Of a stretch of 64,000 nt of DNA, positions 1 to 64,000 are shown piece by piece. The translations under genes were made by a program, and so were the position numbers. The first letter of the stretch is position 1. Each line of letters begins with the position of its first letter. Under the pieces are notes generated by a model, which worked only from the letters and a program-made list of their open reading frames with translations, had not been told where the DNA came from and did no database searches. Source of the stretch: an uncultured Candidatus Saccharibacteria bacterium (lineage in GTDB: Bacteria; Patescibacteriota; Dojkabacteria; J137). The stretch spans positions 5,203 to 69,202 of the forward strand of contig CAYTGI010000005.1 of the NCBI GenBank assembly GCA_964437465.1, in the 5' to 3' direction.

Positions 1-827
1 GCTTCATCTCTTTCTTCATCTGTAGGTGTGTAGATTATTCTTGTGTAATATTCTAAATCAGTTTCATTGATAATCTCTTTAATCTTTTTAGTATAAGACC
101 CTTCTCTTCCCATTATCCAAAAGATAATTCTATCTTTAACCTCCGGTTTTAGTTTATGAATTGCATATAAAACATCTTGAATACCTTTATACCATTCCAT
201 TCTGTTTAAATAAGTAATCACAATCCGATCTTCAGGATCATAATGAGGTAGTTTTTTTTCAATATAGCTTTCATAAATCCCATTAGGTATAAGTTCAATC
301 TTATTGGGGCTAATATTATATTCTCTTGTCATCCATTCGCTTTGAGGTGGAACAACAGCAATTACTTTTGAGTAAAGTCTATTTAAAAACAATTTTAAAA
401 AGAAAGTATAAAACTTTTTAATAAATAATCTAAACCCTTTATCAGCAAATGCCATAAATGGTCCATGAGGTGTATTGATCATTTTTGTTCCTGGGCTTGT
501 GATTTTTTTTAAAATCAAGCAAAATTCGGTCCATGCAAAACCAAATCCTGAAACATGAATAACATCAAATCTTGAAGTTAATAATCTGGGTAATAGCATA
601 GGATAAAATCCTGCATATAGAGCTTTATTAATTGCCCAATGTCTTATAATCTTAATTCCTTTATATTGTTCTTTCCATTGGAGCTTTTCATTTCTAAATT
701 TAATATTTGTTGTATATACAGTAACATCATGACCGATTGCAGCCATTTTAGTAGCCATGGCTTCTATATTCTGTTCTGCACCTCCTCGAAAAGGCTGGAA
801 TCTTGGAATTATGTAAAGAATTTTCAT
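1..827 (-). CDS. Glycosyltransferase family 4-like (partial; C-terminal part lies beyond the window start)
   Basis: Reverse-complement translation is open from the ATG at 827 to the window edge. The N-terminus MKILYIIPRFQPFRGGAEQNIEAMATKMAAIGHDVTVYTTN is a typical GT4 N-terminus. The +strand ORF at 639-878 overlapping it is judged spurious. Confidence 0.6.
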   Translation of the reverse strand, partial: MKILYIIPRFQPFRGGAEQNIEAMATKMAAIGHDVTVYTTNIKFRNEKLQWKEQYKGIKIIRHWAINKALYAGFYPMLLPRLLTSRFDVIHVSGFGFAWTEFCLILKKITSPGTKMINTPHGPFMAFADKGFRLFIKKFYTFFLKLFLNRLYSKVIAVVPPQSEWMTREYNISPNKIELIPNGIYESYIEKKLPHYDPEDRIVITYLNRMEWYKGIQDVLYAIHKLKPEVKDRIIFWIMGREGSYTKKIKEIINETDLEYYTRIIYTPTDEERDE

Positions 828-918
828 AAATTGATTATAACCGACATAAATCTAAATAGAAATGCGATAAGCCTTTAATTATTATAGAATCAAGCATTAC
901 TTATTACACATAGTTAAT

Positions 919-1194
919 ATGAAGGAATTAAAAAAGATCGATCCGATGTCTTATGCAATTTTCTCTGGAGCGGCAGGGGTATTTTTCGGTTTCGTTGCTG
1001 CATTATTCGGCTTACTTTTCTCTTCAGCTTTAGCAGGGTTAGATGGTGCAGGATTTGGAATATTAGGGCTAATTATGCTTCCATTGACATACGGAATAGG
1101 AGGTTTTATCGGTGGATACATCGGTGGATTTTTCTACAACTTTATAGCTTCAAAAGTTGGAGGAATTAAAATTGAACTTAAGGATGTAAAATAA
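919..1194 (+). CDS. Small Gly-rich membrane protein (hypothetical)
   Basis: 91-aa ORF with hydrophobic, GxxxG-rich composition. Confidence 0.4.
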   Translation: MKELKKIDPMSYAIFSGAAGVFFGFVAALFGLLFSSALAGLDGAGFGILGLIMLPLTYGIGGFIGGYIGGFFYNFIASKVGGIKIELKDVK

Positions 1195-1248
1195 ATTCTA
1201 CTAATAAAAAATTTAATTATCTAGATTGATTTTAGATAATAAAAAAAA

Positions 1249-1281
1249 GAAACTACTAAAATAATTTTTAGTAGTTTTTTT
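1249..1281 (+). terminator. Rho-independent terminator
   Basis: Stem aactactaaaa/ttttagtagtt followed by a T-run. Confidence 0.5.
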
Positions 1282-1680
1282 ATGGGTCATGAGTTTAATA
1301 TTCAGGTTAAAGATTGGGAAACTGATGATGGTGAAACATCTTACATAGTGTCATGGGAAGTTGGGGATAATTCAGAAGAGAAATATCCAGATACTTTAAG
1401 AGAAGATATGAGAAGAGCTAGGGAAGCATTAGCCATACATTTGTGTAATGGTGGGCAATTAGATATTAATTCAGTTCCTAAATTAATAAATACTGCTGGG
1501 CAAGCATTACTATTATCTGAAATAAGAGGGATTTTTAGAAGTTTAGATATAACTAAAAAAGAATCTAGTCGAATTATTAACTTAGCAATAACTGATGGAT
1601 TAATCGTTGAAATAGACGTTTTAGAATCTCAAGGACCACTTTATGATACGGAAGACAGAAATATTAATTTTGAATCTTAA
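1282..1680 (+). CDS. Hypothetical protein
   Basis: 132-aa ORF with no recognised motif. Confidence 0.35.
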   Translation: MGHEFNIQVKDWETDDGETSYIVSWEVGDNSEEKYPDTLREDMRRAREALAIHLCNGGQLDINSVPKLINTAGQALLLSEIRGIFRSLDITKKESSRIINLAITDGLIVEIDVLESQGPLYDTEDRNINFES

Positions 1681-2523
1681 GAGTTGATTAGTTCTTTAAA
1701 TTTTTCGTAAATATTTTTTATATTCAAAGGAGTATTTCGCTCTCCTCTCTTTCCTTCTGGACTTAGAAAGGGTGAATCAGTTTCAAAGAAAATTCCGTTC
1801 TTGTAAAAATCCTCTGGTGTTACCAAGCTTTTCCCTTTTAGAAGGTCAATATATACGTCTTGAACATTTTTCGCATTATTAAAAGTTACAATTCCATTTA
1901 CACCTAAACCCCATCCAACATCGATAATACCTTTTGCTGTTTTAAGATCACCAGTATAAGAGTGAAAAATCCCATAAGTTTTATACTCTTTTATAATTTT
2001 TAAGCATTCAGGTTCTGCATTTCTAGAGTGAATACTTAAAGGTAGATCTAATTCTTCTGCGAGCTCTAAATGTTTTCTAAACAGTGTTTCTTGAAGATCT
2101 TTTGAGAGCATTTTCTCATCTTCATCGGCATCTCTTATCCAGTAATGATCAAGACCAGTTTCTCCAATACCTTTAACATAGTCTGAATTCTCTAAGATTA
2201 AATTCCTAATCCTCTTAATCATCTCATCCATCCAATCTTCTAAATTATCAAAACCAACAAACTGCTCTGACCCTGGGATATATACTTCTGGATCAATTCC
2301 TACAAAGCTTTTAATAAAAGGGTAATCTTTCGCAAGTTTTATAGATTCTTCAGAAGTTGAAATATTTATTCCAATATCCCAAACTTCAGAAAGCTCACTA
2401 TCCTTTACCTTCTCTAATATTTCCACCCTGTCATCTAAATAAACAGAATCATTAACATGACAGTGAGTATCAATTAATCCTTTGGGTTTTCCTAATTGTT
2501 CGAAAATATTCAGAAAAAATCAT
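1677..2523 (-). CDS. tatD: TatD family metal-dependent hydrolase (likely 5' frameshift in an A6/T6 homopolymer)
   Basis: Motifs GLDHYW, SIHSRNAE and FETDSPFL are present. The LIDTHCH motif lies upstream of the called GTG start in the same frame. An ATG at 2523-2521 comes into frame if the T6 run (2514-2519) is read as T5. Confidence 0.7.
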
Positions 2524-2613
2524 TTAACCAATAGAGACTACCATATTTGCTTGATGAATCCACCCTCTATCTGTTAAAATTCATAGCACTAATTTATTGA
2601 TATACAGATAATT

Positions 2614-2874
2614 ATGGCAAATACATCATCTGCAAAAAAAGCGATAAGAGTCTCTGAAAGAAAGAGAGTTAATAACCTTCGACATAGGAGAGAGATGTCT
2701 GAAGCTAGAAAAGCAGTAAGAAAAGCTGTAGCAAATAAAGATAAGAAAACAGCAGAAATGCTTCTTCCTAAAGCATACAAGGAAATTGACAAGGCTGCGA
2801 AAAGAAAAATCATTCAAAAAAATACAGCAGCTAGATATAAGTCACGACTTGTTGCTAAAATAAAGTCAATATAA
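2614..2874 (+). CDS. rpsT: 30S ribosomal protein S20
   Basis: MANTSSAKKAIRVSERKRVNNLRHRREM; basic 86-aa protein. Confidence 0.85.
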   Translation: MANTSSAKKAIRVSERKRVNNLRHRREMSEARKAVRKAVANKDKKTAEMLLPKAYKEIDKAAKRKIIQKNTAARYKSRLVAKIKSI

Positions 2875-2897
2875 AAAACTTTTAAGTTTTTTCACTT

Positions 2898-3449
2898 GTG
2901 TCAAAATCTTTAATTAAGCTTATTGATTACTCGCTCTTGCCAGCGCTATTAATGGTGTTTGGTAAGTTTTTTGGGATATTTGCGATAAGTAGAATAATTG
3001 GTATAGAAGTAAATGTTAGAGAATATACTGATTCCCTATTGGCTGTATCTCCGATGGTAACAGAAGAAGAGCTTTTAATAATAACTTCGTACTCAGACCT
3101 CATTATGTATGCTGTTGTTGCAGGACTATTTTCTATTGTTGTTATTAGAGCAGTATTTTTCCATGATACTCATACTAAGCCAACTCTTGTTGCAAAATTA
3201 GCTAATTCAAATATGCTTAAGCTGATTCAAAATTCTTATGAGATTTACCACTCTGCTTCAATTCATTTAGTGTTTGTTTGGGTTGCAACAGCAATAGTTA
3301 TCTTTAATGCTGTAGCAGGCAATACATACGCTTGGATAGGAATATTGAGTGTTATTGGTTCAATTATCCTAACTGCAATTCTTCTACTAGATGTTTATAA
3401 GGAGATAGAAAATATTAAGAATAAGCCAGGATCGTACAATTGGGTTTAG
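2898..3449 (+). CDS. Membrane protein (hypothetical)
   Basis: Multiple hydrophobic helices. Confidence 0.4.
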   Translation: MSKSLIKLIDYSLLPALLMVFGKFFGIFAISRIIGIEVNVREYTDSLLAVSPMVTEEELLIITSYSDLIMYAVVAGLFSIVVIRAVFFHDTHTKPTLVAKLANSNMLKLIQNSYEIYHSASIHLVFVWVATAIVIFNAVAGNTYAWIGILSVIGSIILTAILLLDVYKEIENIKNKPGSYNWV

Positions 3450-3489
3450 AGGCTATGTCTTATTTATAATTTAGTTTTTGAGATTTGTG

Positions 3490-3912
3490 TCAGTACCAAC
3501 CTTCCATAATCGTCACTTTCATTTTTTGCTCAGGATTTTTTAGTAGTTCGACAATTTTTCTATCTAAATGATTAGCTCCTCTATTTAAATTGAACCCAAG
3601 AGTTCTTTCTGAATCAAAATGACTTTTTCTTAAAACTATTTCGTGGTCAGAGTTAAAGTTCGGATTTATTGTGCACTTAAATTCACTTGAAATAATCTCA
3701 CCATTTTCATCTTTAACCTCACAAATTACCTTTATCTTTTTCTTAAATTCTTTTAGTTTAGAAGTTTCAAAATCAGACTTTATTCCGATGATACAATCCC
3801 CTCGTTCGGTTAGATCTTCGTCTTTTGTAAACTCTATTGTCTTAAAGTGGGTTGCAAGAATATTTGGATGGCCAAAACATGTGAATGAGTAAGATCTCCT
3901 ATCTTCAGGCAT
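3490..3912 (-). CDS. DUF371-like protein
   Basis: FGHPNILATHFKTIEFTKDEDLTERGDCIIGI resembles the DUF371 family as remembered. Confidence 0.4.
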   Translation of the reverse strand: MPEDRRSYSFTCFGHPNILATHFKTIEFTKDEDLTERGDCIIGIKSDFETSKLKEFKKKIKVICEVKDENGEIISSEFKCTINPNFNSDHEIVLRKSHFDSERTLGFNLNRGANHLDRKIVELLKNPEQKMKVTIMEGWY

Positions 3913-4108
3913 TTTTTACAAAGTTTTTAACTACTTCAACAAAGTAAAAAACGATAATTGAAAGGATTGCATTTAGAGTAACTACCAAGAAATTCATTTC
4001 TTCAAAAATAGAAACAATAGCTAAAGTTGAAATGAAAACTGAAACGAAAATGGTTAATGATTTTATTAGATTGTTTTTAAGAGAGGATTTTTTTAGTTGA
4101 ATATTCAT
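3905..4108 (-). CDS. Small membrane protein (hypothetical)
   Basis: 67-aa hydrophobic ORF. Confidence 0.3.
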   Translation of the reverse strand: MNIQLKKSSLKNNLIKSLTIFVSVFISTLAIVSIFEEMNFLVVTLNAILSIIVFYFVEVVKNFVKNA

Positions 4109-4386
4109 ATATCTTGTCTTTTTTGCCAGATTAGTCTAAAGATTCTTCCAAAGAATAAGTCAGCAATTATAAATAAAACTGTATAGAGAATTGATTGAAA
4201 AATAGAGCTAGTCAAACTATCATTTTCATTGAGAAGAAAATAGATAAGTGAAGCAATTAAAAAGATAACTGATGGATATAAACGATTCACCCAACTCTTA
4301 AACCAAGCAGCTTCTTTTTTTAGTGCTTTATTAGAGAGTTTTAATTTTTTTATTTCTTTTTCGTACTGACTAGTGCTTTTACTCAT
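4105..4386 (-). CDS. Membrane protein (hypothetical)
   Basis: 93-aa ORF with a transmembrane segment. Confidence 0.3.
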   Translation of the reverse strand: MSKSTSQYEKEIKKLKLSNKALKKEAAWFKSWVNRLYPSVIFLIASLIYFLLNENDSLTSSIFQSILYTVLFIIADLFFGRIFRLIWQKRQDI

Positions 4387-4404
4387 ATTATGATTATACC
4401 ATCA

Positions 4405-5052
4405 CTATTTGACTACAATTCCAACTATGTAAAAAACATCACGATTTCTCTTACTCAAGATTTTCTTTCCCCAAGGTGATTCAATAAGTTCCTTTTCTTC
4501 TTCTGTTAACTTTTTTACTTCAGTAATCTTTATTCCATATTTTAGGATTTCTTTTTTAAAATCACTATTTAAATATTTTTCATTAAGTTCCGGCAGATCT
4601 CTTTCGCTTTTGAACTTCTCTTCATATTTTTCATCATAAGTTGTTACTACTTTTAACATTCCGTTATTTTTTGCAACTATAGCAATATTGCTAATAATAT
4701 TATTATCTAAATTTATAAAACCCTCTAATAAAGATCCCCAAGGAAAGTTTATCTGAACTTCATCGGCAACTGATTCAAGTTCTTTTGGAAGGTTCTCCGC
4801 AACACCATGAATAAAAACTATATTTCTTAAACCACCTTTTGCAAGTTTTCTCCTTGCTTTTCTAGAGACTTCTTCTAGCCCTTTGTAGTTTGCATCAATT
4901 CCAATATAGAAAATTCCAGGGTTATTGTAGGCTTGTTTATAGGTCTGTTTTCCATCGCCACAACCTAAATCAACGATAACTGACTTAAAACTAGGGTCAA
5001 TTTTGAGTTTTTCAACTGGATAGGTTTTCTTGCCTCTAATCTCATTAATCAT
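4405..5052 (-). CDS. NpmA/KamB-like 16S rRNA (adenine1408-N1)-methyltransferase homolog (class I SAM methyltransferase)
   Basis: Motifs VDLGCGDG, FYIGIDAN, KGGLRNIVF, LPKEL..AD, INFPWGSLLEG, VTTYDEKYEE and ITEVKKL align with the remembered NpmA/KamB pattern. Confidence 0.5.
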   Translation of the reverse strand: MINEIRGKKTYPVEKLKIDPSFKSVIVDLGCGDGKQTYKQAYNNPGIFYIGIDANYKGLEEVSRKARRKLAKGGLRNIVFIHGVAENLPKELESVADEVQINFPWGSLLEGFINLDNNIISNIAIVAKNNGMLKVVTTYDEKYEEKFKSERDLPELNEKYLNSDFKKEILKYGIKITEVKKLTEEEKELIESPWGKKILSKRNRDVFYIVGIVVK

Positions 5053-5092
5053 AAAGTAATTATAACCAATAAGTACTAAGGTACCTAGGTAC

Positions 5093-5121
5093 TTGAGTAC
5101 AATAGTATTAATTTGTATAAT
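5093..5121 (+). promoter_or_regulatory. Sigma70-like promoter (TTGAGT-N17-TATAAT)
   Basis: -35 at 5093-5098 and -10 at 5116-5121 with a 17-nt spacer. Confidence 0.45.
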
Positions 5122-5127
5122 TGCGAC

Positions 5128-5169
5128 ATGAAATTCAGATTTTATTATTACTACTTATACCTGACCTAG
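5128..5169 (+). CDS. Tyr-rich leader peptide MKFRFYYYYLYLT (putative attenuator leader for tyrA)
   Basis: 13-codon ORF with 5 Tyr and 2 Phe codons between the promoter and a terminator hairpin, immediately upstream of prephenate dehydrogenase. Confidence 0.45.
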   Translation: MKFRFYYYYLYLT

Positions 5170-5197
5170 GGAGTTAGTAATATTTGTATGATAATAG

Positions 5198-5225
5198 AAG
5201 CTCCTAAAAAGGGAGCTTTTTTTTG
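5198..5225 (+). terminator. Rho-independent terminator / attenuator hairpin
   Basis: aagctcc-taaaaa-gggagct followed by T8. Confidence 0.55.
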
Positions 5226-5256
5226 CCTAGTTTACTTATTTTTTAATTAATTCGTT

Positions 5257-6009
5257 ATGAAATATACAGTTGGAATCATTGGAAATGGGAGGTTTGGAGA
5301 TATGCTTTATAAGACGTTTGATAGATTTGGTAAGAACGATTTTAAAGTAAATATGTTCTCTAGAAGTTATGACCATAATAATGCAAAAGTTAAAAGTAAA
5401 AATTCAAAAAGATTTAGCTCATTAGATGAAGTGTGTTCTTCAGACATTATTATCCCTGCAGTTCCTATTTCTGTTTTTGAAAAACAAATAATTGATATTA
5501 AGGGCTTAGTACCAGAAACATCATTAGTTGTTGATGTTTGTTCCGTAAGTGTTCATCCTGCTAAGGTAATGCTCAAAAATCTAAAGTGTGATCTTCTTTC
5601 AACTCATCCAATGTTTGGTCCGGATTCTTCTAAAGATGCTACTGATTTTAAAGATTTAAAATTCATACATCATCCACTCAAAGTAACTAACCAAGAAAAG
5701 GAAGATGCATTTCTTTCTTTTTGGAAAGAACTTGGATGTGACATGAGACAGCTAACCCCAGAAGAACACGATAAACAGGCAGCATACACTCATGCATATG
5801 CTTTTTTAATAGGTAAGATAGGTATTATGATGGAAGTTAGAAGAAATGATATATCTACAAAAGGCTTTGAGGGTGTTTTGTACAACCAAGAAGCTGTTGA
5901 AAACGATACGAGCACGCTTTTTAACGATATGTTTACTTATAACCCTTTTGCAAAAGAGATGGTGTCTAGATTTATTAAGACAGTAAAGGAGATACAAGGT
6001 AGGTTATAG
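5257..6009 (+). CDS. tyrA: Prephenate/arogenate dehydrogenase
   Basis: N-terminal Rossmann GIIGNGRFG, plus PAVPI and STHPMFGP motifs. Confidence 0.8.
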   Translation: MKYTVGIIGNGRFGDMLYKTFDRFGKNDFKVNMFSRSYDHNNAKVKSKNSKRFSSLDEVCSSDIIIPAVPISVFEKQIIDIKGLVPETSLVVDVCSVSVHPAKVMLKNLKCDLLSTHPMFGPDSSKDATDFKDLKFIHHPLKVTNQEKEDAFLSFWKELGCDMRQLTPEEHDKQAAYTHAYAFLIGKIGIMMEVRRNDISTKGFEGVLYNQEAVENDTSTLFNDMFTYNPFAKEMVSRFIKTVKEIQGRL

Positions 6010-6021
6010 TGTTGTCAGGTA

Positions 6022-6794
6022 TTGACAACATTGCGAAAAGGGAGCTATAATATTAAAGTTAAAATTAATAAAATAGCTTTACAAATTGCCGATCAAAAAA
6101 CTTATGAAGGGGAACCAGGCACTATGCCAGTTAGATTATCTTCTGCAAATGGTTTCGATACTAACTATGAATTTGAAGTTAATGCTGAAAATATAATTAT
6201 CGCTACTGGAGATTCCGACGAAGCACACCTGCAAAGACTTAATCTATATAAAAAAGTAAAGAATTCACTGGAAGGTGATTTTATTTTATTTGATTGGGGT
6301 CATTTAGAAGTTTTACTTCAAACCTGTGGAAAAGGTATTGCTAATAGTGGAAATGCAATGGTATCTATTGCTTTGTACAATGAAGAAGAAGGGTTCGGAG
6401 GCGAGCCTCTGCGACTGTGGAGGGGGAAAGATCAGTATCTTTCTATGCATATGTAAGAATTGATGATTTAGTAGAGTCTAGCGATATTGGAAATGCTATC
6501 CATAGAGTAAAACAAATAGTAGGTCAGTGTTCAACAGGAACTTTAGGATATGTCGATAGAATTGTTGCTAGTGGTAATGCTGTTAAAATAGAAAAAACAA
6601 GAGAGGCCTGGGAGCATACATATAGCCAACTCAGAGCTTGTATGGCATTCTTTGAAAAGGTAGCAAGCTTGGAATTAAGTTATGAACAAGTGGGTATTTT
6701 AATGCAATTAAAAGCAGATCTTGATCGATTTAGTGATGCTATGGATGATAATAGTGATGCTGGCTTTAAAGCTTGTATAGAAAAACTTTCATAA
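6022..6794 (+). CDS. Hypothetical protein (two ORFs probably joined by a frameshift in the G5 run at 6422-6426)
   Basis: ORFs 6022-6456 and 6417-6794 overlap. Adding one G to the G5 run gives a continuous 257-aa reading. Confidence 0.35.
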
Positions 6795-6815
6795 AAGTAT
6801 AAAAAAATAATAAAA

Positions 6816-6842
6816 AGCCTGGATTATTCCAGGTTTTTTTTA
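6816..6842 (+). terminator. Rho-independent terminator
   Basis: cctgga-ttat-tccagg followed by T8. Confidence 0.5.
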
Positions 6843-6862
6843 TTTTCAAAATATTGGTAATA

Positions 6863-7411
6863 TTTATTATGAAGAATGCACTAATCTTACATGGAACATC
6901 AGCTAACTCCTCTTCTAACTGGTTTCCTTGGTTAGGTGGAGAGTTAACTAAAAGAGGATACGAATGTCGAATTCCAGATCTTCCAAACGCTGATGAACCA
7001 GATCTAGCAATGTATTGGGATTATATTAAAGATTTTTCATTTAATGAGGATAGCTTAATTATTGGCCACAGCTCTGGAGCTGTTGCAGCTCTTGGAATAA
7101 TTCAGAAGTTTTGCGATGGGAGTTTTAACCCTAAAGTGAATAAAATAATTTTAGTTTCTGCATTTTCTAAAGATGAGGGATGGAAATGTGAGAAGATTTT
7201 GTGTGATTATGACTGGGATAAAATTAGGTCAGCTACGGATGAGATAATTCAAATTCATTCTGACGATGATCCTTATGTAAGCTTAGATAATGCTAAAGAG
7301 TTAGCAAAAAATCTAGAGATTCCGATAATACTCTACCCTGAAAAAGGTCATTTTAATACTGAGTACTCTGAAGAATTTACAAAGTTTCCTGAGATTTTGG
7401 GTTGGATTTAG
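6863..7411 (+). CDS. Alpha/beta serine hydrolase, RBBP9/YdeN family
   Basis: ILHGTS..NWFPWL, nucleophile elbow GHSSG, and HSDDD...GHF catalytic motifs. Confidence 0.7.
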   Translation, partial: FIMKNALILHGTSANSSSNWFPWLGGELTKRGYECRIPDLPNADEPDLAMYWDYIKDFSFNEDSLIIGHSSGAVAALGIIQKFCDGSFNPKVNKIILVSAFSKDEGWKCEKILCDYDWDKIRSATDEIIQIHSDDDPYVSLDNAKELAKNLEIPIILYPEKGHFNTEYSEEFTKFPEILGWI

Positions 7412-7821
7412 GCTTCAGCCTCTGCTTGAGGAGAAATAAATGTCGTTCTTAATTTTGTGTTGTGACCCATTAGATTCATCATCAATGATACTGAATTTAG
7501 GACAGCCTTTATATTTGCTGAAGCATCATATGGTATTTCTATATTTAGCTCTTGAACATTTAATCTTTTTAAATTTGTTAGCATATTCCAAATATCTGTT
7601 CTATTTATATTTGCAGAACCTGTTCTTTCTGAAATCTTCACGTTTATTTTTTCGATAGTTATTCTCCCTTGTTTACTTTCATCTCCTAACGCTTGTATAG
7701 TTCTGGCCATAGTTGCAGGAGTATCAACTTCAAGATTTTGTTCATGAATGATTATTTCTTGTTGTTGTATTTGTAATTCAGACTCTGTCATAATACTTTT
7801 GTTACCAAAAGATAATAACAA
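7408..7821 (-). CDS. Hypothetical protein
   Basis: 137-aa ORF. Confidence 0.3.
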   Translation of the reverse strand: MLLSFGNKSIMTESELQIQQQEIIIHEQNLEVDTPATMARTIQALGDESKQGRITIEKINVKISERTGSANINRTDIWNMLTNLKRLNVQELNIEIPYDASANIKAVLNSVSLMMNLMGHNTKLRTTFISPQAEAEA

Positions 7822-7894
7822 AGAAAAATAAAATTACCAAGAGAAAGTTGCTGGATTTTGGCAACAAATAGGCTGTATAGTGGTATAATTATTT

Positions 7895-9052
7895 ATGGAT
7901 AATAATATTAGAGAAATAAAACCTTCCTTCGAAACTGGTGAAGAATATGCTTCGTATGTTAGAGCGCAAGTAGAACAGGGAGCTAATTATGATGAACTTG
8001 CAGATACTGCTGTGAATATTTTGGCTATGCTAAATTCTTTTAACAGTACTTACGTAAACAAAGAAGGTCGTTTGAATATTGCTGATTTTATAGAAACGTA
8101 TTCTATAACATTGGGAATGAAGACTTTATTTTTTGAATCGGATGAAGGAAGAGCTTTTCATCTAGTTGCTGTTCCTGAGCACTCAAGGTTAAATCTTGAT
8201 GATCTTTCAAGAGCTGTCGCTGGAGATGAAAATGTTGAAATCCCTAAAATGAAAGTTGTTCATGCGCATACTGACGTTGTTCCAGGTTTAGAGGACAAAG
8301 GAATAAGAATGGACATGGATAATGGGCTAGTTTCTGGTAGGGGAAGTAACGACATGTTGGCTCAAGTCGCTTTATTGATGGTTAATATGGCACTTAATCC
8401 AGATTCAGATTTAGTGTATTACTTTTCTGGAGATGAAGAAATTAATATGATTTTTAATGGTCCTGAGATTTTGGAAAAATTTCATGGATTTTTAATTGAC
8501 CTTGAACCAACAGGAAATGTTTATGGTGAAATTATTACTAAAGCTTCAAATACAACTGTTTATTCAAGGTTTATAGATGGCTCTATTCCTATCTTTGCAA
8601 AGCTAGTAGATAAGCTTAACGATTTAGGAGTGAGATACCAATTAGATGAAGAAGGAATGTTAGTAGTTATTGGAGATGATGGTAAGCCTGATTTACAAGA
8701 GTTAATGGATGAATATCAAATTAAGGGGCGTTTAGAAGAAGGTATGAAAATTGAAAATGATTCTTTAACAAATAGATTTTTGAGAGAACTTCTTCAACAA
8801 GTTTATGGTGAGAGAAGAATATTAGAAGGCTCTATGGCAACATCATTCTTCGTAGATGGAGGTTTGGATTATTTTCACAGTCTAGCATTTCGAATGAAAA
8901 GAAATGGGATTGTAGTAAGCTTTCCTGAGATTGGTGGAAGGCATACTGACTACGAATCTGGCTTTTTTCAACACTACTCTCTCCTTCTTCATTTTTTAGA
9001 TCTCTTATCTAAAGATGAGAATTTAGATCAAATAATCTCCATCGAGGCTTAG
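7895..9052 (+). CDS. Divergent M20-family metallopeptidase-like protein
   Basis: HAHTDVVPG and GRGSNDM match M20 signature motifs. Confidence 0.5.
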   Translation: MDNNIREIKPSFETGEEYASYVRAQVEQGANYDELADTAVNILAMLNSFNSTYVNKEGRLNIADFIETYSITLGMKTLFFESDEGRAFHLVAVPEHSRLNLDDLSRAVAGDENVEIPKMKVVHAHTDVVPGLEDKGIRMDMDNGLVSGRGSNDMLAQVALLMVNMALNPDSDLVYYFSGDEEINMIFNGPEILEKFHGFLIDLEPTGNVYGEIITKASNTTVYSRFIDGSIPIFAKLVDKLNDLGVRYQLDEEGMLVVIGDDGKPDLQELMDEYQIKGRLEEGMKIENDSLTNRFLRELLQQVYGERRILEGSMATSFFVDGGLDYFHSLAFRMKRNGIVVSFPEIGGRHTDYESGFFQHYSLLLHFLDLLSKDENLDQIISIEA

Positions 9053-9128
9053 AAAAATAAGGATTATGCGATAAAATTATGGGATACTCTCAGTAGTATT
9101 CCGATATTAAAAATTAATCCTGTTAGAC

Positions 9129-10598
9129 ATGACACGAGAAAAAGTTAAAGAACTTCTTACACCAATTACAATTTCAAAGGTACTTAGTAAGGTTAAGCAT
9201 GAAAATGCTGATCGACTTTGGATTGTAAAGGTGGATAACGGCTCAGGTGAAGAAGTTCAGATAGTAACTGCAGCAGATAACTTTAACAAAGGTGATTTAG
9301 TTGTTCATCTTGGCCCTGGAAATGTAGTTCCAGGTTGGCTGTTTAAAGAAGGTGAGGAGATAAAATTGGAAGAGAGAAAAATGAGAGGAGAAATTTCAAG
9401 CGGAATGTTGCTTGCAGAAGATGAGATAGGGATTGGAGAGGATCATGAAGGACTTTTAGTAATTAATAATGAAGAATTACAAAATGACTTAATTGGTAAG
9501 TCGATTTTAGAGGTTTTGAGTGAAGAGCAACTAGATACTGCTTATAAAAATGCTGATGTTATAGAAATTACACCTGAAATGCAGGAGAAAATTGATTTAA
9601 TTAAGAGAGATTTGGCTGAGATTATCGGAGAAGAAGATATTCCTGCAATCATAAATAAAAGACCTCTTAAGATTTATTGGGGAACTGCTCCTACTGGAAA
9701 ACCTAGTGTTGGGTATTTTGTACCAATGATTAAGATTTCAGACTTTTTGAAGGCAGGTTGTGAAGTTAAAATCTTACTTGCTAATATTCATGCATTTCTA
9801 GACAATATGAAATCCTCATGGGAAGTAGTGAACTACCGTTCTGAATATTACAAAATTATAACAACTGAGATTTTAAAAGTTTTAGGTGCACCTCTAGATA
9901 AGCTTGAATTTGTCGAGGGATCAAGTTACCAACTTGATGCAAAATACACAATGGATATGTATAAAATCGCCACTATGACAACAACAAACAGTGTACAAGG
10001 CGCAGGGGCTGAGGTAGTAAAGCAAGTTGAAAATCCTGTTCTGGGGGGTTTACTATATCCTATTCTTCAAGCACTAGATGAGGAATATCTTGGGGTCGAT
10101 GCACAGCTAGGAGGGGTTGATCAAAGAAAAATCTTTATGTTCGCAAGAGAAAGTCTTCCAAGGCTAAATTATAAGAAAAGAATTCATTTTATGAATCCAC
10201 TAATTCCTGGACTTGGTAAATCTGGAAAGATGTCCTCAAGTGAACCAAACTCAAAAATAGACTTCGAAGATACAGATGAAATTATTAAAGATAAGATTAA
10301 TAAATCATATTCTGAAGATGGGGTTATAGAAAATAATGGCTTACTGGCACTACTAAAATATATTATTTTTAGGAAATTTGAGGTTGATAATGAAACACTA
10401 AAAATTGAAAGACCAGAAAAATGGGGAGGAGATGTGGAATATAGTAATTATGAACATTTAGAAAAAGACTTTATTAACAAGAAACTTTCTTCAGTCGATC
10501 TAAAACCAGCGGTCGCAAGTACAATAATTCAGATGACTCAGCCAATAAGAGATAGAATTGGAAAAGAACAAAAGTTAGTTGAAAAAGCATATAATTAA
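9129..10598 (+). CDS. tyrS: Tyrosyl-tRNA synthetase, archaeal/eukaryotic type, with an N-terminal tRNA-binding (Myf/EMAP-like) domain
   Basis: IYWGTAPTGKPSVGYFVPM...KAGCEVKILLANIHAFLDNMK...GAEVVKQVENPVLGGLLYP...KMSSS tracks eukaryotic TyrRS closely. The N-terminal ~160 aa have an OB-fold tRNA-binding signature. Confidence 0.85.
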   Translation: MTREKVKELLTPITISKVLSKVKHENADRLWIVKVDNGSGEEVQIVTAADNFNKGDLVVHLGPGNVVPGWLFKEGEEIKLEERKMRGEISSGMLLAEDEIGIGEDHEGLLVINNEELQNDLIGKSILEVLSEEQLDTAYKNADVIEITPEMQEKIDLIKRDLAEIIGEEDIPAIINKRPLKIYWGTAPTGKPSVGYFVPMIKISDFLKAGCEVKILLANIHAFLDNMKSSWEVVNYRSEYYKIITTEILKVLGAPLDKLEFVEGSSYQLDAKYTMDMYKIATMTTTNSVQGAGAEVVKQVENPVLGGLLYPILQALDEEYLGVDAQLGGVDQRKIFMFARESLPRLNYKKRIHFMNPLIPGLGKSGKMSSSEPNSKIDFEDTDEIIKDKINKSYSEDGVIENNGLLALLKYIIFRKFEVDNETLKIERPEKWGGDVEYSNYEHLEKDFINKKLSSVDLKPAVASTIIQMTQPIRDRIGKEQKLVEKAYN

Positions 10599-10688
10599 AA
10601 AGTAGCTTTTTGAGTAAAAACAAGTAAAAATTTTCACAGAATACTACTACTAGTGTAGTATAAAATATTATAGTTATTAAATTTATAT

Positions 10689-11705
10689 ATGGAACAAAAT
10701 CCAAACATGGAACAACAAAATCAACCTCAAATGGAGGATAATTCTCAAAAAAATAAACAGATGCTCACAGTTGGTGCTGGAATTGCAATTTTAGTAGCAG
10801 TTTTCGCTGCAATAATGGTTGCTACAAGTCCAAATGGGGACAACACTAATGATACTCCTAATCCAACTGATGATAACGAAGTAGTTAGAGATAACGATCT
10901 CGATGAAGATGATACTATGGATCCTAGCGATAGTATGCTAATCGAAGACGAAGAACCAATGGCGGGGGCAACTTTTGAACCTATGGCTATGGCTTCATTA
11001 GTTGACGTGACTCCAGAAGGAGGAAATGCTAGCGGTACTGCTTACTACACTGTAGAAAATGGTCAATATATGCTTTATGCAGAATTTATGAACCTGCCAC
11101 CTCTTGAAGATGGATATTTTTATGAAGGATGGGTTGTAAGACAAGATCCTTTTGAATTTATTAGTACAGGTGAGATTTATGAGCTCGCTGGAGTTCAAGT
11201 AAACGAATTTGAATCAAACACTGATTATTCAGACTTTGGAACATATATTCTAACTCTTGAACCTGATGATGGTGACCCTGCTCCTGCTGATCATATCGTT
11301 GAAGGAGCTTTTGAGATGTTGGATTTAGAAAGGGATAACGCACCAGTTCAAGAATCCCCTCCTGCAGCAATGGAATCTCCACCTGCAAACTCAGGACCTG
11401 GAGCATATGCTGAATACAACGAAAGCTTATTAGCAAATGCTAATTCTGGAGATGTTGTTCTTTTCTTTAAAGCTGATTGGTGTCCTTCTTGTAATGTGCT
11501 GGATGCAGATATTACAGCAAACTTAAGTGATATCCCAAATGATGTAACTATCCTAGATGTTGATTACGATGATAATACTGATCTGAGAGAGAAATATAAT
11601 GTAAGAACACAACATACTATGGTACAGGTTGATGCTGAAGGTAATGAGATAAAAACTTGGATAGGAAGCTTTAGTCTAGATGATATTTTATCTGAAATAG
11701 TTTAA
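10689..11705 (+). CDS. Membrane-anchored, acidic, extracytoplasmic thioredoxin-like protein (CxxC)
   Basis: N-terminal TM helix, acidic linker, and a C-terminal VVLFFKADWCPSCN thioredoxin fold. Confidence 0.6.
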   Translation: MEQNPNMEQQNQPQMEDNSQKNKQMLTVGAGIAILVAVFAAIMVATSPNGDNTNDTPNPTDDNEVVRDNDLDEDDTMDPSDSMLIEDEEPMAGATFEPMAMASLVDVTPEGGNASGTAYYTVENGQYMLYAEFMNLPPLEDGYFYEGWVVRQDPFEFISTGEIYELAGVQVNEFESNTDYSDFGTYILTLEPDDGDPAPADHIVEGAFEMLDLERDNAPVQESPPAAMESPPANSGPGAYAEYNESLLANANSGDVVLFFKADWCPSCNVLDADITANLSDIPNDVTILDVDYDDNTDLREKYNVRTQHTMVQVDAEGNEIKTWIGSFSLDDILSEIV

Positions 11706-12439
11706 TGACTTTTATAGTCGTATCTTTTATCGCAGGTGTGCTAACAGTCTTAGCACCCTGCGTTTTTCCTTTATTACCAGTAATTATTGGTAATTCAGTC
11801 AGTGATCAAAATAAGAAAAGGCCTTTTATTATTATTGGTTCTTTAGTTTTCTTTATTATTCTCTTTACAGTCTTAATCAATTTTGGAGAGGGGGTACTCA
11901 GAATTCCAGATTCCACAATAAGAATTATTTCTGGAGGAATATTGATTCTATTTGGACTTACTACTCTATTTCCTAAACAGTGGACAATTTTGTCTTACAA
12001 ATTAGGATTTTCGACTAAAAGTGATAAGCTACTTCACGAATCTTCACAGAAGAAAGGGATAATGGGAGATATACTAACAGGAGCCGCTTTAGGACCTGTT
12101 TTTACAAGCTGTAGTCCAACTTACTTAGTGATTTTAGGATTAGCATTAGGAGAGTCAGATCAATTAAGAGCACTACTTTATCTAACTTCGTACGTTATTG
12201 GGTTAGGATTCATTCTTGTTCTTATTGCTTTAGGAGGTCAAAGGGTTGTAAAAAGATTAAAATGGGCTACAAATCCAGAAAGCACTTTCAAGAAAGTAAT
12301 TGGGGCAGTATTCATTATTGTAGGAATATTCATTATCTTTAGAATAGAAAAAGAAATTGAAGAGTTATTACTTCAGGTTCCTTTTATCGAAAATCTTTAC
12401 TCAATAGAGGCGGATATAGTCAACCAAACACTAGAATAA
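11705..12439 (+). CDS. ccdA: CcdA/DsbD-family thiol:disulfide transmembrane electron transporter
   Basis: VLAPCVFPLLPVIIG motif with ~6 TM helices, adjacent to the thioredoxin-like partner. Confidence 0.75.
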   Translation: MTFIVVSFIAGVLTVLAPCVFPLLPVIIGNSVSDQNKKRPFIIIGSLVFFIILFTVLINFGEGVLRIPDSTIRIISGGILILFGLTTLFPKQWTILSYKLGFSTKSDKLLHESSQKKGIMGDILTGAALGPVFTSCSPTYLVILGLALGESDQLRALLYLTSYVIGLGFILVLIALGGQRVVKRLKWATNPESTFKKVIGAVFIIVGIFIIFRIEKEIEELLLQVPFIENLYSIEADIVNQTLE

Positions 12440-12475
12440 ACTTGCCTTATCTTCTATTAATTGTAAACTAGGGGT

Positions 12476-13084
12476 ATGAGATTTATTAAAGGAGTTCCAA
12501 AAGTTAACCAAATAATTCTATATCTAACAGCTTCAGATATATTTACCTGGGGAGTATTTGCTGCAATAAATGGATTTGTCGGTTTGTACCTTGCAGAAAA
12601 ATTAGAGATTGATGTTGTCCAAATACTTGGAGTTGGTATAGGAATTTATAGTTTGGCCCAGGGAATAGTCCAGATTCCAGTAGGAACACTAATTGATAAG
12701 AATAAATCAGATAAGGATGACATTATTATTCTGTTCATAGGAGATATATTAATGGGAATGCCATTTTTATTTTTCCCCTTTATAGAAAGTGAGTACATTT
12801 ATTATATCTTACAATTTGTTATCGGTATTGGAGCAGGAATGAATGTAGTAAGCTGGCGAAAACTTTTTGCAAAAAATTTAGATAAGGATAAAGAAGGGCT
12901 AGAATATGGGACATATGAAACAATTATGTCCTTCAGTATAGCTTTTTTGAGCTTTCTAGCAGGAGTAATTGCAAATATTAATGAGAGTTTCTTTGACTTG
13001 GTAATGATATCAATTGGAATCTTAATTATGTCTGGGGGATTCTGGTCAATAAAAATATATAGAGCGAAAAGTAGAAAAACATAA
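12476..13084 (+). CDS. Membrane protein (MFS-like half-transporter?)
   Basis: About 6 hydrophobic helices. Confidence 0.35.
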   Translation: MRFIKGVPKVNQIILYLTASDIFTWGVFAAINGFVGLYLAEKLEIDVVQILGVGIGIYSLAQGIVQIPVGTLIDKNKSDKDDIIILFIGDILMGMPFLFFPFIESEYIYYILQFVIGIGAGMNVVSWRKLFAKNLDKDKEGLEYGTYETIMSFSIAFLSFLAGVIANINESFFDLVMISIGILIMSGGFWSIKIYRAKSRKT

Positions 13085-13455
13085 TGTGGAATCTGATAAA
13101 AAATCTTCTTAAATCTCCTTATATCCTTGTCTACGCACTTACATCTCTACTTTTTTTACTAGGATCAGGATTTAGAATAGTTAGACAGCCATTGAGAATT
13201 ACTTTCAAGGAAGCTTTAGAAATGATTTTTGAAGAGTATCCAGAAGTTGAGGATCAGGGAGAGACTCAGAGATATTTCTCTGAACAAGTTAGTGGAACGT
13301 GGTATATTTCAATTGCATATTTAGATAATGAACAAAGAATAGAAGGTGGAGATTGTTTTAGAGTTACAAAAGATGATGTAGTTTATGTAGATAGTATTAA
13401 AATAAGCAGTTCTAGACCAACTAGAATAAATCCTATTACTTGTGAAGCTAAATAA
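13084..13455 (+). CDS. Hypothetical protein
   Basis: 123-aa ORF. Confidence 0.3.
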   Translation: MWNLIKNLLKSPYILVYALTSLLFLLGSGFRIVRQPLRITFKEALEMIFEEYPEVEDQGETQRYFSEQVSGTWYISIAYLDNEQRIEGGDCFRVTKDDVVYVDSIKISSSRPTRINPITCEAK

Positions 13456-13457
13456 CT

Positions 13458-14465
13458 ATGAGCGGAAAAATTAATGATAGAAAATTAGATCATATTAGAA
13501 TAGTTTTAGAGGAGGAGGTTGAACCCATACCATCCTCTTTTGATTCATATAGACTTCCATTCAAAGCATTTCCTGAAATTGATATGGAAGAAATTGATAC
13601 TTCAACAAAGTTTTACGATTGGGATTTAAGTTTCCCTTTTATTGTTTCTTCAATGACTGGTGGTCCTGAAAAGGGGCTAACTATTAATTCAAACCTTGCT
13701 AAAGCATGTGAAGAAGTTGGGGTTGGTCTTGGACTAGGTTCAATGAGGGTAATTTTAAGAAAACCTGAATCAATTCCTAGTTTTGATGTAAAGAAATTCT
13801 GTCCAAGTGTACCTCTTTTTGCAAATATGGGAATTGTTCAGCTAAATTATGGGTATGGTGCGGATGAGATAAATAAAATAATTGATTCAATAAATGCTGA
13901 TGGAATTTTCCTACACGTAAACCATCTTCAAGAAGCAGTTCAACCTGAGGGAGACCTGAATTTTAAAGATCTAATACCAAAGCTTGGAGAAATATTACCT
14001 AAAATAGAAAAAAAAGTTGTTGTAAAAGAAGTGGGGCATGGATTTGACTATGAATCTGCAAAAGCTTTAGCTGATATTGGGATAGAATGGATTGATGTTT
14101 CAGGTTTAGGAGGAACCTCTTGGGCTTGGGTTGAAGCATATCGAAGAGATGATGATATAGGACACTTGCTTAAGGCAGAAGGAATCCCAACAGATGAATC
14201 TTTAGAACAGTGTAAAAAAATAGAAGGTTTAAATCTAATTGCTGGTGGAGGAGTAAGAAACGGAATTCATATTGCTAAATCAGTTTCACTCGGAGCTAAA
14301 ATTGCAACTGCTGCTAAACCTTTACTAGCCGCATCATTAGAATCAGTTGAAGCGTGCATTACAGTTTTAGAGATGATGAAGCATGAATTTAAACTAGCAA
14401 TGTTTAGTGCTGGTGTAAGTAATGTTGAAGAGCTTTCTAAATTAGAGTTGAAGAAAGAAAAATAA
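13458..14465 (+). CDS. fni: Isopentenyl-diphosphate delta-isomerase type 2 (FMN-dependent)
   Basis: SSMTGGPEKG ... GGGVRNGIHIAKSVSLGA. Confidence 0.85.
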   Translation: MSGKINDRKLDHIRIVLEEEVEPIPSSFDSYRLPFKAFPEIDMEEIDTSTKFYDWDLSFPFIVSSMTGGPEKGLTINSNLAKACEEVGVGLGLGSMRVILRKPESIPSFDVKKFCPSVPLFANMGIVQLNYGYGADEINKIIDSINADGIFLHVNHLQEAVQPEGDLNFKDLIPKLGEILPKIEKKVVVKEVGHGFDYESAKALADIGIEWIDVSGLGGTSWAWVEAYRRDDDIGHLLKAEGIPTDESLEQCKKIEGLNLIAGGGVRNGIHIAKSVSLGAKIATAAKPLLAASLESVEACITVLEMMKHEFKLAMFSAGVSNVEELSKLELKKEK

Positions 14466-14548
14466 TAACCCTACTCAGCCTCCCTCTTGATCAAGGGTGA
14501 GGAGATCCCGATACATCGGGATTGGATGGGGTGTAGTATAATTATTCC

Positions 14549-15616
14549 ATGGAAATAATAAAGGAAAGTGATGAGAATGTAGTTAAAAAAGTTGTAAAAG
14601 TTCTTAAAAGTGGAGGGCTAGTTGTTTATCCAACTGAAACTGCTTACGGAGTTGGAGTTGATGCTACTAATAAAGATGCTGTTGGTAAACTTCTTGAATA
14701 TAAGAAAAGACCTCAAGGAAAAGCTATTTCCGTTGGAATGAATGATGAAAAAATGGCATCAGAATATGTAGAGATAAATAAGACCGCTAAAAATATCTAT
14801 AAAGAATTTCTTCCAGGACCTGTTACTGTTATCTCAAAATCAAAAGGAAAAGTTGATGCAAGATTAGAATCTGAGAAGGGTACGCTAGGTATAAGAATAC
14901 CTGATAGAAAATCAATACTGGAGATAATAGAAAAATTTAATAAACCAATAACTACTACCTCAGCTAACTCAGCTTCAAAAAAGACACCCTACTCTGTTCA
15001 AGATGTTTTAGATACCTTGAGCCAGAAACAAAAGAAGATGATAGATTTAATTATTGATGGTGGTGAACTTCCCAAAAGATTAACCTCTACTGTCATTGAT
15101 ACAACTACAGATGAATTAAAAACATATAGGCAAGGTCAGGCTAAACTTGGGAATAAAAAAGCGATTGATACCTGTAAATCCAATTCAGAACAAGAAACTA
15201 TTCTTCTTGGAGAAAAATTTATGGGAGAAAATAGGAAATATTTAAAGGAGGGTGCTGTAATTTTCTTATTAAGAGGTGATCTGGGGGCCGGGAAAACCCA
15301 TTTTACTAAGGGAATTGCTAAAGCATTAGGAATTGAGAGGAATATAAAGTCCCCTACGTATACTTATGTTGAAGAATATAATATCCCCTCTTCTAGCAAA
15401 AAGGGAATGTTTTATCATATTGACGCGTGGAAAGTTGAAACTAAAGAAGATTTACAGGCTTTTGGGTTCGAAAACTGGTTGAAGGAGGGAAATGTACTAG
15501 CAATTGAATGGCCTGAGATTTTAGAGAATTTAGGTCAAGAATTTCCAAATGCAAAGATAATAGACTTAGATTTTGAAGTAAATGGTGAGAACAATAGGCT
15601 AATTTCAGAGTATTAG
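14549..15616 (+). CDS. Fused TsaC(YrdC)-TsaE(YjeE) t6A biosynthesis protein
   Basis: N-terminal YrdC (VVYPTETAYGVGVDATN, KRPQGKAISV) and C-terminal TsaE (GDLGAGKTHFTKGIAKALGI...SPTYTYVEEY). Confidence 0.8.
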   Translation: MEIIKESDENVVKKVVKVLKSGGLVVYPTETAYGVGVDATNKDAVGKLLEYKKRPQGKAISVGMNDEKMASEYVEINKTAKNIYKEFLPGPVTVISKSKGKVDARLESEKGTLGIRIPDRKSILEIIEKFNKPITTTSANSASKKTPYSVQDVLDTLSQKQKKMIDLIIDGGELPKRLTSTVIDTTTDELKTYRQGQAKLGNKKAIDTCKSNSEQETILLGEKFMGENRKYLKEGAVIFLLRGDLGAGKTHFTKGIAKALGIERNIKSPTYTYVEEYNIPSSSKKGMFYHIDAWKVETKEDLQAFGFENWLKEGNVLAIEWPEILENLGQEFPNAKIIDLDFEVNGENNRLISEY

Positions 15617-16863
15617 TTTCCAATATATCTTTGTCGTGCTTGTTCAAACTCAGAATTATCTTGACCTTCTACAGAGCTGAATGTGTCAACCTTTTGAACA
15701 TTATTATCCCTTACATCAATTTCATAAACCTTTATCCATTTTTCTGATTCAATCTCTGACTCTGTATAGAAATACTGATAGGTAATTGTACTTTGTCCGA
15801 ATTTAAGTCCTGATTGAGGTGAGATACAAAATGTTTGATCTTTATTTAAGCAATACGAGTTAAAGTTCGCAACAATTTCTTCACTATCAACATGAAAGAT
15901 ATTACAGTCAGCCTCAGTTTCAAACTCAGATTCAGGAATACAATCACCTCGTATTCTAAATCTTCCATCATTACTTATTAAATCAGTATCCATCCTAGCT
16001 TGTTCAATCTCCTCTTCTGAGAGAAGCTTTCCGCTTTCAATTATTTTTTTGGCTAAACTAAAATCAAATCCTGTATTTATCTCAACTTGCATCTCATCAT
16101 CACTTATAACTAGATCAGCCTCAGAATTACATTCGTCTGATTCCTCATAATTTACTGAAACAATAGCATATAAATTCTCTTCAGATAACTTGTAGAAATA
16201 AATGTATGATTTGTTTTCTTCAAAAAATTCAGAAGGAAATTCAGAATCATTCGGGCATTCAGAAGTGATGATACTTTCTTTCTTAACTGGATTAGATAGA
16301 GTTTCCCCATCAAAAGCAATATCAGGAAGCTCTTCGGAAATCTCAGCATCATTCATATTCGAAGTTAATAAACTCAGATTTTCTATATAAGCAAAGGCTA
16401 AGTAACTAAAACCATCATTACCAAGGTCATATTCAAGGATTGTGTCTGAACTGATACTACTTAAAAATGGTGATTGTGTATTATTTAAAGAAGATTGAAG
16501 TACCTGCTTTCCTTCAGGATATTGGAATTCTAGCTTTAGTTCAGCATTGGTGAAAGTGTTTACTAGGTCTATGTCAGATTCTTCAAAAGGAGGAATTTCA
16601 ATAAATTCTTCTACTTCTTCACATAGCTCTTCAGTACATACCACTCCCTCCTCTGTACATTCACATTCATTACATAGATCTTCTGATTGGAACTTATCTC
16701 CAACTGAGTAGTTAAAATCATTATACTCACATACTTGTTGATCTTTTTGTATATCGGTACTTGATCTAAAGAAAACTAAGCCAATTCCAACAAAAGCTAT
16801 TATGAGAGTAATTCCTCCTAAGATGATTACTTCTTTGTTTGGTTTTTCTTTAAAATTTTTCAT
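15613..16863 (-). CDS. Membrane-anchored acidic protein with a VWC-like 6-Cys module
   Basis: TM anchor then CEYNDFNYSVGDKFQSEDLCNECECTEEGVVCTEELC; paralogous to the ORFs at 19285-21254. Confidence 0.5.
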   Translation of the reverse strand: MKNFKEKPNKEVIILGGITLIIAFVGIGLVFFRSSTDIQKDQQVCEYNDFNYSVGDKFQSEDLCNECECTEEGVVCTEELCEEVEEFIEIPPFEESDIDLVNTFTNAELKLEFQYPEGKQVLQSSLNNTQSPFLSSISSDTILEYDLGNDGFSYLAFAYIENLSLLTSNMNDAEISEELPDIAFDGETLSNPVKKESIITSECPNDSEFPSEFFEENKSYIYFYKLSEENLYAIVSVNYEESDECNSEADLVISDDEMQVEINTGFDFSLAKKIIESGKLLSEEEIEQARMDTDLISNDGRFRIRGDCIPESEFETEADCNIFHVDSEEIVANFNSYCLNKDQTFCISPQSGLKFGQSTITYQYFYTESEIESEKWIKVYEIDVRDNNVQKVDTFSSVEGQDNSEFEQARQRYIGN

Positions 16864-16941
16864 AAATCCATCTAGAAGATAATACTAGATTTTAGAAAAA
16901 TTTAGAAGAAAGGGAGAACTAAATCTCCCTTTGCTCTGGTA

Positions 16942-19194
16942 TTAATCAAATTTAATACTTTGTATTATTTGATCACATTCTGAGTAGTTATTATTGTTAG
17001 AAGAACAAGAAGCTACTAGTAACTTGTTTGAATCGTTTAAGTATCTAAAACTAGATTCAGCACAATCATTTTCCCTTGGAGCAACAATAGCTGGACAGTT
17101 GTTATCTAAGTAAACTTTATCTGTGTAGAAAACTGAATTTGTATCATTAAAGCTTACTCGATATAATTCTCCTACATTATCAATTTCTCCTATTAAAACA
17201 TAATCAGCAACTATATTTGGGTATGCCTCATAAGGAATTCCAATATCTAAAGTACTGTTCTCAGTACTAATTGTAATTCCATCAAGGTAAGTAGAATTTT
17301 CTACCACATTAAATCCGCTTGGAACAGAGAGATTATAATATTTTAACATAGCCCCAAGTGAATCTACAAAATCTTCAGTAGAAATAGTATAGGTTGTGCC
17401 ATAAGAAATTGGCTCGCCACTTAAATATCTCAAACTATTTAAAATCTCAATGACTGCTTCAAGATTTAATTCATCTACTCCTCTAACACTTACAGTACCA
17501 ACATTAACCTCAATTCCTCCAAAAATTCTTCCATTACCTTCACATAAACTAATATCTGAGTATATCTGTTGATTAACGTTGATTGGTTTTTGAGTACCAT
17601 TACATCGTCCGTCATTAGCTCTATTTGTAACAAAAAATGACAGACCATCCCCAGCAAAAGTTAGATTACTTCCTCCTTCATCTCCTGTCCCTTGAGTCTC
17701 ACAAGACCAGTTTTCAGGGATTGAGAATCCAATACCAAGAACAGAATCGTTACAAACTTTGGTAGCCTTTTCAACTTCTCCAATAGCTTCTATACTATTG
17801 AAAAATTCGATAGCCTCTTGATTATCATTTAAGAATGTATCGATCTCAATAACTTTATTTCCATATTGAAATAAATATTTATTAGGGAAGAAATCGGCTA
17901 TTCCAACAATACCTAACTTTGTAACATTTGTACCAAAAAGAGTAATCTCTTCTTGGGCGGTTATTCCATAGTTAGCTATACCTGTTGGTTGCTCAGCATA
18001 AATCCTCTCAAGCTCACTTATTCTATTTTGAACAGCTCCGTTACTATATGTAACTAGTACAAGAGACTCATCTACACAACCAAGTCCACATGGAAACCCA
18101 ACAAATCTTTCAGGAGTATAGAAAATTGTCAATGAATTACCATTCTCAAACTCGTTTTCTTGTATAACAAAGAATTTATTTTCAGTTGTAAATTGATCCT
18201 CCCCAGTTATAAATTCAATACCTTCATAGCTATCTTGTTTTGGTAAATTAAAGCTAATACCGTATTCTTCATAGGTGAATTTTTCAAAGGAAGTATTTAT
18301 TTCATTATCTTCATCCTGTTCTTGAACAATAGGGGTTGGCTCAGGTTCTGGGGCAGGCTGATTGTTATTAACAGCAACAGCACCAATGCCAATTCCAGCA
18401 CTTGCAAGTAAAATAGAACTACCAGCTATAATTTTAGCTGTTGTTGTGGCTAGTAAACCTCCACTAGCAGAGGCTGTAGCAACAGAACTTCCAGAAGAAG
18501 CTCCAATAGCGGCACCTGCAGCAGCACCAGTTAAATTTGTCATATTTGTTAAAGTAACACCTAAAGTAGATCCAACAGCTGAAGCAATAGCAGCCGAGCT
18601 CGAAGCGGTCATTGCATAAGCAGGTTGGACAGAAACACCTAATATTCCAGCTAGAATAATAGGTATAGAAACAGTTTTTAAAGCTAGAGATTTTTCTTCT
18701 CTAGAGACTGACAATTTAAGATCTTCAATCCCTCTATAAAATCTTTTCTTAACAGAATCAACACCCATTTCAACAATTGAAGCTATTTCATTAAAGCTCA
18801 TTTCATCCCAGATTCTCATAATAATAATATCTGAGGTCACTTCATCCATATCTTTTAATTTTTCTTCAATGTATTCAATTGTTAACCCATTCACCACTTC
18901 ATCTTCGAATGAGCTCATGCTCTTCTCAACCTCTTCCTCGAAATTTTCTGTATGAGTAGTATCTTTCGTGCTTTTTTTAGTTTGTTGGTTATAAATCATA
19001 TTTCGACTTACTTTAAAGAGCCAAGCTCTTTTGTTTTCAATAAAATCAAATTCCTCATTTTCAAATAAAGCAATAAACGCTTCAGATGCAATATCTTGAG
19101 CTTCTTCATTATTTCCAAGCCGAAACTTACAAAATCTGAAAATTTCAGGTGAATGCTCTTTATATACTTTTTCGAAAACTTGTTCTTTGTTCAT
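16942..19194 (-). CDS. ECF sigma factor fused through TM / low-complexity segment(s) to a large C-terminal domain
   Basis: Sigma70 region 2 (FRFCKFRLGNNEEAQDIASEAF) and region 4 (IIIMRIWDEMSFNEIASIVEMGVDSVKKRF), then a hydrophobic, Ala/Gly/Ser-rich segment and a ~480-aa domain. Confidence 0.7.
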   Translation of the reverse strand: MNKEQVFEKVYKEHSPEIFRFCKFRLGNNEEAQDIASEAFIALFENEEFDFIENKRAWLFKVSRNMIYNQQTKKSTKDTTHTENFEEEVEKSMSSFEDEVVNGLTIEYIEEKLKDMDEVTSDIIIMRIWDEMSFNEIASIVEMGVDSVKKRFYRGIEDLKLSVSREEKSLALKTVSIPIILAGILGVSVQPAYAMTASSSAAIASAVGSTLGVTLTNMTNLTGAAAGAAIGASSGSSVATASASGGLLATTTAKIIAGSSILLASAGIGIGAVAVNNNQPAPEPEPTPIVQEQDEDNEINTSFEKFTYEEYGISFNLPKQDSYEGIEFITGEDQFTTENKFFVIQENEFENGNSLTIFYTPERFVGFPCGLGCVDESLVLVTYSNGAVQNRISELERIYAEQPTGIANYGITAQEEITLFGTNVTKLGIVGIADFFPNKYLFQYGNKVIEIDTFLNDNQEAIEFFNSIEAIGEVEKATKVCNDSVLGIGFSIPENWSCETQGTGDEGGSNLTFAGDGLSFFVTNRANDGRCNGTQKPINVNQQIYSDISLCEGNGRIFGGIEVNVGTVSVRGVDELNLEAVIEILNSLRYLSGEPISYGTTYTISTEDFVDSLGAMLKYYNLSVPSGFNVVENSTYLDGITISTENSTLDIGIPYEAYPNIVADYVLIGEIDNVGELYRVSFNDTNSVFYTDKVYLDNNCPAIVAPRENDCAESSFRYLNDSNKLLVASCSSNNNNYSECDQIIQSIKFD

Positions 19195-19284
19195 TTATCT
19201 ATAAGTCAAAATAAAATAAAAAAAGTGACAAAAATATAAAAAAGGCCATCAATAAAGATAGCCTTAAATATTTGTAAAATTTTA

Positions 19285-19596
19285 CTATCTTCTACTTCTT
19301 TCCTGTCTTTCTAGTGAATCAATAATTCCTTGTACTGCACCGTCATCGATAACTTGATCGCACATTAATTCTGTACACAAAACTTCTCCATTAGCACAAA
19401 CACACTGGTTACATGAATCACCTGCAGGGAAATTATTTCCAGTTTTATACATTGCTCCATTATATTGACATGTATTATTACCCCTTTCTAAAAAGCCTTC
19501 ACTATCAATAACCATAAATCCTAGAGCAAGAGCTAATATAACCGCAAAAGTTGTAATTACAGCCATAATTAGCATTGGCGAACTTGGTTTTTTCAT
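19285..19596 (-). CDS. Small membrane-anchored VWC-like cysteine-module protein
   Basis: CQYNGAMYKTGNNFPAGDSCNQCVCANGEVLCTELMC. Confidence 0.5.
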   Translation of the reverse strand: MKKPSSPMLIMAVITTFAVILALALGFMVIDSEGFLERGNNTCQYNGAMYKTGNNFPAGDSCNQCVCANGEVLCTELMCDQVIDDGAVQGIIDSLERQERSRR

Positions 19597-19614
19597 TTAG
19601 TTAAGAATAATAAA

Positions 19615-20400
19615 TTAAAATGTCATTCTAGAGATAATTTCGTCAGCCTCATTCATATTAATTTCGCTATCTGCTGACCCTGAAATCTCAATATATCCTC
19701 TATCAACTCCTCCCTCAGTTAAATATCCAAGTTCGGAAAGTATTAAGCTTGTCTCTAGGCAGCCATCAGAAGCTTGAGCTGAGTTCTCATTAACAGACAG
19801 ATATTGATAATCAGGATTGTCGCTTGTAAGTATTCTGGATATATCATCAGTAATATCTGCTCTACTTTCAATCTCACAGCTAAATCCAAAAACACTTGAA
19901 GGAGCTGAAGGTATTACAGCATTCATTGTTAATTCTGTATCTTTTTCTATGTGGCTCAGAACGTGTAATTCTTCATTATCGCTAAGATCAGAAGTTAATT
20001 CCCATATACAATTATTGTATGAAAAAGTAAACTCTGGGAGTATAGTGCTTTCATATTGAATGTCATTACACTCTGTTTCATCATCAAAAAATTCACTAGT
20101 TTCGTTAGGTGGCAAGGTATTTTCATCATTATCTACTAAGTAAGAGTCATTTCCTTCTGCTTTACAATCTATTTCGGTACAAGCAACATCACCATCAGAA
20201 CAAGTACACGTATTGCATCCATCCCCTGCATTAAAACTTTCACTCGAATCGTACATTACACCATTATATTGGCATGAAGAAATAGGATTTGGTTTTAAGG
20301 CATCTTGGCTTTGTAGAATGTAGTAACCTAAAACAAGACTAATAATTACAAAGAATCCAGCGATAAGAGAGACAATTGTTAGTTGTGTTTGTTTATTCAT
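19615..20400 (-). CDS. Membrane-anchored VWC-like module + acidic domain protein
   Basis: CQYNGVMYDSSESFNAGDGCNTCTCSDGDVACTEIDC. Confidence 0.5.
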   Translation of the reverse strand: MNKQTQLTIVSLIAGFFVIISLVLGYYILQSQDALKPNPISSCQYNGVMYDSSESFNAGDGCNTCTCSDGDVACTEIDCKAEGNDSYLVDNDENTLPPNETSEFFDDETECNDIQYESTILPEFTFSYNNCIWELTSDLSDNEELHVLSHIEKDTELTMNAVIPSAPSSVFGFSCEIESRADITDDISRILTSDNPDYQYLSVNENSAQASDGCLETSLILSELGYLTEGGVDRGYIEISGSADSEINMNEADEIISRMTF

Positions 20401-20402
20401 AA

Positions 20403-21254
20403 TTAAATTTTTGTGATAGTATTTAAAATTCCGAATTGTTTTAGAATATCATCAGTTTGAAGTTGTTGTTCAATAGCTTCTTCAAGAGAGGCAGCATCAG
20501 GTATGTTACCGAAGCAATCGTTATATCCTCCATCAATTCTGATAATTGCTACAATATCTTCATAAAGAGGATAATGGTATAAATTAGTTATAAAATTCCT
20601 ATACCCTTGATTAGGGTCCTCAAAGTCACATGGAACTCCTTCTCTGTTAGATCCTTTTATTGGAATTATTTCTTGATTATCAACTTCTACTATGGGTAAT
20701 TCCTCAGTTATGTCAGTTATCTTATATGCTCTTGTAAAAACATCTTCTTCAGTAAAAATATCCTCAGTTATTGAAATTTCTAAGCTGTACTTTACGTAAG
20801 TATCTCCATCTTCAGTCAGGTCAGTTTTAATCAGCCTTAGGAAATCCTCCTTCGGTTCTCCTTCAATCTCAAAGTCATCAGGATAAAAAAAACTAAAGCC
20901 TAATTCCTCCGATTCAAAGTAATTATTAAAAGTAAAAATGCTGCTTCCAATTGTGATTTCTTTTTCTTCTATAACCCCATTATGTTCCACTAAATAGCTG
21001 TCATTTTCTTCACTTTTACAATCAATCTCAGTACATATAACCTCACCATCTGCACAAACGCATTGATTACATCCATCCGCAGCGTTGAAACTCTCACTAG
21101 ACTCGTAAGTAACTCCATTATACTGACATGACGTAGGTCCATTATTTGTCTGCATGTCTTGCTCAATAACATTAAACCCAGCAAAAAGGGCTACACCGAT
21201 TGCAATTGTAACTATTACAACTACTGCGATTGTTGGTTTATCATATTTTGACAT
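20403..21254 (-). CDS. Membrane-anchored VWC-like module + acidic domain protein
   Basis: CQYNGVTYESSESFNAADGCNQCVCADGEVICTEIDC. Confidence 0.5.
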   Translation of the reverse strand: MSKYDKPTIAVVVIVTIAIGVALFAGFNVIEQDMQTNNGPTSCQYNGVTYESSESFNAADGCNQCVCADGEVICTEIDCKSEENDSYLVEHNGVIEEKEITIGSSIFTFNNYFESEELGFSFFYPDDFEIEGEPKEDFLRLIKTDLTEDGDTYVKYSLEISITEDIFTEEDVFTRAYKITDITEELPIVEVDNQEIIPIKGSNREGVPCDFEDPNQGYRNFITNLYHYPLYEDIVAIIRIDGGYNDCFGNIPDAASLEEAIEQQLQTDDILKQFGILNTITKI

Positions 21255-21342
21255 CTAGTTTATTCTTGATATCTACAGAATAATGAAAATGTAAAGTGAA
21301 ATCAATTCATTATATGTTTATAATGGTTGATATTTAAAACTA

Positions 21343-22623
21343 GTGCATTGGTTCATGAGATCAGGATTAATAATTAAAAGAAGAGAGATAATTGATAAAA
21401 ACTTTTTAAAGTATTTATATCCACTCTTTTTTATTTTATTTGCTGACAGTGTACTAACATATGCTTTTCCTATCATTGTTTTAGAAGAATTAGAATCTTC
21501 AACTACATTGGGTTTAATCATGGCCGCATCGTCTGTAATAGGGATTGTAATGGATTTGGTAATACCTAAGCTTTTTGCAAGATCAACTTGGCGTGAATTC
21601 TTGATGATAAGTATAGTATTGAGTATTCTTTATCCAGTCTTTATTTACTTAGGAACACTAAGTGCTCCAATACTATTTCTTTTATTAGGTTCAGTTGTCT
21701 GGGGTATTTACTTTGAGTTTTTATCATTTTCAGAGCAAGGTTACATAGTTGACGAAGAGCCTAAATCTGATTTTACAGGTGACTGGAGTGTGATTTACGT
21801 GTTATGGCAGGGAGGCTCATTATTAAGCCCTATCATTGGAGCTTTTCTTTTATCAATGAGTATACTGCACTTTTCTAGTGCAGTTGTTTCAATTCAATCT
21901 ATAGCATTAGTAATTTCTTATTTAGCGCTTGTAAAGTATGGGTCCAAAAAGAAAAAAAGAAAAATAATTAGAAGTCATTTTAGGGCGAGTTTGAAATTTA
22001 TTAATGAAGTAACGGTTTTTAGGCTTCTAAGTTCGAAAGTTTTTTCAGTTTTTTTAGTTAGTATTTTAGGAGGTATAATTCATGCATCATTTTGGACAAT
22101 TGGAGGTATTTACGGAGAGGAGCTTTTAGGAGGATCTAATAGAGGCTGGATTGTTCTTTTTATCTTTAATATGTCAATTTTATTAGGAACTACTTTCCTA
22201 ATTTACTTTCCTATTGATAAGCATAAAATGAAGATCGCTCAAGTTAGTTTGTTAATATCAACTATATTTATGATCCCAGTTTTTTTAGTTAGGGATATAA
22301 ATTTAATATTAATTTTAATTGCAGTTTTGAGTCTTTTCTCTTCCTTTGTTATTCCATTAACTAACTCCATCTTTTCTGATCTAGCAAATAGAAGCAATGA
22401 TTATGAAATTTACATTATGAGCATTTCTAGGATTGCAATATCTCTTGCTTACGTTATTGGACCTTTATTTGTTGGAATTATTGGGGATTTTTTCAACTAT
22501 GGTGAAGTTATAAGTATAACTGGGGCAATTCTTTTTCTTTTGACTATTTTTACAATCATCATTAACCCAAAGGCTATTAGGCTTCCAAGAAAAAAATTAG
22601 ATAAAATAATGATAAATCCTTGA
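21343..22623 (+). CDS. MFS transporter
   Basis: About 12 TM helices. Confidence 0.55.
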   Translation: MHWFMRSGLIIKRREIIDKNFLKYLYPLFFILFADSVLTYAFPIIVLEELESSTTLGLIMAASSVIGIVMDLVIPKLFARSTWREFLMISIVLSILYPVFIYLGTLSAPILFLLLGSVVWGIYFEFLSFSEQGYIVDEEPKSDFTGDWSVIYVLWQGGSLLSPIIGAFLLSMSILHFSSAVVSIQSIALVISYLALVKYGSKKKKRKIIRSHFRASLKFINEVTVFRLLSSKVFSVFLVSILGGIIHASFWTIGGIYGEELLGGSNRGWIVLFIFNMSILLGTTFLIYFPIDKHKMKIAQVSLLISTIFMIPVFLVRDINLILILIAVLSLFSSFVIPLTNSIFSDLANRSNDYEIYIMSISRIAISLAYVIGPLFVGIIGDFFNYGEVISITGAILFLLTIFTIIINPKAIRLPRKKLDKIMINP

Positions 22624-22654
22624 CATAGTATACCCCCTGGGGGTATATTTAGGT

Positions 22655-22909
22655 ATGGATGATTGTAAGCAATTTCAGAATCAAATAAATAGGATTAAAG
22701 GACAGATGAACGGTATAGATAATATGATTAATGAAGGAAGGAACGTTAATGATGTTGTTCAACAGATTTCGGCGGTTAGAGCTGCTCTCTCAAGACTAGC
22801 AGTTGATCTTCTTAAAAATGAATCTAGTGAGTGTTTTAATAGCTCAGAGATTAAGAATAATCAGAAAAAATTTGAAGAGTTAGTAACTAACTTTTTTAAG
22901 ATAACTTAA
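22655..22909 (+). CDS. CsoR/RcnR/FrmR-family metal/redox-sensing repressor
   Basis: NRIKGQMNGIDNMINEGRNVNDVVQQISAVRAAL with conserved Cys residues. Confidence 0.6.
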   Translation: MDDCKQFQNQINRIKGQMNGIDNMINEGRNVNDVVQQISAVRAALSRLAVDLLKNESSECFNSSEIKNNQKKFEELVTNFFKIT

Positions 22910-22926
22910 ATTTTATTATTTTCAAA

Positions 22927-23265
22927 ATGGATGACGATAAAGATTCAAAAATTGCTCACACAACTGATGCAGAATTCGATGACGCAATTGCTGAAGGGCT
23001 TACTTTAATTGATTTCTGGGCTCCATGGTGCGGACCTTGTCTAATGATTGCTCCTACTCTTGAAGAGATAGCCGAAGAGATGGAGGGAAAGTTAAATATT
23101 GTAAAGCTAAATGTTGATGATAATCCTGAAACTTCACCTAAATTTGGAGTGCAAGGAATTCCTACAATGATTTTGTTTAAAGATGGGAAATTAGTTGACC
23201 GTGTTGTTGGGGCAGTTCCTAAAGCTGCTTTAGTAGACATGATTGGGAAACATATTGAAGAGTAA
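22927..23265 (+). CDS. trxA: Thioredoxin
   Basis: WAPWCGPC motif. Confidence 0.9.
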   Translation: MDDDKDSKIAHTTDAEFDDAIAEGLTLIDFWAPWCGPCLMIAPTLEEIAEEMEGKLNIVKLNVDDNPETSPKFGVQGIPTMILFKDGKLVDRVVGAVPKAALVDMIGKHIEE

Positions 23266-23281
23266 TTATTAAAAAATAGAA

Positions 23282-24247
23282 ATGTCTGAAGAGAAGGGTT
23301 TAAAAGACAAAGTTCACGACCTGATTATTGTTGGGTCTGGTCCAGCTGGCTTAACTGCAGCTATTTATGCATCTAGAGCAAGATTAGATCCATTGCTTTT
23401 TGCTGGAGTAACATGGGGAGGTCAGTTAATGAATACAACTGAAGTTGAAAATTATCCAGGGTTTCCGGATGGTGTAGCTGGTCCTCAGTTGATGCAAGAT
23501 ATGCTTAAACAAGCAGAAAAATTTGGCACAATAATTGAATATGATAATGTAACAAAAGTAAGCATTGATGATAATGGAATTAAGAGGGTTAGGGTTAATG
23601 ATGAGGACTATAGAGCAAGATCAGTGATCTTTGCCACTGGTTCAGTGCCTAGAAAACTAGATATTCCTGGTGAAGATAAATACTACGGACAGGGAGTTTC
23701 AACCTGTGCTACTTGTGATGCTGCGTTTTATAAAGATAAGGTCGTAGCTGTTATCGGAGGTGGAGATACTGCAATGGAAGACTCTACTTTTTTAACTAGA
23801 TTTGCGAAAAAAGTGTACATTCTCCATAGAAGAGATGAGTTTAGGGCAAGTAAGATTATGGCTGAAAGAGCTTTAAAAAATGAGAAAATTGAAGTTCTTT
23901 GGAATACAGAGGTTAGAGAGGTTATTGGAGAGGATACTGTAAACAAGCTAAAGATTTACAATAATGTTGAAGATAAGGAGAGTGATCTTGAAGTTGATGG
24001 AATGTTCTTAGCTATTGGTCATGTTCCATCAACACAATTTCTGACAGATATTCTTGATTTAGATGACGAAGGTTATGTTAAAACTCACAAAGATGTTGAA
24101 ACTAACATACCGGGAGTTTTTGTTGCGGGTGAGATTCAAGACCATGTGTATAAGCAAGCTATAACTACTGCTTCAGATGGATGCAAGGCTGCATTGAAAG
24201 CTCAAAGATGGTTAGAAGGAAATGAGGAGATAAGAAATATCTGGTAA
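23282..24247 (+). CDS. trxB: Thioredoxin-disulfide reductase
   Basis: GSGPAGLTAAIYASRA, CATCDA, GGGDTA. Confidence 0.9.
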   Translation: MSEEKGLKDKVHDLIIVGSGPAGLTAAIYASRARLDPLLFAGVTWGGQLMNTTEVENYPGFPDGVAGPQLMQDMLKQAEKFGTIIEYDNVTKVSIDDNGIKRVRVNDEDYRARSVIFATGSVPRKLDIPGEDKYYGQGVSTCATCDAAFYKDKVVAVIGGGDTAMEDSTFLTRFAKKVYILHRRDEFRASKIMAERALKNEKIEVLWNTEVREVIGEDTVNKLKIYNNVEDKESDLEVDGMFLAIGHVPSTQFLTDILDLDDEGYVKTHKDVETNIPGVFVAGEIQDHVYKQAITTASDGCKAALKAQRWLEGNEEIRNIW

Positions 24248-24412
24248 TTGTATTTTAAAGATAGAAGGCTACATAAAAAATAGCATTTTCTGTTAGCAGT
24301 CTTAAAAGATATTTCACCTGCATTAATAAATAATTTTCATAAAAAATACTTTACAAAATTGTGTCATAGGAATATATTAACCACAATATATTGTATTTTT
24401 TTGTAATTTCTA

Positions 24413-24871
24413 ATGAAAACTATTGATATTTTTACTGATGCAGATCCATCTTTCATTAATAATCTTTCTCGATTTGTTAATGAAACAGGACCTACTTTAA
24501 ATGAATTACTTAATAAATTGGGTGTTGTTGACACTACAACAAGAGCATGTGTTCTTAGGGAGGTTTTAAGGGGAAGAGGAATAACGAACACTCGAGTTAT
24601 GGGGCTGGACACTCCTGGGGGTCACTTAGAATTTTTTCTTGGAATAACTAATGGAAACCAAGCAGTAGGTGGTGTTAGATGCAATAGTAAAGGTATCTAT
24701 TCACAAACAATGGGAGAAATAGTAGAAGAAAACGGATTCTCATCAATCTCGGACGTCGTTCCAGAAAGTGCTGAAATGATAGCTCACTTAAACAGTGGTG
24801 GAAAAGAAGGGTTCACAAGAATAGTAGGTTCTGTAAGGAGTGGAATTGGAGATCAATCAGGAGAAGCCTAA
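24413..24871 (+). CDS. Hypothetical protein
   Basis: 152-aa ORF. Confidence 0.3.
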   Translation: MKTIDIFTDADPSFINNLSRFVNETGPTLNELLNKLGVVDTTTRACVLREVLRGRGITNTRVMGLDTPGGHLEFFLGITNGNQAVGGVRCNSKGIYSQTMGEIVEENGFSSISDVVPESAEMIAHLNSGGKEGFTRIVGSVRSGIGDQSGEA

Positions 24872-26424
24872 TACTTCTCAATCCTAAATGCAATAATCTC
24901 ATCACCCTCCTCTAGTCCTTCGATTGCTGGGTTTAAAAGAAGTCCACATTCATTTCCTTTTTTTACTTCTTTTACTTCATTTTTCCCTTGTCTTACTGAA
25001 GTTACTTTTGCGGTTCCAATAATTTCATCACCTCGAACTGCTTTAACTTGATAACCTTTAACAAACTTACCATCAGTAACCTTACTTCCAGCTACTTGAT
25101 CTCCATTTGAAAGAGTGAAAATCTGTAGAATATTCGCTTTTGCTATCTCAATTTCCTCTTCTCTTGGTTGATCCATTGAGTCTAAAACTTCAGCAATTTC
25201 ATCTATAAGTTCGTAGATAATTTCATAGTGTCTTACAAGAATTTTATTCCTTCTTGCATTAGACATAATGTTGTTTGGTACATCTACTTGGAAACTAATT
25301 ACTATTCCTCCAGCTACTTTAGCCATGTTTAGATCATCCTCACTTACAGGACCAGTCCCACTTTGAAGAACTTTTACTTTTGATTCATCTGTTTCAAGTT
25401 TCTCAAGTTCGGTTATAACTGCTTCCATTGTTCCTTGAGTAGATGTTCTTAGAACAATATTTAATTCTTTCTGTTCTACTCCTTCATCAGCCTCTTGTTT
25501 CTCCATTAATAGCTGAGCGAAAAGCGATTCAGCATCTACTTCTTTTGTCTCAGGCTCATCTTCAGTAACTTCTCCTGATTTTAAATCTTCCATCAATTTT
25601 TTAGCTGCTTTTTCATCTTTAACAAAGTTAATAATTTCTCCTGTAGCTAAATCCTCATTCAATCCAATAACTGTAAAAGGTTGAGATTCATTAACTTCTT
25701 TTACTGGTTTTCCCTCCTCATTCATATATGCTCTAACTTTAAAAGTTGAGCTTCCAGTAGCACCAACTAATCTAGAATCTAAATGTCCAGATTTAAGAAT
25801 TGCTAATGCATTGTATCCTTGGTGTTTGTCTAAGCTAGATTCCATTACAAATGCTTCTGCAACTACCCCTTCCTTTGGTTCATGAGGTTTAAGTTCATTA
25901 ACTTCTGCCATTAACTCTATTCCTTCTAAAACTTCATCTAATCCTTTCTTTTCTTTTGCAGACATTTCAAAACACATTACATCTCCTCCATATTCTTCAA
26001 TCTGTACGTCAAAACTAGCTAGTTCCTGTTTGATTTTTTGAATTTGAACTCCTTCAAGGTCAACTTTATTTATTCCAACAATTATTGGAACATTATTTTT
26101 ATGAGCAAATTCAATTGATTCTTTAGTTTGAGGTTGAACTCCATCGTCAGCAGCTACCACTAATAATACAAAATCAGTAACTCTAGCTCCTCTTTCTCTC
26201 ATTTTTGAGAAAGCTTCGTGTCCTGGAGTATCGATAAAAGTAATTTTAAACCCATTTTTTGTTGTAACTTCATGTGCCCTAGTATTTTGAGTAATACCAC
26301 CATGTTCTTTTTCGGCAATTCGTGCATCTCTAATTGAATCTAGAAATGTAGTCTTTCCATGGTCAACGTGTCCCATTACCGCTACTATCGGTTGTCTTAT
26401 GTTCTTTTCTTCTTTTTTAGGCAT
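24868..26424 (-). CDS. infB: Translation initiation factor IF-2 (short form)
   Basis: AVMGHVDHGKTTFLDSIR, DTPGHEAF, NKVD. Confidence 0.9.
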   Translation of the reverse strand: MPKKEEKNIRQPIVAVMGHVDHGKTTFLDSIRDARIAEKEHGGITQNTRAHEVTTKNGFKITFIDTPGHEAFSKMRERGARVTDFVLLVVAADDGVQPQTKESIEFAHKNNVPIIVGINKVDLEGVQIQKIKQELASFDVQIEEYGGDVMCFEMSAKEKKGLDEVLEGIELMAEVNELKPHEPKEGVVAEAFVMESSLDKHQGYNALAILKSGHLDSRLVGATGSSTFKVRAYMNEEGKPVKEVNESQPFTVIGLNEDLATGEIINFVKDEKAAKKLMEDLKSGEVTEDEPETKEVDAESLFAQLLMEKQEADEGVEQKELNIVLRTSTQGTMEAVITELEKLETDESKVKVLQSGTGPVSEDDLNMAKVAGGIVISFQVDVPNNIMSNARRNKILVRHYEIIYELIDEIAEVLDSMDQPREEEIEIAKANILQIFTLSNGDQVAGSKVTDGKFVKGYQVKAVRGDEIIGTAKVTSVRQGKNEVKEVKKGNECGLLLNPAIEGLEEGDEIIAFRIEKY

Positions 26425-26558
26425 AGGAAAATTTGAAAAATTAAGTTACGACGTGATTTTATCATGAAATAGGGAATGATACTAAGTCCAAATGTAAATA
26501 TTGAGACTATTATCATCGCAGGAACATAGTTACCTAAGTACGGGTATAATGAGTTACG

Positions 26559-27947
26559 ATGAACATAGAGAATCTTAAGAAAATTGATATTTCGATAGTT
26601 ATTTGCGTTCTATTGCTTTGTGTAATAGGAGCTTTGAACGTTTTCTCAACAACATATTTCCCTGAGAAAGAAGCTTCAGGATTATTTTTTAACCAGCTGA
26701 TTTATTACGGAGTTGGTTTTATATTAATGATGGTAATCAGTTCAATAAACTTTAGCTTTTTGAACAGATTTTTTGTTCAGGTTATTGTTTTGATTGTGGC
26801 TGTAGGCTTATTGGTTGCTGTACTTTTTATAGGTGAGGAGGTTTTGGGTGCTACTAGGTGGATTAATATTGGAGGATTTACGATACAACCTTCGGAATTT
26901 GCAAAAATCGGAATGATTCTACTATCCTCATACATTTTAAGTTTTGAAAAACCTGTTAAAAAGTATAAAAATAGACTAATTAGCTTTTTCCTCAAGTACT
27001 TTGATTTGTTAAAAATCTTTGTATCTTTAGTTTTCCTAGGACTTTTTGTTGTTTTAATAATTAGTCAAAATTCTCTCGGTAATAGCTTGTTACTAATTGG
27101 TATCTGGGGAATTATCTTTATCTCTTATTTCCCATTTAACTTTAAATATATAGCTTTTGTTCTAAGCGCTGGATTGGGGATTTTCTTGTCGTTAAACATA
27201 CTATCTTTTTCAGGGGATTATTTACTCTCTAACAGTCTTAATATCTCATTATTAGGTTTAGGACTTTTTCTTTTAGTTATTTATACAATTGCAAAATTAA
27301 CCAAAGTTAAATTCTGGATGCTAATTTTAGTCTTTTTTTTAATGCTTCCAATAAGGTTTGGAGTTGAATACTCTTATGAAAATATTTTAAAAGACTATCA
27401 AAGAGTTCGTATAGAAACATTCTTAAATCCTGAATCAGACCAAGCAGCTAGCTGGAATAAAGATCAGGCAAGGATAGCCCTTGGATCAGGAAAGATTTTC
27501 GGTAAAGGTTTTTTAAAAGGAACTCATACAAACTATAAATTCTTGCCTTTTTCTTATAATGATTTTGCTTTTGCTTCACTAGGAGAACAATTCGGCTTCG
27601 TGGGACTTTTGACTGTTGTTTCATTATTTATTGTTTTACTGAATAGGATTGTAAATGTTGCTAGAGTGACTAAAAATCAATTCGGAAGGCTAATTGTTTT
27701 CGGCGTTTCAGGAATGATATTTCTTAATATGTTTCAGCATATGGGTATGAACGTTGGAATTTTACCAATTACAGGTGTACCTTTGCCTTTCGTAAGTTAC
27801 GGAGGTAGTGCTACTTTAGTTATGATGATGGGGATTGGGTTAGTTTTGTCTGTATCGGTTTATGGGGAGAGGTTTAGTAATGTAAGGAAACATGCACCTA
27901 AATATAAGGCGGTTAAGTCAAAAGTAAGACTAAATACTAAATCCTAA
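26559..27947 (+). CDS. ftsW: SEDS-family peptidoglycan glycosyltransferase FtsW/RodA
   Basis: GVPLPFVSYGGSA and polytopic membrane topology. Confidence 0.85.
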   Translation: MNIENLKKIDISIVICVLLLCVIGALNVFSTTYFPEKEASGLFFNQLIYYGVGFILMMVISSINFSFLNRFFVQVIVLIVAVGLLVAVLFIGEEVLGATRWINIGGFTIQPSEFAKIGMILLSSYILSFEKPVKKYKNRLISFFLKYFDLLKIFVSLVFLGLFVVLIISQNSLGNSLLLIGIWGIIFISYFPFNFKYIAFVLSAGLGIFLSLNILSFSGDYLLSNSLNISLLGLGLFLLVIYTIAKLTKVKFWMLILVFFLMLPIRFGVEYSYENILKDYQRVRIETFLNPESDQAASWNKDQARIALGSGKIFGKGFLKGTHTNYKFLPFSYNDFAFASLGEQFGFVGLLTVVSLFIVLLNRIVNVARVTKNQFGRLIVFGVSGMIFLNMFQHMGMNVGILPITGVPLPFVSYGGSATLVMMMGIGLVLSVSVYGERFSNVRKHAPKYKAVKSKVRLNTKS

Positions 27948-28029
27948 AGGTATAAATTCTAAACAAACTACAATGATCAGAAGATAAAAGAAATTGAGCT
28001 ATCTGTAGAGTTGTTTGTGATTGCCGATA

Positions 28030-28308
28030 TCAATAAACATAATCATGGCCTCCAATAGTAAGAAGAAGCACAATATCATCACCGTCAAAGTCCCAAATTA
28101 TTCTAATATCTCCATTAATCCTTGAACTATAGACTTTTCCATAATTGGGTAAGTTCACTTTGTGTGTCTTTAAAGAATTATCGAACGGGTTTCTACTTAA
28201 TTTTTCAACTTTTGAATTTATTAGACTAAAAAGATATCAATTATTCCTGATGAGCTTTAGATATTCTCTCTTGTATTTTGAAGTTGGTAGTATTTTAATC
28301 CTCCTCAT
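28030..28308 (-). pseudogene. RelE/ParE-family toxin with an in-frame TGA (codon 24; + coordinates 28237-28239)
   Basis: MRRIKILPTSKYKREYLKLIRNN*YLFSLINSKVEKLSRNPFDNSLKTHKVNLPNYGKVYSSRINGDIRIIWDFDGDDIVLLLTIGGHDYVY. The ATG overlaps the upstream antitoxin stop (ATGAGGAGGATTAA). Confidence 0.55.
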
Positions 28309-28609
28309 TGTCTACTTCCTCTAACATTTTTTCGTGAAATTCACGAATGTCTTGGGGAGTAGTTAGTGTCTCGTATTGTCCATTTTCGTAGTCTTCCCTA
28401 GCTTCTTTTACATCTTTTTCAAGCTTAGGGGTTCCGTACTCTACTGGAAGGTTTTTGGGGATTTTTATCCTGGAATATTCACGGTCTCTTTTAAGAGTAG
28501 ATAGAGCTAATTTAACGATCTCAGCTCGATCTAAACCTTCATAATGCTTTTCTAAAAAAGCGATTACTGGTTCTAGTTCTTTTGTTATTGTTACTCTAAT
28601 TGAACTCAT
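28295..28609 (-). CDS. RHH-type antitoxin (RelB/ParD-like)
   Basis: IRVTITKELEPVIAFLEKHYEGLDRAEIVKLALSTL looks like a ribbon-helix-helix, and the ORF overlaps the toxin start. Confidence 0.5.
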   Translation of the reverse strand: MSSIRVTITKELEPVIAFLEKHYEGLDRAEIVKLALSTLKRDREYSRIKIPKNLPVEYGTPKLEKDVKEAREDYENGQYETLTTPQDIREFHEKMLEEVDNEED

Positions 28610-28738
28610 GGTTAATTATGGCACTAAGTGGTGGTAAATGTCAAATATTGTTAAATTATGTATGTTTCGGTACAAATAGTGTTATTTTGCAAATATCTAA
28701 ATACTAAATCAGAAATTCTAAACAAATAAATAATAATT

Positions 28739-28782
28739 AAAAGACAAAAGACAAAAGACAAAAGACAAAGATAAAAGACAGA
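28739..28782. repeat. (AAAGAC)n hexamer tandem repeat, ~7 units
   Basis: aaagacaaaagacaaaagacaaaagacaaagataaaagacaga. Confidence 0.8.
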
Positions 28783-28857
28783 TAATTAAGGTAATTAAGT
28801 ATGAAATTCTCAGATATTAATAATTTGCACTGAAAGCATGGGGAATTATAATTTATT

Positions 28858-28897
28858 GGTACATTGGTACATTGGTACATTGGTACATTGGTACTTA
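28858..28897. repeat. (GGTACATT)x5 octamer tandem repeat
   Basis: Five near-perfect copies that abut the stop of ORF 28895-29155. Confidence 0.9.
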
Positions 28898-29155
28898 TTT
28901 ATAAATTTCCTCTAATTTCCCAATATTTAGAAAAATTATGTAGTTTTCTTTAATTCTAAAGAGAACAACAATTTCTTTGTAAATTACTACCTGGTAGAGG
29001 TCGAGTTTAAGGTAGGTAAACTCTGAAAGATCTATTTTTCCTTTTTTATCCGTAATTTCTTTTAGAAAATTATTGAATTGAGATTTAACTGATTTTTCCT
29101 CACTGACAGTTGTTTTGTAGTTTTTTACGAACAGGTAGCCGAAAACAATTTCCAC
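28895..29155 (-). CDS. RelE/ParE-like toxin candidate
   Basis: C-terminal YQVVIYKEIVVLFRIKENYIIFLNIGKLEEIYK resembles the RelE beta-sheet region; 3 nt downstream of the RHH antitoxin. Confidence 0.4.
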   Translation of the reverse strand: MEIVFGYLFVKNYKTTVSEEKSVKSQFNNFLKEITDKKGKIDLSEFTYLKLDLYQVVIYKEIVVLFRIKENYIIFLNIGKLEEIYK

Positions 29156-29158
29156 AGG

Positions 29159-29446
29159 TTATACAGATTTAAGGTACTCTATCGCGTCTTTACTGTTACT
29201 AAATAAAGGAATATCTCCATCTTTAACTTTTTTATAAGCTTCCTCGGAGTTTAAATAGTATTTCATAGCAGCTTCTTCACTAATCTCATTATTAAAACCA
29301 AAGCTTGTTTTCTTATTCTTGTAATTAGCGATAAAAACACGAACTAACTCTTGAAGGGAAGAGAATCCCTCCTCCTGAGCGAGTTTTTCAGCCTCATCTC
29401 TAAGGTTTTTCGGAAGTCGAACTTGAAGATTTACACCTACTGCCAT
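29159..29446 (-). CDS. RHH (CopG-like) antitoxin
   Basis: VNLQVRLPKNLRDEAEKLAQEEGFSSLQELVRVFI. Confidence 0.55.
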   Translation of the reverse strand: MAVGVNLQVRLPKNLRDEAEKLAQEEGFSSLQELVRVFIANYKNKKTSFGFNNEISEEAAMKYYLNSEEAYKKVKDGDIPLFSNSKDAIEYLKSV

Positions 29447-29632
29447 GAATGTAATTTAATATTTATATTACAATTGTAACAGTTTGGTAATAAAAGATAA
29501 AGTATTCATGTATATATGTATACACGTAGACATGTAAACACGTATGCGCGTATGAAAAGATTTTGACTTAAAAATACTAAAGAAACATTATTAGTTGGTG
29601 AGTTGGTACTTAGGTAGGAGAATATGAGTTCT

Positions 29633-29912
29633 TTAATTATTATACACCTGGTTATGAGTACCAACTGCAAGAAAAATGTAACTATCTTTTGTTTCTTTAA
29701 ATATAATTCGTAAGTCAGAATTAATGAAGCCTATGGACTCAAGTCCAAGCATGTTACCATGCAGCTTGTGGCGATAAATTGCTATATGAAAAGGATCATC
29801 TTCAAAAAATTCGTAATAAGTTAAGAAACTCATTTTTAAAAGTTTGATTAAAGCGGATTCTATTCTTATAGTTCTTTCTGAATGTTTTACTAAAGACGAT
29901 CTTTTTAGTCAT
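29633..29912 (-). pseudogene. YafQ/RelE-family toxin interrupted by a frameshift in an A6/T6 run (+ coordinates 29804-29809)
   Basis: N-terminus MTKKIVFSKTFRKNYKNRIRFNQTFKNEFLNLLRIF in one frame and C-terminus EDDPFHIAIYRHKLHGNMLGLESIGFINSDLRIIFKETKDSYIFLAVGTHNQVYNN in another. Reading T5 gives a full 91-aa toxin. The ATG overlaps the antitoxin stop. Confidence 0.5.
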
Positions 29913-30198
29913 AATCCTCACTAGTTAAGTCATTTAGAGCATCTGACATGCTGTTGAATGACGGGGACTTTTTCTTTGGGTTATTCTCTTCTACAAGGCT
30001 CTTTAGGGCCAACTTCAGAGTCTTTTTATTCAAAGAAAATTGTGAGGTCTGTCGAATTAATATATTTCCTTTAGCGTATTGTGTAGCAAGGAATGTGTTT
30101 AGCGAAGCTAATGTAGGAAACCCATCCTCAAGGGCTTTTTCCTTAAGGGTCTTCTCAAGCTCTTCTTCTAATCTATAGGTAATAACTTTTTTACTCAT
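29905..30198 (-). CDS. RHH-like antitoxin (probable start at internal Met, MSKKVITYRLEE...)
   Basis: GFPTLASLNTFLATQY resembles the neighbouring RHH antitoxin; the ORF extends to 30294 from an upstream Met. Confidence 0.45.
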   Translation of the reverse strand: MSKKVITYRLEEELEKTLKEKALEDGFPTLASLNTFLATQYAKGNILIRQTSQFSLNKKTLKLALKSLVEENNPKKKSPSFNSMSDALNDLTSEDYD

Positions 30199-30313
30199 AT
30201 CAACAAAATAATAGCATTTTATAGATATTTTGTCATTAAATGCTCGTTGAAGCCTAAGTATGAAAATACTTAGAAAATGGTTGATATGAAACACGAAAGA
30301 AGCATAATTCTTT

Positions 30314-30369
30314 GGTACGTTGGTACGTTGGTACGTTGGTACGTTGGTACGTTGGTACGTTGGTACATG
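30314..30369. repeat. (GGTACGTT)x6 + GGTACATG octamer tandem repeat
   Basis: Perfect tandem copies between TA modules. Confidence 0.9.
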
Positions 30370-30390
30370 AATACACCTCTACTAGTTAAA

Positions 30391-30789
30391 CTAAATTATT
30401 GCTTTGTCGTAATTCTTAAGAATCTTTTTGTCTGCAGTAGCTAATTTTGAATTACTTAATAACGCTTCTGAAGTAATAATTCGATCAAATGGGTCTCGTG
30501 TCCAAGAAATTGTTTTCACAATTTTGATTAGGTCGCTAAGCTTTGAATCCCTTACTTCAAGTCCAAGTTCAATTTCAAGTGTATGAATTATGTCTTCAGG
30601 TTTGACTGTTATCTTTTTTAAATCAAAAAGATATTGAAGCTCTAATTCTATGAAACTGCTTATGAAGAGTGGGTGTTTGTTTAATTAATTCTTGCACTTT
30701 AGAGAGAATCTGCTTACCTCACCAGCATACAAAAATATTACAGCGTTAGTATCTAGGTAAACTAGTTCAGATTTTCTTTTTCTTTCCAT
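30391..30789 (-). pseudogene. VapC-like PIN-domain toxin with an in-frame TAA (+ coordinates 30685-30687)
   Basis: MERKRKSELVYLDTNAVIFLYAGEVSRFSLKCKN*LNKHPLF...ISWTRDPFDRIITSEALLSNSKLATADKKIL, i.e. the PIN D-T-N and C-terminal acidic motifs. Confidence 0.55.
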
Positions 30790-31016
30790 TCTGAATCTAT
30801 ATCAAAAGTTTTAATCTTGGGGATGTCTTTAAAGCTCGTATTCTGACCTAAAATATTTCTTTTCTTAAGATTATTGAGCTTATCTGTAGGTTTATTCTTG
30901 GAAATTATAACAGTCTCGCCGTTTTTTTCTATTTCTACAGGTATTCCTGTTTCGATAACACTATCTATTACCTTATAAATCTTTTTTCTTAATTCTGTAG
31001 TAGTTAAAGTTTTCAT
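30762..31016 (-). CDS. Phd/YefM-like antitoxin
   Basis: TTELRKKIYKVIDSVIETGIPVEIEKNGETVIIS; the toxin start overlaps its 3' end. Confidence 0.5.
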   Translation of the reverse strand: MKTLTTTELRKKIYKVIDSVIETGIPVEIEKNGETVIISKNKPTDKLNNLKKRNILGQNTSFKDIPKIKTFDIDSEWKEKENLN

Positions 31017-31266
31017 ATTAATAGTTTAGCGTACTCTTTTATTGTTTACAAGCGTACGTTTTTGTGCACAGTAAAATTGCATGTAACTAGTGGCTAGTTT
31101 TGTTCCCAATTTCTGGAGAAAATCTAAAGAAAATTAGTGGAAGTTTTTAAGTTAAGTATCTTGTTGTTTGGTTTGGTGGCGAATTGCCTTTCTATATAAC
31201 AGTTTCCAAGTCTACCCCACCCTTGCCCTCCCCTGCTAGGGGAGGAGAAGGTACTGTTCCCAAAAC

Positions 31267-31296
31267 TTGTCAACTTAGTGTTTGAGGTGATATAAT
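31267..31296 (+). promoter_or_regulatory. Strong sigma70-like promoter (TTGTCA-N18-TATAAT) in a 450-bp non-coding stretch
   Basis: Consensus hexamers. Just upstream lies a GC hairpin, ctcccctgctaggggag. Confidence 0.4.
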
Positions 31297-31847
31297 TACT
31301 ATGTCTTCGAAATGTAATTTATTACTTTCAAGACTTTGAAAATAAAAATACTCTATTAAAAGTCTAAGTACTTTATAGATATATGATTCCTATAAGACTT
31401 TTTGTTTTTTAGGATGAACCCTACTACGCCAAGGCTTCGTAGGGAGATCATTAACAACTGAGATGTAATACTTTAAAAACTATAAATGATTATTCATTTT
31501 AGTTGTTAAAGTTTTGCGAAAAATTTTCTTTTGGAAGGAATAGTTATTTTACCCCTTTTTACGGTAAGTTTTGGGCTTAATGAGTTCAGAATTTACCGTA
31601 AAAATAAAAGGGTAATGTAGCTTCCACCCTTCCCAGGAGAATAAAAAAGGGAAAAAGGAAAGATTAAGCCTATGCTTAATCAAAAATCCGGTATCCGCTA
31701 CAGGATATGCAGTCCGGCTGGGACTATCTTCCAATAGATAAAGGAAGAAAGTCAAAGTACTTGCGCTAGTTTAGGCAAGGAACAAACCAGGCAAGACAGA
31801 GTCATATTCGAATCGAAAGCACATCAAACGAGGTATACAGAAACATC

Positions 31848-33098
31848 ATGATGAAATTTAGCACGATCCTAGTAGTACTGGCACTCCTGATGCTGTCCGC
31901 TGTGAGCGTGAACGCACAGGACGACGAACCTGAATCAACACCCGCGACGGTTACCTTGGATTATTTCAGCGGCGAAAGTATCGCGCAGTCCCCGGACGGC
32001 ACGTTTGAAATCGTGGTTCACGAAGAAGGCACAGCGTTGTGGTCCGATAGCACCAATGGCAGCCTGATCACTGAAGATCTGGCTTTCGACGCGATGGTGA
32101 ACGACGCTGGGCAATTCGCTTTGCTTATTGCACACGATGAAAGCGGTGAGTTGATCACAGGCGATCTTGCCGACGTGGCGTTTGGCACTCTCTCATACGA
32201 AGAAGGTTACTTCACTCGACTCGCAATGTCGTGGAATAGCGCAATTTGTGTTGAGCAGATCGACTTCAACGCCAATCGTATTCAGCTTGAGCATGAAGAC
32301 ACTGCGGAAATCGAATGTGCCTCGCGGTTTTCCGGCGATCTGTGGTCCGATGCTTTCGACATATATGTCGCACAGTACAACGAGTCTCCGGCGACCTACC
32401 AGAGCGTGGACGAAGAATTCGTTCTCACCGAAAGCGTGACCTTCAGGACTGAAGACATGTCATTGGTTGTCAACGGAATGACATTCCAAATCATGCTGGA
32501 CGGTAGCTTCCTGCAACACATCTACGGCGTCGAAAATGGCTCATTAACAATCTGGACAACAGAAGGGGTATATACAGGACAACTCCGCGACTATGTTGAT
32601 GTTACCCAGGCTGTGTTTGAACCGGCTATGGTTTTAAGCGTGGCTGAAAACGGGTGTGCGCTCCGAATCATGGAGGCGACTGGTACTGTTATTTTACTGA
32701 GCCAACAAGGCTATAACTTCGCCGGTTGCGACGAGATTGATGCGCAAGAAGGTTTTGAACTCGCAATGAACGTGCACCCCCCGATGATTGAAACTCCTCC
32801 AACGGTACATTACGACATGTCCAATCAGACGGAAGCCTGCTGGATTCGCATCGGCATCGGCGATTCTTTGGCGATAATCGAAGAAGATCAGAACTATGAT
32901 GAGATTTTCAGCGTCATGGACTTCGAGATTCGCTCTGATCAGAACAATTCATCGTTCAGGTACCCAAGCAACCTTCCAGAAGGGTGGAACGGACTATTCA
33001 ACCAGTACACTACGGCAGGTGGGCCAGAAGACCTCATCAGCTTGAATGGTGCTTTTGAAGACCCTGAGTCAGGCACGCCCTACTGCTCGGCTGATTAA
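31848..33098 (+). CDS. GC-rich secreted acidic protein (likely horizontally acquired)
   Basis: Signal peptide MMKFSTILVVLALLMLSAVSVNAQ. GC content and codon usage are markedly higher than in the rest of the window. Confidence 0.6.
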   Translation: MMKFSTILVVLALLMLSAVSVNAQDDEPESTPATVTLDYFSGESIAQSPDGTFEIVVHEEGTALWSDSTNGSLITEDLAFDAMVNDAGQFALLIAHDESGELITGDLADVAFGTLSYEEGYFTRLAMSWNSAICVEQIDFNANRIQLEHEDTAEIECASRFSGDLWSDAFDIYVAQYNESPATYQSVDEEFVLTESVTFRTEDMSLVVNGMTFQIMLDGSFLQHIYGVENGSLTIWTTEGVYTGQLRDYVDVTQAVFEPAMVLSVAENGCALRIMEATGTVILLSQQGYNFAGCDEIDAQEGFELAMNVHPPMIETPPTVHYDMSNQTEACWIRIGIGDSLAIIEEDQNYDEIFSVMDFEIRSDQNNSSFRYPSNLPEGWNGLFNQYTTAGGPEDLISLNGAFEDPESGTPYCSAD

Positions 33099-33124
33099 AA
33101 GTCTCGCCCCTGGCCATTGACGGA

Positions 33125-33157
33125 CCTAAAGCGCTTACATAGGCTTTAGGTTTTTTC
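33125..33157 (+). terminator. Rho-independent terminator
   Basis: cctaaagc-gcttacatag-gctttagg followed by T6. Confidence 0.6.
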
Positions 33158-33339
33158 GAGAGAAGGGTCGGCTTATACAGCGATTCTTCTTTCCCATTCT
33201 TTAGGAATCCTATTTAGGATATCTAAAGAAAAATCTTTACCCCCTTTCTTTTGAAAAAAAGAAATTAGCTTCGCAGCATCTCAGTTTGTTACACCGTCCG
33301 AGTACTGAAGTACCAAAGTACCTATGTACTTAAGTACCT

Positions 33340-33702
33340 TTATACCTTCGTACTATAAAATGTCTTTAATTTCCTCAGCATATGAATAACCTCCTTCGTT
33401 TTCTTATCTATTTCTTCGTAATTTTCGCTTGTCAAGTATTGTAGATCTTTACTTAATTTTAGAAAATACCCTAGCTCATAAGCTGACGCTAGAGATATAC
33501 TTAAAAATCTTATAAATTCCTTCCTACTATCTCTACTACTCCCCTCTACAATATTTGAGGGAATAGAATAGCTTGCCCTTCGCATTTGACTAACTAATCC
33601 GTACTGTTCTGTTTTAGGAAATGATTTAGTAGAAGTGTAAATATTAATTGTAAGGTTATGTGAATATTCCCACACCTTTAGCTTAGTATAATCGTGCATC
33701 AT
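33340..33702 (-). CDS. Four-helix-bundle protein (23S rRNA IVS / Avd-like family)
   Basis: LKVWEYSHNLTINIY...FPKTEQYGLVSQMRRASYSIPSNIVEGSSR matches the family signature. Confidence 0.65.
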   Translation of the reverse strand: MMHDYTKLKVWEYSHNLTINIYTSTKSFPKTEQYGLVSQMRRASYSIPSNIVEGSSRDSRKEFIRFLSISLASAYELGYFLKLSKDLQYLTSENYEEIDKKTKEVIHMLRKLKTFYSTKV

Positions 33703-33768
33703 GTTTTCGTTAATAGTTAAACATGGGGAATACTCTAGTACCTGAGTACATTAGTACTTGTATACATT

Positions 33769-34104
33769 CTACATCACAAGCATCTCGTTAATGATGGATT
33801 TTATCTGACTAATTATTTTCTTATCGGCCTTGTCTATTTGGCTGAAAATACGCTTTTTATCTACTGTTCTTATTTGATCAAGCATAATCCATCCAGTTCT
33901 ATTTTCTACTTTCACCTTTATTCTTGTTGGGTAATCTTTTGACTTAGAAGTTATAGGAGCGATTATTATAGTTCTGAGATTAAAATTCATCTCATTTGGA
34001 GAAATTACAATACACGGTCTTGTCTTTTTTATCTCTGAGCCTATTGTAGGATCTAAATTTATCCAGTAAATAGTATATTGTTCTATTCGTTGTCCCATGC
34101 CCAC
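33769..34104 (-). CDS. mazF: MazF/PemK-family mRNA interferase toxin
   Basis: YWINLDPTIGSEIKKTRPCIVIS...APITS...LDQIRTVDKKR. Confidence 0.7.
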   Translation of the reverse strand: MGMGQRIEQYTIYWINLDPTIGSEIKKTRPCIVISPNEMNFNLRTIIIAPITSKSKDYPTRIKVKVENRTGWIMLDQIRTVDKKRIFSQIDKADKKIISQIKSIINEMLVM

Positions 34105-34340
34105 TCTTCATTATCCAAATCTATATTATCCTCCAAAACATCTTCATTAGATTCGTGCATTTTCTTAAATGCATTGTTCCATCCAGATCTAGGAGATTTT
34201 TTCAGTGGGGTTAGCGTAATAATACCATTTTCTTTTTTTATTTCTAGCTCTTCTTTTAAGTCTAATTTCATTTCCTCAAGCAAAACAGAAGGGATTCTAA
34301 TTCCCTTTGAATTTCCAATTTTTACTATTTTTGTATTCAT
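34083..34340 (-). CDS. mazE: MazE/AbrB-type antitoxin
   Basis: KIVKIGNSKGIRIPSVLLEEM SpoVT/AbrB fold with an acidic tail; overlaps mazF. Confidence 0.65.
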   Translation of the reverse strand: MNTKIVKIGNSKGIRIPSVLLEEMKLDLKEELEIKKENGIITLTPLKKSPRSGWNNAFKKMHESNEDVLEDNIDLDNEEWAWDNE

Positions 34341-34643
34341 AAGATATTTTAACGTAATTACAATGTGAGTACAAGTAGGTATTTCTGAGTCTGGCGATTT
34401 ACGAGCGAAGCGAAGTAATCTCGCTAGGTTTATCGATAAGCTTAGTGAGGCTGCTTCGTCACTAGGCTCCTCGCAGACCGCCTTGAAGTCATCACACTGA
34501 GCCTGCCTGCAGGTAGGCAGGGCTCTCTAAGGGTGGTATAAAATTATAGGCACGATCATGGTTCGAGAACCTCACCATGACATAATGAGAATTGCAAAAA
34601 AAGACCTATCGGGATATGATTTACTATATTAATAAACATTTTT

Positions 34644-35396
34644 ATGAAATCATTTGGCGGTAAAATTCTAAAGTTTATTTTGATACTTCTATATCCAGTT
34701 ATAGTTGTTCTTTTAATCGCAGTTTCAGTTGTCCTATTCTTAAGAATGCGAGATGTAGATAACGCTTTAGATAAATATAACGAGATTTATTCAACTTACG
34801 ATATTCAAGGAACTCCTAAACAGAACATTTCTAACGCAATGGAAGATGCAAGAGAGATTGTAGGAGAGCTATTTATGGGGCTAGAAGAGAGCTCAAGAGA
34901 GATTGAAAGTTTAAGAAATCAGGTAGAAAGTGAGCAAAAGGATGGATTCGGAGAGATTAGAGGAAGAATTTTAGCTTTTGTTTCTCAAGGAGAGAGTTTA
35001 AATAGATACCAAAGAGTTTGCGCTGAAGTTACTGAAAATGCAAATAAGCAGTACTGTGTTTCTGTTTCAGCAATTGAAGCGAGTTACAACCTAGTTGTTC
35101 CTGAAGGTGAATATTACGTATTCGCCCAGCTTCAAGATGACCCTACAAGTACTGAAAAAGCATACTATACTGAATTTGTAAGATGCTCAAAAGAAGGAAG
35201 TGGGAGATGTGAAGAAAGTCTTTCAGATACAAAGATTTTAGTTACTGTTGATTCGGGAGGTATAGTTCAAGGGATTGATCCAATGGACTGGCCAACGATT
35301 GATGATCTAACAATTCCTACTGATAATGTTGAGGAGCCTGAGGATAGTGTTGAGGAAGAGCAAGCTGAAGAGTCAGCTCCTGAAGAAGGTCAATAA
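34644..35396 (+). CDS. Membrane-anchored protein with an acidic C-terminus (hypothetical)
   Basis: N-terminal TM helix and a Glu-rich tail. Confidence 0.35.
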   Translation: MKSFGGKILKFILILLYPVIVVLLIAVSVVLFLRMRDVDNALDKYNEIYSTYDIQGTPKQNISNAMEDAREIVGELFMGLEESSREIESLRNQVESEQKDGFGEIRGRILAFVSQGESLNRYQRVCAEVTENANKQYCVSVSAIEASYNLVVPEGEYYVFAQLQDDPTSTEKAYYTEFVRCSKEGSGRCEESLSDTKILVTVDSGGIVQGIDPMDWPTIDDLTIPTDNVEEPEDSVEEEQAEESAPEEGQ

Positions 35397-35470
35397 TACC
35401 TTACTACTTAGCTACCTCAGTACATTGGTACTCTATAGTGACAAACTAATAAAAAGTTGTATAATAAATC

Positions 35471-35803
35471 ATGAACAAACATTTAAAGAAAGTTTTACAA
35501 TTTGGTGTGGGAACATTTTACGTTGCGAGAGACAAGGTTAAGGAGGTTGTACATACTCTTAGAGAAGAGGATGTGTTTAACGAGGAAATGGGCAAGCAAG
35601 TTGTTCAAGGTGCTGTAAAATCAACACAAGAAGGAGTACAGAAAGCAGCTGAATCTATAAAGAAAGCAACAAAGTCTAAAGCAAGTGAGATGGATGTAAA
35701 AGCAACAGAAGCAACAGAAGAAGCTAAGGAAAAAGTGGAAGAAGTTAAAGAAGATGTAAAAGAAACTGCGAAAGATATTAAAGAAAAAGCAGAAGAAAAG
35801 TAG
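35471..35803 (+). CDS. Lys/Glu-rich small protein (hypothetical)
   Basis: 110-aa ORF. Confidence 0.3.
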   Translation: MNKHLKKVLQFGVGTFYVARDKVKEVVHTLREEDVFNEEMGKQVVQGAVKSTQEGVQKAAESIKKATKSKASEMDVKATEATEEAKEKVEEVKEDVKETAKDIKEKAEEK

Positions 35804-35824
35804 TCGGAATTTTTATAAAAACCC

Positions 35825-35853
35825 TTTACTATTACCCCGTACTTTGCTAGAAT
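35825..35853 (+). promoter_or_regulatory. Sigma70-like promoter (TTTACT-N17-TAGAAT) upstream of rpoB
   Basis: Hexamers with a 17-nt spacer. Confidence 0.4.
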
Positions 35854-35920
35854 CCCTAAGCATGCAAAACTGGTACCAATGCGAGAAGACATCTCAAAAT
35901 AAATAGAAAATTTTTATGAA

Positions 35921-35943
35921 CGCACCGTAGGTGCGGTTTTTTG
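35921..35943 (+). terminator. Terminator/attenuator hairpin between promoter and rpoB
   Basis: cgcacc-gta-ggtgcg followed by T7. Confidence 0.5.
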
Positions 35944-35974
35944 CTTTAATATACATTTTTTAGTACAAACGTCT

Positions 35975-38900
35975 ATGACTCCAAAAAAACGACTCGTACT
36001 TACAGATAATCCTGTCGATTTAATTGATATTGATCTTCTTGAAGCTCAAAAAAAATTCTTTAGAGAATTCATTGAAAATGGATTCGAAGAACTTTTTGAT
36101 GAGATCAACCCAATCGAAGACTACACTGGCTCAAGCTGGTCTCTGTCTTTTGAGGATGTAAATTGGGAAGATGCAAAGCTTGGCTTTAGAGAAGCTCATA
36201 ATCTAGGTTTATCTCACGACGCGCCTGTATTCGTAACTGTAAAACTGGTAAACAAAAGGACAGGTGAGATGAAGAAACAGAAAATCTTTCTTTGCGATAT
36301 GCCTTTAATGAGTAATAGAGCATCTTTCATGGTTAACGGAAATGAAAGAGTTGTTGTATTCCAAATAATCAGAAGTGAAGGAATTTTATTCTCAGAAGCA
36401 AAAGCTTCTTCACCTGCCAAAAAAATCTTTTCAGTAAAACTAATGCCAAATAGAGGTAAGTGGTATGAGTTTGAGATGAATAAGTATGGAGTCATGAGCG
36501 TTAAGCTTTTAGAAAAAAGACCAAGAATCCTTCTTACTACTCTACTTCGAGCAATGGGATATGGTACTGATGAAGAATTGAAGAAAATTCTAGAATCATC
36601 AGATGTTGGAGAAATTAAATATTTAGAAAATACATTAAGAAAAGATCCAACAAAGAGTACAGAAGAAGCTCTTATTGAAATTTATAGAAAATTAAGACCA
36701 GAAGATTCAATTACTTTAGAAAACGCTCGAGCATTCCTAGACAACATGTTCTTTAATAAAAGAAGATTCTATCTAGGGAAAATTGGTAGATATAAATTAA
36801 ATCAAAAGCTTGGATTCACTGAAGATATTAAAATGGAAGATCATTTACTTAAGAAAAAGGATCTTGTGGAAATTGTAAAGGCTTTGATGGAGCTAAATAA
36901 CGGTACAAGACCGATGGATGATATAGATAGTCTTGGAAATAGAAGAGTAAGGGGAATTAACGAAATAGTAAGTGAGAAAATCAGAGTTGGAATGTTAATT
37001 ATGGAAAAGAATATTCGAGATAGAATGAGTACTTATTCTACTGATGAGAAAGTTACTCCTGCAATGCTTGTAAATACAAAACCAGTAATTGCAGCAATAA
37101 ATCAATTCTTCGGAAGCTCTGCATTAATGAGATACATGGATCAAGAGAATATTTTATCTGAGCTTGAAGTAAAGCGAAAAGTAACAGCTGGAGGACCTAG
37201 AGGTCTAACAAAAGAAAGAGCAACTTTCTCAGTTAGAGATGTGCACGATTCTCATTATGGAAGACTTTGTCCTGTAACAACTCCAGAAGGACCTTCTGTT
37301 GGTATGGTTAATCAGTTAGCTGTTTATTCTAAAATAAATGACTTTGGATTCCTTGAAGCTCCATATTATAAAGTTGTTAAGGAATTCAGTGTAAAAGAAG
37401 ATAAAGTTTCTGACTTTAAAGGAAGATATATTAGAGAAGATATTAAGGACGGAAGTAAAGTGCTAGCTAAAAAGGGAGATGAGATTAGCACAAAAGTTGT
37501 TGAAGCAGCTAAGAAAGCTGATCTAGATGTTATTCACCTTGTACCATTTATTTCAGATAAGATTGAGTACATGGACTCTGAAACTGAAGCTACATTCAAA
37601 ATTGCACCTTACAATGTAGAAAGAGATGAAAATAATAATATTCTTTCAGAGTCTACATATATTAGGTACAACAAAGATTACACAACTGCAAGTCCAATTG
37701 ATATAGATTACATTGATATCTCTCCATCACAGATCTCTGGACTTGGATTAGCATTAATTCCATTCGCTGGAAATGATGACCCAAACAGAACTTTCTATGG
37801 AGCTAAAACACAAAACCAGGCTGTTCCTTTGATTAAGAATCAATCCCCAATTGTTGGAACAGGATTCGAAAAGGCTGCAGCAAAAGCAAGTGGAAGAACT
37901 GTTATTGCTGAAGAAGATGGAATTGTATTGGAGGCTGATAGTGCTCATGTAGTTGTTGAATATGGAAGCGGAAAAGGAAAAAGAAAACAAGAATACGATG
38001 TAGAAAAATTCATTAGAACTAACCAAAACACATGTTTTACTCAAACTACTCTAGTCTTACCTGGAGAAAAGTTTAAGAAAGGAGATATCCTAATCGACGG
38101 ACCTTGTACAGACCAAGGAGAGCTAGCTCTTGGAGTTAATCTTCGAGCTTGTTACATGGTTTGGGATGGATATAACTATGAGGATGGAATTGTAATTTCA
38201 GAAAGACTTGTAAAAGAAGATGCATTAACTTCTATTCACATTCATGAATACACTCAAGAAGTTAGAGAAACAAAATTAGGAAACGAATTAATAACTAAAG
38301 ATATTCCAGGAGTTGGAGAAAGAGCTTTAAGAAACTTAGACGAAGAAGGAGTTGTAAGAATTGGGGCAAACGTAGAATCAAATGATATCTTAGTAGGAAT
38401 TATTGCTCCAAAAGGAGAAACAGAGCTAACTGCTGAAGAGAAACTATTGAGAGCGATCTTTGGAGAATACGCTAGAGACGTAAGAGATAACTCACTTAGA
38501 ATGCCATATGGTGAAGAGGGTGTTGTTGTTGGAGTACAAGTTCTTGAAAGAGCAAAAGGAGCTAAACTAAATCCTGGAGTTCTAAAACAGGTAAAAGTAT
38601 GGGTAGCTAGAACACATAAAATCTCAGTTGGAGATAAGCTAACTGGATATCACGGAGAAAAAGGACTTATTGCAAAAATAGTTCCTGAAGAAGACATGCC
38701 ATACACTGCAGATGGAAGACCAGTAGATCTAGTTCTAGGACCTGCATCTATGATTAGACGTATGAATTTAGGACAGTTAATTGAGACTCATATTGGAGCA
38801 TTAGCTGATCAGTTAGGAATTAAAGTAGAAGCACAACCGTTCTCAAGCTACTCTCTTGATCCTCTACTTGAGGAAGCAAAGAAGGCAGGGCTTAAGTATG

Positions 38901-39394
38901 AAGAAAAGGTTGATCTTTATGATGGAAGAACTGGAGAGAAATTTGATCAAAAAGTAGTTGTTGGGCAAAAATATGTTCTAAAGCTAGACCACCTTGCAGA
39001 TCATAAGGTTCACGCAAGATCTACAGGTCCATACACTCTTGTCACACAACAACCTCTAAGAGGAAAAGCACAGATGGGAGGACAGAGACTTGGAGAAATG
39101 GAAGTTTGGGCATTACAAGCACACGCAGTACCTAATCTACTTCATGAGATTTTAACAATTAAGTCTGATGATGTTGTTGGAAGAGCTGCAGCTTATAAAG
39201 CAATTATTTCTGGACAACCAATTAAATCACCAAATGTTCCAGAATCATTCAATGTTCTTGATAAAGAGTTAGCAGGATTGAATATTAAGATGGATAAGAT
39301 TGACGCTGAATACGATTTTGAGAAAGCTGACATGGCTTTAGAGGAAATTGTTGATTCAGTTGGAAATGATACATCTAGTGAGAAAAGTGAGTAA
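35975..39394 (+). CDS. rpoB: DNA-directed RNA polymerase beta subunit
   Basis: 1139 aa with conserved rpoB blocks throughout. Confidence 0.95.
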   Translation: MTPKKRLVLTDNPVDLIDIDLLEAQKKFFREFIENGFEELFDEINPIEDYTGSSWSLSFEDVNWEDAKLGFREAHNLGLSHDAPVFVTVKLVNKRTGEMKKQKIFLCDMPLMSNRASFMVNGNERVVVFQIIRSEGILFSEAKASSPAKKIFSVKLMPNRGKWYEFEMNKYGVMSVKLLEKRPRILLTTLLRAMGYGTDEELKKILESSDVGEIKYLENTLRKDPTKSTEEALIEIYRKLRPEDSITLENARAFLDNMFFNKRRFYLGKIGRYKLNQKLGFTEDIKMEDHLLKKKDLVEIVKALMELNNGTRPMDDIDSLGNRRVRGINEIVSEKIRVGMLIMEKNIRDRMSTYSTDEKVTPAMLVNTKPVIAAINQFFGSSALMRYMDQENILSELEVKRKVTAGGPRGLTKERATFSVRDVHDSHYGRLCPVTTPEGPSVGMVNQLAVYSKINDFGFLEAPYYKVVKEFSVKEDKVSDFKGRYIREDIKDGSKVLAKKGDEISTKVVEAAKKADLDVIHLVPFISDKIEYMDSETEATFKIAPYNVERDENNNILSESTYIRYNKDYTTASPIDIDYIDISPSQISGLGLALIPFAGNDDPNRTFYGAKTQNQAVPLIKNQSPIVGTGFEKAAAKASGRTVIAEEDGIVLEADSAHVVVEYGSGKGKRKQEYDVEKFIRTNQNTCFTQTTLVLPGEKFKKGDILIDGPCTDQGELALGVNLRACYMVWDGYNYEDGIVISERLVKEDALTSIHIHEYTQEVRETKLGNELITKDIPGVGERALRNLDEEGVVRIGANVESNDILVGIIAPKGETELTAEEKLLRAIFGEYARDVRDNSLRMPYGEEGVVVGVQVLERAKGAKLNPGVLKQVKVWVARTHKISVGDKLTGYHGEKGLIAKIVPEEDMPYTADGRPVDLVLGPASMIRRMNLGQLIETHIGALADQLGIKVEAQPFSSYSLDPLLEEAKKAGLKYEEKVDLYDGRTGEKFDQKVVVGQKYVLKLDHLADHKVHARSTGPYTLVTQQPLRGKAQMGGQRLGEMEVWALQAHAVPNLLHEILTIKSDDVVGRAAAYKAIISGQPIKSPNVPESFNVLDKELAGLNIKMDKIDAEYDFEKADMALEEIVDSVGNDTSSEKSE

Positions 39395-39471
39395 TTTATT
39401 TTGGACTAAAGTCTAGTAACTGAAAACTAGTAACTAGAAACTAAATAACTATTAACTATTAAATTCGAGCA

Positions 39472-42400
39472 ATGTTAAAAGACTTTAATGCAGTAAAGAT
39501 CTCAGTTGCAAGTCCACAGGACGTAATGAACTGGTCCCATGGAGAGGTAACTAAAGCTGAGACAATAAACTATAGAACATTCAGAGCAGAACCTGGAGGT
39601 CTTATGGCTGAAGAGATCTTCGGACCAACAAAGGACTTCGAATGTTACTGTGGGAAATACAAAAAAATTAGATACAAAGGTATTGTTTGTGATAGATGTG
39701 GAGTTGAAGTAACTCACAAAAGAGTTAGAAGAGAGCGAATGGGGCATATTAAATTAGCAGCTCCAGTTACTCATGTTTGGTTCTCTAATGGAATTCCAAA
39801 TAGATTAGCTTTGATTTTAGATATTCCTCAGAAAAAACTTGAAACTGTAATTTACTACGCTCGATACGTTGTTACAGGAGTAAATGAAGAGGAACAGAAA
39901 GCTGCAATAGAAAGTCTTGATGAACTAAAGAAAAATGAAATCACTGAACTATCAGATGAGTTAGAGCAGAAAATTAAAGATATTGAAGAAGAGTTTAAAC
40001 AGTTAGCAGAAGATATTAAAAAGGAAAATAAAGAGGAAGGAAAACAAAAACTTCAGTTAGATAGAAATGAAAACTCAAGAAAGAAAGAAATTGCCCGAAT
40101 AAAGGCTGCATACAAACAAAAACAAGATAATACTGATAAAAAATTCGGAAACATTAAGTCTTTAATTGAAGATATTAAATTAGGATTTACTCTTTCAGAA
40201 GAAGAACACTCAATGTTAGAGGAATATGAATTCTTCTTTTACGATGCTGGAATGGGAGCTGAAGCAATTAAAGAACTTCTTGATGTTTTAAATATTGATG
40301 TTGAAGTTGCTGAGCTTGAAGAGACAATGAAGACAACTAAGTCTCAACTTAAGAAATCTAAGGTTATCCAAAGAATTAGAATTCTTAAGGGACTTAAAAA
40401 ATCAGGTGTAAATCCATCTTGGTTGATTCTAAATGTACTACCTGTAATTCCTCCTGATCTAAGACCAATAATTCAGTTACCTGGTGGTAGATTTGCAACT
40501 TACGATCTAAATGATTTATATAGAAGAGTTATTAACAGAAACAATAGGTTACAAAGACTTATTAATCTAGGCGCACCTGAGATCATTTTAAGAAACGAGA
40601 AAAGAATGCTACAAGAGTCTGTAGACTCTCTTCTTGACAATAACCATAAACCAGGCGCACCTGCACTAAATACAAGGCAGATGCCTTTCAAATCTCTGTC
40701 AGACATGTTGAGAGGAAAACAAGGTAGATTTAGACAGAATCTTCTTGGTAAACGAGTTGATTATTCAGGTAGAGCTGTAATTGTAGCTGGACCAGATCTT
40801 AAATTCGATGAGTGTGGACTTCCAAAGAATGTTGCACTTGAATTATTTAAACCCTTTGTAATTAGAGAGTTGATTGAAAGAGGTCATGCAGCTAATCCAA
40901 CTAGAGCAAAGATGATTTTTGAAGCTAAGGATCCTGAAGTTTGGGATATCTTAGAAGATGTAATTCAAGATAGGCCTGTACTTTTGAATAGAGCTCCATC
41001 TCTACACAGGTACTCTATTCTTGCATTCTATCCTAAATTGATTGAAGGTAATGCGATTAGACTACACCCGATGGTAGTGCAAGGATTCAACGCTGACTTC
41101 GACGGAGATCAAATGGCGGTACACCTTCCATTGTCAGACAAGGCAGTTGAAGAAGTTAAGGAGAGAATGTTCGCAAAAGACAATATGTTGGCATTAAGAG
41201 ATTCAACTCCAATTGTTAATGTGTCTAAAGACATGGCTATGGGAATTTATTTCCTTACTCAGATGAAAGGGGATGAGAAAGATGTAAAAAGAACATTTGC
41301 TAATGATGAGGAATTGCTAACTGCTTACAAGCTAGGCATAGTTAAATTCTATGATCCTGTTAAGTTACTAAGAAATGGAGAGATTTTAATAACTACAGCT
41401 GGAAGATTGATATTTAATAGAATACTTCCGGAAGACTATCCATATCAAAACAAAACATTTGGAAAAGGAGATATTGCTGATCTTTCAGCTGATCTTTTCC
41501 TTAAATACGGTCAAGATATCTCAATTGGGGTACTTGATAAAGTAAAGAACCTTGGATTTGATTATGCAACTGAGTTAGGTATCTCAATATCAATGGGCGA
41601 ATTCAGATTTAAAGATAAGAAATTTGTGGAGGATAAATTAGCTGAATATGAAAAGAAAGAACAAGCTCTGCTAGATGATTATTATGATGGAATGATTACA
41701 TCTAAAGAACTAAAAAGACTTAAACAAGATATCTGGTCAGAACATACTGACGAAATTCAAGACCAATTATGGGAAGATGCAAGAGCTGATGAAAATGCAA
41801 GTAATCTAATAGGAATTAATGATTCTGGAGCTGTTCCTGTAGGATGGGCTATGAAACAAATAGCTGGAGTACGAGGATCAGTTTCAAACATGGACGGAGA
41901 GATAGTATCTCTTCCTCTTAAAGGAAACTTTGAAAGAGGTTTAAATAATTTTGAATACTTTGTCGCATCTAAGGCTGTTAGAAAGTCTATGTCTGATGTT
42001 GCTTTGAAGACAGCTGAATCAGGTTATCTAACTAGAAGGCTTGTCGATGTTTCTCAAGATATCATTACAAGAATTGATGATTGCGGTACTGATGATGGAA
42101 TCTGGGTTTCAAGAGTTGATTCAGCTAAACAAATGAGTTTTGAATCAAGAGTGAAAGGAAGATATGCAGCAGAAGATATCAAAGATAGTAAAGGAAATGT
42201 AATTGTTGAGAAAAATGAAGTAATTACAGTTGAAAAAGCTAAACAGATATCCAATGAGGAAAAAATAGAAAAGGTATTCTTAAGAAGTCCGTTAAAGTGT
42301 AGAGTACCTCACGGATTATGCGTTAAATGTTATGGGTATGATAACGGTACTGGAAAACCAGTTGCAATTGGTGAGGCTGTAGGAATAATTGCTGCCCAAG

Positions 42401-43431
42401 CACTTGGGGAGCCTACAACTCAGCTAACACTAAAAAGTAAGTCAGACGCTAGATCAAGAAAATCCGATGTTACTCAAGGTCTTCCTAGAGTTGAAGAACT
42501 TCTTGAAGCTAGAACTCCAAAAGCATTGGCAGAATTAGCTGACATTGATGGTAAGATCTCAATTATTGAAGACAAGAAAAAAATTATTATTAGAATTACT
42601 GCTAAAAAAGAAGAAGTTAAAGAGATTGAGCTTGAGGAAAAGGATGAAGTTATTGTTAAAGATAAAGCTTCGGTAAAAACTGGAGAGACTCTTGTTGTAA
42701 AAGGAGATAAAAGCGAGGTAAGAGCACCTTTTACTGGTAAAGTAAAAGTTACAAAAGGTAAGGTTACACTTCACGTTAAAAAAGATATTGAAATCGAAAA
42801 GAAAGTTGATTCAATGGCTAATGTATTAGTCCATGATGGTCAAGAAGTTAAGAAAGGTGAACAGTTAACTTTTGGATCTATCGATCCTAAAGAGCTAGCA
42901 TCTTTAAAAGATGTAGAGATTGCACAGAGGTACATAATTGATGGTGTTCAGAGCGTTTATGGAATTCAGGGTATGGAAGTTGATGATAGACACCTTGAAA
43001 TAGTTGCAAGACAGATGACAAGATACGTCTTAATTAATGATAGTGGAGACAGTGAGGCTCATTTACCTGGTGATTATGCTGACGTACTAGAAGTTGAGGC
43101 AGAGAATCTGAAACTTCAAGAGGATGGTAAAGCTCAAATAAAGTATGAAAGAGTACTAATGGGTATTACTAATTCATCCATTCGAACAGAGAGCTTCTTG
43201 TCTGCAGCTTCATTCGAACAGCAGGTTAGAGTTCTAACAGACGCTGCTTTAATCGGGAAGGTAGACCACTTGAGAGGATTGAAGGAAAATGTTATAATAG
43301 GTAGACCTGTTCCACTGGGGAAAGTCTTACTAGAGCAAGATTCGAGTGAAGTCCAAAAAGCTGAGGAACAAACAGCAATTATGGATGCACATGAGAGAAA
43401 ATCACAAAATGATTTAAATAAAGCAATATAA
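39472..43431 (+). CDS. rpoC: DNA-directed RNA polymerase beta' subunit
   Basis: Zn-finger [32 protein letters not shown], and a lineage-specific coiled-coil insertion. Confidence 0.95.
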
Positions 43432-43439
43432 AGAAAAAT

Positions 43440-43886
43440 ATGGCAAGAATATCGCAACTAACAAGAAAACCTAGAAAACAAAAGAATGCTTTGGTTAGAT
43501 ACAAAGGTCTAATGCTTTCTAAGAATACGAAATACAAGGCACTACAGTTCAACTATAATGGTGTTCAGAATAAATTCTATAAGAAATCTAACCCATTTAA
43601 GAGAGGTGTGTGTATTGCAGTTAAAACTATGACTCCTAAGAAACCTAACTCTGCTCTTCGAAAAATAGCTAGAGTAAGACTTTCTAATAAGCAAGTTGTA
43701 ACTGCATACATTCCCGGTGAAGGACATAACCTTCAAGAACACAGTGTTGTATTAGTAAAAGCAGGAAGACGACCCGATCTTCCTGGAGTAAAGTACAAAG
43801 TAGTAAGAGGTGTATATGACGCAGCTCCTGTAGAAGCAAGAAGACAAGCAAGAAGTAAGTTTGGAAATAAGAAGCCAAAGGCCTAA
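43440..43886 (+). CDS. rpsL: 30S ribosomal protein S12 (with a ~24-aa N-terminal insertion)
   Basis: [23 protein letters not shown] and [10 protein letters not shown]. There is extra sequence between RKPR and KRGVC. Confidence 0.9.
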
Positions 43887-43972
43887 ATATCCCCCCCTGA
43901 AGTAGAAACACTTCAGGGGAAAAATTGACAATTAAATTACTGGAGAATAAGAGTATTCAGTAAGGAAGTATA

Positions 43973-44000
43973 AAACTTACCTTACGGTAAGTTTTTTTTA
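43973..44000 (+). terminator. Rho-independent terminator after rpsL
   Basis: aaaacttacc-ttac-ggtaagtttt followed by a T-run; preceded by a GC hairpin at 43893-43919. Confidence 0.6.
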
Positions 44001-44016
44001 TTTATAAAAAACAATT

Positions 44017-44628
44017 ATGAATGAGCATCAAGAAAACACAAGAAGATACTACGATGAAAATGCTGTTAGATGGTCAGATAGGAAGAATCATATGCCAGAT
44101 ACAAGCTTCTATAGGGAAGAGTTAGATCGATTTGATGAATTAGCAGAAGGATCAGTTCTTGAGGTTGGTGTAGGTAATGGAAAAGAATCGGCTATTCTAT
44201 CTCAGAATCATGAATATACTGGTGCTGATATATCTGAAGGAATGATTCGAACAGCAAGAGAATATCAGCCACACTTAGAATTTGTACAAGCGAGTGTTAC
44301 TGACTTGAAGTTTGAGGATGATTCTTTTGACAACTTTTTTACTGCTGCTACTCTACTACACATTCCTAGAGTAGAAATGCCCAAAGCACTATCTGAAATA
44401 CGGAGGGTTGTGAAAAATAACGGTATTGGATTTATTAGTTTAAAAGAAGGTGAAGGGGAAGAGGTGCGAGAAAATGAAAATGGAAGGTATTTTTCATTTT
44501 TTAATTCAGATGAATTTAGAGGCATTCTTGAAGATAATGGATTTGAGGTTATAGAATCTGGAGTTAAACCTGATAATAGAGAAGGTAAACCTAATTGGTT
44601 AACTTTTTTTGTAAGAGTAACTAAATAA
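44017..44628 (+). CDS. Class I SAM-dependent methyltransferase (Methyltransf_11-like) inserted between rpsL and rpsG
   Basis: VLEVGVGNGKESAIL motif I, DLKFEDDSFD. Confidence 0.65.
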   Translation: MNEHQENTRRYYDENAVRWSDRKNHMPDTSFYREELDRFDELAEGSVLEVGVGNGKESAILSQNHEYTGADISEGMIRTAREYQPHLEFVQASVTDLKFEDDSFDNFFTAATLLHIPRVEMPKALSEIRRVVKNNGIGFISLKEGEGEEVRENENGRYFSFFNSDEFRGILEDNGFEVIESGVKPDNREGKPNWLTFFVRVTK

Positions 44629-44678
44629 TTTATATTTTATAAAGCTAAAGGCTAACAACTAATAGCTTAAAGCTCAGA

Positions 44679-45146
44679 ATGAGAGGAAAACAAGCTCCAA
44701 AAAGAGAAATAAAACCGGATGAAATCTACGGTTCAAAAATGGTTTCAAAACTAATTAACTATATTATGAAAGATGGTAAGAAAGCTATTGCAAGAAAGAA
44801 TGTTTATTCTGCAATGGAACTTCTTGAAAAAGAAACAAAAACTAAAGCTTTGGAAGCTTTAGAGAAAGCAGTTAATACTGTTAAACCAAAAATTGAGGTG
44901 AGATCGAGAAGGGTCGGTGGGTCAAACTACCAAGTGCCTGTTCCTGTTCCAGAAGATAGGCAAACTGCTCTAGCATTTAGATGGATTATTGAAGCTGCTA
45001 GAAATAACAGAGGAGGTGCAGAATTCTACAAAGCACTTGCTAGAGAACTAAAGGATGCTTTTAACGGAGAAGGTAACGCTGTAAGAAAGAGAGACGAAGT
45101 TAAGAAAATGGCAGAGGCAAACAAGGCTTTTGCACAGTTTGCATAA
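44679..45146 (+). CDS. rpsG: 30S ribosomal protein S7
   Basis: 155-aa basic protein; RRVGGSNYQVPVPV. Confidence 0.9.
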   Translation: MRGKQAPKREIKPDEIYGSKMVSKLINYIMKDGKKAIARKNVYSAMELLEKETKTKALEALEKAVNTVKPKIEVRSRRVGGSNYQVPVPVPEDRQTALAFRWIIEAARNNRGGAEFYKALARELKDAFNGEGNAVRKRDEVKKMAEANKAFAQFA

Positions 45147-45167
45147 AAAGACAGTTATCAACATTAA

Positions 45168-45197
45168 AAAGGGGAGTTGTATACTCCTCTTTTTTTA
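45168..45197 (+). terminator. Rho-independent terminator after rpsG
   Basis: ggggagt-tgtat-actcctc followed by T7. Confidence 0.6.
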
Positions 45198-45294
45198 TTG
45201 ATCATATTAGCTGGAAACTCTATACTAAATTAGGTACTAAAATATTTATGCGTACCAAGAATATAGAAATAAAGCACCCTATTTGGGGTGCTAA

Positions 45295-48200
45295 TTTAAG
45301 ACGTACACTTTTAACGTTTATTTCGCATGCTTAGTTTTTTTACTATCAGCATCTAGTATTGAGGCTGCAAGCAATACAATAGATTTTCAAGGAAAGATAG
45401 TGAATAAAGGTGATGGAACGAATTTAGTGTCTGGAAGTCCTGCATGTGTAGTAGTTGGGGCAGATACTTGTGATTTTAGAGTAAGAGTTTACGATGCTTC
45501 TAGTGGTGGAAACTTACTTTTTGAAGAAGAACATACAAATTTAGAGATTGGAGATTACAATGGGATTTTTAATTTAAGTATTAATAGTATCTGTGCTTCT
45601 ACTCTGAGTGGTGGAGTTGATTGGGGAACAGGAGGATGTATTAGTAACGGTTGTGTAGATTTTAGTAGTACTAATGTGTATTTTGAGATAAGTTTTCACC
45701 TGCAGGAGATTCTACATACACAGAAACATTTACAAGAAAACAAATTAGCCAGACACCAAGCGCATATTATGCTGAAAGAGCGGGGAGTGTTGGTGATTTA
45801 AATGGATTTAATGAAACTGATTTTGTTCAGTTTGGTCAGGGTAGTACTCAAACAAGTACAAATACTAATGGTTTAATTAATATAACAACTACAGGTAATG
45901 TTGTTAGTCCTTTAATATTTCTTAATGAAAACTGGGCAGGTACTCCCCTACTTTTAGATTTACAGGAAGGGGGATCGACTCAATTCAGTATAGGAAATAA
46001 TGGAGTAATAACTTCTGATTCTTTAGCTGGAGGAGGGGTTCAATGTTTACAGTCAGATAACAGTGGGATAATCTCAGCTACGGGTTCAGCATGTGCGGGA
46101 AGTTCTCCCTGGACAATAGATATGAGTGACATTTACTATAACGGAGGAAATGTTGCTATTGGAACTGGAGCCCCAGGAGCCACTTTATTCCACGTTCAAG
46201 AAAATACTACAGGTTTACCAACATTTGGAAGCGACACTTCCTCTGCCTTTTCAAGTATTAATGACACGTATTTAGCTATAATTTCGGGAGCGGCGAATAT
46301 ATCTGGAATTAATTTTGGAGACAATAGTGATGAAAATCCTGGAATAATAGCGTATAACAATGCTTCAGATTCATTTGTGTTTACAACTGGAACATCAACA
46401 GCATTGACAATAGCTTCTGGGGGAGGACTTACTGCTAATAGTTTGGCTGGAGGTGGAACACAATGCTTGCAAGTAGATAATGCTGGATTAATTGCTGGAA
46501 GCGGTTCAGGATGTGCAACAAGTCTATGGACAGATGGAGGAACAACTACCTACTTAACTTCAACAACAGATGATGTTGCATTTGGAGGAACTGGAGGCTC
46601 TTCTCCATTCTTCTTTGATGTAAGTGATCCGTCGATAAATATTAATAGCACACAGGTTTTATACCTTCCAGATCAAACTACATTTGCGGGATCTTTGATT
46701 ATTGGTAATGGTGGGACTAGTTTGAGTACCTCCACTAATTCTACAGGTGTTGGTATTGGAGCTTTAACTAGCCTTTCATCTGGATCAAGTAACACAGCTG
46801 TTGGAACAAATTCATTGACATTAAACTCTACTGGAGCAACTAATGTTGCTATAGGAGCATCAGCTCTGTCTGGAATTGCTGATGGTTTTGCAAATGTTGC
46901 AGTAGGTACATTTTCAATGGAATTAAAGTCATCAGGAAATCACAATATAGCAATTGGAGGGCAATCGATGTATAGGAGTTTTTCAGGTGCAAATAATATA
47001 GCAGTTGGATCCTCCGCACTATATAATAATAGTTCAGATTCAAATGTGGGTATTGGATATAATGCAGGCTATAGAGTTAATGGAGATGATAATATTATTA
47101 TTGGAGATAATGCAGGAGCAGGTATTGGGTCATCGACAACTACGTACTCAATAAGTAATAACGTCTTGGTTGGGACAAGGGCAGGTCAGATAATGGGTAC
47201 TAATGCTAACAATAATATTTTAATTGGACATCAAGCAGGTAATAATTTATCTATTGGAGCTAACAATATTGTAATTGGGTATGACATCGATGCACCAAGC
47301 TCTTCAGGCTCAAATAGAATGAGTATTGGGAATATAATCTATGCAACAGGAGTTGATGGCACAGGGACAACAGTAAGTACAGGAAATCTTGGAATTGGGA
47401 TTGCAAATCCAGATAGTAATACTGAACTTCATATATACGATCCAGGAAACACAATACTGGGTATACAATCTGGGGCTCAGTCTATATGGGGTATAGAATC
47501 CTTATCAGCTTCTAATGCCATGAGGATTGGTAATTTAAATGGGGCTGTCCTAAACAATCATGTATATATAACTTCAGGAGGTAATGTTGGGATTGGGGAT
47601 GTTCCTTTAGATAAGCTACATGTATTTGGAGATGCTAGGGTTGGAACAGGAACAACTGGTTGTATTAAAGATGCAGATGGCACTACTATAGCAGGTACAT
47701 GTAGCTCTGATTTGAGATTAAAGGAAGAAATTAGAGGATTTGATTCAATATTAGAAAGATATGTACAATTAGAACCTGTATTTTATAAATGGCGATCTGA
47801 AGAATTCCCTGAATTACATCTTGGAACTAGTGAAATTAGTGGGTTAATTGCACAGAATGTTGAACAATTATTTCCAGAACTAGTTGCATATGATGAAGAT
47901 GGATTCAGACAAATTAATTTTTCAGCGATAGACTTTTATACAATTCAAGCAATAAAAGAACAGCAAGAACAAATTGATAGCTTACAGGCTCAACTGGCAA
48001 GTATTAGTAGTAATCCACCTGGATCACAACCATTAGAACATGCAATTTTAAACAATCTAACAATTAGAGAAAACTTGAACATAGAAGGAAAATTGAATCT
48101 TGCTGATGACTCAGCTGATGTAATAGAAATTCCTGCAGGAGATGTTGAGTTTTCTTATACATTTAACACCGCTTACTCCTCTACTCCTATTGTATCTATA

Positions 48201-48341
48201 ACTCCAATTTCTGAAGAGGTGCTTAGTGAAGGTATCGTTTATATTGTAACTAATTCTGATCAAAACGGTTTTACTATAAAATTAAATCAACCAGCATCAG
48301 TTAATATCTCTTTCAACTGGACTGCTTTTGGGGACCTTTAA
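45295..48341 (+). CDS. Giant tail-fibre-like surface protein, paralog A (frameshifted at the T4 run 45694-45697; no canonical start)
   Basis: The N-terminal domain is paralogous to 48421-53124 (GKIVNKGDGTN...CDFRVRVYDASSGGN). Reading T5 at 45694-45697 joins it to ORF 46122-48341. Contains Gly-rich N-x-A-I/V-G repeats and a C-terminal S74-like intramolecular chaperone motif, SDLRLKEEI...GLIAQNVE. Confidence 0.5.
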
Positions 48342-48420
48342 ACTATCCACATAAACTTTTCATTTCAAAATATTGAAGTTAGAAAAATTAATACCTATAC
48401 TAATATAGGCACATTTTTAT

Positions 48421-51400
48421 ATGTGTAGAGTAATGAATCAGATTAGTAACATAAAGCGTAAAAACAACGCTCTTTATTCAGGGTCTAAAAAAAGGCCTGT
48501 TTTAGCTCGTCAACACAAGTTTGCTATTCCATTAGCAATTTTATCTGGACTGCTATTTTTATTATTTATTCTTATAAACACAGGAGGGTTATATTCTTTC
48601 TTAAATATTTTCGCTGCTACAAGAACTATAAATTTTTCAGGAAAGATTGTTAATAAGGATGATGGAACTAATGTTGTTCTTGGTGATCCTGCTTGTGTTT
48701 TAGCAGGAGCAGATACATGTGATTTTAGAGTTAGAATTTTTGATGCAATAAGTGGAGGAAATCAGCTTTTCCAAGAAGATCATAATGATATTGAGATTGG
48801 TGATTTTACAGGAATATTTACTCTTGATATTAACTCAATTTGTAATTCTCAGGTAGTTGGAACAGTAGACTGGGCTACAACAGCTTGTGTAAGTAACGGA
48901 GGAGTTGATTTTAGTAGTTCAAGTATTTATATAGAGATCTCATTTTCTCCAGCTGGAGATGGAACTTATACTGAGGTTTTTGGAAGACGGGCTTTTAGTA
49001 ATACAGCGAGTGCATTTTTTGCCGAAAGAGCTGGAAGTTTGAATGGATTGACTAGTGATGATTTTGTTCAGCTAGCACAGGGAACCACTCAAGTTAACAG
49101 TGATGATTTTAGCTTAATAGATATTGAGACAACAGGAAATTTAACTGATCCTCTAATTGTTGTTAATGAGAATGGAGCGGGAACTCCTGACCTTTTTGAT
49201 TTTCAAGTGGGGGGGGACTCGATATTTACTTTAGATAACGATGGATTATTATCACTGTCAAATGATCAAGGGGTAACGAATTTAAGTATTGAAGAGTCAA
49301 ATGCAACTAACGATAACCGTACTTTATTAAGTTTAATAAACAATGGAGGAGCTATAATTTCTTTGGAAGATACTGATTCTTCAACGCAAGCTTGGAATAT
49401 CATAGGTAGTGATGAATTTACTATAAAGAACGATGCGACACCCGCAAATGACTTATTAAAAATCGATGATTTAGGCAACGCCTACATGTTTAATGGACTT
49501 ACTATTAATGATGGTTTTGATTCTTCTACAATCTCAGCTATTTTAAACTTTGGAGGCGCAAATACTGAAACAATTGAGTGGTCAGCTCCTAACAGTAGAT
49601 TTGAAATCTCCGACGATTTAGATGTGTTTAATAGCTTAACTGTAGGTGATAGTGTTGGAATTGGTACTCAAAGTCCTTCAGAAGCTTTAGATGTTGTGGG
49701 ATCTGTTCAGCTAAGTGGTGATATAAAAACTACTAACCCTTCTCAGTTATTACCAGCAAATTCTTTAGACTATGTGAAAAACATTCCTAATTCAAGAGGA
49801 GGAGTTTCAGGAGATCCAATAAGTCAGTTTGACTTTGAATTAACAGATAATGAGTACTTTTTAGTAGGAGCATTTAGTGGATCTGTTGATTTTGATACTG
49901 ATAATAGTATTCCTGGTGACACCTTAACAAGTCAAGGCACAGATGGTTTTATTGCAAAATACAATCTCAACGGAACTCTTCAATGGATAAAACAGATTGA
50001 GGGTTCATCCATTGAATCTGTCACAGAGGTAGAAACTGATTCAGCTGGAAATATATATGTCTTAGGTAATTTCTCTTCAAGTAATGTTGATATTGATCCA
50101 GATAACTCAGTTTCTGGAGATACCTTAAGTGAATCTGGAGGAAGAACATTTTTAGCAAAATATAATAGCTCAGGAGTTCTACAATGGGTTAAGCAGATGG
50201 GTCAAAGTGGATTTCTATACATAGTTGGGAATGACATGTACGTTAACGATTCAGGAGATATTCATTTCACTGGATATTTCTATGGAGGAATCTCAATAGA
50301 CTTCGATCCTGATAATGTAGTTGTTAACGATACTCATTCAACTACTAGTTTCACTGAAGGCGATGCTTTTTTAGCAAAATATAACACAAACGGTCTAATT
50401 CAATGGGTACATGCAATAGGGACAACAAATGACACCCTTCGAGACAGCGGTAAAAAAGTTTTTGCTGATTCCGGAGGAGATGTGATTCTTGTAGGTGATG
50501 CAAGTCAAGGATTATTTGATTTTGATGAATATAACGTAGGATCTGATGATACCTTTGACTTTTCGACCGGTGAAGGAATATTTATTGTTAAATATAATTC
50601 TTCTGGAGTTGCTCAATGGTCAAAAGGATTAATTGATAATGGTGGACAATTAAACTCTGGAGTAGTAATTGCTGATTCCTCAAATAATATCTACTACACA
50701 GGAGGCCTACAAGGCACATCAAATGACTTTGATGATGATAATGTTGTAGCTGGAGACACTTTAAACCAGATAAATGGGGTTGATTCATTTTTGGTGAAAT
50801 ATGACTCAAGTGGATTACTTCAATGGGCAAAAGCTTTGGATATCAGTAGAACCAATGCTTTAGACATAACACCTTCTGGAGAAGTTTTAGTTGGAGGTAC
50901 ATTTAATACGACTCCAGATTTTGATCCTGATAATGTTGTTAGCGGTGATACAGTTGCTGCAGTTGGTGTTAAAGATATATTTTTTGCTAAATACGATTCA
51001 ACAGGCCTTTTAACAGAGTTGAAAACTATAGGTACTTCAGGGCAAAATGCAAATTTATCTCATATTGCTATTGACTCAAGTTCAAATATATATACCCAAG
51101 CTTCTTACCTTGGTACTATCGATATGGACTCTGATATAGTTATTTCTGGAGATACTATTTCATCATCTACCACGAATGGATATTATATTGCTAGATATTC
51201 ATCATCTACTCAATCAATAGCAGGATCAAACATAGGATCGTCTTCTAGCCCTTTTGGAAATACATATACAAATGCTTTAAACATTTCCGCTATTACTGGA
51301 TCAACTCAATGTTTGGAGATAGACACAAATGGAAATGTATCTGGATCTGGAATTACTTGCGGAGGTCTTTGGACTGCAAACGGAAGCGATATTTACTACG

Positions 51401-53124
51401 ACTCAGGATATGTTGGTATTGGAATAACCGCTCCGACTTCACCGCTTACAATTGTTGAATCAACTAATGTATCCGCTTTAGATATTCAATCAACAGGAAT
51501 AACAGATAAACCATCTGTATCAATAAATGAGCTACCTCTCTCTGTTGATGTAAATACAGGTAAAGCACTTGAGTTTAAGGTGACTGGTGAATCTTTCGGA
51601 AGAGGAATGTTCTATTCTGACGGATCTATTGGATTTGGCGGGGGCACGGCTACAACAGATGTATTTTTAAACAGAGACTCAGCTGGAATTTTAAGGATAG
51701 ATTCAGATAAAGCTGGAGGAGCTGCTGACTTGTTAATTGAAGGAAGTCTTGGGATTGGAGACAACGTTACTCCTACAAACATGATTGACATCAATACAAC
51801 TGGGGCAACGAGGGGAATAAGTTTTGATGGACGGGTTGCAATTTCAGGTTACTCTGCTAGCTCTTACCTTTACTTGAATAATGGGAATAATTTTTCAGGA
51901 GGTGTATATGCCCCAAGCGATTTTATTGCAACTGAGATTAGAACAAGTACTACTGATTATGGGGCGTATGACATTCAGACACATGATGATTTGTATGTTA
52001 ATGATTTAGGGATATTTATGGGAGGTGTACACGTTGGAGGAACAAGTGATCCAGGAACAGATAATCTTATTGTTGATGGTAATGCCTCAATTGGTAATAC
52101 TTCTATATTAACTTCGGCCACTCTAAGGCTTGGAGATGATGGCTCGACTTATGGGCTTTTCATGGACTCCCCCAATGTTGCTACTGCCTCAACATATTAT
52201 GGATTATATGTAGACGAGATAGATGGTGGCATAACTAATAACTATGGAATGTATATTAGACCTATGACAGTATCCGGCTCAACCGCTTTTGGTGCAAGAA
52301 TTGGAGAGGTGTCAGGTGCAACTAATACCTACGGTTTATTTGTTGATGCAACATCCTCTCAAGACTACGGTGTATATATAGAAGGGTCCACAATGAGCGC
52401 TGGTCAATACTCGCTGTATGCAGAATTTGATATAAGAACTGAAGGACGATTTGAACTAGGAAATCCAGGTAGTGGAGGAGACGATGTTTGTAGAGTTGCC
52501 TCAAACCAAAGGTTATCTCTGTGTTCATCTAGTATAAGATATAAAGACAACGTTCTGGATTATTCAGGAGGATTAGATCTACTTAAACAATTTAGGTCTG
52601 TGTCTTTTGACTGGAAAGAGACAGGTATTTCGGATATGGGGTTTATTGCTGAAGAGGTTGAAGCAATAGAGCCCTTACTAGTATTTTATAGGGATGGTAA
52701 GGTTGAGGGAGTTAGATATAAACAGATGACAGCACTGATGAAAAATGCTGTTATCGAGATTGATGATAGACTTTTAGATGTCGAATCTAGATTAGATCTA
52801 CTTGCTGGAGGATCAGGAACGAGTGCTGTTACTTCCCTTACCGAAGCAATCATCACAGGAAAACTTACTGTAGATGGATTAGTTGATTTTAACGAGGATA
52901 CTGTTGCGACTGCTACAATTGGAAGTGGAGATACAGAAGTAGAGATCATTTTTAGTGAAAGCTACTCTACTCCACCTGTAATTACAGTTACACCAGAAGG
53001 TGAGGATTTTATTAATTCTGGAGTTACATATACAATTATAGATAAGGATGAGGATGGGTTTAAGATTAAGATCTCAGATCCATACACAGAAGATTTATTA
53101 TTTAACTGGCACGCATTTGAGTAA
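48421..53124 (+). CDS. Giant surface protein, paralog B: N-terminal domain, SBBP beta-propeller repeats, Gly-rich repeats, S74-like chaperone domain
   Basis: SBBP-type repeats (FIAKYNLNGTLQWIKQ, FLAKYNSSGVLQWVKQ, FLVKYDSSGLLQWAKA) and a C-terminal SSIRYKDNV...GFIAEEVEAIEP motif. The C-terminal domain is shared with paralog A. Confidence 0.6.
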   Translation: MCRVMNQISNIKRKNNALYSGSKKRPVLARQHKFAIPLAILSGLLFLLFILINTGGLYSFLNIFAATRTINFSGKIVNKDDGTNVVLGDPACVLAGADTCDFRVRIFDAISGGNQLFQEDHNDIEIGDFTGIFTLDINSICNSQVVGTVDWATTACVSNGGVDFSSSSIYIEISFSPAGDGTYTEVFGRRAFSNTASAFFAERAGSLNGLTSDDFVQLAQGTTQVNSDDFSLIDIETTGNLTDPLIVVNENGAGTPDLFDFQVGGDSIFTLDNDGLLSLSNDQGVTNLSIEESNATNDNRTLLSLINNGGAIISLEDTDSSTQAWNIIGSDEFTIKNDATPANDLLKIDDLGNAYMFNGLTINDGFDSSTISAILNFGGANTETIEWSAPNSRFEISDDLDVFNSLTVGDSVGIGTQSPSEALDVVGSVQLSGDIKTTNPSQLLPANSLDYVKNIPNSRGGVSGDPISQFDFELTDNEYFLVGAFSGSVDFDTDNSIPGDTLTSQGTDGFIAKYNLNGTLQWIKQIEGSSIESVTEVETDSAGNIYVLGNFSSSNVDIDPDNSVSGDTLSESGGRTFLAKYNSSGVLQWVKQMGQSGFLYIVGNDMYVNDSGDIHFTGYFYGGISIDFDPDNVVVNDTHSTTSFTEGDAFLAKYNTNGLIQWVHAIGTTNDTLRDSGKKVFADSGGDVILVGDASQGLFDFDEYNVGSDDTFDFSTGEGIFIVKYNSSGVAQWSKGLIDNGGQLNSGVVIADSSNNIYYTGGLQGTSNDFDDDNVVAGDTLNQINGVDSFLVKYDSSGLLQWAKALDISRTNALDITPSGEVLVGGTFNTTPDFDPDNVVSGDTVAAVGVKDIFFAKYDSTGLLTELKTIGTSGQNANLSHIAIDSSSNIYTQASYLGTIDMDSDIVISGDTISSSTTNGYYIARYSSSTQSIAGSNIGSSSSPFGNTYTNALNISAITGSTQCLEIDTNGNVSGSGITCGGLWTANGSDIYYDSGYVGIGITAPTSPLTIVESTNVSALDIQSTGITDKPSVSINELPLSVDVNTGKALEFKVTGESFGRGMFYSDGSIGFGGGTATTDVFLNRDSAGILRIDSDKAGGAADLLIEGSLGIGDNVTPTNMIDINTTGATRGISFDGRVAISGYSASSYLYLNNGNNFSGGVYAPSDFIATEIRTSTTDYGAYDIQTHDDLYVNDLGIFMGGVHVGGTSDPGTDNLIVDGNASIGNTSILTSATLRLGDDGSTYGLFMDSPNVATASTYYGLYVDEIDGGITNNYGMYIRPMTVSGSTAFGARIGEVSGATNTYGLFVDATSSQDYGVYIEGSTMSAGQYSLYAEFDIRTEGRFELGNPGSGGDDVCRVASNQRLSLCSSSIRYKDNVLDYSGGLDLLKQFRSVSFDWKETGISDMGFIAEEVEAIEPLLVFYRDGKVEGVRYKQMTALMKNAVIEIDDRLLDVESRLDLLAGGSGTSAVTSLTEAIITGKLTVDGLVDFNEDTVATATIGSGDTEVEIIFSESYSTPPVITVTPEGEDFINSGVTYTIIDKDEDGFKIKISDPYTEDLLFNWHAFE

Positions 53125-53765
53125 TGGAAAGATTTGGAATTTATAAATTACTATACGGAATATCGGTAATTCTCTATATATTATTCTTAAACTTTGGGTT
53201 TATCGATTCAATAATAACAGGGTTATTTATTGTTGGTACTATTTACCTAATCTTCACAAGAGAAGAAAGTCCTGACGAGGAGGAAGATGAAATTTATATT
53301 CCTGAGGTTCATTTCTATGCTACAGAAAGATACAACCCCTACACATATTCAATGACAATTATCGCAGTTATTATAGCTATGGTGTTTTATATACTTCAAT
53401 TCTTAACAGATATAAGAATCGGGTTAATTGCTTTAGCACTTTGGCCAATATTAATCATTGCAGGAATCTTTATTCAAAAAAGAGTAAATCAAAATTTGGA
53501 GCTGTTTCAAATTGTCAATTTTATTAGTTTAGTTTTACCTGAAGATGAGGATACTATGAAGCTTATAATTCGTAAGATAGAAAAAGAGGGTTTTGTTGAA
53601 GCAAGTGAAATTGACGAACTTCTGCAAGAAAATACCGACTGGCCTAATAATATAAGAAAAAGATTCATCAACAGGTATTTGGAGTATTCAGATTTTTTAG
53701 CGAAGCCAGAGACAGACAGATTGGTTAGCGGTGAGATCGAGGAGCTGAATGAAGAAAGAGCTTAG
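53124..53765 (+). CDS. Membrane protein (hypothetical)
   Basis: 213 aa with several TM helices. Confidence 0.35.
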   Translation: MERFGIYKLLYGISVILYILFLNFGFIDSIITGLFIVGTIYLIFTREESPDEEEDEIYIPEVHFYATERYNPYTYSMTIIAVIIAMVFYILQFLTDIRIGLIALALWPILIIAGIFIQKRVNQNLELFQIVNFISLVLPEDEDTMKLIIRKIEKEGFVEASEIDELLQENTDWPNNIRKRFINRYLEYSDFLAKPETDRLVSGEIEELNEERA

Positions 53766-53809
53766 AATTAAGATTTTAGATGTTAGACCTAAATTTGAAT
53801 AGATAAGAT

Positions 53810-54175
53810 ATGAACGAAGATCAGTTACATTTATTAGATCACTATAAAAACCCCCAAAACTATGGTGATCCGGGATTTGAAGTAACAAGTAAATCTGTAG
53901 TTGAGAATCAAACTTGCGGGGATAAAATTGAAGTATATCTAAATACTAGTGAGGATACACTTTTTGATCTCACTTTTAAAGCAGAGGGATGTTCTATTAG
54001 TATAGGCACAATGTCAATTCTGACAGAAGAGCTTAAGGGAAAGAGTCTTGAAGAAATAAGAAATATGAGTTACGAAGATATCCATGAATTAATAAAAATT
54101 GAACTTACTCCTTCAAGAATTAGATGTGCTACCTTAGGACTAGAGGCAGTACAAAAAGCTATTAATGAACTTTGA
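53810..54175 (+). CDS. sufU: SufU/IscU-type Fe-S cluster assembly scaffold
   Basis: NPQNYG, NQTCGD, EGCSIS and a C-terminal Cys. Confidence 0.7.
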   Translation: MNEDQLHLLDHYKNPQNYGDPGFEVTSKSVVENQTCGDKIEVYLNTSEDTLFDLTFKAEGCSISIGTMSILTEELKGKSLEEIRNMSYEDIHELIKIELTPSRIRCATLGLEAVQKAINEL

Positions 54176-55382
54176 TTTTTCTGTTTAAAACATCAAAAGC
54201 AATAAATAAAAGAAGATGTATTGGAGCTACGAATCCGATAACGAATCTAATTATATTTTCTGAAGAATCTACATTGTCTTCTGTGAAGAAAATACTAAAA
54301 ATTACGATTACAGTTCCAATGATAACTACTCTTCCAATAATATAAAGAATTTCAACGAGCATGTTCATTTCAATAGCAGATTCATTTTGGAACTCTCCTA
54401 GAACTTTTTCTCTAATTCTATAATCTAAATCATTGCCGACTGGATCGCTCAGAGATTGTGTAAATGCCAAAGCTAGAGATCTTACAAATAGTGCTGGAAT
54501 TGTCCAAACAAATGCAAGAGCTACTGTAAATACTGAGTAAATTATATAACCCAAATACCCTAGCCTTAATCGTATTTTAAAATTCGATTTACTATCTAAC
54601 CAAGCAGCAATAACTGCTGCAAAACCAATCACACTTGTGAGAGCTCCAACCCCAAACTCCTCCCCGATTAAAATATATGGAATAATCATAAACATTATTC
54701 CCATGATCGAATTTAGAGAACCTTTAAATATACAAAGGAGTGAAAACCAGCCAATGTTTTTCATTTTTAAGATTCTTTTAATTTCATCAGTTGTAACTTT
54801 ACTTCTTGTCTTTTTATTAAAGTCGAAAGGGATAAATATACTACCTATTAGGATTGCGATCCCAATTATAAATGTGTAATCGTAGCTACCTGTGTAGGTA
54901 ATTAATGCTCCAGCCATAACTGGAACAAGTATATTAAGTAATAAAATAGCACTTTGTAGAAGACTTAAGATTTTCCCCCTTTCAGCTCCATGAACCTCTT
55001 TCAACTCTATTGTATGGTCGATTGGCCAGTACATTCCTCTACCAAAACCTCTTAGCACTGCAAAGACGACAAAGAGATCCATTATCTTATCTTGCAGAAA
55101 AAAAATAAGTACAAGTGTGAGTATTTGAGCGAATGCTGAGACACGAAAACTATTAAGATAACCAAGTCTATCAATATAAAGGCTCATAATCATAAATCCT
55201 GCAAAAATCCCAATAACGAAAACTAAGTAATCCGTCAGAATCAGCTGAATACTTCCAGTTTCACGATACAAGAGAATGTAATAATAAGCCCAAACTGTAA
55301 GTTGTACTAATGTTAATGTTAGTTTAAATACTCCGAGTTGATTTAATATTTGTTTATGTTCATGTACTACTTTTGAAGCCAT
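54162..55382 (-). CDS. MFS-like transporter
   Basis: About 12 TM helices. Confidence 0.5.
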   Translation of the reverse strand: MASKVVHEHKQILNQLGVFKLTLTLVQLTVWAYYYILLYRETGSIQLILTDYLVFVIGIFAGFMIMSLYIDRLGYLNSFRVSAFAQILTLVLIFFLQDKIMDLFVVFAVLRGFGRGMYWPIDHTIELKEVHGAERGKILSLLQSAILLLNILVPVMAGALITYTGSYDYTFIIGIAILIGSIFIPFDFNKKTRSKVTTDEIKRILKMKNIGWFSLLCIFKGSLNSIMGIMFMIIPYILIGEEFGVGALTSVIGFAAVIAAWLDSKSNFKIRLRLGYLGYIIYSVFTVALAFVWTIPALFVRSLALAFTQSLSDPVGNDLDYRIREKVLGEFQNESAIEMNMLVEILYIIGRVVIIGTVIVIFSIFFTEDNVDSSENIIRFVIGFVAPIHLLLFIAFDVLNRKIKVH

Positions 55383-55472
55383 GCAATATTCTAGACCTAT
55401 TTGAACTAATAGTCCAAATATAGAAAAAACTTAAGTTTAATTTTATACTTCCAGTACTTATTAAAATAAAAT

Positions 55473-56546
55473 ATGAAGATAATTATTTTTGCAGGAGGAA
55501 CAGGAAAAAGATTTTGGCCAGTTAGTAGAATTAATTCTCCAAAACAATTTAGCCCATTGATCTCAGGTAAACCACTTCTAAGATTAAATATTGATAGATT
55601 ACTAAAAGGATTTAATCCAGAAGATATTTTTGTAAGTACTGGAAAAAGATATGAAAAAGAGGTTTTAGAGATTGCTTCAGATCTTCCAAAAGAAAACCTT
55701 ATTTTTGAGCCTGATATGAGGGATACTGGGCCAGCAGTTACTCTAGCAATATGCTATGTAAGAGAAAAATTTCCTGATGAACCGATCTGTATACAATGGT
55801 CAGATTCAATAGTTAAAGATGAGGCAACATTTATAATAAGCCTCAAAGAAGCTGAAAAAGTGCACAAAGAACAAAATAAAACTTTTTTTATAACTGTTCC
55901 TGCTAGATTTCCTTCACCTCACAGAGGTTACATTAATTTTGGCGAAGAAATAAAAAGTATAAGTTCAAAAATTACTTTAAATGAATTTAAATCCTTTAAA
56001 GAAAAACCAGATGTTGATAATGCAAAAAAGTATATAGCCGATGGGCATTTTGGTTGGAATCCAGGATACTGGGTTTTGGATCCAGACTTTTATCTAGATA
56101 CAGTAAAGAAAGATGATGAAGATATTGTTAGTGTCTGTGAAACAATGGTTAGAGAAGACTTTTCTGAAAGCTCTTGTAAAAAATTCTCAGAATTAGAAAA
56201 GATTTCAGCTGACTATTTATTTGCAGAAAAGGTTTCCTCTCAGGAAGCACTTGTCCTACTTTCGGATATAGGATGGAGTGATGTAGGTGAATGGATTTCA
56301 TTAAAAGAAGCTCTACAGGAAAATGATGACGCAATTGTTACTAAAGGTAACGTTATAGATTTAGATTCAAAAGATTCGATTATCTATAATCTTGAAGATT
56401 CTAAACTAGTTAGTACAATAGGTTTAGAGGGGATGGTCGTAGTTAATACAAAAGATGCTGTCGCAGTGTTTTCAAAAGAGGACAATGGCAGATTAAAAGA
56501 GTATCTGAATAAACTTGAAGAAGAAGGCAAATCTGATTTTATTTAG
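55473..56546 (+). CDS. Sugar-phosphate nucleotidyltransferase (mannose-1-phosphate guanylyltransferase-like)
   Basis: MKIIIFAGGTGKRFWPVSRINSPKQF N-terminus. Confidence 0.7.
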   Translation: MKIIIFAGGTGKRFWPVSRINSPKQFSPLISGKPLLRLNIDRLLKGFNPEDIFVSTGKRYEKEVLEIASDLPKENLIFEPDMRDTGPAVTLAICYVREKFPDEPICIQWSDSIVKDEATFIISLKEAEKVHKEQNKTFFITVPARFPSPHRGYINFGEEIKSISSKITLNEFKSFKEKPDVDNAKKYIADGHFGWNPGYWVLDPDFYLDTVKKDDEDIVSVCETMVREDFSESSCKKFSELEKISADYLFAEKVSSQEALVLLSDIGWSDVGEWISLKEALQENDDAIVTKGNVIDLDSKDSIIYNLEDSKLVSTIGLEGMVVVNTKDAVAVFSKEDNGRLKEYLNKLEEEGKSDFI

Positions 56547-56805
56547 TTCGCCATCTCTCCAATCTAGGAAATCCCATTAAGGCAAACCATCTTAAAGGTT
56601 TAACCCAGCTCATCTCTTTTAAGGCATCATCAGAGATTTTTTTCATCTCTTCCATAGTTGCATTAGGAGCTGTGAACTCACCATTTTTATAACAATAGTG
56701 ACAGTACTTATAGCTCTTTGATCCATCAGTTTCTGTGCCTGAGTCATCTCCATTATTTAGGGGCATCATACAAGATTGACAGAACTTCATGTATTTTTCT
56801 TTCAT
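56539..56805 (-). CDS. Zinc-ribbon domain protein
   Basis: CQSCMMPL...YCHYCYKNGEF. Confidence 0.5.
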   Translation of the reverse strand: MKEKYMKFCQSCMMPLNNGDDSGTETDGSKSYKYCHYCYKNGEFTAPNATMEEMKKISDDALKEMSWVKPLRWFALMGFPRLERWRTK

Positions 56806-56838
56806 TTGTGAAAGTATAAAATGTATTCTTAATTATAG

Positions 56839-58056
56839 CTATTTATCTATAAGGTTTAACATATCTGTAACTGAACTGTTGTTATGTAAAAGCCTAGTTG
56901 GATACTCTTTACCTTCATCCACTTCAATATCTAAAGTACCGAAACATCTACTAGAAACTGCATTAATATACTCATCTAAATCTTCGTCTTTGAGGTTTTT
57001 ATGAGCTAGAATTTCAAACTTAAGGTCTTTCTTAATTAAGTACTCATCAAAAAATTGAAATATCTTGCCTTCCTTTCGATAAGCATTTTTAATTTTCAAG
57101 TATTTTTCAGGATTGATTTTGTTTACAAAAGAATCAAGTGTACCGGGGAAGTAGTAGTATATGTCTAAATCTTTATTTAAATGGTAGGTCATTTCGGTAA
57201 TTATTCCTGAAGAGTTAATTTCTGAAGATATGTTTACTATGCGATGAATTTTCTTTTTGCTTAGCTCTTTAGAATAAACTGGTATCCAAGGGTATATGTT
57301 TGATTCAGAACCTGGAGGTATTACAACATAGTTCGAATCATTTATCATTTCAACTATTCCTTTAGTCTTTAGATTTTTCGCACGATTTTTAGTTACTGGA
57401 TCTATTAGTTCAAATTCATGCACAGATATCGGTTCATCAATTTCGTCAAAATGAGCCTCGTTTTCAAACAACACTTCTCCATCCCTTCTAGCTTGTAAAA
57501 TTAATCTTCTATCGAAAATAAATCTAAAAGTTAGTGTTTTTGGAAGTATTTCCCATTCTTTAAGTTTTACAAACAAAATTTCATATCCATTTGTTGAGTT
57601 TTGATCAAGAGCGTATGCAAGGGCTGAGAACATTATGTTCAATGCTGAATGATTAACACTACCCTGCTCTATTGAATTTAGGCCTATCGAAAGTTCGTAA
57701 TAAAACTTGGTAACAAGACCTTGATGTAGTTTTAGGAATTTTTCAAACTTTGGAAAACTTGTTGAAAGTACTTCAAGATAATAATTTGAAGTATCAATAG
57801 ATTGTCCGAAACTTTCGGACCGGTCTTTTGTGTGGTCTAAAAGATTAGGAAACATTGTAATGAACAATGTTTTAAAATCCCCAATCGGTAAAAAGGGTAG
57901 ACCTCTACTTTCTAATGCTTTTCCAATGGCTCCAGTACTACCTCCCCAATCTACGACATTTAAAAGAACGTAGTGCTCAATGTCATTTCGCAAGAACTCT
58001 TCTCTAAGAACTCCTCCTCCGTGACCTCCTGAAATAAATACTAATCTTTTAATCAT
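56839..58056 (-). CDS. Hypothetical protein (weak YvcK/CofD-like N-terminus)
   Basis: RLVFISGGHGGGVLRE glycine loop only. Confidence 0.3.
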   Translation of the reverse strand: MIKRLVFISGGHGGGVLREEFLRNDIEHYVLLNVVDWGGSTGAIGKALESRGLPFLPIGDFKTLFITMFPNLLDHTKDRSESFGQSIDTSNYYLEVLSTSFPKFEKFLKLHQGLVTKFYYELSIGLNSIEQGSVNHSALNIMFSALAYALDQNSTNGYEILFVKLKEWEILPKTLTFRFIFDRRLILQARRDGEVLFENEAHFDEIDEPISVHEFELIDPVTKNRAKNLKTKGIVEMINDSNYVVIPPGSESNIYPWIPVYSKELSKKKIHRIVNISSEINSSGIITEMTYHLNKDLDIYYYFPGTLDSFVNKINPEKYLKIKNAYRKEGKIFQFFDEYLIKKDLKFEILAHKNLKDEDLDEYINAVSSRCFGTLDIEVDEGKEYPTRLLHNNSSVTDMLNLIDK

Positions 58057-58057
58057 G

Positions 58058-58282
58058 CTACTGTTCTTCAGAGTTTCTTAGATTACTAATAACTCTAACT
58101 AACCAATCAGGTATCCAATTCAAACCATCGCTATTATTTCTATTTGAAATAGACAAGATCATTGGAAGTGTGAATTGTTGGAGTGATCCATCAGGTGTAA
58201 ATGGATTGACTATAAAATCTTCCTGATCATTTTCCTCATTATTTGGATGTTCTTGACTCATCTTTAAGATAGTAATTAACAA
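58058..58282 (-). CDS. Hypothetical small protein
   Basis: 74-aa ORF. Confidence 0.25.
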   Translation of the reverse strand: MLITILKMSQEHPNNEENDQEDFIVNPFTPDGSLQQFTLPMILSISNRNNSDGLNWIPDWLVRVISNLRNSEEQ

Positions 58283-58374
58283 GAAGTATACAATAAAATT
58301 CTAATTATGTATTATTAGCTAACAAATTTTTAATCATTTCTATTATATCTTCTAAAGTATTTTAAAATATAAGT

Positions 58375-58824
58375 ATGAGCCTTGAGTCAATTGCTATAAA
58401 TTCGATAATTCTTTTTATCCTTAATTTGCCCTTCGCAATTTATCTTAATAGAAAGTATGAAATAAGCATATCCAAGTTTTTACTAATAACTGTAACATCT
58501 CTAATTATAATTATACCTTTATCTCATATTCTTACCCAGGAACTATTTGATTTGTATTCACGTAACCGAAATATTGGAACATCATCGATTCGTACAAGCT
58601 TAGGTATTGTTACTCCATTAATCTATAGACCTGGTCAAGTGTATTTATTATTTATTTTAAGAAACTTAATATCTATATTGTTGCTTTCGATAGTGCAAGT
58701 TATCGGTATACGACTATTAAAGATGAAAGATTTCAGAAGAGAGTCTTTAAATCCAATTATTTTAAATTGTATTATAGTTTCTATTTCAATTGTCATGACA
58801 TTCTTAATTATAATATCTTATTGA
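58375..58824 (+). CDS. Membrane protein, tandem paralog 1
   Basis: Hydrophobic; similar to the next ORF. Confidence 0.35.
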   Translation: MSLESIAINSIILFILNLPFAIYLNRKYEISISKFLLITVTSLIIIIPLSHILTQELFDLYSRNRNIGTSSIRTSLGIVTPLIYRPGQVYLLFILRNLISILLLSIVQVIGIRLLKMKDFRRESLNPIILNCIIVSISIVMTFLIIISY

Positions 58825-59294
58825 TGAATATTGTTTATAGTTTTATATTTATTTTATTATTTATATTGACAACACATCTACCGTTAATATTATATTTGAG
58901 TAGAAAATTAAATCTTGGTTATTTAAAATTTTTGCAGATTTTGACTTTTTCAACTTTACTAAGTTTTTTGATTATCCCATTTGTTTTTTCGATTGTTTTA
59001 GATACGATTTATCCAATACCATCTCCTCCAACAGGAATAATTGATACCGATGATGGGCCAGTTATATTAACTTTTACTATTGGACTACTGCCTCATCTAA
59101 ATAGAGGCATTATCTCTTTGTCACTTGGTCCTGTTTTATTTTTTATGTTCTTAGCTTTACTACAAGTAATTGTATTAAAAAAGTTGAAGAAAGAAAAACT
59201 AGAAAGAAAGGCTGTTTTAATAATTATCTTGTTTGAGCTTATCCTTTCAATTTTAGCAACAGGTTTATTATTTTTTATGACAGACTATATTTAA
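58824..59294 (+). CDS. Membrane protein, tandem paralog 2 (start probably MNIVYSF)
   Basis: Similar helix pattern and an LYLSRKLN motif. Confidence 0.35.
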   Translation: MNIVYSFIFILLFILTTHLPLILYLSRKLNLGYLKFLQILTFSTLLSFLIIPFVFSIVLDTIYPIPSPPTGIIDTDDGPVILTFTIGLLPHLNRGIISLSLGPVLFFMFLALLQVIVLKKLKKEKLERKAVLIIILFELILSILATGLLFFMTDYI

Positions 59295-59295
59295 T

Positions 59296-62200
59296 CTACC
59301 ACCTAGTATAAAGTAAACTCTCATGATCACCCTCCTCTTTTGGAATCTCCTGCCAGATCCTTTCACTAATAAAAGGCATAAACGGATGGAGCATTTTTAG
59401 ATATTCTTTAAGAGCAAGTAATAGAACTTTTTGAGCTTCTCTCTTCTCTTCTGGTTTAGCCTCACTAATAATTTCACCAGTTTCTTTATCCTTGAATGTG
59501 TAGATGAATGGTTTTAATGCTTCAATGTATACGTCAGCGAACTCATGCCAGAATCCTTGGTATAAATTATAAGTTGCATGTCCGAATTCAAACTCTTCAA
59601 TATTTTTTGTTATATGTTCTTTAGTCACCTTTACATGCTTAAATAACTTTTTTATTTCTTTAATTTTTAAATCACTCTCCTCTACTCCATAAACTGAGTG
59701 ATCAGCTTTATCCATATCCTCTAAATTCATTAGAACAAACCTTGAAGCATTCCAAATCTTATTGGCAAACTTTTTAAATGTATCTAATTTCTCATGAGTC
59801 ATAGAATAATCTCCTCCAGCTGAGTTTTGGTAGAAGAACACCATTCTAATTGCATCAGTACCGTACTTCTCTCTTAGATCATCAATATACAAAATATTAC
59901 CTTTAGACTTACTCATCTTCTGTCCATCGCTTGCCTTAACAAGACCTGTTAGGAAAAGATTTTTAAAAGGAATATTTCTGTATTTAAAGTAAGTAAACAT
60001 CATCATTCGACTATCCCAATTCTCTAGAATGTCATAAGCTGAAACTAAAACATCACTTGGGAAGAATGTATCCATTAAGTCATATTTACTTAATGTAGCG
60101 TAAACCCACTGACCAGAGCTGAACCAAGTGTCGAGAACGTTTTCGTCTTGGTTCCATTCGGAAGTTGTAAGTTTTGAGTTATGAGTTTCGAGTATTGAGA
60201 ATAGCTTCTCAGAGTAACTACTTGAGTCTTCAGATGCATAATGACCTTTACCTTTTTCTAAGATTACTTGGTCAGCGTTAACTAATTCACCAAATTTTTT
60301 AAACTCTTCTACTGTTCCATGCCGATCATTATCTGAGTGTATTATTATTATTTCTCCGACATATTTTCTTATGTTTTCATAATCTTCAGTTTCTGTTATT
60401 AGTTCTACATATTTACTATCCTTACCATCTTCTCTTGGAACCATTCTGATTCCTGGAGCAAGCATAATTAACTTATTTACTTTAATTTTATTTTCTAAAC
60501 AATATTTAATAAATGCTCTAGCACCAAGAGAATGAGTAACTATTATATCCTTATCAGTAAATTCTATATCATCAAAACCTTCTTTGTAGAATTTATATTC
60601 AGGATTATGAATATTCTTTACAGGAATAATCTCAGTATTATCAAACTTTGCCTCAATCTCTGGATAAATATCTCTGTATGCATAGCCATGTTTCCCAGGT
60701 ATTAAAATAATCTTGCTGTCTGATAACTTGTCAGGACTTTCTTTCTGTACTCTTAAATGATTAGGATTATCGTACTCAAGCTCTACCCACTCATCAGTAC
60801 CTGAAATTTTAATCATCTCACGGACTTGACCGTCAGATCCGATATCTTCTTTAACTTCGCCATGGTACCAAACAGGAAGTCTATAACCCCACCATAATGA
60901 TCTCGATATCGCCCAGTCTCTAAGGTTATTCATCCAGTGGTTATATTTTGAAGTCATTGATTCAGGGTGTAGGGTGATTGCTAACTTATCTGAATCTTTT
61001 TGAGAGGACAAACCATGGTTTGTCCCTACAAGCTTAGAGGAAGCGTTAAATATTTCAATTGCCTGATCAATTTCTTTATCACTCATATCTAAATTAGAAT
61101 CATCTCCATGAACATTTTTAATCATCTTTATAGCAGCTTCTCTAATTCCGTCATATTTTAAGTACCACTGAGAAGATAGGAGAGGCTCGATTGGAGCTTT
61201 TGTTCGCTCAGCTATTTGAATTCTATTTTCATATTTCTCATCAACAAAAACTAAGTTTCCATGTTCCTTCATATCGGGACGCATCTCTTCTCTTGCATTC
61301 TTAGCCTTAATTCCTGAGTATTTCCCAGCAAGGTCATTAAGCTTTAAATCGTAGCCAATAACTTGGATTGCAGGTAAACATTCTTTAGGATGTCTTTGAC
61401 CTATCTCCCAATCCTCTGGAGAGTGGGCAGGGGTAACTTTTAGAAGACCTGTTCCAAAGTCTTTATCTACAGCATAGTCAGAGATAAAGTTTAGCTTTTT
61501 CTTTTCTCCTAAGAACTCAACCTCAATTTCTTTTCCAACAAAATCTTTATATCTTTCATCTTTTGGATCGCACGCGATAGCAGTATCAGCAAAAATAGTC
61601 TCAGGTCTTACAGTTCCAATTACAAATCCATTTCGATAATACTTATCTTCTGAATACTCTTCGAACTTAATTATGTGCGAGCCTGGATAATACTTTGATT
61701 CAAAGTTAAAAATCTCAAAGATTTCTGAATCAAGATCTTCATCAAAGCTCTCGTTAACTATGACGATTTTGTAATTTTCATCTAAGCTCATATGAACTCC
61801 GATTGCTTTTCCAGTTACATCATTATCAATATCTTCGTCAGTGTATCCAATTCCGATAACAGGTAGTCCTTCCTCAGTTTCTCCATGCATAAATGGAAGA
61901 TCATTTTTCTTGTCTTTTGTTTTATTTCTTAATGCTTTAAATGCGACATTTTTGCCTTCATACTTTTGTTTTATCTCCAAAACTTCTTTGACTGGTTCTC
62001 CAATTAAATATTTAAAGTAGAAAAACGGAGTAACTGAATCTTTATACTCTACCTGATTATCAGCAACTGCTGATCTAGCTTTTGGATCCCAATTTACTAA
62101 CCGAACTCCTTTATAGATCATTCCATCTTTATACATTTCAATGAATGTATCTAAAACAATCTCAACAATATCTGGATCAAGGGTAAATGTATTTTTATCA

Positions 62201-62664
62201 AAATCTGCAGAAAGTCCAATATCTTGTTCATCCTTTAAAGCTTGCTCCATGTTCTGCTCAAAAAACTCCATCATCATTTCGTAGAACTTTTCTCTTTCTA
62301 GATCAAATTTATTAATCTTTTTCTTTTCTAGAACTTCTCTAACAAAAACTCCTTCTCCCTCTAATCCTGCGTGATCTTTTCCAGGTAGAACTAAAACTTT
62401 TTTTCCTTTCATTCTTTGATATCTAGCCATTGCATCCATGTATGCGTACCCAGAAATATTACCAATATGTGGTCTTCCGTAAGCATTAGGTGGAGGACAG
62501 ATTAGAGACCAAGCTTCTCGTTTATCATTTTTCATCTCTTCCTGTGAAAGAACTTTATTTGAATTAGGATCAAACTCAGGTTTATACATTCCTGATTCCA
62601 TCCATTTTTTTATTAAGTCTGCTTCGTGGTCTTTTGCGTTGTATCCTCCTTTTGGTAGTGCCAT
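59296..62664 (-). CDS. valS: Valyl-tRNA synthetase with an inserted alpha/beta serine-hydrolase domain (start ATG 62664 or TTG 62670)
   Basis: HIGN (PPPNAYGRPHIGN), CP1 editing motifs (TVRPETIFADTAI, GTGLLKVTPAHSPEDWEIGQRH), DWAISRSLWWGYRLPVWY, DTWFSS and KMSKSKGN. About 240 extra residues between PVWY and DTWFSS carry THSLG and HSDNDRHG...GKGHY hydrolase motifs. Confidence 0.85.
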   Translation of the reverse strand: MALPKGGYNAKDHEADLIKKWMESGMYKPEFDPNSNKVLSQEEMKNDKREAWSLICPPPNAYGRPHIGNISGYAYMDAMARYQRMKGKKVLVLPGKDHAGLEGEGVFVREVLEKKKINKFDLEREKFYEMMMEFFEQNMEQALKDEQDIGLSADFDKNTFTLDPDIVEIVLDTFIEMYKDGMIYKGVRLVNWDPKARSAVADNQVEYKDSVTPFFYFKYLIGEPVKEVLEIKQKYEGKNVAFKALRNKTKDKKNDLPFMHGETEEGLPVIGIGYTDEDIDNDVTGKAIGVHMSLDENYKIVIVNESFDEDLDSEIFEIFNFESKYYPGSHIIKFEEYSEDKYYRNGFVIGTVRPETIFADTAIACDPKDERYKDFVGKEIEVEFLGEKKKLNFISDYAVDKDFGTGLLKVTPAHSPEDWEIGQRHPKECLPAIQVIGYDLKLNDLAGKYSGIKAKNAREEMRPDMKEHGNLVFVDEKYENRIQIAERTKAPIEPLLSSQWYLKYDGIREAAIKMIKNVHGDDSNLDMSDKEIDQAIEIFNASSKLVGTNHGLSSQKDSDKLAITLHPESMTSKYNHWMNNLRDWAISRSLWWGYRLPVWYHGEVKEDIGSDGQVREMIKISGTDEWVELEYDNPNHLRVQKESPDKLSDSKIILIPGKHGYAYRDIYPEIEAKFDNTEIIPVKNIHNPEYKFYKEGFDDIEFTDKDIIVTHSLGARAFIKYCLENKIKVNKLIMLAPGIRMVPREDGKDSKYVELITETEDYENIRKYVGEIIIIHSDNDRHGTVEEFKKFGELVNADQVILEKGKGHYASEDSSSYSEKLFSILETHNSKLTTSEWNQDENVLDTWFSSGQWVYATLSKYDLMDTFFPSDVLVSAYDILENWDSRMMMFTYFKYRNIPFKNLFLTGLVKASDGQKMSKSKGNILYIDDLREKYGTDAIRMVFFYQNSAGGDYSMTHEKLDTFKKFANKIWNASRFVLMNLEDMDKADHSVYGVEESDLKIKEIKKLFKHVKVTKEHITKNIEEFEFGHATYNLYQGFWHEFADVYIEALKPFIYTFKDKETGEIISEAKPEEKREAQKVLLLALKEYLKMLHPFMPFISERIWQEIPKEEGDHESLLYTRW

Positions 62665-62910
62665 GTTCAAAGTATAAAAAGTACTTATGTACTTAAGTAC
62701 CTAGGTACTTGTGTACTATATATTCTTTGAGGACTACTCAATGGCAGTGGTACCACCTCTATTTCCCGATGAAGAATCGGAACACTTATTACAGCTATTT
62801 CGGGCATACCCGGAGGATTTTACTACTTTCGGTTCTTTCCTCAGCACACCTGTGACAAGCAAGTGTATTGCTTAACAGATTATATCTTAGTTTTTTACTA
62901 CGTGCCAGAA

Positions 62911-63618
62911 TTATTCAGTATTTGAAGGTTCTATAACTGTATTTACAACTCCAGAATTATATATCGAATCGTTATTAGGGTTGTAAAGTACGATTACTTG
63001 ATTTTCAGGGAAAACTGCAATTATATCTCCAGTTTGAGCTCTTGAATAGAAGTCTGGGTCTTGAGATACCAGTTGTTGTGGGTCTTCGACTACTGAAGCT
63101 TGAGGAACTTCTTCTTCTCCTTCAGCAATTAAACCCTCAGATTTAGCTCTTGCTAGGATTTTATTTAAAAGTTCAACTTCATTATTCTGAGCTATTTGCC
63201 CTGGTGATGGCCCATCATAAACTACTGATCTTCCATCTCTTCTATAAATGATCATTCTATCTTGATAAACAACAACATAATCTCCAGGTTGTGAATCTTT
63301 ATAGACTTCTTCTTGAATTGAATTTCCGTTCCTTAGTTCATTTAGAATATTTTGATCTAATTCAACAATATCAACAGGTACTAGGCTTTGACTTACTCCA
63401 GCTACATTTCTAACTTCTTTTAATATCTGGTCACCAAGTGTTTCTCTAGGAATGAAAAGTCCATATGCCAATAAACCAAAAATTCCAATCTGAAGAATAA
63501 TTACAGTAAAAATTATAAATTTTAAGCCTTTCATATTATTTGAGTTTTCTTTTTTCGAAGTGCCAATATTTGTTTGCTTTGCATTGTTATACTGATTTTG
63601 ATAATTCATTTTAACCAT
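62911..63618 (-). CDS. Membrane-anchored hypothetical protein
   Basis: TM helix at residues ~33-55. Confidence 0.35.
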   Translation of the reverse strand: MVKMNYQNQYNNAKQTNIGTSKKENSNNMKGLKFIIFTVIILQIGIFGLLAYGLFIPRETLGDQILKEVRNVAGVSQSLVPVDIVELDQNILNELRNGNSIQEEVYKDSQPGDYVVVYQDRMIIYRRDGRSVVYDGPSPGQIAQNNEVELLNKILARAKSEGLIAEGEEEVPQASVVEDPQQLVSQDPDFYSRAQTGDIIAVFPENQVIVLYNPNNDSIYNSGVVNTVIEPSNTE

Positions 63619-63746
63619 TTAATCTATACATTATTGAATATTTATAATAATTTTACAAGATCTCAAGTAGGTAAATAGATTGAGTTTTATATTTGAATGA
63701 CACAGAAACTATTAAACTGTAGAATTATATATTGATTTTTACTTTT

Positions 63747-64000
63747 ATGCAGATTTTACTTGGAATAGTTCTTTTTATACTGGCGATTTCAACGCTGTTA
63801 TTCTTTAACGCCAGAAGAAAATATTTACAGAACAGCGTAAACGAGATAATTCCAAAGATCGTCGTACTTAAAGTCTCAATACCATTAAATAATGATAAGA
63901 AACCCATTGCAGCTGAACAGCTAATGCAAGCTATTCACGGTACTCTTAGGTCAGATTCAAAAGGAATGGTTCCTTTTAGTTTTGAAATTGTAGCTAATCA
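63747..64000 (+). CDS. Hypothetical membrane protein (partial; runs past the window end)
   Basis: MQILLGIVLFILAISTLLFF... open to the window edge. Confidence 0.3.
   Translation, partial: MQILLGIVLFILAISTLLFFNARRKYLQNSVNEIIPKIVVLKVSIPLNNDKKPIAAEQLMQAIHGTLRSDSKGMVPFSFEIVAN

Follow-up and report, generated by a model that had tools for sequence, protein, structure and literature searches.

The valyl-tRNA synthetase (ValRS) encoded in the 64,000-nucleotide stretch of Dojkabacteria DNA analysed here (the window) carries an in-frame insert at the tip of its CP3 hairpin, which structure prediction and sequence comparison confirm to be an independently folding serine hydrolase of the YdeN/RBBP9 family with an intact catalytic triad. 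On balance, the module is best read as an autonomous hydrolase nested in CP3, and as one of a set of enzyme modules nested in proteins across the CPR. Few enzymes have been studied as intensively as the aminoacyl-tRNA synthetases (aaRS), whose insertion modules serve as evidence on how the genetic code evolved in its early stages. In one large bacterial radiation, aaRS appear still to acquire, lose, and swap such modules today. Whole unrelated enzymes can occupy CP3 and other connective loops with the synthetase motifs undamaged, and the occupied loops show where nature tolerates insertions in ValRS, IleRS, and LeuRS, a map of use in protein engineering. The CPR habit of nesting small enzymes inside large essential proteins is apparently undescribed: full-text literature searches turned up no paper describing either a nested hydrolase in ValRS or CPR-wide module nesting, in agreement with the original prediction, which had called a hydrolase within a class I aaRS undescribed. 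Cultivated Saccharibacteria carry related IleRS variants, and experiments are therefore feasible.

The synthetase and its CP3 insert

The host protein has the core signatures of a class Ia ValRS. Pfam domains tRNA-synt_1 (PF00133, E 1.4e-93) and Anticodon_1 (PF08264, E 1.1e-21), the latter the helical anticodon-binding domain, are both present, and the closest solved structure is the ValRS of T. thermophilus (1GAX, E 2.6e-101, four collinear segments), with IleRS as the second-ranked PDB relative (1e-38). The HIGH-type signature occurs as HIGN (aa 68-71), a motif located in the window's ValRS only (for most homologues the search pattern did not work), and KMSKS (aa 918-922) is found in 120 of 120 ValRS homologues. 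By its sequence, the CP1 editing domain appears to be retained, with the T-rich motif TVRPET (aa 353-358), a GTG..K.TPAH..D motif that includes the universal Asp (GTGLLKVTPAHSPED, aa 406-420), and a match to the ValRS editing-domain structure 1WKA (E 5e-22). The earlier claim that CP1 and KMSKS are intact thus holds, and the gene probably encodes a working class Ia ValRS. KMSKS and the CP1 editing motifs are equally conserved in hydrolase-bearing and hydrolase-free ValRS; for this reason, compensation by the hydrolase for a decayed CP1 editing site was rejected.

Table 1. Positions of the ValRS gene, its nested module, and the stand-alone paralogue within the window
Feature	Positions	Strand	Basis
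ValRS gene (host protein), 1124 aa	59296..62670	minus	ORF; Pfam; PDB 1GAX match; NCBI protein P0002, 100% identical
CP3 hairpin N-terminal arm, aa 603-646 (HGEVKED...HLRVQKESP)	60733..60864	minus	residue-for-residue alignment with insert-free P0003, P0004, P0007, P0018
Nested YdeN/RBBP9-type alpha/beta serine hydrolase module, aa 647-838	60157..60732	minus	junctions, AF2, Foldseek, profile, Pfam
CP3 C-terminal arm and start of second Rossmann half, aa 839-852, WNQDENVLDTWFSS	60115..60156	minus	conserved in all 120 homologues
Predicted nucleophile Ser714 codon (elbow T-H-S-L-G)	60529..60531	minus	invariant column S67, alignment A1
Predicted triad acid Asp782 codon (HSDND)	60325..60327	minus	invariant column D135, alignment A1
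Predicted triad His810 codon (GKGHY)	60241..60243	minus	invariant column H163, alignment A1
Stand-alone PF06821 serine hydrolase paralogue, 185 aa, separate from ValRS in the same genome	6854..7411	plus	Pfam E 1.2e-15

The motifs WWGYRLPVWY (aa 593-602) and DTWFSS (aa 847-852) are 254 residues apart in the window's ValRS, compared with 61-66 residues in most insert-free Dojkabacteria ValRS and ~30 in Thermus. The original prediction gave a normal spacing of ~40 aa and an insertion of ~240 aa at 60136-60864; the insertion is real, but the spacing usual in this lineage is about 63 aa, and the claimed span is the whole inter-motif segment. About 44 aa before the insert (aa 603-646) form the CP3 hairpin that is normal for the lineage, a name that follows PMC7191050 and PMC10810186. 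The insert itself is 192 aa long (DKLSDSK...KLTTSE) and stands in place of the 3-residue “GEG” turn of the empty-site protein P0003, a net gain of 189 aa, so that the alignment proposed earlier fixes the insertion point at the tip of the hairpin, in a surface loop of ValRS. Short linkers of about 6-8 residues join the hydrolase to CP3. CP3 is structurally variable in topology and Zn binding, and its Zn site is often lost (PMC7191050, PMC10810186); in the window's ValRS, the N-terminal arm is without the Zn-knuckle cysteines. Both arms align as P0003-like and are unlike those of other carriers, and transfer of a whole CP3 by recombination with another hydrolase-bearing ValRS was rejected on these grounds. 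No target-site duplications are visible at the DNA junctions, although with synonymous sites saturated their absence carries no information. The GC3 of the insert (0.20) lies about 2 SD from that of the host (0.277±0.036) and slightly under every equal-length segment of the host gene (0.22-0.35), an offset too weak for a foreign origin to be called.

As a single sequence, the insert scores borderline against Pfam PF06821 (22.3 bits, cut-off 22.0, E 1.4e-4), so the HMM search suggested in the original prediction passes narrowly in that form and is strong with a profile of embedded copies. The profile, built from 22 embedded copies and the window's stand-alone paralogue, matches the PDB entries of YdeN (E 6.5e-16) and RBBP9 (E 4.5e-11). 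The AF2 model of the insert (pLDDT 93.6, pTM 0.91) has as its top Foldseek matches 1UXO (YdeN, TM 0.82) and RBBP9 (TM 0.80), and predicts a compact, lid-less alpha/beta-hydrolase fold of about 180-190 aa. Because the profile matches are joined by the superposition of the AF2 model, the likeness is not due to chance; the embedded YdeN/RBBP9-family hydrolase and its independent folding, both anticipated from the sequence, are borne out. Known aaRS editing and trans-editing families (CP1, YbaK/INS, AlaX, DTD) are missing from the top fold and profile matches, all of which are alpha/beta hydrolases. This mismatch lowers the case for membership in such a family and says nothing about working like one.

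The predicted triad residues Ser714, Asp782, and His810 lie in the THSLG, HSDND, and GKGHY motifs quoted in the original prediction, all of which are present. All three residues are invariant across the 22 embedded copies and the free paralogue (alignment A1; 24-57% identity to the window's module) and are the sole invariant polar residues in these 23 sequences. At the elbow, most embedded copies have a small residue (Thr, Ala, Ser, or Cys) in place of the first Gly of G-x-S-x-G; the second Gly is retained in the T-H-S-L-G of the window's module. Judged by this conservation, the nested hydrolase is most likely catalytically active. An R-[ED]-x-[KR]-D...Y loop that is conserved in the modules aligns, with uncertainty, near Glu108 of RBBP9, the residue that anchors the substrate amine. 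Valacyclovir is the L-valyl ester of a nucleoside analogue. RBBP9 activates this compound, according to Shenoy et al. 2020 as cited in PMC7730578, and is an aminopeptidase for hydrophobic N-terminal residues that cleaves hydrophobic aminoacyl groups with a free amine (PMC8866121). By analogy, the nested enzyme would probably cleave alpha-aminoacyl amides or esters of hydrophobic amino acids with a free amine.

An assembly chimera, an intein, or another self-splicing insertion absent from the mature protein would agree with the patchy presence of the insert among close relatives and with its slightly low GC3. The reading frame is, however, continuous through the insert, and the predicted fold is that of a complete alpha/beta hydrolase. 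The insert begins at Asp647 and ends with Ser-Glu838 ahead of Trp839, without the Cys/Ser...His-Asn-Cys/Ser/Thr residues of splicing, and a Pfam scan gave no match to an intein Hint family at E<=0.1; an intein was rejected on this evidence together with the hydrolase fold. Misassembly was rejected because identical in-frame junctions are seen in over 20 proteins that come from independent assemblies (NCBI, JGI, ENA, and Logan). Both sources of error had been raised in the original prediction, and such an explanation is effectively refuted.

Nested modules in relatives and in other proteins

Among the 120 closest Dojkabacteria ValRS, 46 are longer by 150-390 aa between WWG and DTWFSS. The added residues form one or two modules in each, of hydrolase (H), histidine phosphatase (P), GNAT (G), or HAD-like (D) type, placed at two sub-sites ~20 residues apart in the architectures H, P, H+P, H+H, G, G+D, G+P, G..H, and G..P. 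Insertion at this loop is shared with other CPR ValRS, a point that the original prediction had left to be checked, and the loop does not hold the hydrolase alone. Roughly one in five close relatives carries the hydrolase, which is missing from the closest: the site is empty in the sister protein P0003 (75% identity) and in P0004 and P0007, the relatives that follow it, and relatives without the insert need only a 3-residue turn at the insertion point. In all likelihood, close relatives gain, lose, and exchange modules.

Members of this hydrolase family are likewise nested inside CPR IleRS and LeuRS, at several different sites, and inside UvrB, SecA, Der/EngA, a GT2 glycosyltransferase, and an HD-domain fusion. 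In ValRS, IleRS, and LeuRS, the nested copies always lie within the connective-peptide region between the Rossmann halves. These three synthetases account for 17 of the 19 hydrolase matches longer than 700 aa and for three of the ten mid-size matches that were checked. IleRS of Saccharibacteria and Nomurabacteria hold up to four nested enzymes and reach 1895 aa. Nested modules of the serine hydrolase, histidine phosphatase, GNAT, HAD, NUDIX, LMW phosphatase, and Ham1 families were observed. In addition, P0024 contains a nested DUF559/Vsr-like domain, a lead towards a candidate endonuclease associated with the insertions.

The stand-alone hydrolase belongs to the same family as the insert, as the original prediction stated: PF06821 is found in both, and the two are 28% identical (BLASTP, E 5e-12). 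In neighbour-joining trees, which are rough at the 25-45% identity of these sequences, the stand-alone protein falls among free-standing hydrolases, far from the ValRS-embedded clade. Because the tree places the two copies far apart and their identity is low, a recent duplication of the genome's own free hydrolase into ValRS was rejected as the source of the embedded copy. The ValRS-embedded modules form one clade with conserved features of its own (PGKHGY, Y48), which suggests specialisation to the ValRS host. LeuRS-nested modules trace to several separate free-standing lineages. Host and module distances correlate with a Mantel r of 0.38, and in P0006 the host is 68% identical to the window's ValRS and the module just 29% identical; by these sequence distances, the two histories appear only loosely coupled. 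A word-index search with the insert alone found one free-standing homologue, and a single-protein genome scan found one Dojkabacteria locus.

Possible roles of the nested hydrolase

The explanation that we lean towards begins with the CP3 hairpin tip, part of a variable connective subdomain before the second Rossmann half, which would have been swapped for a complete YdeN/RBBP9-family hydrolase. More generally, several CPR/Patescibacteria lineages would harbour small, compact housekeeping enzymes, one at a time or in tandem, within tolerant loops of their large essential proteins, above all in the connective-peptide regions of ValRS, IleRS, and LeuRS. The hydrolase would be co-expressed with ValRS and tethered to it, and valylation and CP1 editing would proceed independently of it. 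The original prediction offered two options, of which a domesticated insertion comes closer to this account, although the wider modular phenomenon was not seen.

Its other option was an added trans-editing or deacylating activity. In a developed form, the hydrolase would be an extra quality-control module that hydrolyses aminoacyl esters made by its host, and thereby a second, CP1-independent site of proofreading or clean-up; candidate substrates would be mischarged or surplus aminoacyl-tRNA(Val), esters derived from released aminoacyl-adenylate, and homocysteine thiolactone from class Ia editing. The reported activation of an L-valyl ester by RBBP9, the repeated nesting of the family in the connective-peptide regions of ValRS, IleRS, and LeuRS, the several separate origins of the LeuRS modules, and the conserved loop tentatively aligned near Glu108 all agree with such a role, but UvrB, SecA, Der/EngA, and GT2 carry the same module and none of them handles aminoacyl esters. 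The ValRS loop of relatives holds phosphatases and acetyltransferases instead, the closest relatives live without the insert, and the CP1 motifs are undegraded where the hydrolase is present. As originally stated, the activity is not supported, and the developed form is unlikely. A dedicated tRNA-editing role is possible but not favoured, because the same loop hosts unrelated enzymes and the same hydrolase is nested in non-tRNA proteins; it is kept alive by the preference of RBBP9 for hydrophobic aminoacyl groups with a free amine and by its action on valacyclovir. Enrichment in ValRS, IleRS, and LeuRS, the makers of hydrophobic aminoacyl esters, could reflect functional coupling rather than permissiveness alone. 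An RBBP9-like hydrolase tethered to these enzymes might provide a new proofreading or salvage route in organisms with minimal genomes.

Aminopeptidase activity of the RBBP9 kind (PMC8866121) might alternatively free N-terminal Val, Ile, and Leu from scavenged peptides beside the synthetase that consumes them, a benefit to an auxotrophic episymbiont. The aaRS hosts are exactly the branched-chain amino acid synthetases, and CPR bacteria are metabolically sparse (PMC6744442). Such a supply role is nevertheless improbable, given the non-aaRS hosts and the free paralogue in the same genome; a free amino acid would also diffuse away, and therefore tethering would gain little kinetically. Still less probable is that the module is a pseudo-enzyme serving as a scaffold or tRNA-binding surface in place of the lost Zn knuckle. 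The variability of CP3 and the frequent loss of its Zn site (PMC7191050, PMC10810186) would allow this, as would the substituted first Gly of the elbow, but the restriction of polar invariance to Ser, Asp, and His over such divergent sequences and the sufficiency of a 3-residue turn in insert-free relatives argue against it.

Beyond the preferred account of autonomous nesting, a more speculative and rather doubtful proposal is that CPR bacteria have an as yet undescribed system of interchangeable enzyme cassettes, repeatedly inserted in frame at a few loops of class Ia synthetases and other NTP-using essential proteins. Its cassettes may comprise the YdeN-type aminoacyl hydrolase, histidine phosphatase, GNAT, HAD, NUDIX, LMW phosphatase, and Ham1. 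Two non-exclusive reasons could underlie it: a dedicated insertion or recombination mechanism, and a tethered “clean-up hub” on the synthetase for by-products and mis-made aminoacyl esters, in which the ValRS hydrolase would be the CP1-independent second proofreading site for valyl-type esters.

Comparison with known systems

YdeN of B. subtilis (1UXO) and human RBBP9 (2QS9, 7OEX, 9FCR), members of PF06821 (Ser_hydrolase/DUF1234), share with the window's module the predicted lid-less fold of about 185 aa (TM 0.80-0.82) and the order of the Ser-Asp-His triad, at an identity of only 15-16%. In contrast to these free-standing enzymes, the module is nested in frame inside another enzyme, has T-H-S-L-G where known PF06821 members have G-H-S-x-G, and has PGKHGY after strand 1 in place of the usual HG.

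The CP1 domain of ValRS, IleRS, and LeuRS and the YbaK-like INS domain of bacterial ProRS are, like the insert, whole hydrolytic domains nested in an aaRS catalytic core. Their folds are unrelated to the alpha/beta serine hydrolase, which, unlike them, is not universal in its host synthetase family and is exchangeable with non-hydrolase modules. That the insertion point of CP1 varies with the LeuRS type (PMC10810186) implies that the connective-peptide region took up modules in the past. The CP3/Zn knuckle of T. thermophilus ValRS and IleRS occupies the same chain position as the insert, between CP2 and the DTWFSS strand; Thermus CP3 carries the knuckle, whereas the CP3 of the window's ValRS has no cysteines and forms a hairpin of ~50 aa with the enzyme at its tip. 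Eukaryotic aaRS carry appended domains (GST, WHEP, EMAPII, UNE) and form bifunctional fusions (e.g., GluProRS), and likewise serve as carriers of functions beyond aminoacylation. As a rule, these appended domains sit at the termini, are not enzymes, and are inherited stably, whereas the CPR modules are internal, enzymatic, combinatorial, and patchy. The nested modules also expose a set of mis-annotated database entries, among them a ValRS entered as “HAD-IA family hydrolase” and an IleRS entered as “GNAT family N-acetyltransferase.”

The host synthetase and its insertion site

The 1124-aa ORF is assigned unambiguously, by sequence, to the class Ia valyl-tRNA synthetases (ValRS): Pfam detects tRNA-synt_1 (E 1.4e-93) and Anticodon_1 (E 1.1e-21), and T. 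thermophilus ValRS (PDB 1GAX) matches in four collinear blocks (E 2.6e-101). Compared with the Thermus enzyme, the window's ValRS has three additional segments (aa ~221-348, ~518-569, and ~603-840), the third being the region flagged by the original prediction. The window's ValRS retains an intact KMSKS, a HIGH signature in the form HIGN, and intact CP1 editing motifs (TVRPET and GTGLLKVTPAHSPED), in agreement with the earlier claim for CP1 and KMSKS.

Features of the window, with the basis of each assignment
Feature	Protein position	Window position	Strand	Basis or content
ValRS ORF, 1124 aa		59296-62670	minus	class Ia ValRS by Pfam and PDB match
Hydrolase insert, DKLSDSK...KLTTSE	aa 647-838	60157-60732	minus	alignment with insert-free relatives
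Additional 43-aa ValRS segment	aa 520-563	60982-61113	minus	between CP1 and CP2
Free-standing PF06821 serine hydrolase		6854-7411		Pfam E 1.2e-15
750-aa ORF		16942-19194	minus	sigma-70 regions 2 and 4 in first ~160 residues
739-aa ORF		46122-48341	plus	C-terminal Peptidase_S74
1567-aa ORF		48421-53124	plus	C-terminal Peptidase_S74

The comparison set comprises the 120 best ValRS homologues, and those with names are all "Candidatus Dojkabacteria" (CPR/Patescibacteria). The distance from WWGYRLPVWY (aa 593-602) to DTWFSS (aa 847-852) is 254 residues in the window, as against 61-66 in most insert-free homologues; the spacing is thus far longer than normal, as predicted, but the norm is not the ~40 aa first proposed. 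Boundaries were set by alignment with the closest relatives (P0003, P0004, and P0007), all insert-free, of which P0003 is 75% identical to the window's ValRS. The predicted insertion between conserved motifs is present, but the ~44 residues following VWY (HGEVKED...HLRVQKESP) are the ordinary cysteine-free CP3 hairpin of this lineage, and only the insert, which replaces a three-residue "GEG" turn, is truly extra. The site lies in the CP3 subdomain, between CP2 and the second half of the Rossmann fold; both the topology and the zinc binding of CP3 are known to vary (PMC7191050, PMC10810186). GC3 of the insert, computed on a slightly wider range (aa 647-840), is 0.20, about 2 SD low and below every host-gene window of the same size (0.22-0.35; mean 0.277).

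An assembly artefact, which the original prediction had named as a possible source of a chimeric gene, is excluded: the reading frame is unbroken, an identical protein is present in NCBI, and over 20 proteins, drawn from NCBI, JGI, ENA, and Logan assemblies, share the same in-frame junctions. An intein is likewise excluded. A Pfam search of the ValRS finds no Hint domain, and splice residues are absent because the insert runs from Asp to a Ser-Glu that precedes Trp.

Identity of the nested hydrolase

Every hydrolase motif quoted in the original prediction is found between WWGYRLPVWY and DTWFSS: THSLG (Ser714, the nucleophile elbow), HSDND (Asp782), and GKGHY (His810). As a single sequence the insert is a borderline match to Pfam PF06821 (Ser_hydrolase), scoring 22.3 bits where the cut-off is 22. 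When 22 ValRS-embedded copies are aligned with the free paralogue of the window, only five columns are invariant, and the triad Ser, Asp, and His make up three of them. A profile of these 23 sequences matches B. subtilis YdeN (E 6.5e-16) and human RBBP9 (E 4.5e-11). AlphaFold2 predicts a confident alpha/beta fold for the insert alone (pLDDT 93.6, pTM 0.91), and the best PDB matches of this model are again YdeN (TM 0.82) and RBBP9 (TM 0.80). Given the triad invariance, profile matches, predicted fold, and structural matches, the proposed assignment to the PF06821 (YdeN/RBBP9) family is correct, and the domain appears competent for catalysis. The free-standing hydrolase of the window clearly belongs to the same family, as noted earlier; it shares 28% identity with the insert and is distant from it in a neighbour-joining tree, and recent duplication of this gene is therefore not the source of the insert.

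Interchangeable modules in ValRS and other hosts

When all 120 homologues are mapped onto an HMM built from insert-free ValRS, 46 have 150-390 additional residues in the CP3 loop. Module HMMs distinguish four families there: the hydrolase, a histidine phosphatase (PF00300), GNAT, and a HAD-like module. These sit at two sub-sites, ~20 residues from each other, and in some proteins both are filled: site A, within the hairpin, holds chiefly GNAT or HAD-like modules and at times the phosphatase, and site B, at its tip, holds the hydrolase, the phosphatase, one of each, or two hydrolases. The hydrolase occurs in 22 of the 120 ValRS, 11 of which pair it with the phosphatase. Near CP1, ValRS homologue P0073 has a HAD module (aa ~340-430) and P0024 a DUF559/Vsr-like endonuclease domain (aa ~250-410), a possible lead to a mobility mechanism. 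Most relatives lack the 43-aa segment; its position is, by alignment, a third insertion hotspot because homologue P0038 holds a ~194-aa insertion with GNAT there.

Architectures are distributed patchily over the ValRS-core tree, where the sister of the window's protein has no insert at all. Module and host divergence correlate only loosely (Mantel r 0.38), with gross discordances: in P0006, for instance, the host shares 68% identity with that of the window but the hydrolase only 29%. The CP3 arms of the window's ValRS resemble those of its insert-free sister. These patterns indicate repeated gain, loss, or replacement at one spot rather than a single ancient insertion.

An exhaustive HMMER search with the insert over 1.8 billion representative proteins returns mostly free-standing proteins of ~185 aa and many long ones. 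Class Ia synthetases, including ValRS, IleRS, and LeuRS, account for 17 of the 19 matches longer than 700 aa. Hydrolase-bearing IleRS often has a histidine phosphatase too, and in LeuRS the hydrolase precedes or follows the editing domain, at times as two copies or together with NUDIX or Ham1 (P0249 and P0261). Among the remaining long matches and those of middle size, PF06821 is nested in UvrB, SecA, Der/EngA (separating its two GTPase domains), and a GT2 glycosyltransferase, and it also occurs in an HD-domain fusion (P0252, P0198, P0174/P0205, P0141, and P0197). A search seeded with one hydrolase-bearing IleRS finds enzymes of up to 1895 aa from Candidatus Saccharibacteria (including oral taxon 488) and Nomurabacteria; about 40 of 120 matches contain PF06821, and others NUDIX, LMW phosphatase, GNAT, or histidine phosphatase. 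All four of the latter are nested in the 1895-aa Saccharibacteria-type IleRS P0266. In rough, distance-based trees of these divergent sequences, ValRS-embedded hydrolases form one clade adjoining the IleRS-embedded ones, and those of LeuRS, UvrB, SecA, and Der are scattered among free-standing proteins. Their database names reveal mis-annotation: "HAD-IA family hydrolase" is given to a 1275-aa ValRS, and "GNAT family N-acetyltransferase" to a 1358-aa IleRS.

Domain insertion into synthetases is itself familiar from CP1, the ProRS INS domain, and eukaryotic appended domains. The CPR insertions are modular, combinatorial, and recent, which is their surprising aspect. The full-text literature searched, mostly non-subscription papers, yielded no description of hydrolase or other enzyme domains nested in CPR synthetases, consistent with the novelty originally claimed.

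Possible function of the nested hydrolase

The intact ValRS core, self-folding hydrolase, short linkers, hairpin-tip location, strict triad conservation, and interchange with unrelated enzymes suggest that the protein is bifunctional: an active hydrolase of the YdeN/RBBP9 type would be co-expressed with and tethered to a ValRS that does not depend on it. The arrangement would be one outcome of a habit shared by several CPR lineages, whose large essential proteins harbour compact housekeeping enzymes in their permissive loops. This reading is somewhat probable. The original prediction offered an added trans-editing or deacylating activity, or else a domesticated insertion. Valacyclovir is a valyl ester. 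An analogy with RBBP9, identified as a valacyclovir-activating enzyme (Shenoy et al. 2020, cited in PMC7730578), favors the deacylase role, as does the strong enrichment of Val, Ile, and Leu synthetases among hydrolase hosts. However, UvrB, SecA, Der/EngA, and GT2 have no tRNA role, non-hydrolase modules fill the same ValRS loop, the closest relatives lack the insert, and the CP1 motifs are undiminished, all of which count against coupling to tRNA; the deacylase keeps a low but real probability. An aminopeptidase "supply" role is weaker still and improbable, and a pseudo-enzyme is unlikely because the triad is conserved. The autonomous, tethered hydrolase is preferred here.

Elsewhere in the window, the 750-aa ORF is by its domains an unusually long sigma-factor-like protein, the remaining ~590 aa of which have no Pfam match. 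The 739- and 1567-aa ORFs, which are adjacent to each other, match Pfam solely in their C-terminal Peptidase_S74 intramolecular-chaperone domain, as found in tail-spike or fibre-like proteins, and may be surface fibres or prophage-derived.
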